From positions 1 through 13,314 of the forward strand of contig CAZPWM010000087.1 of the NCBI GenBank assembly GCA_964590575.1: a stretch of 13,314 nucleotides of DNA. Reading direction: 5' to 3'. This DNA is from an uncultured archaeon. Its GTDB lineage: Archaea; Asgardarchaeota; Thorarchaeia; Thorarchaeales; Thorarchaeaceae. Position numbers and translations under genes: made by a program. Shown here one piece after another: positions 1-13,314 of the stretch (position 1 is the stretch's first letter; the number at the start of each line of letters is the position of its first letter). Below the pieces are notes generated by a model. That model saw only the letters and a list, made by a program, of their open reading frames with translations, was not told the origin of the DNA and did no database searches.

Positions 1-1
1 C

Positions 2-2248
2 CAGAAGTTCAAGGGCATTTCTCACTCGTTCCTCCTTCCAACTCAACCCCACAACTGCGTCCTCAATACTAAGTTGCCCATCCTTAGTAGCTGCAAGACT
101 CAATATTTCTTGGGGATCATCAGTGAGAGCAACAGGCACAAACTCCACAAGAAGGGCGCCACCTTCTATTGTAGAGAGACCTTGGATCAAGCCCTCCTTG
201 GTCATATCTTCAATGATATTCTCAATCTCTTTAGCGTGCGTGCCCCAACCAGATTTATCCAGTCTTACAAGGAGTTCTGCAAAAAGCATAATTCCACCAA
301 ACTTCTTGGATTCTTCAGCCATTCTTAGGATATCGCGTCTTAGTCCATCAGTCCGGTCATCTCTCTTAAGGAGCCGTTTGACCATTCCAGATTTCTTCTT
401 AGCTTCAGTTATCCACGATTCAGGTTCGTATCCTAATTCAACAAGCAACTCAACAAGTGCGGTCCGATATGCAGGGATGCTCAGGAGGGTACTTCCCTGA
501 GTTTCGAATGCGGTCCACAATCGCTCACGAATCATATCAAGGCGTCGAGACCGATCAACTAGTTCATCCAACCTAGCCGCAAGTTGTTCCTCGTGTGATA
601 ATGAATTCAACATTATTGGAATCGCTACATCGCTTGCAGAGGTGATTGTAAATTCAACGGATTTATCGATATATCCAGCTGCTCGAACAAGTCCTTCATA
701 TCTGCTCATAGGAATCGACACAACTATTGCGCCTTTGGAATCTGATTTTGCAAAAATAGCTCCAAGATTTAGGTCAGCTCCTACAACTGGTCGGCCAGCT
801 TCATTTTGTATGTGAAACCTCACGCGACATAGAGAGCCATCAACAATGAGAGGAGTAATTTGACGCTTCAATCGTTTTTTGATTTTCGCTTCAGGGATTC
901 CAGAAATGATGCTCTTTAGTTCATCAACAAGAGGAGCTTTCACCAAACCATCGCCCATCAGTGAGTTAGCACCCTCAGATATGAGGTCTCGAGACTGTTT
1001 GACAGCGAGCAAATTAAAATTCTCAGAGGATTCACGAATGAACTTTCTCAGTGCAACATCATTGTTTGCTCTCTCACTCAACAATGAAGTGAGGGCATCT
1101 AGAGCCCGTGACGGACTTATGAATCTATCAACAAAGTCACGCCGGCGGCTTACCTTCTCCCCATTAGTGATTAGTTGAGAGATTGGATATATTTCAATTT
1201 GCAGTTGTCCTTTCTTAGAGAAACCAGCAAGGAAAAAGGGTAGTAGAATTAGAGCTCCTTTATCATCCACATTCTCTGTAGATATTGGGACTGATGTATC
1301 AAGAATTAGAGTAAGTTGATCATGAATTGTTTTTGTTGCAGCTTGGAATTCAGCATTCAGATTGTCTTGCTCGACAAGAAGGTCTCGCGAAGTTCCTTGG
1401 ATAGTGGATCGAATATCGTTTCTTCTAGTTTCATCCCGCTCCAGTGCAACTTTGCGCGCAGATAATGTCTTCTTGATTTCATTCATTCGAATCTGTTTAG
1501 TGTCAGAGGAAGATGCTGCAATTTTAGTTAGTTCAGATTCAAGATTTTCAATTTGCTGTTGTAACGATTCAATCCGTAGTTCCAATCTATGAAGAACTGG
1601 TGCTGACTCGGCCTCATTCTTTTCTACAGTTGACTCAACCTTAGCTGCAATGAGCTCAATAAGTTGTGTCATTTTTTCTTCAAAAGAGCTCAATGCCGAT
1701 GCAGTTTCTTGGATGATATCAATTGAATTCTTGAATTCTGCCTGTTTCAAAAGACCAGAGAGAATAATCTCATAATCCTCAATCTGATTACGAAGAGGTC
1801 TTTCAAGAACTTGAGCAATACCTCGGGCCATGAGACCGCTCATCAGGCCTAGCAATGTGGACCGCTCAGTGATTCTTAATGATGCTACTAAACTACGTGC
1901 TGCTTTGACGCATTTCAACAGGGTGTTGAAATCCCGACTGGACTCAAGTGCCTCAATAGTCGATTCTGTATTGATTCTTCTATGACTTATCATTGTTTCA
2001 CTCGTCAGACCGAGTAGTTCAACTAGATAGCTTCTATTGGGAAACGGAGACTCAGCGATGGCCACTGGCAAATAGCATTTCAAAATAAATTCGAGTTCAC
2101 GACCGTCCCGTTGTTCTATGGCTCTTAGAACCATACCTGCTACAACATAATCTTCTGGTATAGCTTGCTCCATTGGTTGACCGCCTGCTAACTGGAGGCG
2201 CCTCGTAGCAGTGGAGGGTACAATGAGATTCCAGCGGTCTAGGTCCAT
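2..2248 (-). CDS. Large multidomain protein (>=749 aa, 3' end runs off the window): N-terminal domain with inserted coiled coil, carboxypeptidase-regulatory/PEGA-like beta-sandwich, C-terminal EAP30 (Vps22/Vps36, ESCRT-II)-like winged-helix domain
   Basis: Translated by hand; missing from the ORF track because its stop is outside the window. Starts MDLDRWNLIVPS at ATG 2248 (in-frame ATGs also at 2260, 2272, 2287). Heptad region LELRIESLQQQIENLESELTKI lies within ~1350-1700. VRFHIQNEAGRPVVGADLNL...KSDSKG...YEGLVRAAGY (~600-830) fits the carboxypeptidase-regulatory-like pattern. C-terminal GGIMLFAELLVRL...IENIIEDMTKEGLI...FVPVALTDDPQEILSLAATKDGQLSIEDAVVGLSWKEERVRNALELL resembles Vps22/Snf8 (GGLI.L.EL...SVP.EL..D...VL.LA...G.VTV..I...L.W..ERA...LE.L). 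Confidence 0.85.
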   Translation of the reverse strand, partial: MDLDRWNLIVPSTATRRLQLAGGQPMEQAIPEDYVVAGMVLRAIEQRDGRELEFILKCYLPVAIAESPFPNRSYLVELLGLTSETMISHRRINTESTIEALESSRDFNTLLKCVKAARSLVASLRITERSTLLGLMSGLMARGIAQVLERPLRNQIEDYEIILSGLLKQAEFKNSIDIIQETASALSSFEEKMTQLIELIAAKVESTVEKNEAESAPVLHRLELRIESLQQQIENLESELTKIAASSSDTKQIRMNEIKKTLSARKVALERDETRRNDIRSTIQGTSRDLLVEQDNLNAEFQAATKTIHDQLTLILDTSVPISTENVDDKGALILLPFFLAGFSKKGQLQIEIYPISQLITNGEKVSRRRDFVDRFISPSRALDALTSLLSERANNDVALRKFIRESSENFNLLAVKQSRDLISEGANSLMGDGLVKAPLVDELKSIISGIPEAKIKKRLKRQITPLIVDGSLCRVRFHIQNEAGRPVVGADLNLGAIFAKSDSKGAIVVSIPMSRYEGLVRAAGYIDKSVEFTITSASDVAIPIMLNSLSHEEQLAARLDELVDRSRRLDMIRERLWTAFETQGSTLLSIPAYRTALVELLVELGYEPESWITEAKKKSGMVKRLLKRDDRTDGLRRDILRMAEESKKFGGIMLFAELLVRLDKSGWGTHAKEIENIIEDMTKEGLIQGLSTIEGGALLVEFVPVALTDDPQEILSLAATKDGQLSIEDAVVGLSWKEERVRNALELL

Positions 2249-2354
2249 CGTGATTCCCATTGTTGAAGTCATGGGAATGCTTTTCATACTTTCTTTTGCA
2301 TAGACAAATACAGTTACGAACGCGCTTCTTCTAAGACTGAAGACTTCATGGAGC

Positions 2355-2774
2355 ATGAAAATGAAAAGAGAAGATCCTTTTCTACTCCCAATGTGTAATC
2401 ATTGTGGAAAATACAAAGGCATTGGGTCTTGTAACAATCCAGTATGCCCAGAGTTTCAACGACAATTAGATAAAGGAGATTCCGTGATGGAAGATGATAG
2501 TTTGAACAATTCAGTGAATCAGTCATGTAGCATCTGTAAGAAGGAGCAGGTTATAGCTTGTAAACAATGTGGACAGGGATTTTGTAAGACGCATAGCGCA
2601 GGGTCCGAATCGAAACAGCTTGTGTCTTTTCATCAACATATTGGGACTTGTGTTGAATGTCAGGAAGTCGTCTGCGAAAATTGTTGGATACTGAATCCTA
2701 ATGGAGATATTATTTGTCTGATTCATGTTGAAAGAGAACGAAAAAATAAAGAATTTCACGAAAAACATCTTTAG
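2355..2774 (+). CDS. Cys/His-rich multi-zinc-finger protein (B-box/AN1-like modules)
   Basis: 139-aa ORF with CNHC...CNNPVC, CSIC...CKQC...FCKTH and CVEC...VCENC...ICLIH. Divergent from the large gene. The start could be 2355 or 2361. Confidence 0.75.
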   Translation: MKMKREDPFLLPMCNHCGKYKGIGSCNNPVCPEFQRQLDKGDSVMEDDSLNNSVNQSCSICKKEQVIACKQCGQGFCKTHSAGSESKQLVSFHQHIGTCVECQEVVCENCWILNPNGDIICLIHVERERKNKEFHEKHL

Positions 2775-2791
2775 GCATTACATGAGAGTCA

Positions 2792-2801
2792 AACATTTAT
2801 G
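2792..2801 (+). promoter_or_regulatory. Possible BRE/TATA element for the 2834-4791 gene pair
   Basis: AACA-TTTATG about 33 nt upstream of ATG 2834, in a 59-nt intergenic gap. Confidence 0.3.
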
Positions 2802-2833
2802 CGAAGCTATACCCCCGTAAACTGGGACGGCAT

Positions 2834-3943
2834 ATGCCAGAAGCGACATTTGTGGTAAAGCTTGATGATTTTCAGGGGTTCATTGTCGAACAACGATACC
2901 CCGCAACACTGACACTCAATGAGAAGATTCTGAACCTTATCTTCTACGAACAGCAGAGAGAGAGTAAAGAAAATCTCAGTCTAGCAGAAATAGAAGGTTT
3001 GAGAATTGCAATCTTTAGTTCCCCACAATATCCAAAGTGGATGGTTTGCACTATTCTCGGAGCAGAAGAAGAGTTCGATAGTGTCACTGAAGGACTCTCT
3101 GGGTCAGGAAGACTCATTCTTGCACTGATGAGCGAAGATGCAGAATCAATAAATCTCGAAGAGATAGTCAAAGCAGGAAGTATTCTTGAGAAGACCAGCG
3201 AGGAACAGAAACTTGCTGAGATATTTCTTACTCCGTCTTCAGCACTCCTTCTCGAACGAATGCAATCCGAAGGAGTGGAGAAAGCCGCTAAGCTCTCAAT
3301 CTGGCTAAAGAATCAAGTTCAAGATGAAGTGGATCTTCGTGAAGCAATGGCACCTCTGATGAGTACAGGAGTTGTTGCTGTGGAACTAGTTGGAAAAACA
3401 GCAGAGATGGTATTTCTTGTGAAGGATATCTTTGGTTATCGTGCACCTCCTGTTGAATCAATTAAGCGAGCCTCTCAGACAGTACCAGGCATTGCTGGAA
3501 AATACAAGGAGTATGTAGCATCCTTTTTCTCTCCTCCACCCCCGAGTAAGGGGTACAATCCGACCATAATTGTCAATGATCCCAATTCGCCAATTCTCGA
3601 GGACAGAGAGAAAATTTCAGTCCTCCTTGCGGATAGTTTGAACTATATGGTACTCGACTCTTTACGAGCTGAACCACTTTCAGCATCAGAGATTTCATTG
3701 AAGACAGCCCTTCCGGAGCCTATTGTGGAGAAGGTGCTTTGGTCACTGGAATCTGAAAAGGTAGTTGTTCACTTTGAGGAAGAGGGACTCTGGGCTCTTC
3801 TAACGAACCCCAGAATTGAGTCATTCATCCCTGAATATATATTACCGGTGATAAGGAAAAAGGTAACAGAGAAAGAAATAACATCTCAAGTTGCACGGAG
3901 ACACCTTGAACTCTTGATTCAGAATTACGGTGAACCAGAATGA
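2834..3943 (+). CDS. Hypothetical protein: N-terminal uDENN/longin-like domain plus two predicted winged-helix domains
   Basis: 369-aa ORF. N-terminal FVVKLDDFQGFIVEQRYP follows the strand-(F/L)D-x3-G-strand-YP start of uDENN/NPR2-type longins. LLLERMQSEG..AAKLSIWL...LREAMAPLMSTGVVAV and MVLDSLRAEPLSASEISLKTALPEPIVEKVLWSLESEKVV are HTH/wHTH patterns. Its stop overlaps the next start (ATGA 3940-3943). Confidence 0.8.
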   Translation: MPEATFVVKLDDFQGFIVEQRYPATLTLNEKILNLIFYEQQRESKENLSLAEIEGLRIAIFSSPQYPKWMVCTILGAEEEFDSVTEGLSGSGRLILALMSEDAESINLEEIVKAGSILEKTSEEQKLAEIFLTPSSALLLERMQSEGVEKAAKLSIWLKNQVQDEVDLREAMAPLMSTGVVAVELVGKTAEMVFLVKDIFGYRAPPVESIKRASQTVPGIAGKYKEYVASFFSPPPPSKGYNPTIIVNDPNSPILEDREKISVLLADSLNYMVLDSLRAEPLSASEISLKTALPEPIVEKVLWSLESEKVVVHFEEEGLWALLTNPRIESFIPEYILPVIRKKVTEKEITSQVARRHLELLIQNYGEPE

Positions 3944-4791
3944 TCAGAAGCGTCTATGTGCTTGGTGAACAGGGGAATATGCTCTACTCCAAGGATTATG
4001 CCAAAAGTGAGTCCAAAGCAGACCTTATTGAGTTTCTAGTGAATCTTACAAACTTCTTGAGAACTGTAGATCTTGAAAATAAAACGGAGTTCATGAATGT
4101 AGCGGTTTCGCGTATCTTCTTCGCACAAAGGAGCATTTTCACTTTCATGTTTATTGCAGATAAGGCAGATGATGCTTCTCAAATAGAGGAGAAGATGGGG
4201 CAGCTCGTTGACTCTTTTATGCGAGATTATGCTAATCTAGCTGCTGCCAATCAGCCGCTGGATGGTTTTGACGAGAAAGTGGATGAGATTGCAGTCACAA
4301 TGGTCAAGGTAGCTATCTTAGGATTTGCTGGTGTGGGAAAAACTACAACACTTCATTTACTCCGAGGAGAAACTCTTCCACTAGTTCATGACCCCACGAT
4401 TGGTGTGTCAATCAAGAAGCTACCAGAGGAAGTAGAGAATGCAAATATCGTCCTTTGGGACCTGGCGGGGCAATCTCGGTTTAGCATACTTTGGGCGAAA
4501 ATGATAGCAAATGCCCAAGTTGTAATTATTGTCACTGACAGTACTCTGGAGAATGTTCTGAGGAGTAAGAAACTGGTGACACTTGTGAAGGATGAGGTTC
4601 CTGATGCGAAAGTGATTGGCATAGCTAACAAGCAGGATCTTCCCACAGCTTTGACGCCAGAAAGAGTGGGCCAGATATTAGGAATTCCAACCTATGAACT
4701 CGTAGCCATTGACATCTCATACAGAGATAGACTCATTTCTATTATTCGAAGAGCCATACTTGAAGGCAAAGCTGAAGCAAAAGCAGCCTAA
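3940..4791 (+). CDS. Longin-domain / Arf-like small GTPase fusion
   Basis: G1 GFAGVGKTT, G2 PTIG, G3 WDLAGQ, G4 ANKQD, degenerate G5 (LVA); the G domain starts at ~4300. PTIG, WDxxGQ, the switch-2 Trp (ILW) and ANKQDLP are Arf-family hallmarks. The first ~120 aa (MIRSVYVLGEQGNMLYSKDY...) show the longin pattern of sigma-adaptin/SRX/TRAPP-type domains. Confidence 0.92.
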   Translation: MIRSVYVLGEQGNMLYSKDYAKSESKADLIEFLVNLTNFLRTVDLENKTEFMNVAVSRIFFAQRSIFTFMFIADKADDASQIEEKMGQLVDSFMRDYANLAAANQPLDGFDEKVDEIAVTMVKVAILGFAGVGKTTTLHLLRGETLPLVHDPTIGVSIKKLPEEVENANIVLWDLAGQSRFSILWAKMIANAQVVIIVTDSTLENVLRSKKLVTLVKDEVPDAKVIGIANKQDLPTALTPERVGQILGIPTYELVAIDISYRDRLISIIRRAILEGKAEAKAA

Positions 4792-4814
4792 ACCCTCAAG
4801 AAAAAGTGATACAG

Positions 4815-4846
4815 TGCCTTGAATCAGGTCTATATGCATCAAGGCA
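4815..4846. repeat. 8-bp perfect inverted repeat with 16-nt spacer (hairpin or protein-binding site)
   Basis: TGCCTTGA (4815-4822) and TCAAGGCA (4839-4846) lie between the GTPase stop and the next gene, directly upstream of a TATA-like AAGGTTAAG. Confidence 0.45.
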
Positions 4847-4902
4847 AAGGTTAAGAGTCAAACAAGACGAGGTAACGAATAATAGGCCCATAGGTGACTA
4901 TC

Positions 4903-5466
4903 ATGTCCTTTGATTTAGAAGGTATTATGGCAAAACTCAAGGAAATTGAAGGCTTCGCAGACAATGTTGCGGAGACCAAGAGGCTAGCTGATAACTTGGC
5001 TGAGAATTTCGCTAAGATGAAGATGTCCATTAATCAAACCATAAATGACAGCTTCACCGAGATAGCAAATCAGATCGACACACTGCGTAAAAACATGGAA
5101 AAGATGGAGAACGTCAAAACAGAAGCCCCAAAAGTTGACGCTCCGGCTCCGGCTCCAATTCCTAAACCGGCGCCCGCGCCGGAGGTTATTCCTACCCCTG
5201 AGCCAGTTCCAGAACCCCTGACTGAGCCAGTGTTTGAAAAACCAGAGCCTGAACCAACTCCTGCTACTGTCGATGTTGCTGCAGCTGAGGGAAGCGACCA
5301 ATTGGATTTCCTGCTCCAGCAAAAAGACAGACTGAAAGCTCAGTTGACAGACTTACGTTTTGATTATATGAGGGGATACATACCCGAAGATGAGTACAAA
5401 ACAAAAGAGTCAGAGCTCGACACCCAGCTGGAAGATGTTGACAAGCAGATTTCCGCTCTGAAGTAG
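4903..5466 (+). CDS. Hypothetical protein: N-terminal coiled coil, Pro/Glu-rich linker, C-terminal SHOCT/CdvA-like helical hairpin
   Basis: The ORF track starts at GTG 4894, but GGTGA (4893-4897) is a well-placed archaeal SD for ATG 4903. PAPAPIPKPAPAPEVIPTPEPVPEP linker; C-terminal LRFDYMRGYIPEDEYKTKESEL fits the L-x3-Y-x2-G-x-I-x-EEEY hairpin pattern. Confidence 0.8.
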   Translation: MSFDLEGIMAKLKEIEGFADNVAETKRLADNLAENFAKMKMSINQTINDSFTEIANQIDTLRKNMEKMENVKTEAPKVDAPAPAPIPKPAPAPEVIPTPEPVPEPLTEPVFEKPEPEPTPATVDVAAAEGSDQLDFLLQQKDRLKAQLTDLRFDYMRGYIPEDEYKTKESELDTQLEDVDKQISALK

Positions 5467-5493
5467 AAGTTATATCAATGATGATTAAGTTGG

Positions 5494-5554
5494 CTCGCAC
5501 TCTAGGCTCATTAAGTCCTTGATAGAAGAGTGCGAGACAATACTATTCTTTTTT
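5494..5554. terminator. 10-bp inverted repeat followed by a T-run between convergent genes
   Basis: CTCGCACTCT (5494-5503) pairs with AGAGTGCGAG (5527-5536) around a 23-nt loop; TTTTTT follows at 5549-5554. Confidence 0.4.
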
Positions 5555-5634
5555 AACATCATCTAGCAAGTAACTAGACAGGTTTTTTGAGGCTAATGAG
5601 GACTGTGCAGAAAATGTAACCATTTGCAGAAGCA

Positions 5635-6549
5635 CTATTTTTTCTTCGTAGTTTTCTTGGGAGCTGCCTTCTCTTTTTCTTTTTTCGTTGCGGCTTTCTT
5701 AGGAACTGGTTTCTTTTCAGCTTCCTTCTTAGCAGCTTTCTTTGGAGCTGGCTTCTTTTCAGCTTCCTTCTTAGCAGCCTTCTTTGGAGCTGATTTCTCT
5801 TCAGCTTTCTTCGTTACAGCTTTCTTAGGAGCTTCCTTCGTCTCAGCTTCCTTTTTAGTGGCTTTTTTGGGAGTTGCTTTCTCATCAACTTTCTTCGTTG
5901 CAGCTTTCTTGGGAGCTTCCTTCTCGTCAGTTTTCTTCTTCGTAGCCTTCTTGGGAGCTGCTTTTTCTACAATCTTCTTTGCGGGCTTTTGCTTAGGAGC
6001 TGCCTTCTTCTTTGGTATTCGCTCCTCAATATCTTCGACTGGTTCGCGTTTAGGCACTACGATTTCCAACGGTTCTACGATGACCTCTGGTCTGAGATCC
6101 TTGCGTTCCTTCTTCTCGCCAGCTTCCCTTCGTTGTCGGGCAAGTTTGCTAGGCTTCACCACATCACTTGATGCTGCAGCAAGTGCAAGATCCATCTCCT
6201 CGGTGATTACAGGTTCCTTGGGAACGCTTGATGCTATCTCTTCAAGGGCATCAGCAACCATTATTGGAGCTCCACCTTCTCTCTTAGCTAATTCAGAGGG
6301 TGTAGTGTAAACTACAAAACCGCCTTCTCGTATGTAGGGGACAACAATCCCCTCAATCTCTTTCTCTCTCAGAATCTTACGGGCAACACTCATCCGAATA
6401 TTGAACCGATTGGCTAAATCATAGCATGTGATGGACTTTGCTTTCTTGAGATATTCATCGATTCCTGATTTAACATCAGGCTTGGGTATTGCATCTCTGA
6501 TGACTCTCTCGGTCTTTGTGGCTGACTTGCCCCACTTCTTACGGCTGAT
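5635..6549 (-). CDS. rps25e: Small-subunit ribosomal protein eS25 (S25e) with long Lys/Ala-rich C-terminal extension; probable non-canonical ATC start
   Basis: The frame of track ORF 5635..6393 stays open for 52 more codons: ISRKKWGKSATKTERVIRDAIPKPDVKSGIDEYLKKAKSITCYDLANRFNIRMSVARKILREKEIEGIVVPYIREGGFVVYT. This matches eS25 motifs (KKW.K; K.IT...L..R..I..S.AR..L.EL...G.I......IYT). SD AGGAGAG is 8 nt before ATC 6549. An in-frame TAA lies at 6574-6576, with no in-frame ATG/GTG/TTG between it and 6393. Confidence 0.85.
   Translation of the reverse strand: MSRKKWGKSATKTERVIRDAIPKPDVKSGIDEYLKKAKSITCYDLANRFNIRMSVARKILREKEIEGIVVPYIREGGFVVYTTPSELAKREGGAPIMVADALEEIASSVPKEPVITEEMDLALAAASSDVVKPSKLARQRREAGEKKERKDLRPEVIVEPLEIVVPKREPVEDIEERIPKKKAAPKQKPAKKIVEKAAPKKATKKKTDEKEAPKKAATKKVDEKATPKKATKKEAETKEAPKKAVTKKAEEKSAPKKAAKKEAEKKPAPKKAAKKEAEKKPVPKKAATKKEKEKAAPKKTTKKK
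5638..5967 (-). repeat. About 8 degenerate tandem copies of a 42-nt (14-aa) unit, consensus near EKxAPKKAxKKxxE, inside the eS25 gene
   Basis: EKAAPKKATKKKTD / EKEAPKKAATKKVD / EKATPKKATKKEAE / TKEAPKKAVTKKAE / EKSAPKKAAKKEAE / KKPAPKKAAKKEAE / KKPVPKKAATKKEK / EKAAPKKTTKKK. Confidence 0.9.
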
Positions 6550-6664
6550 AGTAATTACTCTCCTAGGTACCTGTTACTAGGTTCACGGCGAAAAACTTGG
6601 GTTTGACTTTTAAAGATGCTCATTGCTCGCTTTTCTAGACGAATAAAACGGAGACATTATCGAA

Positions 6665-7327
6665 TTGGCTGAGATCCCGAATCTTTCTACATTGGTGGAG
6701 GTCATTATTTCATCAGCATATCCTGAATTTCAACAATCCAATGTAATCATGTCATGGGGAAAGACATCAAGTTTTGCTCAGATTCAATGGGATGAATCAA
6801 GAGAAGAGATTTCAATAAGAGTCAATCATACTGTGAAAACGTGGCATGAATCTGGGATAACGGGATTAATCTCACATGAACTAAGTCACCCTGCACAGAG
6901 AGGGTCAGGGCTAAATGAAATGAAAACCGATAACGATGCAATATCTCGAGGGTTGGGGCCCTATCTAGCCGTTGAAAGATTGTTTGCAGGAAAGTACGAA
7001 GACCATTTGATACAGCGGGGAAGAGATAGGTATCTAGGATATAGATCAATAAGAGCACAACTGACTAGTATAGAAAGTCAGCATTTAGATACACTTCTCT
7101 CAGAACTTGGTCTTGTTCCAAAAAAAGTACCGAGTCCAATCTTGATGAGTCATGATATCGTTGTGTTTGATAAAGAGAGCAAAACCACTCTAACTATTGA
7201 GGGTCATCAATTCGTGTTACCTCAGAACGTTCAGAATCCGGATATCAAACTGATAGAACGCGATTACGTCACATATGTATACGCCAATGATGTCTTCTTG
7301 GGACAATTTACCAGGGGAGAAACCTAG
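6665..7327 (+). CDS. Putative zincin-like (HEXXH) metalloprotein, function unknown
   Basis: 220-aa ORF with TTG start and upstream GGAGA. ISHELSHP is followed by NEMKTDNDA, a possible third-ligand Glu helix as in M48/M56/M78-type zincins. The C-terminal part is beta-rich. Confidence 0.7.
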   Translation: MAEIPNLSTLVEVIISSAYPEFQQSNVIMSWGKTSSFAQIQWDESREEISIRVNHTVKTWHESGITGLISHELSHPAQRGSGLNEMKTDNDAISRGLGPYLAVERLFAGKYEDHLIQRGRDRYLGYRSIRAQLTSIESQHLDTLLSELGLVPKKVPSPILMSHDIVVFDKESKTTLTIEGHQFVLPQNVQNPDIKLIERDYVTYVYANDVFLGQFTRGET

Positions 7328-7332
7328 AGGCA

Positions 7333-8628
7333 CTAGTCACATCCTTTCAGATCCTTCCGCTCTTTGATATCCAACTTTTGTTTTAATGTAACATGGCTGC
7401 GTGGTGGGATGTCTTCTTGAACTACACATCCAGCAGATATGACACTATCCTCTCCAATCCTAGTAGCGGGATATATTGAAGCATTGACCCCAATGACCAC
7501 ATTGTCACCGACAATGGCTCCGAACTTTCGAAGAGGAATCTGCACTTTATCACCATCTTGTTTGAGATAAATTGGTTCACTCCCTGGGCGCCAGTTCCAC
7601 AATTGAACTCCAGCTTCAATGCATGTATCAGCACCGATTATTGAATCAGCAAGATAGGTCATTCGTCCAACGTTGACCCGTTCAAAGACCATACTGTTCC
7701 TCATTTCAACTGCATAGCCAATTCGTACACCATCACACAAACAGCTATAATCTCGAATCAAGGAGTTGTTTCCCACATAGACATTTTTACCAATGTAGAT
7801 TGGACCTCGCAGGGTTGTGTTGGGACGTATAATGCTGCCAGAGTCGACAAAGACAGAGCCTTCAATCACTACGGTCGGATGAATGTTAGCTGATTCCGCA
7901 ATGTAGCTTCCTTTGCCTTTGAGCATGCGGTTCATCACAATTCTATTTGCCTTGAGTATGTCCCAAGGCCAGGTAAACTCAGCCCATTCGCGTTCCCAGA
8001 CAGTTGCTGAAACTTGGTTTCCGCCTTTGATGAATTCCTCAAATGATAATTCCATGACATTGTGCTTTTCGAGAAGAGGCAAAATCTTAGTGCTAAAGAC
8101 AGAAACCCCTGCAACCGCATAATTACTGACATATCTCTCAGGACCACCCTTCTCTACTAGTTTTTCCACAATGCCATTAGGACCGAGCTTCACAGTACCA
8201 AACTGTTCAGGATTTTCCACAAGTGTCACTAGCATTGTGACTTCTCCACCCATTGATGAGTGATTACTGAGTGTTCGAGTGACCATCTCGGGCTCAACGA
8301 GGACATCACCATAAACAAGAAGGAAGTTATCCTCACCTTCCAGCTCATCTTTCGCAGTGAGAATAGCATGCTCAACACCCTCCTGCTTATGTTGAACCAC
8401 ATAACGAATCCTGACTCCTTGGTCTCCACCCATCTGGAAATGATCAATAAGGTCTTCACGCCCATGACCTACAACGATGACGATGTCTCGAATGTCATTT
8501 TCGACGAGACTATCAATAATATATTGAAGAACTGGACGTCCTGCAATCATCAACATAGCCTTAGAGCGATTTGTGGTGAGTGGTCTGAGTCGTTGACCTT
8601 CTCCAGCAGTTAGCACGAGTGCCTTCAT
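7333..8628 (-). CDS. glmU: Bifunctional sugar-1-phosphate nucleotidylyltransferase/acetyltransferase (archaeal GlmU-like)
   Basis: N-terminal MKALVLTAGEGQRLRPLTTNRSKAML nucleotidyltransferase signature, YGD, LVEK and WPWDIL; C-terminal hexapeptide repeats (left-handed beta-helix) and KFGAIVGDNV. Confidence 0.88.
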   Translation of the reverse strand: MKALVLTAGEGQRLRPLTTNRSKAMLMIAGRPVLQYIIDSLVENDIRDIVIVVGHGREDLIDHFQMGGDQGVRIRYVVQHKQEGVEHAILTAKDELEGEDNFLLVYGDVLVEPEMVTRTLSNHSSMGGEVTMLVTLVENPEQFGTVKLGPNGIVEKLVEKGGPERYVSNYAVAGVSVFSTKILPLLEKHNVMELSFEEFIKGGNQVSATVWEREWAEFTWPWDILKANRIVMNRMLKGKGSYIAESANIHPTVVIEGSVFVDSGSIIRPNTTLRGPIYIGKNVYVGNNSLIRDYSCLCDGVRIGYAVEMRNSMVFERVNVGRMTYLADSIIGADTCIEAGVQLWNWRPGSEPIYLKQDGDKVQIPLRKFGAIVGDNVVIGVNASIYPATRIGEDSVISAGCVVQEDIPPRSHVTLKQKLDIKERKDLKGCD

Positions 8629-8695
8629 ATTGCGTCACACTACAACTACTCAACATCATGTTGCATAAAACCTTTGGCTGTGATGTATAATGGTA

Positions 8696-9418
8696 CTAGT
8701 CTGTCAGTTTGAAATAGATGCGTCGCTTGCCAGCTCCAACATTCTTGGACTTTCCAATTTGTATATGTCCGATTTCGCTGGTGTTCTTGACATGAGTACC
8801 AGCACAAGATGCCACATCATAATCACCAATTATCAAAACCCGGAAATCTTGCACCGATTTCGGCACCATCTCAAGATATCGAGTCTGATAGCCACGTTGG
8901 TTGAGAAAATCTATGGCTTCAATACGCGGCATAAATACTATCTCAACTTCGAGGTTTTGGTCTAGAATCGCATTAACTCCTTCTTCGACCTTACGTTTCA
9001 TCTCCTCATCAAAAGACTCCAACGGAGAATAATCAGCCCGACTTTCTCCAGGTGTTATCATATTCCCAACTGTTTCCACACCATAGTTCAGTTGGAGATA
9101 TCTTGAAAGCACATGCTGGCAAGTGTGAAAACGCATACATTCGTAACGACGACCCCAGTCTATTTCTCCATGAACCTCTGAACCAACCACAAAGGGAGAG
9201 CTATCAAGCTTGTGTCTAATCTCACCCTCTACCTTTCTTACTTCTTTTACGTTGACACGTCTGACTCCATCTGTCAAAATTCCAACATCTGTTGATTGAC
9301 CCCCACCTTCTGGATAAAATGCAGTTCTATTCAAAACCACGTAGTTCTCACCAGCAAACTGAACAATGGCATCAAATTCTCTAGAATAATTATCTTTCAT
9401 GTGAAGGAGATCTGTCAT
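8696..9418 (-). CDS. alaXM: Alanyl-tRNA editing protein AlaX-M
   Basis: TAFYPEGGGQ, zinc ligands HTCQH and CAGTH, and GKRRIYF. ATG 9418 (MTDLLHMKDNY) gives a typical AlaX N-terminus and removes the 34-nt overlap with the upstream gene that start 9463 would cause. Confidence 0.93.
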   Translation of the reverse strand: MTDLLHMKDNYSREFDAIVQFAGENYVVLNRTAFYPEGGGQSTDVGILTDGVRRVNVKEVRKVEGEIRHKLDSSPFVVGSEVHGEIDWGRRYECMRFHTCQHVLSRYLQLNYGVETVGNMITPGESRADYSPLESFDEEMKRKVEEGVNAILDQNLEVEIVFMPRIEAIDFLNQRGYQTRYLEMVPKSVQDFRVLIIGDYDVASCAGTHVKNTSEIGHIQIGKSKNVGAGKRRIYFKLTD

Positions 9419-9429
9419 GTGAAGGGCCC

Positions 9430-9954
9430 CTATGATTCTCTCGATCTGCGAAGATTTGTCCACTCAATTACTGCCAAATCCTGAGCTTTTTCTAGCTCCG
9501 CTCCAGTAAGATCAACTTCAGATGTGCCAGCAGCTGCTCCTATGATTGCTCGCACTTCTTTTTCGTTCTCTTCTTCCATCAAGCCATCAAGAATAGCACT
9601 TATGGTGTCTTCGTGCACTCCTCGCTCTTTGAGAAAACGGGCAAGTGGAGTATGTGAAGCTGGGATATAGCCACTGTCTGTGCTGGGTTCAAGACTAATA
9701 GCATGCATCTGAGAGTTGAATTTCTTAATTATTATATCCTGACGTGATTGTACTGCAGGTTCAGTCATGTCTTTTTCCTTGTCAATTTCTGAAACCATTC
9801 GACGAATTTGTCTTAATACGGGGACTTCTGATGGAGATCTCGGCCCTGATACACGACGAGCTACAACCACCACAATAATCATAGCAACTACGAATAGAAA
9901 GATTGGGCTAAGTACCCACTCAAGGATTAAATCGATAATCTCTGTGAATTGCAT
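9430..9954 (-). CDS. Hypothetical protein with a single N-terminal membrane anchor
   Basis: 174-aa ORF; hydrophobic WVLSPIFLFVVAMIIVVVVA followed by RR, then a helical soluble region. Co-oriented with alaX, 11 nt upstream. Confidence 0.75.
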   Translation of the reverse strand: MQFTEIIDLILEWVLSPIFLFVVAMIIVVVVARRVSGPRSPSEVPVLRQIRRMVSEIDKEKDMTEPAVQSRQDIIIKKFNSQMHAISLEPSTDSGYIPASHTPLARFLKERGVHEDTISAILDGLMEEENEKEVRAIIGAAAGTSEVDLTGAELEKAQDLAVIEWTNLRRSRES

Positions 9955-10050
9955 TCCTGAAAGCCCCTCTGATGTTTCTTATTAACATCAGTGTGTTGTT
10001 CCTCGTACAATGGGAACTTTAAGGTTATTCCTGATGAGACTCTCTAGCTG

Positions 10051-11178
10051 TCAGTTACTAAAATTCCGAGCAATCTCTAAGTAAATATCGACGGATTGAT
10101 AGAGTTCATCCAGAGTGATGTACTCATCAGGTTGATGTGCTTGTTCTATCGACCCAGGCCCACAAATCACATTCAGAATTCCAACATCAGGTTGAAGGAC
10201 AGAGCAATCAGTTCCATAGGTTGCAGTACTAAGTGTTGGACTCTTTCCTGTCACTCGCTTTACTGCAGTTCTGGTAAGTGTGACGATTTCAGAATCGACC
10301 GGGGTTAATACAGCAGGTTTACCATAGATGTATTCCACTTGTACCCTATCTGAGAGTCCTGCTGACTCGAGTCTTGCATTCATTGCTTTAAGGAGTGCAT
10401 CTGGATCTTGACCCTTCACTATACGCATGTCGATCTGTGCCTCACAAGCATCTGGGACTATATTGACTTTCATTCCGCCTTCAATGACACCAATATTCAC
10501 TGTTGGATTTCCAAGCAGCTCATCCGCATCATAGGGGAATGGTTCTTCCGTTAGCAGACGAATCGCATCCATACATGCTTGAATAGCATTGATTCCTTCC
10601 TCGGGTCTGGATCCATGAGCTGACTTACCTTTAGCAACGACCTTTGACCAGAAAATCCCTTTTTCCCCAACGAGGACTTGCAGGCTTGTAGGTTCAGCAC
10701 ATACACCATATTTGATTCCGTCTAACTTGCCGCTTTTGGCTACTACTTCTGCTCCATTGCAGCCAGTTTCCTCATCAGAAGTTGCAAGAACAACAAGGGG
10801 TTTTGTGTGACGTTCCTCTGTGTAGAGAATCAGGGTTTCGGCAAGAGCTGCGACTGGACCTTTCATATCGCATGAACCTCTCCCATAAAGACGGCCATCA
10901 ACAATCTCTGAAGAGAAGGGGTCATGAGACCAACTTTCTGATTGACCAATGGGTACTGTGTCCAAGTGACCGTGCATCAAGATGTCACCATTTTGTCCTT
11001 CATGACTTGAGAATATTAGATTAGGGCGTTCCGGGAGACCGACTTGGGTGCATGCGATACTATGCGAATCCAAATGATCACGTAGGATTTTTGCGACTTC
11101 TCTTGTAATGCCTTTAGGATTCTCTGAGTTAGTTGCAACTAGTTCTTTCAACAAGGTTAGAACCCGAGACTTGTCCAT
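10051..11178 (-). CDS. M20 family metallo-amidohydrolase (ArgE/DapE-like deacylase)
   Basis: HGHLDTVP, GRGSCDMKG, SDEETG, AEPT, SAHGSRPEEG, GTD and AHQPDEY motifs. ATG 11178 has GGAG 9 nt upstream; the track start at 11208 is an alternative. Confidence 0.93.
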   Translation of the reverse strand: MDKSRVLTLLKELVATNSENPKGITREVAKILRDHLDSHSIACTQVGLPERPNLIFSSHEGQNGDILMHGHLDTVPIGQSESWSHDPFSSEIVDGRLYGRGSCDMKGPVAALAETLILYTEERHTKPLVVLATSDEETGCNGAEVVAKSGKLDGIKYGVCAEPTSLQVLVGEKGIFWSKVVAKGKSAHGSRPEEGINAIQACMDAIRLLTEEPFPYDADELLGNPTVNIGVIEGGMKVNIVPDACEAQIDMRIVKGQDPDALLKAMNARLESAGLSDRVQVEYIYGKPAVLTPVDSEIVTLTRTAVKRVTGKSPTLSTATYGTDCSVLQPDVGILNVICGPGSIEQAHQPDEYITLDELYQSVDIYLEIARNFSN

Positions 11179-11252
11179 GAAATACAACTCCTGCATCTCC
11201 CACTTCACAGCCCTGCTAAGAAGGTTCCTGCTGGCTCACCGGCCAAGGCGGA

Positions 11253-11261
11253 TTATTTATA
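11253..11261 (+). promoter_or_regulatory. TATA box for the box C/D sRNA
   Basis: TTATTTATA ends about 24 nt upstream of the predicted sRNA 5' stem at 11285. It may also serve the divergent M20 gene. Confidence 0.55.
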
Positions 11262-11284
11262 GGAAAACAATAGCGTATCATCAT

Positions 11285-11360
11285 GTGGCAATTCTATGAG
11301 GCAGTTACCCCTGGCTGAGCTTCGGCGATGACGAGCCAAGAGCAGGCTGAGATTTGCCAC
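11285..11360 (+). ncRNA. Archaeal box C/D 2'-O-methylation guide sRNA
   Basis: Terminal stem GTGGCAATTC (11285-11294) / GATTTGCCAC (11351-11360), 9 of 10 paired. Variant box C ATGAGGC 11296-11302; 12-nt guide AGTTACCCCTGG; D' CTGA 11315-11318; GC-TTCG-GC hairpin; C' ATGACGA 11328-11334; 12-nt guide GCCAAGAGCAGG; D CTGA 11347-11350. TATA upstream, T-run downstream. Confidence 0.85.
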
Positions 11361-11364
11361 CTCG

Positions 11365-11378
11365 TCTTTTTAAAAAGA
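11365..11378. terminator. Palindromic T/A tract, possible bidirectional terminator
   Basis: TCTTTTTAAAAAGA gives a T5 run on each strand between the + strand sRNA and the convergent - strand small ORF. Confidence 0.45.
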
Positions 11379-11459
11379 GCAATTGTCGGATTTAGGCTGA
11401 AACCCATAGATAGGCATTGGAGTGATAGTAGGAAACCCGTAGGCGTATCTTGAATCTGG

Positions 11460-11627
11460 TTATATGCCAGTTTTCAAAATGAGCCGATTCTTTTCAAGTG
11501 TGACTCCTAATTCTTGCCCATCATCATCGAACAGGGATACATCTTCCTCCTTGACGAAGACCTTGACAGTCTTCCTCAACTTGCGCGAAGGAATCTCACC
11601 CATGGAAATGATATAGGTTTCAGCCAT
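11460..11627 (-). CDS. Small hypothetical protein (55 aa), not in the ORF track
   Basis: MAETYIISMGEIPSRKLRKTVKVFVKEEDVSLFDDDGQELGVTLEKNRLILKTGI*; GGAG SD 9 nt before the ATG; protein-like composition; fills an otherwise empty gap. Confidence 0.7.
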   Translation of the reverse strand: MAETYIISMGEIPSRKLRKTVKVFVKEEDVSLFDDDGQELGVTLEKNRLILKTGI

Positions 11628-11934
11628 TGTTTAGTACTCCGACGGATGCGTGGTGGTGCGACAGTCTAAGAGGGATGCAAGACTTGAGTCTATGATATCA
11701 TTTAGAGTATATATAGGAGCATCCAACAAATCCAGCTTGTTCTAAAAGCCCGAGTACTCATTTTATGGCAGTTTCTCGAGAACCCAAAAAGAGACCCTAT
11801 GAAACAGGTGAAAATGTTAGTTCCGCAAGTACAGGGAGGAATTCTTCGCCTTAACAAATGGCCATTCATAAAAAGGGGCGAGTGTTGACCACATTTTGAA
11901 GAATGCTACACAAGCATGGAAATGATTAGCAAAT

Positions 11935-12171
11935 ATGGCGTTGTCAATGGAGTTATGGAAACGTTATATAATATTGAGCATGTTTAGTGCGACAATTATC
12001 TCAATTTTGACGATCTATCTCTATTTCTCATTTGGTATACTAGACATACTAGGAATGAAGCTTGTTACAGTGATGGTTTGTGTGTTTGTTATCTTCCTCT
12101 TCATCTTTCTAGCATCCTATGCTTGGACAAACAGGGATAGGCACCCCTTCAATGTGAGTTACTCAACCTAA
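11935..12171 (+). CDS. Small putative membrane protein (two TM helices)
   Basis: 78-aa ORF with two hydrophobic segments; its stop overlaps the stop of the convergent gene by 4 nt; AT-rich. Confidence 0.5.
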   Translation: MALSMELWKRYIILSMFSATIISILTIYLYFSFGILDILGMKLVTVMVCVFVIFLFIFLASYAWTNRDRHPFNVSYST

Positions 12172-13313
12172 GGATTGTAAGCAAAGGGATGCCTCGCAGA
12201 GTCCTTCCTCGCAATGATCTCATTAACACCTTGACGACCCTCTATGGCTCGCCGTAGTGCATGACGCACAGCTATGAAGTTGTTGATGTGCACCCTTGTT
12301 GTGTTGACCGCACTTGGATGTACAAAGACATTCACTGCAACGACTAGGTCTTGTACTAATTCTTCAGGAATGATTGCATCTGTGATGCTTCGTCGAATTG
12401 CATCAGATACTCCTTTCTGGGCAAATTCATACACCATCTTCTTATGGTGCTCCGAAGTGATAGTAACAGTCGGGGCAAAGACCGTTTTCAACTCAAGATC
12501 CTTGATTACATTCGACTGATGCGTGTCCTCTGTGACTTTTCCTGCATTCTCAAGAGCCACACTCATGGGACCATCGCGTATACCCATTATCAAGTCGACA
12601 TGTGCGACATCGTTGCCACCACCGAATAGTGCTTCGCCATGGAGTAAGGTCAGGTCCTTAATGACATCAGGGACCATTCCTACAGCCTTAGGATAGGTCT
12701 CACTTTCTATAGATCTATTACCCATCTTGAAAACGACTGGACCTCTTGGAATCATCTGAAGATCCTCAAGACAAATGCGTATCTCGTCATGCATATCGTA
12801 TCCAAGAGAATCAGCCTCCAGAAGCGGGGGTCTCGCGTGCCCAACGGGCACACCTATCATATTGAGCGCGGCTTTGACAGCAAGCCCGCCCCCACGATTA
12901 ACGAAAATACGGACTATCCTCTGAATACTTCGTTGCACAATCAAAGCTTCCTTCAAGTCACCACTAGCAAGAGCTGTTTGCATCTTGATATAACGATCAG
13001 GAAATACATTGGCACTGGCAAGAATTGCACCATCACAGCCAGTTGCGAGTGCAGGAAGTACTACTTCATCATGGCCAACTACCACTTGGAAATTCTCGGG
13101 ACGCCGGACTAAAATTGTGGTCAGATTCACAAGATCGCCACTTGAATCCTTCAATCCAACAATGCCATCGATATCTCTCAGTCCATCTATGAGTGTCCAA
13201 TGTAAAGGAACACCAGTAACTTGAGGGATATTGTAGACGAATATGGGAATGTCACTATTACTAGCTACTTTCTCGAAATGCTCGTAGATTTCCTTATCGG
13301 AAGGTTTCAAGAA
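12168..13313 (-). CDS. dapA: DapA/NAL-family class I aldolase fused to a C-terminal formaldehyde-activating enzyme (Fae) domain; 5' end outside the window
   Basis: The frame is open to the window edge. The aldolase part (~12760-13313) has VYNIP (catalytic Tyr), GLKDSSGD (Schiff-base Lys), GHDE, GCDGAILASANV and VKAALNMIG..VG.ARPPL. The C-terminal ~160 aa (~12168-12655), HGEALFGGGNDVAHVDLIMG...AQKGVSDAI...IIPEE...VFVHP...ALRRAIEG...ARHPF, follow Fae (GEAL.G.GNEVAHIDL.IG...AQ.GVA.AV...IIP...VFIH...HPF). Confidence 0.9.
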   Translation of the reverse strand, partial: FLKPSDKEIYEHFEKVASNSDIPIFVYNIPQVTGVPLHWTLIDGLRDIDGIVGLKDSSGDLVNLTTILVRRPENFQVVVGHDEVVLPALATGCDGAILASANVFPDRYIKMQTALASGDLKEALIVQRSIQRIVRIFVNRGGGLAVKAALNMIGVPVGHARPPLLEADSLGYDMHDEIRICLEDLQMIPRGPVVFKMGNRSIESETYPKAVGMVPDVIKDLTLLHGEALFGGGNDVAHVDLIMGIRDGPMSVALENAGKVTEDTHQSNVIKDLELKTVFAPTVTITSEHHKKMVYEFAQKGVSDAIRRSITDAIIPEELVQDLVVAVNVFVHPSAVNTTRVHINNFIAVRHALRRAIEGRQGVNEIIARKDSARHPFAYNP

Positions 13314-13314
13314 G

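Follow-up and report, generated by a model that had tools for sequence, protein, structure and literature searches.

The question raised by this locus is whether its five genes encode one machine or a smaller functional unit with a neighbor. The window analyzed here is a 13,314-nucleotide stretch of DNA from an uncultured archaeon of the Thor order, and it comprises one entire contig. An earlier note, made from the sequence alone, read the five genes at its left end (P0001 to P0005) as a membrane-trafficking locus in which a GTPase switch is linked to an ESCRT-II-like scaffold. The reading preferred here, with moderate confidence, is that the locus holds an operon encoding a GTPase and its cognate regulator, to which a Vps22-like scaffold is tied more loosely and in a lineage-specific way; we infer the interactions and activities of these proteins. 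The locus thus offers a matched set of proteins for study, namely a longin-bearing GTPase, a regulator-like partner, and a long relative of Vps22.

All five open reading frames (ORFs) are real, and the ORF list places them contiguously at the positions that the earlier note had given. The features are as follows.

2..2248, minus strand: P0001 (ORF 2..2356, with translation), which runs off the left contig end
2..595, minus strand: C-terminal Vps22-like module of P0001, with a long helix, a helical region, and winged helices WH1 and WH2 (model residues 552-749)
611..832, minus strand: transthyretin (TTR)-like / CarboxypepD_reg β-sandwich of P0001 (model residues 473-546)
1295..1744, minus strand: antiparallel coiled-coil hairpin of P0001, 150 aa (model helices 169-244 and 251-318)
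1769..2248, minus strand: N-terminal α/β domain of P0001 (model residues 1-160), Thor order only
2249..2354, no strand: divergent intergenic region between P0001 and P0002, from the gene starts
2280..2294, minus strand: 15-nt element AGAAAGKRTGAAAAG, at 32-46 nt upstream from the start codon of P0001
2355..2774, plus strand: P0002, Cys/His-rich zinc protein, 139 aa by translation, with a CxxC...C-x4-C ribbon at the N-terminus and a B-box/AN1-like cross-brace at the C-terminus
2834..3943, plus strand: P0003, 369 aa, longin, WH1, WH2, and C-terminal helices, an NPRL2/NPRL3-like architecture
2834..3148, plus strand: longin domain of P0003 (residues 1-105), with the motif [W/L/F]-D-x3-G ... [Y/H/F]-P
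3200..3826, plus strand: tandem winged helices of P0003 (WH1 residues 123-204, WH2 residues 254-331)
3940..4791, plus strand: P0004, longin-fused Arf-like GTPase
3940..4293, plus strand: N-terminal longin domain of P0004 (residues 1-118), from profile matches
4300..4791, plus strand: Arf-like GTPase domain of P0004, G motifs intact
4903..5466, plus strand: P0005, 187 aa; its ORF opens at GTG 4894, and orthologues begin at ATG 4903

The P0003 and P0004 reading frames overlap by 4 nt. P0001 is split, with 749 codons inside the window and the final 28 on contig C114, the end of which is identical to the first 55 bases of the window; the joined protein ends ...YWFPGLRGGKK*, as in full-length orthologues. 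P0001 starts at M37 of its ORF, encoded at 2248, where its orthologues begin, and the closest homologues have a length of 777 aa; this puts the divergent intergenic region at 2249-2354, in line with the earlier proposal. The upstream ATGs at 2287 and 2356 have no orthologue support as P0001 starts. The observation that no housekeeping gene lies among the five is correct, and such genes flank them closely on either side. The earlier note also pointed to the left edge as a place to look for vps25, ESCRT-III, or vps4. None lies beyond it, and all are on contig C13, in the canonical ESCRT locus of the same genome, away from the five-gene locus.

P0004 is predicted to join a longin domain to an Arf-like GTPase domain, in agreement with the earlier reading. 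Against the PDB, the longin profile matches AP-2 sigma (E 9.7e-5) and the MON1 longin (E 3e-3), followed by AP mu/sigma, VAMP7, and zeta-COP; in Pfam, there are sub-threshold matches to Clat_adaptor_s in 19 of 27 family members and to Fuz_longin_1 in 9 of 27. The GTPase domain scores 69.6 bits with Pfam Arf (cut-off 22.3), has Arf1 as its best solved relative (E 1.5e-15), and carries GxxGVGKT, PT, WDxAGQ, and NKQD motifs that are invariant in 27 sequences. In a survey of 400 Asgard genomes grouped into families (f1, the Thor family; f2, its sister family; f14 and others), P0004 is 68-95% identical across 18 aligned f1 orthologues, with a mean distance (0.26) below that of both housekeeping neighbors. 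Its longin-GTPase architecture is shared with Asgard longin/roadblock-fused Rag/Arf-like GTPases, as these appear in the accessible text of Liu et al. (preprint 10.1101/2020.10.19.343400) and Tran et al. 2024 (PMC10933270), but the P0004 gene differs in having a conserved longin-protein neighbor in several Asgard families.

This neighbor, P0003, had been described as a uDENN/longin-WH protein. The longin domain and winged helices are recovered in its AF2 model (pLDDT 85, pTM 0.81); the uDENN assignment is rejected, as only a generic longin fold is seen and the remainder consists of two winged helices. Ranks 1-11 of a whole-chain Foldseek search are NPRL2/3 chains of GATOR1/SEAC (E 4.7e-4 to 7e-3). 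For the longin domain alone, VIA Z is 11.1 with NPRL2 (9o5d_D), 10.8 with a Loki longin (8yqg), and 8-9.4 with other longins, so that the likeness to NPRL2 is tied with that to other longins (Z 10.7-11.1 vs 10.8 for the Loki longin); a profile search of the PDB with P0003 finds no NPRL. D11, G15, and P23 of the longin are invariant in 16/16 sequences, across which no Arg of this domain is invariant, and E124, W157, L158, D198, R203, P205, D257, and R278 are invariant in the winged helices. The family is found in 274/400 Asgard genomes (180 representative clusters), with several paralogues per genome and fusion partners that include surface-type proteins, TPR, and SIR2; some members may not need to serve a GTPase, and fusion of the module to a GTPase was found in 0/23 long members scanned.

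Two known systems help to frame the possible role of P0003. NPRL2-NPRL3 (yeast Npr2-Npr3) are longin subunits of GATOR1/SEACIT, the GAP for RagA/Gtr1. P0003 resembles them in having an N-terminal longin followed by winged-helix-containing domains, in the top VIA score of its longin with that of NPRL2, and in being encoded next to a small GTPase that bears its own longin. It differs in that it has neither an arginine finger nor a Pro following the conserved Gly, in that sequence searches with it give no NPRL match, and in that P0004 is Arf-like with an N-terminal longin, rather than a Rag with a C-terminal roadblock. C9orf72-SMCR8 (the CSW complex) is a longin-DENN GAP for Arf GTPases, and P0004, the candidate client GTPase, is likewise of Arf type. 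The (W/L/F)D-x3-G motif of the P0003 family lies in the loop between strands 1 and 2, and its spacing equals that of W33-D34...G38-P39 of C9orf72, residues given as essential or conserved in the accessible text of PMC12290439. However, P0003 has no DENN domain, its post-Gly residue is other than Pro, Leu replaces Trp in the window's own copy, and no SMCR8-like arginine-finger partner was found. Since P0003 has a C9orf72-type (W/L)D-x3-G motif and no arginine finger, it is less likely to be an NPRL2-type GAP subunit, and more likely to act as a non-catalytic or co-catalytic partner, or as a GEF or effector. The available part of the Liu et al. preprint names one Thor family 'NPRL2-like', reports such proteins from the majority of Thor MAGs, and lists longin-fused GTPases. 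These two protein families are therefore already published, although the earlier note did not recognize a described system here.

Of the whole locus, only the P0003/P0004 pair is found again beyond Thorarchaeia, where no fewer than four Asgard families have it. The proposed module of a GTPase and a longin partner exists and is conserved well beyond the source genome. P0003-P0004-P0005 are collinear in 20/20 fetched f1 loci. In hand-compiled counts, limited to cases in which the best P0003-like and P0004-longin-like matches both had listed coordinates, the pair sits side by side in f16 (Freyarchaeia label; 5/5), f15 (3/3), f18 (Helarchaeota label; 2/2), and f14 (3/4), and lies on one contig, 0.9-6.2 kb apart, in 17/20 of f22 (Lokiarchaeota label). 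All three f22 loci that were fetched (L065, L068, and L071) carry another P0003-like gene that directly borders the gene for the GTPase. A second, paralogous pair (27% and 39% identity) is present on contig C4 of the same genome. The best matches are far apart or on separate contigs in f29 (0/4) and on different contigs in f2 (0/1), and 10/20 fetched non-f1 loci have no GTPase gene adjoining the P0003-like gene. RNA-library contigs at ≥99% identity fall in P0003, P0004, and P0005 as read-length pieces that bridge no genes; they may stem from DNA carry-over and are at most a weak hint in favor of the operon.

The preferred reading would divide the locus into two units. The first would be an operon, (P0002)-P0003-P0004-P0005, with the P0004 GTPase and P0003 as its cognate core. 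By analogy with NPRL2-NPRL3, FLCN-FNIP, and C9orf72-SMCR8, the longin domains of P0003 and P0004 would pair, and this platform would dock on the P0004 GTPase domain and set or read its nucleotide state. The output could be carried by the P0003 winged helices together with P0005, a Thor-specific coiled-coil protein. The second unit would be P0001, which is fast-evolving, specific to the Thor order, and transcribed in the opposite direction to the operon from a promoter-like element that is conserved. P0001 is probably a scaffold that, in the majority of Thorarchaeia, shares a pathway with the operon, yet is not obligatory for the switch.

The remaining operon members are less widely distributed. 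P0005 occurs in f1 (20/20 loci) and f2. It has a coiled coil at its N-terminus, followed by a variable linker rich in Pro/Glu/Ala and, at the C-terminus, the invariant motif LTDLRFDYMRGYIPE.EYK; the coiled coil of the proposed "coiled-coil adaptor" is present, and the adaptor role is without support. P0002 had been called a zinc finger, and its Cys/His pattern is indeed conserved in 11 orthologues from 20 f1 loci, with Pfam matches that are only sub-threshold (C5HCH, ANCHR-like B-box, and zf-AN1, E 1e-3 to 4e-3). In some genera P0002 is missing, the P0001-P0003 gaps of 140-390 nt being too short for the gene.

P0001 is, on sequence evidence, a 777-aa paralogue of ESCRT-II Vps22/EAP30 that is specific to the Thor order. 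The EAP30-like C-terminus noted earlier is confirmed by matches to human SNF8 (2zme_A, phmmer E 3.9e-5) and, with the family profile, to SNF8 (E 1.1e-9, spanning SNF8 residues 7-215), yeast Vps22 (E 1.4e-3), and the EAP30 gene of the same genome's ESCRT locus (E 1.3e-23; 37% identity across 109 aa pairwise). A genome search with the Pfam EAP30 model misses P0001. The last ~215 residues cover nearly the entire SNF8 core (helix, WH1, and WH2), and conservation is highest in this module (0.73-0.78 vs 0.41-0.59 elsewhere). P0001 differs from Vps22 in being ~3 times longer, with its N-terminal α/β domain, coiled-coil hairpin, and TTR-like sandwich, in the location of its gene apart from those of Vps25, ESCRT-III, and Vps4, and in its restriction to one Asgard order. 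In the AF2 model (pLDDT 80, pTM 0.57), the sandwich aligns with the TTR domain of carboxypeptidase D (5aq0_B; VIA-align Z 13.0, rmsd 1.4, 78 aligned), in agreement with the top Foldseek matches and with PF13620 precomputed on some homologues. The hairpin is the least conserved region, and its structural matches are generic helical hairpins only. The N-terminal domain has no sequence match in PDB or Pfam and no significant hhalign match to the P0003 and P0004 longin domains.

This Vps22 core, retained in full with its N-terminal helix, is one argument for the single machine of the earlier note, in which the GTPase switch would gate an ESCRT-II-like winged-helix scaffold for membrane remodeling, with P0001 and P0003 paired like Vps22 with Vps36/Vps25 and P0005 as a recruiter. 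The Vps22 N-terminal helix mediates pairing in ESCRT-II, according to the accessible text of PMC10936438. P0003 also has two winged helices, with ESCRT-II chains among its weak Foldseek matches (E 0.07-0.1), but the P0001 C-terminus and the P0003 winged helices do not match significantly (hhalign E 0.1). P0005 orthologues match a CdvA-like coiled-coil profile below threshold in 16/18 cases (best E 1.7e-7) and GvpG, likewise below threshold, in 17/18; such coiled-coil matches are error-prone, and the window's own P0005 reaches 18.8 bits (cut-off 30). Synteny in f1 and f2 fits a single machine; the absence of P0002 from many genera and of P0001 from six genomes does not, nor does the absence of ESCRT-III, Vps4, and Vps25 genes nearby. 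The five proteins show no membrane-binding element, whether a transmembrane segment, an amphipathic N-helix, or a lipid-anchor motif, which leaves the "membrane trafficking" label unsupported. A single machine is considered unlikely. Of the earlier reading, the GTPase and its longin partner stand, and the link of the operon to ESCRT-II-like P0001 is weakly supported.

The distribution of P0001 bears on a stronger alternative, that two unrelated neighbors are involved: a GTPase operon acting alone, and an accessory ESCRT-II paralogue that serves canonical ESCRT or another process and whose position is inherited within one Asgard order. P0001, with its N-terminal domain, is found in 77/400 genomes (f1 74/85, f2 1/1, f14 1/19 with a weak match, other families 0), and the P0003/P0004 pair is much wider. 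Six f1 genomes (95-99% completeness) retain the operon without P0001, and at two of these loci examined the flanks are cleanly joined. P0001 also has an evolutionary rate about fivefold that of P0004 (mean distance 1.26 vs 0.26) and its own conserved upstream element. P0001 is a divergent neighbor <1 kb from P0003 in 64/67 f1 genomes of about 14 genera, which speaks for a tie; however, the whole 13-kb region, housekeeping genes included, is collinear across f1, and the adjacency is therefore weak evidence that could reflect inherited gene order. Against unrelated neighbors stands f2, where the region is rearranged and P0003 lies elsewhere, yet P0001 and P0002 have remained no more than 6.5 kb from P0004 and P0005. 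Residual rate correlations among P0001, P0003, P0004, and P0005 (0.37-0.77, 15 taxa), compared with -0.37 to 0.40 for locus proteins against two housekeeping genes, may give a weak hint of linkage; P0001 correlates with P0004 and P0005 at about 0.6, a weak value, and the control itself is noisy, since the housekeeping pair correlates mutually at only 0.43. Unrelated neighbors are a real possibility, though a less probable one than the operon with a loosely tied scaffold.

The conserved element in the intergenic region also relates to a different role for P0003, that of a DNA-binding transcription regulator with two wHTH domains whose longin senses the GTPase, so that the locus would be a GTPase-controlled gene switch, not a trafficking system. 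The closest likeness of WH2 is to ArsR/SmtB-type winged helices, repressors of that family aligning best (Z 8-9, 16-23% identity), and some database records label family members 'predicted transcriptional regulator' or 'ArsR family', although these names are automatic. The winged helices of NPRL2/3 and ESCRT-II bind protein rather than DNA. The element lies upstream of P0001 and has one exact copy in the genome, with five 1-mismatch copies vs three for a reversed control, and no regulon is seen. A DNA-binding role for P0003 appears improbable. The core of the element is invariant in 8/8 aligned intergenic regions with variable flanks, and it is non-coding in L038 and L039, where in-frame stops occur; the element may serve as a BRE/TATA-like promoter or as a regulatory site.

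The locus occupies one edge of contig C87, which is 13.3 kb long and makes up the entire window, in a genome of 3.4 Mb that is 91% complete and whose relatives carry the database label Candidatus Thorarchaeota. Five open reading frames are found at 2-5466:

P0001, minus strand: Vps22/EAP30-like protein
2249-2354: divergent intergenic region
P0002, plus strand: candidate zinc protein with a Cys/His pattern
P0003, plus strand: longin domain with two winged helices
P0004, plus strand: longin domain with an Arf-like GTPase
P0005, plus strand: coiled-coil protein

The P0003 and P0004 frames overlap by 4 nt. Judged by its orthologues, P0001 starts at the Met encoded at 2248; its nearest homologues have 777 aa. 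This start places the divergent intergenic region at 2249-2354, where the earlier note had drawn it. The best-supported reading of the locus is a cognate GTPase-regulator operon consisting of P0003 and P0004, the Thor-specific P0005 and an optional P0002, with interactions and activities that we infer.

In a set of 400 Asgard genomes, the P0003 family profile is matched in 274 (83/85 in f1, the Thor family of the window), often by several paralogues per genome, while a profile of the P0001 N-terminal domain is matched in 77 (74/85 in f1, the single f2 genome, one weak match in f14 and 0 in all other families). P0003, P0004 and P0005 are collinear in all 20 fetched f1 loci, as are the housekeeping genes downstream; P0002 is present in 11 of the 20, and P0001 in 18, directly adjacent in 17 and 4.9 kb off in one. 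Distances between P0001 and P0003 were also compiled by hand from listed coordinates for the 67 f1 genomes with coordinates for P0003 as well as for the P0001 N-terminal domain. The two genes are divergent and less than 1 kb apart in 64 of these, 4.9 kb apart in one, and on separate fragment contigs in two. Six f1 genomes, 95-99% complete, keep the operon without P0001, and in the two of these loci that were read the flank found on contig C114 of the window genome abuts the operon directly. In the sister family f2 the locus is rearranged: P0004 (58% identical), P0005, a neighbour termed N7, P0002 and P0001 all lie within 6.5 kb, and the best P0003-like match is found on a different contig, next to the NTP-transferase gene.

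Outside the Thor order, the pair of P0003-like and P0004-like genes recurs alone.

Position of the P0003-like/P0004-like pair outside the Thor order, counted in genomes where both best matches have listed coordinates
f16 (Freyarchaeia): adjacent in 5/5
f15 (no label): adjacent in 3/3
f18 (Helarchaeota): adjacent in 2/2
f14 (no label): adjacent in 3/4
f22 (Lokiarchaeota): on the same contig, 0.9-6.2 kb apart, in 17/20
f29 (no label): 0/4

Each of the three f22 loci that were fetched has a further P0003-like gene directly beside that of the GTPase. A pattern-derived search of genome contigs returned 52 loci, all of them Thor records because the derived patterns are too specific. Contig C4 of the window genome (locus L083) carries another such pair that has diverged, in which a 379-aa P0003 paralogue with 27% identity (7834-8973) is followed by a 666-aa protein (9289-11289) with an Arf-like GTPase domain 39% identical to that of P0004 and long extensions.

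P0004 is the sole protein among the five recognised by Pfam (Arf, 69.6 bits against a cut-off of 22.3), and its best solved relative in the PDB is Arf1. The G1-G4 motifs are intact, with GxxGVGKT, PT, WDxAGQ and NKQD invariant in 27 orthologues and relatives. Arf proteins have an N-terminal amphipathic helix that serves as a membrane anchor, whereas P0004 begins instead with 118 residues whose profile matches AP-2 sigma (E 9.7e-5, residues 1-103) and the MON1 longin (E 3e-3), with further matches to AP mu/sigma, VAMP7 and zeta-COP. A sub-threshold Clat_adaptor_s match is found in 19 of the 27 family members, and a protein-atlas search with the N-terminus gave no usable match. Since the N-terminal profile matches longins and the remainder passes the Arf threshold, P0004 is, as predicted from its sequence, the longin-Arf GTPase proposed earlier. 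No lipid-anchor or hydrophobic motif is seen in its sequence, and none of the five proteins has a transmembrane-like segment.

The model of P0003 (pLDDT 85, pTM 0.81) contains a longin domain of beta-beta-alpha-beta-beta-beta-alpha topology, two winged helices and C-terminal helices. In a Foldseek search of the PDB, ranks 1-11 are NPRL2/NPRL3 chains of GATOR1/SEAC, at E values of 4.7e-4 to 7e-3 and TM scores of only 0.21-0.23. An N-terminal longin domain, as in NPRL2 and NPRL3, is present in the P0003 model. Residues 1-116 match many longins with VIA Z scores of 9-11, in alignments that cover the longin part only; the scores for NPRL2 (10.7-11.1) are level with that of a Lokiarchaeal longin (10.8), and those for sedlin, VAMP7, Lst4 and DENND1A (8.6-9.4) fall just under NPRL2. 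The second winged helix resembles those of ArsR/SmtB proteins (Z 8-9). No NPRL chain is found with P0003 by phmmer or PDB profile search, and no Pfam family passes. The earlier assignment of a uDENN module to P0003 is not borne out: in the model, residues 123-331 form two winged helices, and DENND1A/B match residues 1-116 only (Z 8.6-9.0). DENN proteins carry central DENN and dDENN domains after uDENN, whereas P0003 has no DENN domain.

Across 16 members of the P0003 family, the longin domain has the invariant residues D11, G15 and P23, in the pattern (W/L/F)D-x3-G ... (Y/H/F)P. No Arg in the domain is invariant in these members, and the residue after G15 is F, A, T, V or L. P0003 therefore differs from NPRL2, FLCN and SMCR8 in lacking their type of arginine finger, and from NPRL2 in lacking the GP motif as defined in the text of PMC12290439. 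Its (W/L/F)D-x3-G motif has the same spacing as W33-D34...G38-P39 of C9orf72, as that text gives it. None of the 23 long family members is fused to a GTPase; the fusion partners are giant Laminin_G_3 proteins, TPR and SIR2 (SIR2_2). In P0168, P0182 and P0236, the P0003-type module stands at the C-terminus of giant proteins of 1,600-2,500 aa with Laminin_G_3/ConA-like and CarboxypepD_reg domains. In a genome of family f21, one contig (G138:C1:1857696-1874781) has three P0003-like genes with identical scores at a spacing of about 8 kb, pointing to a recent tandem repetition of this region.

The families of this pair are known individually. The text of Liu et al. (preprint 10.1101/2020.10.19.343400) reports longin-fused GTPases and, in the majority of Thor MAGs, a family of NPRL2-like proteins, and places most ESP genes outside conserved neighbourhoods. 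Longin-GTPase architectures are listed in the text of Tran et al. 2024 (PMC10933270), according to which GTPase/regulator operons are lacking in the Loki strain MK-D1 and regulators there can hardly be matched to their GTPases. The text of PMC12290439 describes Asgard longins with GP motifs and arginine fingers and asks which Asgard GTPases partner the GAP-like longins; Asgard ESCRT-II variants are surveyed in PMC10936438. The article texts consulted contain no description that we found of the NPRL2-like/longin-GTPase gene pair or of a long Vps22 paralogue, though figures or supplements may show them, for example Fig. 5c and the asCOG tables of Liu et al. or Fig. 6B and Tables S2-S3 of PMC10936438. 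The locus holds known families in a conserved pairing that is apparently not in print.

Asgard genomes encode dozens of small GTPases and longin/roadblock proteins, with almost no means of assigning a regulator to its GTPase. The locus offers a matched pair whose genes are neighbours in several Asgard classes and whose GTPase is strongly constrained, together with residues to mutate (D11, G15 and R203 in P0003, Q178 in P0004). Should the two proteins bind each other and P0003 alter GTP hydrolysis or exchange, an archaeal system would allow a direct test of where the longin-based GAP/GEF platforms of eukaryotes (GATOR1, folliculin, C9orf72-SMCR8) came from.

P0001 runs off the left edge of the window, and window positions 1-55 recur unchanged at the end of contig C114 of the same genome (G000:C114:9162-9216, locus L003). 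Joining the two contigs adds 28 codons to P0001 and completes it, with the ending ...YWFPGLRGGKK and a stop codon, as in full-length orthologues. The family profile of P0001 matches the C114 end (E 3.9e-25), and the genes on this side in relatives are those of C114 (YdjM-like, GluRS, hydantoinase B/A). The shared ending, the profile match and the gene order in relatives together support the join, so that the left flank consists of YdjM-like, GluRS, hydantoinase and phosphatase genes. The vps25, ESCRT-III or vps4 genes that the earlier note had suggested seeking past the left edge are absent from the C114 flank, and the right flank likewise has no Vps25, ESCRT-III or Vps4 gene.

The model of P0001 (pLDDT 80) has five parts, from N to C:

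alpha/beta domain
antiparallel coiled-coil hairpin of 150 residues
second alpha/beta-helical region
transthyretin-like sandwich (Z 13.0 to the TTR domain of carboxypeptidase D)
helix and two winged helices

The last ~215 residues are the most conserved part of the protein. With the family profile, they match nearly the whole human SNF8/Vps22 core in the PDB (E 1.1e-9, SNF8 residues 7-215), and the family profile also finds yeast Vps22 (E 1.4e-3). The C-terminus matches the canonical EAP30 gene of the same genome at E 1.3e-23 by profile and, pairwise, at E 3e-13 with 37% identity over 109 aa. The ESCRT-II-like character claimed earlier for P0001 is therefore upheld by the SNF8 and EAP30 matches, and its C-terminus is, judged by homology, a Vps22 module with a helix and tandem winged-helix core. 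PF04157 is absent among the Pfam matches of P0001 at E up to 1, and a genome-wide PF04157 search does not reach P0001; a precomputed PF04157 match exists on several homologues that are 45-47% identical. In ESCRT-II, Vps22 joins Vps36 and two Vps25 in a Y-shaped complex, and the Asgard ESCRT neighbourhood groups its gene with those of Vps25, ESCRT-III and Vps4. The canonical ESCRT set (Snf7, Vps4, Vps25, EAP30) is located on contig C13, which makes P0001 an extra paralogue. A third, weak EAP30 match in the genome, on contig C9, was rejected as the C-terminal winged helix of MCM.

The N-terminal domain of P0001 has no relative in the PDB or Pfam, and whole-model fold searches are filled by matches to the TTR sandwich and the coiled coil. 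Comparisons with hhalign among the P0001 N-terminal and middle domains and the P0003 and P0004 longins give nothing significant, and neither does that of the P0001 C-terminus with the P0003 winged helices (E 0.047-0.51 for the whole set). The Vps22 architecture of P0001 looks undescribed. P0001 is best read as a lineage-specific Vps22-like scaffold gene, and a tie to the operon beside it is plausible, given its near-universal adjacency and the clustering retained after the f2 rearrangement; the six clean losses mean that such a tie is not obligatory. The long paralogue also raises the question of a pre-eukaryotic reuse of ESCRT-II-type scaffolds for purposes other than the ESCRT pathway.

The zinc finger proposed for P0002 stands insofar as its Cys/His pattern is conserved in orthologues, but Pfam cut-offs are missed, with best B-box/AN1-type scores of 17.5-19.4 bits against 26-28. 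In P0005, a coiled coil is joined by a variable Pro/Glu/Ala-rich linker to a C-terminal motif that is invariant. The CdvA-like coiled-coil domain PF18822 scores 18.8 bits against P0005, missing its cut-off of 30; among 18 orthologues, the motif yields sub-threshold CdvA-like matches in 16 (best E 1.7e-7) and GvpG matches in 17. The possible likeness to CdvA is a lead only. Linker length varies widely, with orthologues of 178-227 aa, and a related population (run X5) has a 12-nt insertion in the linker at window position 5250.

A further reading, which we consider improbable, is a physical link, in Thorarchaeia, between an Arf-like GTPase switch and an ESCRT-II-type scaffold. In it, P0003 would connect P0004 with the winged helices of the Vps22-like part of P0001, and downstream partners would be recruited by P0005 through its CdvA-like C-terminal motif. 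If such a link existed, GTPase gating of winged-helix scaffold assembly would have a precedent in archaea, and proteins of the "longin/helix + tandem WH" kind, both NPRL2/3-type and ESCRT-II-type, might have a common root in it.

Residual rate correlations among P0001, P0003, P0004 and P0005 are 0.37-0.77, compared to -0.37 to 0.40 against two controls; the noise of the controls and the kinship of the taxa make this only a hint. P0004 is more conserved than its housekeeping neighbours, and P0001 evolves fastest.

The divergent intergenic region contains a 15-nt element, AGAAAGKRTGAAAAG, at 2280-2294 (minus strand); its distance upstream of the P0001 start is 32-46 nt. The core is identical in 8/8 intergenic regions aligned from Thor relatives, in contrast to the unconserved spacer around it, and in two relatives the element is non-coding. 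The genome has one exact copy, and 5 one-mismatch copies compared to 3 for a control. The element may be a promoter or regulatory site. Scans with models unsuited to archaea gave 7 sigma-70 promoter sites, compared to 5.9 expected, and 0 intrinsic terminators. Read-length metatranscriptome contigs of at least 99% identity fall within P0003 and P0004 (run X19) and P0005 (run X20), none bridging genes, and may come from DNA carry-over; the lack of contigs from X19 and X20 over parts of the stretch does not speak for silence.

After the operon, the right flank contains two unknown genes followed by NTP-transferase, AlaX and M20 peptidase genes. A 252-aa frame at 5635-6393 (minus strand), a conserved neighbour in f1, encodes a conserved N-terminal domain of ~60 residues and then a long Lys/Ala/Pro-rich repeat tail (KKAAPKK-like), which accounts for the strong AT skew there. 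A 220-aa frame at 6665-7327 (plus strand), also an operon neighbour in f1, has a HELSH (HExxH-type) motif and no Pfam family. In f2, where the locus is rearranged, its counterpart sits between P0005 and P0002 (L138, 8845-9549), and from its position in both families it may be part of the gene cluster. The flank ends at 12168-13313 (minus strand) with a single frame that joins a DHDPS-family domain to a formaldehyde-activating enzyme (Fae) domain and runs off the contig end.

What the first reader, a model, noticed from the sequence alone, without database searches (positions are those of the whole stretch)
12168..13313. DapA-family aldolase fused to formaldehyde-activating enzyme: a possible new formaldehyde-channelling route
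Seen: one frame joins a Schiff-base aldolase barrel (YNIP, KDSS intact) through a ~35-aa linker to a near-complete Fae domain. The Fae part keeps the catalytic-His motif (VAHVDL) and terminal HPF, but has a shortened, divergent middle. Known: Fae condenses formaldehyde with tetrahydromethanopterin; the characterised Fae fusion is Fae-Hps of methanogens, whose partner releases or fixes formaldehyde by aldol chemistry; DapA/NAL enzymes use pyruvate plus an aldehyde. Inference: by analogy, this enzyme may cleave or form a pyruvate-formaldehyde adduct such as 4-hydroxy-2-oxobutanoate (from homoserine) and channel the C1 unit to or from the H4MPT Wood-Ljungdahl branch. That would link amino-acid catabolism to C1 metabolism. 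I do not recognise this fusion as characterised.
Basis: partly seen in the sequence, partly recalled or inferred. Interest (0 to 1): 0.82.

Follow-up and report, generated by a model that had tools for sequence, protein, structure and literature searches.

The report
Aldolase fused to formaldehyde-activating enzyme
This Asgard archaeal gene really does join a pyruvate-type aldolase to a formaldehyde-activating enzyme; it is mislabelled in databases as a lysine-pathway enzyme, usually works beside a sister gene, and its chemistry is still untested.

Summary
Window 12168-13313 (minus strand) is a 5'-truncated ORF with a DHDPS-family barrel, a structured connector and a complete Fae domain. It is no assembly artefact. 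More than 110 full-length proteins of about 491 aa share the architecture. It occurs in 35 Thorarchaeota species genomes, about 44 Bathyarchaeia and other Asgard lineages.

It is not DapA, despite the public name. The aspartate-semialdehyde-binding Arg138 position is never Arg in 124 sequences. DapB and LysA were not found in 5 of 5 carrier genomes.

New here: in Thorarchaeota the gene ('A') directly follows a paralogous fusion ('B'), which is lost off this contig's end. A and B keep complementary halves of the conserved Fae motifs. A has Phe where DHDPS has the trans-acting Tyr107, and B keeps Tyr. This suggests an obligate A/B enzyme.

All 39 sampled Asgard genomes with a fusion-sized gene have Mch, and none of the 26 without Mch has one.

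The proposed chemistry is pyruvate plus formaldehyde giving 4-hydroxy-2-oxobutanoate, with the C1 unit passed to H4MPT. It remains plausible but untested. No paper on the fusion was found.

The parts
12168..13313 (-). 5'-truncated gene for subunit 'A' of the DHDPS-like aldolase-Fae fusion. It holds 381 codons plus the stop at 12168-12170; about 110 N-terminal codons lie beyond the contig end.
   Evidence: It is 95% identical over all 381 aa to the full-length P0002 of 496 aa.
12807..13310 (-). C-terminal two thirds of a DHDPS/NAL-family class I aldolase TIM barrel.
   Evidence: Pfam PF00701, E 4e-35, and the same coordinates. Foldseek places the P0002 model on DHDPS structures with TMt 0.87-0.94.
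13311..13313 (-). Phe codon at the position of DHDPS Tyr107, the residue that reaches into the neighbouring subunit's active site.
   Evidence: HMMER alignment to 2vc6 pairs 'spyf' with 'spyy'. The column is F in 32 of 32 Thor A copies and Y in 28 of 30 Thor B copies. The role of Tyr107 is recalled knowledge.
13218..13235 (-). YNIPQV motif. Tyr27 is the Tyr133 equivalent (13233-13235). Val32 is the Arg138 equivalent (13218-13220).
   Evidence: The Arg138 column is never Arg in 124 sequences.
13149..13151 (-). Lys55, the predicted Schiff-base lysine (Lys161 equivalent) within KDSSG.
   Evidence: The column is K in 122 of 124 family members.
12639..12806 (-). Connector between the two Pfam matches. 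It comprises the last barrel helices plus a beta-hairpin at aa 189-209 (12687-12749).
   Evidence: In the AF2 model of P0002, strands 305-312 and 315-323 have pLDDT of about 90.
12183..12638 (-). Fae (formaldehyde-activating enzyme) domain. It has AHVDL at 12591-12605, VFVHP at 12315-12329 and ARHPF at 12183-12197.
   Evidence: PF08714, profile 2-158 of 159, E 4e-28. TIGR03126 scores 116.6 bits against a cut-off of 118.05. Match to 1Y5Y has E 2.7e-20.
10051..11208 (-). ArgE/DapE-family M20 deacylase. It is a recurrent downstream neighbour; a functional link is unproven.
   Evidence: TIGR01910 scores 231.1 bits against a cut-off of 217.6. Its ORF cluster is present in 26 of 36 Thor loci, the window included. 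A 30%-identical M20 gene lies near the single-copy fusion in another Asgard family.

Best explanation
The ORF is the 'A' subunit of a two-subunit enzyme of Thorarchaeota. It descends from a single-copy fusion of a DapA-derived class I (Schiff-base) 2-oxoacid aldolase with formaldehyde-activating enzyme.

Shown:
- The architecture, its conservation and its intact aldolase catalytic residues.
- The loss of the DapA-specific Arg138.
- The absence of the lysine DAP pathway from carrier genomes.
- Strict co-occurrence with the H4MPT marker Mch in the sampled genomes.
- The tandem A/B arrangement, and the complementary retention of Fae motifs and of Tyr107 between A and B.

Inferred:
- A and B pair through the DHDPS-type tight-dimer interface, so that B's Tyr completes A's aldolase site.
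- The two half-degenerate Fae domains together build one H4MPT/formaldehyde site.
- By analogy with Fae-Hps, the aldolase makes or cleaves a C-C bond to formaldehyde. The simplest case is 4-hydroxy-2-oxobutanoate giving pyruvate plus formaldehyde. The Fae part exchanges that C1 unit with H4MPT, most likely pulling cleavage forward by trapping formaldehyde as methylene-H4MPT.

My odds for each step:
- Not DapA: about 0.9.
- A/B heteromer: about 0.7.
- Formaldehyde-coupled aldolase: about 0.5.
- 4-hydroxy-2-oxobutanoate specifically: about 0.3.
For: Architecture and spread:
- Searches show the domains and the fused relatives.
- In one search, 39 of 91 sampled Asgard genomes hold a fusion-sized Fae ORF.

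Not DapA:
- The Arg138 equivalent is Arg in 0 of 124 sequences.
- DapB is over cut-off in 0 of 5 genomes and LysA in 0 of 5.
- The only other DHDPS-family gene in G000 is KdgD-like.

Catalytic residues: the Lys161, Tyr133 and Thr44/45 equivalents are kept in 122-124 of 124 sequences.

H4MPT link:
- Mch was found in 5 of 5 carrier genomes.
- All 39 sampled genomes with a fusion-sized ORF have Mch, and 0 of 26 genomes without Mch have one.
- Single-copy fusions carry a canonical Fae domain of 201.8 bits.

Tandem paralogues: searches show them. Two Fae matches, where located adjacent on one contig, were found in 14 of 18 other same-genus genomes.

Complementation:
- 89 columns are conserved in canonical Fae plus single-copy fusions. 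Thor A alone keeps 33, Thor B alone keeps 16, both keep 7 and neither keeps 14, in alternating segments.
- The Tyr107 equivalent is F in 32 of 32 A copies and Y in 28 of 30 B copies.

Complex model for A+B: score 0.76, best of 3 controls 0.00. That mark was reached by 58 of 80 solved complexes and 2 of 110 mismatched pairs. The runs share at least 95% of contacts and the partner's pLDDT is at least 89. The interface is the DHDPS tight-dimer loops plus A's C-terminal tail. This pass may simply reflect likeness to solved DHDPS dimers.

Fold: the AF2 model has pTM 0.89 and a fixed inter-domain arrangement.
Against: - No substrate evidence of any kind exists. No aminotransferase, dehydratase or other gene pointing to 4-hydroxy-2-oxobutanoate is conserved beside the fusion.
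- The Fae domain of Thor A falls just below the NCBIfam Fae equivalog cut-off (116.6 and 113 bits against 118.05). It has lost the mid-domain motifs, so it may not be a working Fae on its own.
- The complex model cannot tell A-B pairing from A-A or B-B pairing.
- 2 of 30 Thor B copies also have Phe at the Tyr107 position.
- That the two motif sets lie on opposite sides of an inter-subunit Fae site is recalled from the Fae structure paper. I could not read that paper, and the point was not checked on coordinates.
- Paralogue B is absent from this assembly, so for this genome its presence is inferred from relatives.
- The co-occurrence counts come from related genomes and are not independent.
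Confidence: 0.45

Rival explanations
1. Two independent activities on one chain. The aldolase acts on an ordinary 2-keto-3-deoxy acid (KDG/KDPG-like, 4-hydroxy-2-oxoglutarate or similar) and releases an aldehyde other than formaldehyde. The Fae part is simply the cell's formaldehyde-activating enzyme, or an oligomerisation module, with no shared intermediate.
For: - DHDPS-family enzymes cover many substrates. The conserved G-H-D-E segment resembles the GxDE sugar-binding motif that I recall for sialic-acid lyases.
- One single-copy fusion lies beside a glycerate kinase gene (DUF4147+MOFRL).
- In the Thorarchaeota family the fusions are the only Fae homologues found. No Fae-Hps-sized ORF was seen in the 18 sampled genomes.
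- A stand-alone relative without Fae exists: P0138, 310 aa, with the same YNIPQVTG motif.
Against: - A fusion kept across Thorarchaeota, Bathyarchaeia and several other Asgard families points to functional coupling, as does a confidently fixed inter-domain geometry (pTM 0.89).
- Many genomes keep the fusion in addition to a canonical Fae-Hps, so it is not just 'the' Fae.
- The glycerate kinase neighbour was seen at G030. Homologous ORFs of similar size sit beside the fusion in G046 and G056 by clustering, but they were not annotated.
Confidence: 0.3
2. The Fae-like domains have been repurposed. After duplication, the half-degenerate A and B domains bind something other than formaldehyde/H4MPT (another aldehyde or pterin), or act as a regulatory or structural cap on the aldolase.
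For: - Thor A and B each lost many otherwise conserved Fae columns, and neither keeps 14 of the 89.
- Thor A scores under the Fae equivalog cut-off.
- Deeper metagenomic relatives have even more degenerate Fae parts and lack the C-terminal tail.
- Two relatives (P0128, P0132) even lack the Schiff-base Lys.
Against: - The losses are complementary rather than random.
- The His motif and HPF tail are kept in essentially all Thor A copies: the His column in 32 of 32 and the tail columns in about 97%.
- The fusion occurs only in Mch-positive genomes among the 91 sampled.
- The single-copy ancestors have a canonical Fae.
Confidence: 0.15
3. It is what the databases call it: a true 4-hydroxy-tetrahydrodipicolinate synthase (DapA) that happens to carry a Fae domain.
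For: - The full-length relative P0002 and paralogue B both pass the NCBIfam dapA equivalog cut-off (225.7 and 226.1 bits against 206.15).
- The best PDB sequence and fold matches are DHDPS.
- An ArgE/DapE-family deacylase is a frequent neighbour.
Against: - The Arg138 equivalent is Val or Cys, never Arg, in 124 sequences.
- The Tyr107 equivalent is Phe in all 32 Thor A copies.
- DapB and LysA are over cut-off in 0 of 5 carrier genomes, while the same searches ring in 11 of 14 control genomes.
- Aspartate-semialdehyde dehydrogenase was found in only 1 of 4 Thor-genus genomes.
Confidence: 0.05

Closest known systems
Fae-Hps bifunctional enzyme of methanogens and many Asgard archaea (NF009833)
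   Same: A Fae domain is fused to an aldolase whose reaction involves formaldehyde, in H4MPT-containing archaea. The logic is the same: free formaldehyde is handed to H4MPT.
   Different: - The partner here is a class I Schiff-base DHDPS-family barrel at the N-terminus, not an OMP-decarboxylase-fold hexulose-phosphate synthase at the C-terminus.
- NF009833 matches only over the Fae part, far below cut-off (85.1 bits against 274).
- Many genomes carry both enzymes.
- The Thor genus has no Hps over cut-off.
DapA / DHDPS (4-hydroxy-tetrahydrodipicolinate synthase, TIGR00674; e.g. PDB 2vc6, 1dhp)
   Same: Closest sequence and fold relatives (E 8e-49; TMt up to 0.94). The GTTGE motif, the Tyr133 equivalent and the Schiff-base Lys are shared, and the tight-dimer loops are predicted to pair.
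   Different: - No Arg138.
- Phe at Tyr107 in this paralogue.
- About 200 extra C-terminal residues: the hairpin plus Fae.
- No DapB or LysA in the genomes.
Stand-alone Fae of Methylobacterium extorquens (PDB 1Y5Y/1Y60)
   Same: Alignable end to end (E 2.7e-20). It shares the GEAL..G.GN.VAH.DL motif, VF.HP and the C-terminal HPF.
   Different: - The domain here is fused.
- The middle segment is shortened by 6 residues and has lost the conserved LEPNL..KP and R.A..(F/Y)GP.Q motifs, which the tandem partner B keeps.
- That stand-alone Fae is a homopentamer is recalled, not tested here.
4-hydroxy-2-oxobutanoate aldolase step of the synthetic homoserine cycle (promiscuous E. coli RhmA)
   Same: The proposed chemistry is the same: pyruvate plus formaldehyde giving 4-hydroxy-2-oxobutanoate. 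It is described in the passages of PMC8879981 read.
   Different: [quoted passage not shown] That it is a class II metal enzyme unrelated to DHDPS is my recollection. The review-hydroxy-2-oxobutanoate a non-native metabolite. No link to H4MPT exists there. Activity of the present protein is untested.

Membership tests
DHDPS/NAL class I aldolase superfamily (PF00701) | Profile match over the gathering score and a TIM-barrel fold | tested here: met
   The truncated window protein scores 121.3 bits against a cut-off of 22.1. Same-genus paralogue A (G001) scores 237.5 bits. Foldseek gives TMt 0.87-0.94 to DHDPS structures.
DHDPS/NAL class I aldolase superfamily (PF00701) | Schiff-base Lys, proton-relay Tyr133, and Thr44/Thr45 of GxxGE | tested here: met
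   The window protein has K55 and Y27. GTTGE is seen in the 95%-identical P0002. These columns are conserved in 122-124 of 124 sequences.
DapA, 4-hydroxy-tetrahydrodipicolinate synthase (TIGR00674) | Equivalog HMM score over the cut-off | tested here: met
   P0002 scores 225.7 bits against a cut-off of 206.15. The truncated window protein scores 110.4 bits.
DapA, 4-hydroxy-tetrahydrodipicolinate synthase (TIGR00674) | Arg138, which binds the carboxylate of aspartate semialdehyde (role recalled) | tested here: not met
   It is Val in the window protein. The column is Arg in 0 of 124 sequences.
DapA, 4-hydroxy-tetrahydrodipicolinate synthase (TIGR00674) | Tyr107 of the catalytic triad, supplied in trans (role recalled) | tested here: not met
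   It is Phe in the window protein and in 32 of 32 Thor A copies.
DapA, 4-hydroxy-tetrahydrodipicolinate synthase (TIGR00674) | Pathway partners DapB and LysA present in the genome | tested here: not met
   DapB is over cut-off in 0 of 5 genomes and LysA in 0 of 5. The genomes are 91-97% complete, and the controls ring in 11 of 14.
Fae, formaldehyde-activating enzyme (PF08714 / TIGR03126) | Pfam profile match over the gathering score, full length | tested here: met
   98.8 bits against a cut-off of 27, covering profile positions 2-158 of 159.
Fae, formaldehyde-activating enzyme (PF08714 / TIGR03126) | NCBIfam equivalog-domain cut-off | tested here: not met
   The window protein scores 116.6 bits and P0002 scores 113.0 bits, against a cut-off of 118.05. 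The miss is marginal.
Fae, formaldehyde-activating enzyme (PF08714 / TIGR03126) | The full set of family-conserved residues | tested here: not met
   89 columns are conserved in canonical Fae plus single-copy fusions. Thor A keeps 33 alone and 7 together with B, and lacks the mid-domain block that B keeps. The His motif and HPF tail are kept.
Fae, formaldehyde-activating enzyme (PF08714 / TIGR03126) | H4MPT-dependent C1 pathway present in the organism | tested here: met
   Mch in G000 scores 428.6 bits. All 39 fusion-bearing genomes sampled have Mch. Mtd, Mer and Ftr were not searched.
Fae, formaldehyde-activating enzyme (PF08714 / TIGR03126) | Catalysis of formaldehyde plus H4MPT to methylene-H4MPT | not testable with these tools
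   This needs an enzyme assay.
Fae-Hps bifunctional enzyme (NF009833) | A hexulose-6-phosphate synthase domain fused to Fae | tested here: not met
   NF009833 matches only profile positions 4-161 of 392 (85.1 bits against a cut-off of 274). No Hps is over cut-off in 4 of 4 Thor-genus genomes.

The most novel reading that the evidence does not exclude
Asgard archaea and Bathyarchaeia possess a natural enzyme that moves a hydroxymethyl unit between methylene-H4MPT and the C3 carbon of pyruvate, reversibly forming 4-hydroxy-2-oxobutanoate. This would join the archaeal Wood-Ljungdahl methyl branch directly to C4 2-oxoacid and homoserine metabolism. It would be a natural counterpart of the engineered homoserine cycle.

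In Thorarchaeota it would have evolved into an obligate A/B heteromer with one composite Fae site. There it could supply or consume homoserine-level C4 units in genomes where homoserine dehydrogenase was not found.
Probability: 0.2. Interest if true: 0.85.

Novelty: new variant of a known kind. Interest (0 to 1): 0.62.

Why it matters
Metabolic reconstructions count this gene family in two ways. Genome annotation names it 'DapA'. A Bathyarchaeia study scores 'fae' as a formaldehyde detoxification gene without mentioning any fusion (PMC10321748, passages read).

The first label is very probably wrong. The second ignores that, in the 45 Bathyarchaeia and Baldrarchaeum loci fetched here and throughout the sampled Thorarchaeota family, the Fae domain sits on an aldolase chain.

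If the two halves share formaldehyde, this would be a second natural Fae-aldolase coupling besides Fae-Hps. It would be a new entry or exit point of the H4MPT C1 pool in two of the most abundant sediment archaeal groups. It would also be a natural template for synthetic formaldehyde-assimilation pathways.

The A/B pair is also a clean candidate case of complementary degeneration after duplication. It appears in a trans-acting catalytic residue (Tyr107) and in the Fae motif sets. That these motif sets form an inter-subunit Fae site is recalled, not tested here.

Tried and rejected
PanB replacement. I considered that the enzyme might be a methylene-H4MPT-dependent ketopantoate hydroxymethyltransferase. 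Canonical PanB (PF02548) is present in 18 of 18 other same-genus genomes, so I rejected this. G000 itself shows no hit, which I attribute to its 91% completeness.

Replacement of Fae-Hps. Rejected as a general idea. 20 sampled Asgard genomes hold a single-copy fusion-sized ORF, and most of them also hold a Fae-Hps-sized ORF.

Operon clues.
- Neighbours in Thorarchaeota are CutA1, two large proteins with no Pfam match, a metallo-beta-lactamase and an M20 deacylase.
- Neighbours in Bathyarchaeia are TrmI and proteins with no Pfam match.
- None of these gives a pathway.

Threonine route.
- ThrC is over cut-off in 18 of 21 genus genomes, though barely. ThrB is over cut-off in 0 of 21. Homoserine dehydrogenase was found in 0 of 4 and Asd in 1 of 4.
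- The pattern is suggestive but too ambiguous to use.

Conserved neighbour 'X'.
- X lies beside the single-copy fusions and has no Pfam, NCBIfam or PDB sequence match.
- ESM Atlas points to U32-like clusters.
- Foldseek's best matches for its AF2 model (pLDDT 81) are class II aldolases, at only TM 0.41-0.58.
- X was not found in 5 of 5 Thorarchaeota genomes searched, but no positive control genome was included.
- I therefore did not use it to explain the window gene.

Other negatives and limits.
- No tRNA or Rfam family was found in the window.
- The Fae structure paper (doi 10.1074/jbc.M412320200) is not held, so residue roles in Fae are recalled.
- One literature search returned only irrelevant papers.
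- RNA evidence is one 228-base contig of an RNA library overlapping 13186-13314. This does not show transcription.
- Logan contigs are too fragmentary to bridge the whole gene.
- The FastTree of the aldolase domain was read without support values. I use it only for the statement that the fusions group apart from 10 DHDPS-like outgroups. Before building it I thinned the rows to every 4th Bathyarchaeia and every 3rd Thor sequence.
- L053 and L106 are the same contig of one genome, so 'Bald A/B, 2 each' is one genome counted twice.
- Supplementary files of papers were closed and may hold gene tables that mention the fusion.
Full report
**What is there**

The window is a whole 13,314-base contig (C87) of a 3.4-Mb genome that is 91% complete. 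Its best protein matches are labelled Thorarchaeota or Promethearchaeota. An Arf-family small GTPase gene lies in the window, which fits an Asgard origin.

The finding's coordinates hold one frame on the minus strand, 13313 to 12171, with a stop at 12168-12170. It is open at the contig end, giving 381 residues.

Pfam finds two domains:
- A DHDPS-family barrel at aa 2-169 (profile 108-276 of 289, E 4e-35).
- A complete Fae domain at aa 226-377 (profile 2-158 of 159, E 4e-28).

**The fusion is real and widespread**

The word-indexed protein search returned at least 110 full-length proteins of about 491 aa. They are 62-95% identical and each carries both Pfam domains. Most that have a name are called '4-hydroxy-tetrahydrodipicolinate synthase' from Thorarchaeota or Promethearchaeota MAGs. 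P0002 is 95% identical over all 381 residues and supplies the missing N-terminus, including GTTGE.

A scan of one genome per species kept 80 loci out of 576 related stretches:
- 35 labelled Thorarchaeota, Promethearchaeota or unclassified archaeon, at 72-89% identity.
- 44 Bathyarchaeia, at 42-46% identity.
- One Baldrarchaeum.

The exhaustive HMMER search found more distant fused forms at 29-42% identity.

I sampled 91 Asgard genomes of at least 85% completeness. A Fae match inside an ORF of 465 aa or more occurs in 39 of them:
- 17 of 18 genomes in the window's family.
- Tandem pairs in two other families.
- A single copy in 20 genomes of five further families.

I confirmed the DHDPS+Fae architecture by Pfam for G001 and G030. 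ORF clustering confirmed it for all 20 loci fetched.

Logan contigs from three DNA runs carry the same sequence at 95-99% or better. Some run on past the window's end.

AlphaFold2 on P0002 with a 36-row alignment gives pLDDT 90.3 and pTM 0.89. The inter-domain segment forms a beta-hairpin rather than a loose linker. Foldseek places the barrel on DHDPS structures at TMt 0.87-0.94.

**It is not DapA**

The full-length relative and its paralogue both pass the NCBIfam dapA equivalog cut-off, though narrowly (225.7 and 226.1 bits against 206.15). This explains the public name.

Four results argue against that name:
- In the HMMER alignment to DHDPS 2vc6, the 'YNIPgRs' arginine aligns with Val. This is Arg138 in E. 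coli numbering; its role in binding aspartate semialdehyde is recalled knowledge.
- In an alignment of 124 fused sequences that column is V, C, A, L, Y or T, and never R.
- DapB and LysA were not found over cut-off in any of five carrier genomes that are 91-97% complete. The same searches ring in 11 of 14 control genomes.
- The only other DHDPS-family gene in this genome is KdgD-like and also lacks the DapA signature.

The Schiff-base Lys, Tyr133 and Thr44/45 equivalents are kept in 122-124 of 124 sequences. The barrel therefore looks like a working class I 2-oxoacid aldolase with a different aldehyde partner.

**A second, tandem fusion**

In 30 of the 35 Thorarchaeota-group loci, and in Baldrarchaeum, the 491-aa gene ('A') is immediately preceded by a paralogous fusion ('B') of about 466-477 aa with the same two domains. 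In L022 the two overlap by about 10 bases. B's Fae match covers only profile positions 13-135.

Fourteen of 18 other same-genus genomes have exactly two Fae matches. Where both could be located, they are adjacent on one contig.

In G000 only A is present. Its contig breaks inside A, so B is missing from the assembly rather than shown to be absent.

Bathyarchaeia and five other Asgard families have a single copy. Its Fae domain is much closer to canonical Fae (201.8 bits in G030, against about 100 bits for Thor A).

**Complementary degeneration**

I compared four Asgard Fae-Hps Fae domains plus 45 single-copy fusions, and took the 89 columns conserved in at least 90% of them. Among these:
- Thor A alone keeps 33.
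- Thor B alone keeps 16.
- Both keep 7.
- Neither keeps 14.
- The remaining 19 are intermediate.

The retention is segmental:
- A keeps GEAL.G..EVAH.DL, T..PTVT, NVFVHP...R..INN and the HPF tail.
- B keeps F...GHE.L..LEPNL..KP and MR.A....GP.Q.

In the barrel, the position of DHDPS Tyr107 is Phe in 32 of 32 Thor A copies. It is Tyr in 28 of 30 Thor B copies and in 44 of 44 Bathyarchaeia copies. From the DHDPS literature I recall that Tyr107 reaches into the partner subunit's active site.

The window protein begins exactly at that Phe.

A complex prediction for A+B from one genome scored 0.76, with the best of three controls at 0.00:
- That mark was reached by 58 of 80 solved complexes and by 2 of 110 mismatched pairs.
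- The runs agree in at least 95% of contacts, and the partner's pLDDT is at least 89.
- The interface uses residues 109-125, 141-144 and 271-279 of both chains, plus A's C-terminal tail.

This interface is the DHDPS tight-dimer interface. The pass may therefore reflect likeness to solved homodimers, and it cannot distinguish A-B from A-A.

Taken together, I read A and B as an obligate pair. B's Tyr completes A's aldolase site, and the two half-degenerate Fae domains may build one composite site. That the Fae site lies between subunits is recalled, because the structure paper is not held.

**Link to H4MPT**

- Mch is present in G000 (428.6 bits) and in all five carriers tested.
- In the same 91-genome sample, all 39 genomes with a fusion-sized ORF have Mch. 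None of the 26 genomes without Mch has one. These genomes are related, so the counts are not independent.
- The Thor genus has no Hps over cut-off. The sampled Thor family has no Fae-Hps-sized ORF. The fusions are therefore its only Fae homologues.
- Many other Asgard genomes keep the fusion beside Fae-Hps. It is thus not a mere substitute.

**What it most likely does**

By the same logic that explains Fae-Hps, the shared intermediate of a Fae-aldolase fusion should be formaldehyde. For a pyruvate Schiff-base aldolase, the simplest matching reaction is 4-hydroxy-2-oxobutanoate giving pyruvate plus formaldehyde. The engineered homoserine cycle uses this reaction, catalysed there by the promiscuous RhmA (PMC8879981, passages read).

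Trapping formaldehyde as methylene-H4MPT would pull the cleavage forward. The reverse direction is also conceivable: hydroxymethylation of pyruvate from the C1 pool.

None of this is shown. No conserved neighbour points to a substrate.

Homoserine dehydrogenase was not found in four Thor-genus genomes. ThrC-like genes are present and ThrB is absent. This pattern is intriguing but ambiguous.

I rejected a PanB-like role because PanB is present in 18 of 18 other same-genus genomes.

**Rivals**

- The two activities may be independent, with the aldolase acting on a larger 2-keto-3-deoxy acid.
- The Fae-like domains may have been repurposed.
- The protein may be a true DapA.

The first rival remains serious. 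Supporting it, a stand-alone relative without Fae exists (P0138), and one single-copy fusion lies next to a glycerate kinase gene.

**Literature**

Six full-text searches found no paper on a DHDPS-Fae fusion. They combined Thorarchaeota or Bathyarchaeota, formaldehyde-activating enzyme or Fae, and dihydrodipicolinate or DapA.

I read only the matching passages of these papers:
- PMC10321748 and PMC6421429 count 'fae' in Bathyarchaeia as a formaldehyde-handling gene without noting a fusion.
- PMC5020050 and PMC11291895 do not mention it in the passages seen.

**Verdict**

The gene is a mis-annotated member of a conserved, uncharacterised aldolase-Fae family. In this lineage it is one half of a tandem pair with complementary losses.

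I class it as a new variant of a known kind (Fae-aldolase fusions). Its biochemical role is open and directly testable.

Noticed in passing
L117:8737-9681 (-), L053:5622-6566 (+), L111:4837-6120 (+), L051:6501-7838 (-): A conserved gene with no Pfam, NCBIfam or PDB sequence match lies directly upstream of the single-copy or tandem fusion outside the Thor family. A 315-aa form occurs in 10 of the 20 Asgard loci fetched, and also in L053 (Baldrarchaeum). A 428-446-aa form occurs in another Asgard family and in 38 Bathyarchaeia loci, and these are 67% identical across the two phyla. The 315-aa form is 65-70% identical to Chloroflexi proteins. Its AF2 model (pLDDT 81) best matches class II aldolases at TM 0.41-0.58. 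It was not found in 5 Thorarchaeota genomes.
   Followed up: partly
G000:C167:1079-1972 (L083): The genome's only other DHDPS-family gene (297 aa). Its best match is KdgD (5-dehydro-4-deoxyglucarate dehydratase) at 151.5 bits, far below that model's cut-off of 373.95. It has 'YKKGP' in place of 'YNIP'.
   Followed up: partly
Thor-genus genomes G000, G001, G002, G004: Homoserine dehydrogenase (PF00742) was found in 0 of 4 genomes and archaeal Asd in 1 of 4. ThrB is over cut-off in 0 of 21 genus genomes, yet ThrC-like genes are over cut-off in 18 of 21. One ThrC-like gene is syntenic about 26 kb from the fusion pair in several genomes.
   Followed up: partly
window 3940-4791 (+): An Arf/Roc/Ras-family small GTPase domain (aa 122-251) sits behind an N-terminal extension of about 120 aa with no Pfam match. 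It overlaps the stop of the preceding 369-aa ORF, which has no Pfam match.
   Followed up: no
window 11209-12167: About 960 bases between the fusion gene and the M20 deacylase gene have no long ORF, no tRNA and no Rfam match. A 78-aa hydrophobic ORF (11935-12171, +) overlaps the fusion gene's stop codon.
   Followed up: no
window 5635-6393 (-): A 252-aa protein whose C-terminal two thirds is a Lys/Ala/Glu/Pro-rich repeat (KKxAxKK-like), with no Pfam match. The opposite strand carries a mirror ORF (5624-6310) that is probably spurious.
   Followed up: no
L104:657-2117 (+) in G030: A 487-aa ORF with a Cas12f1-like/TnpB TNB domain sits directly upstream of the single-copy fusion gene in G030. By the ORF map (L127) it lies between the fusion and its usual 315-aa neighbour. 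A glycerate kinase gene (DUF4147+MOFRL) lies downstream on the opposite strand.
   Followed up: no
L119:7993-8973 (-) and homologous ORFs in L115, L116, L117, L122: A CitG-family gene (PF01874) lies convergent to the fusion gene in one Asgard family, followed by an M20 peptidase. I recall that CitG homologues are linked to H4MPT biosynthesis in methylotrophs; this was not checked.
   Followed up: no
P0128 and P0132 (metagenomic relatives): Two distant fused relatives lack the Schiff-base lysine (LDATG and ADSSG in place of KDSSG). P0128 also has His in place of the Tyr133 equivalent. Their barrels are therefore probably inactive.
   Followed up: no
G081:C48:8432-8824: The paralogue B match in one same-family genome contains an in-frame TGA. 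This could be a sequencing error, a pseudogene or recoding; I did not look further.
   Followed up: no
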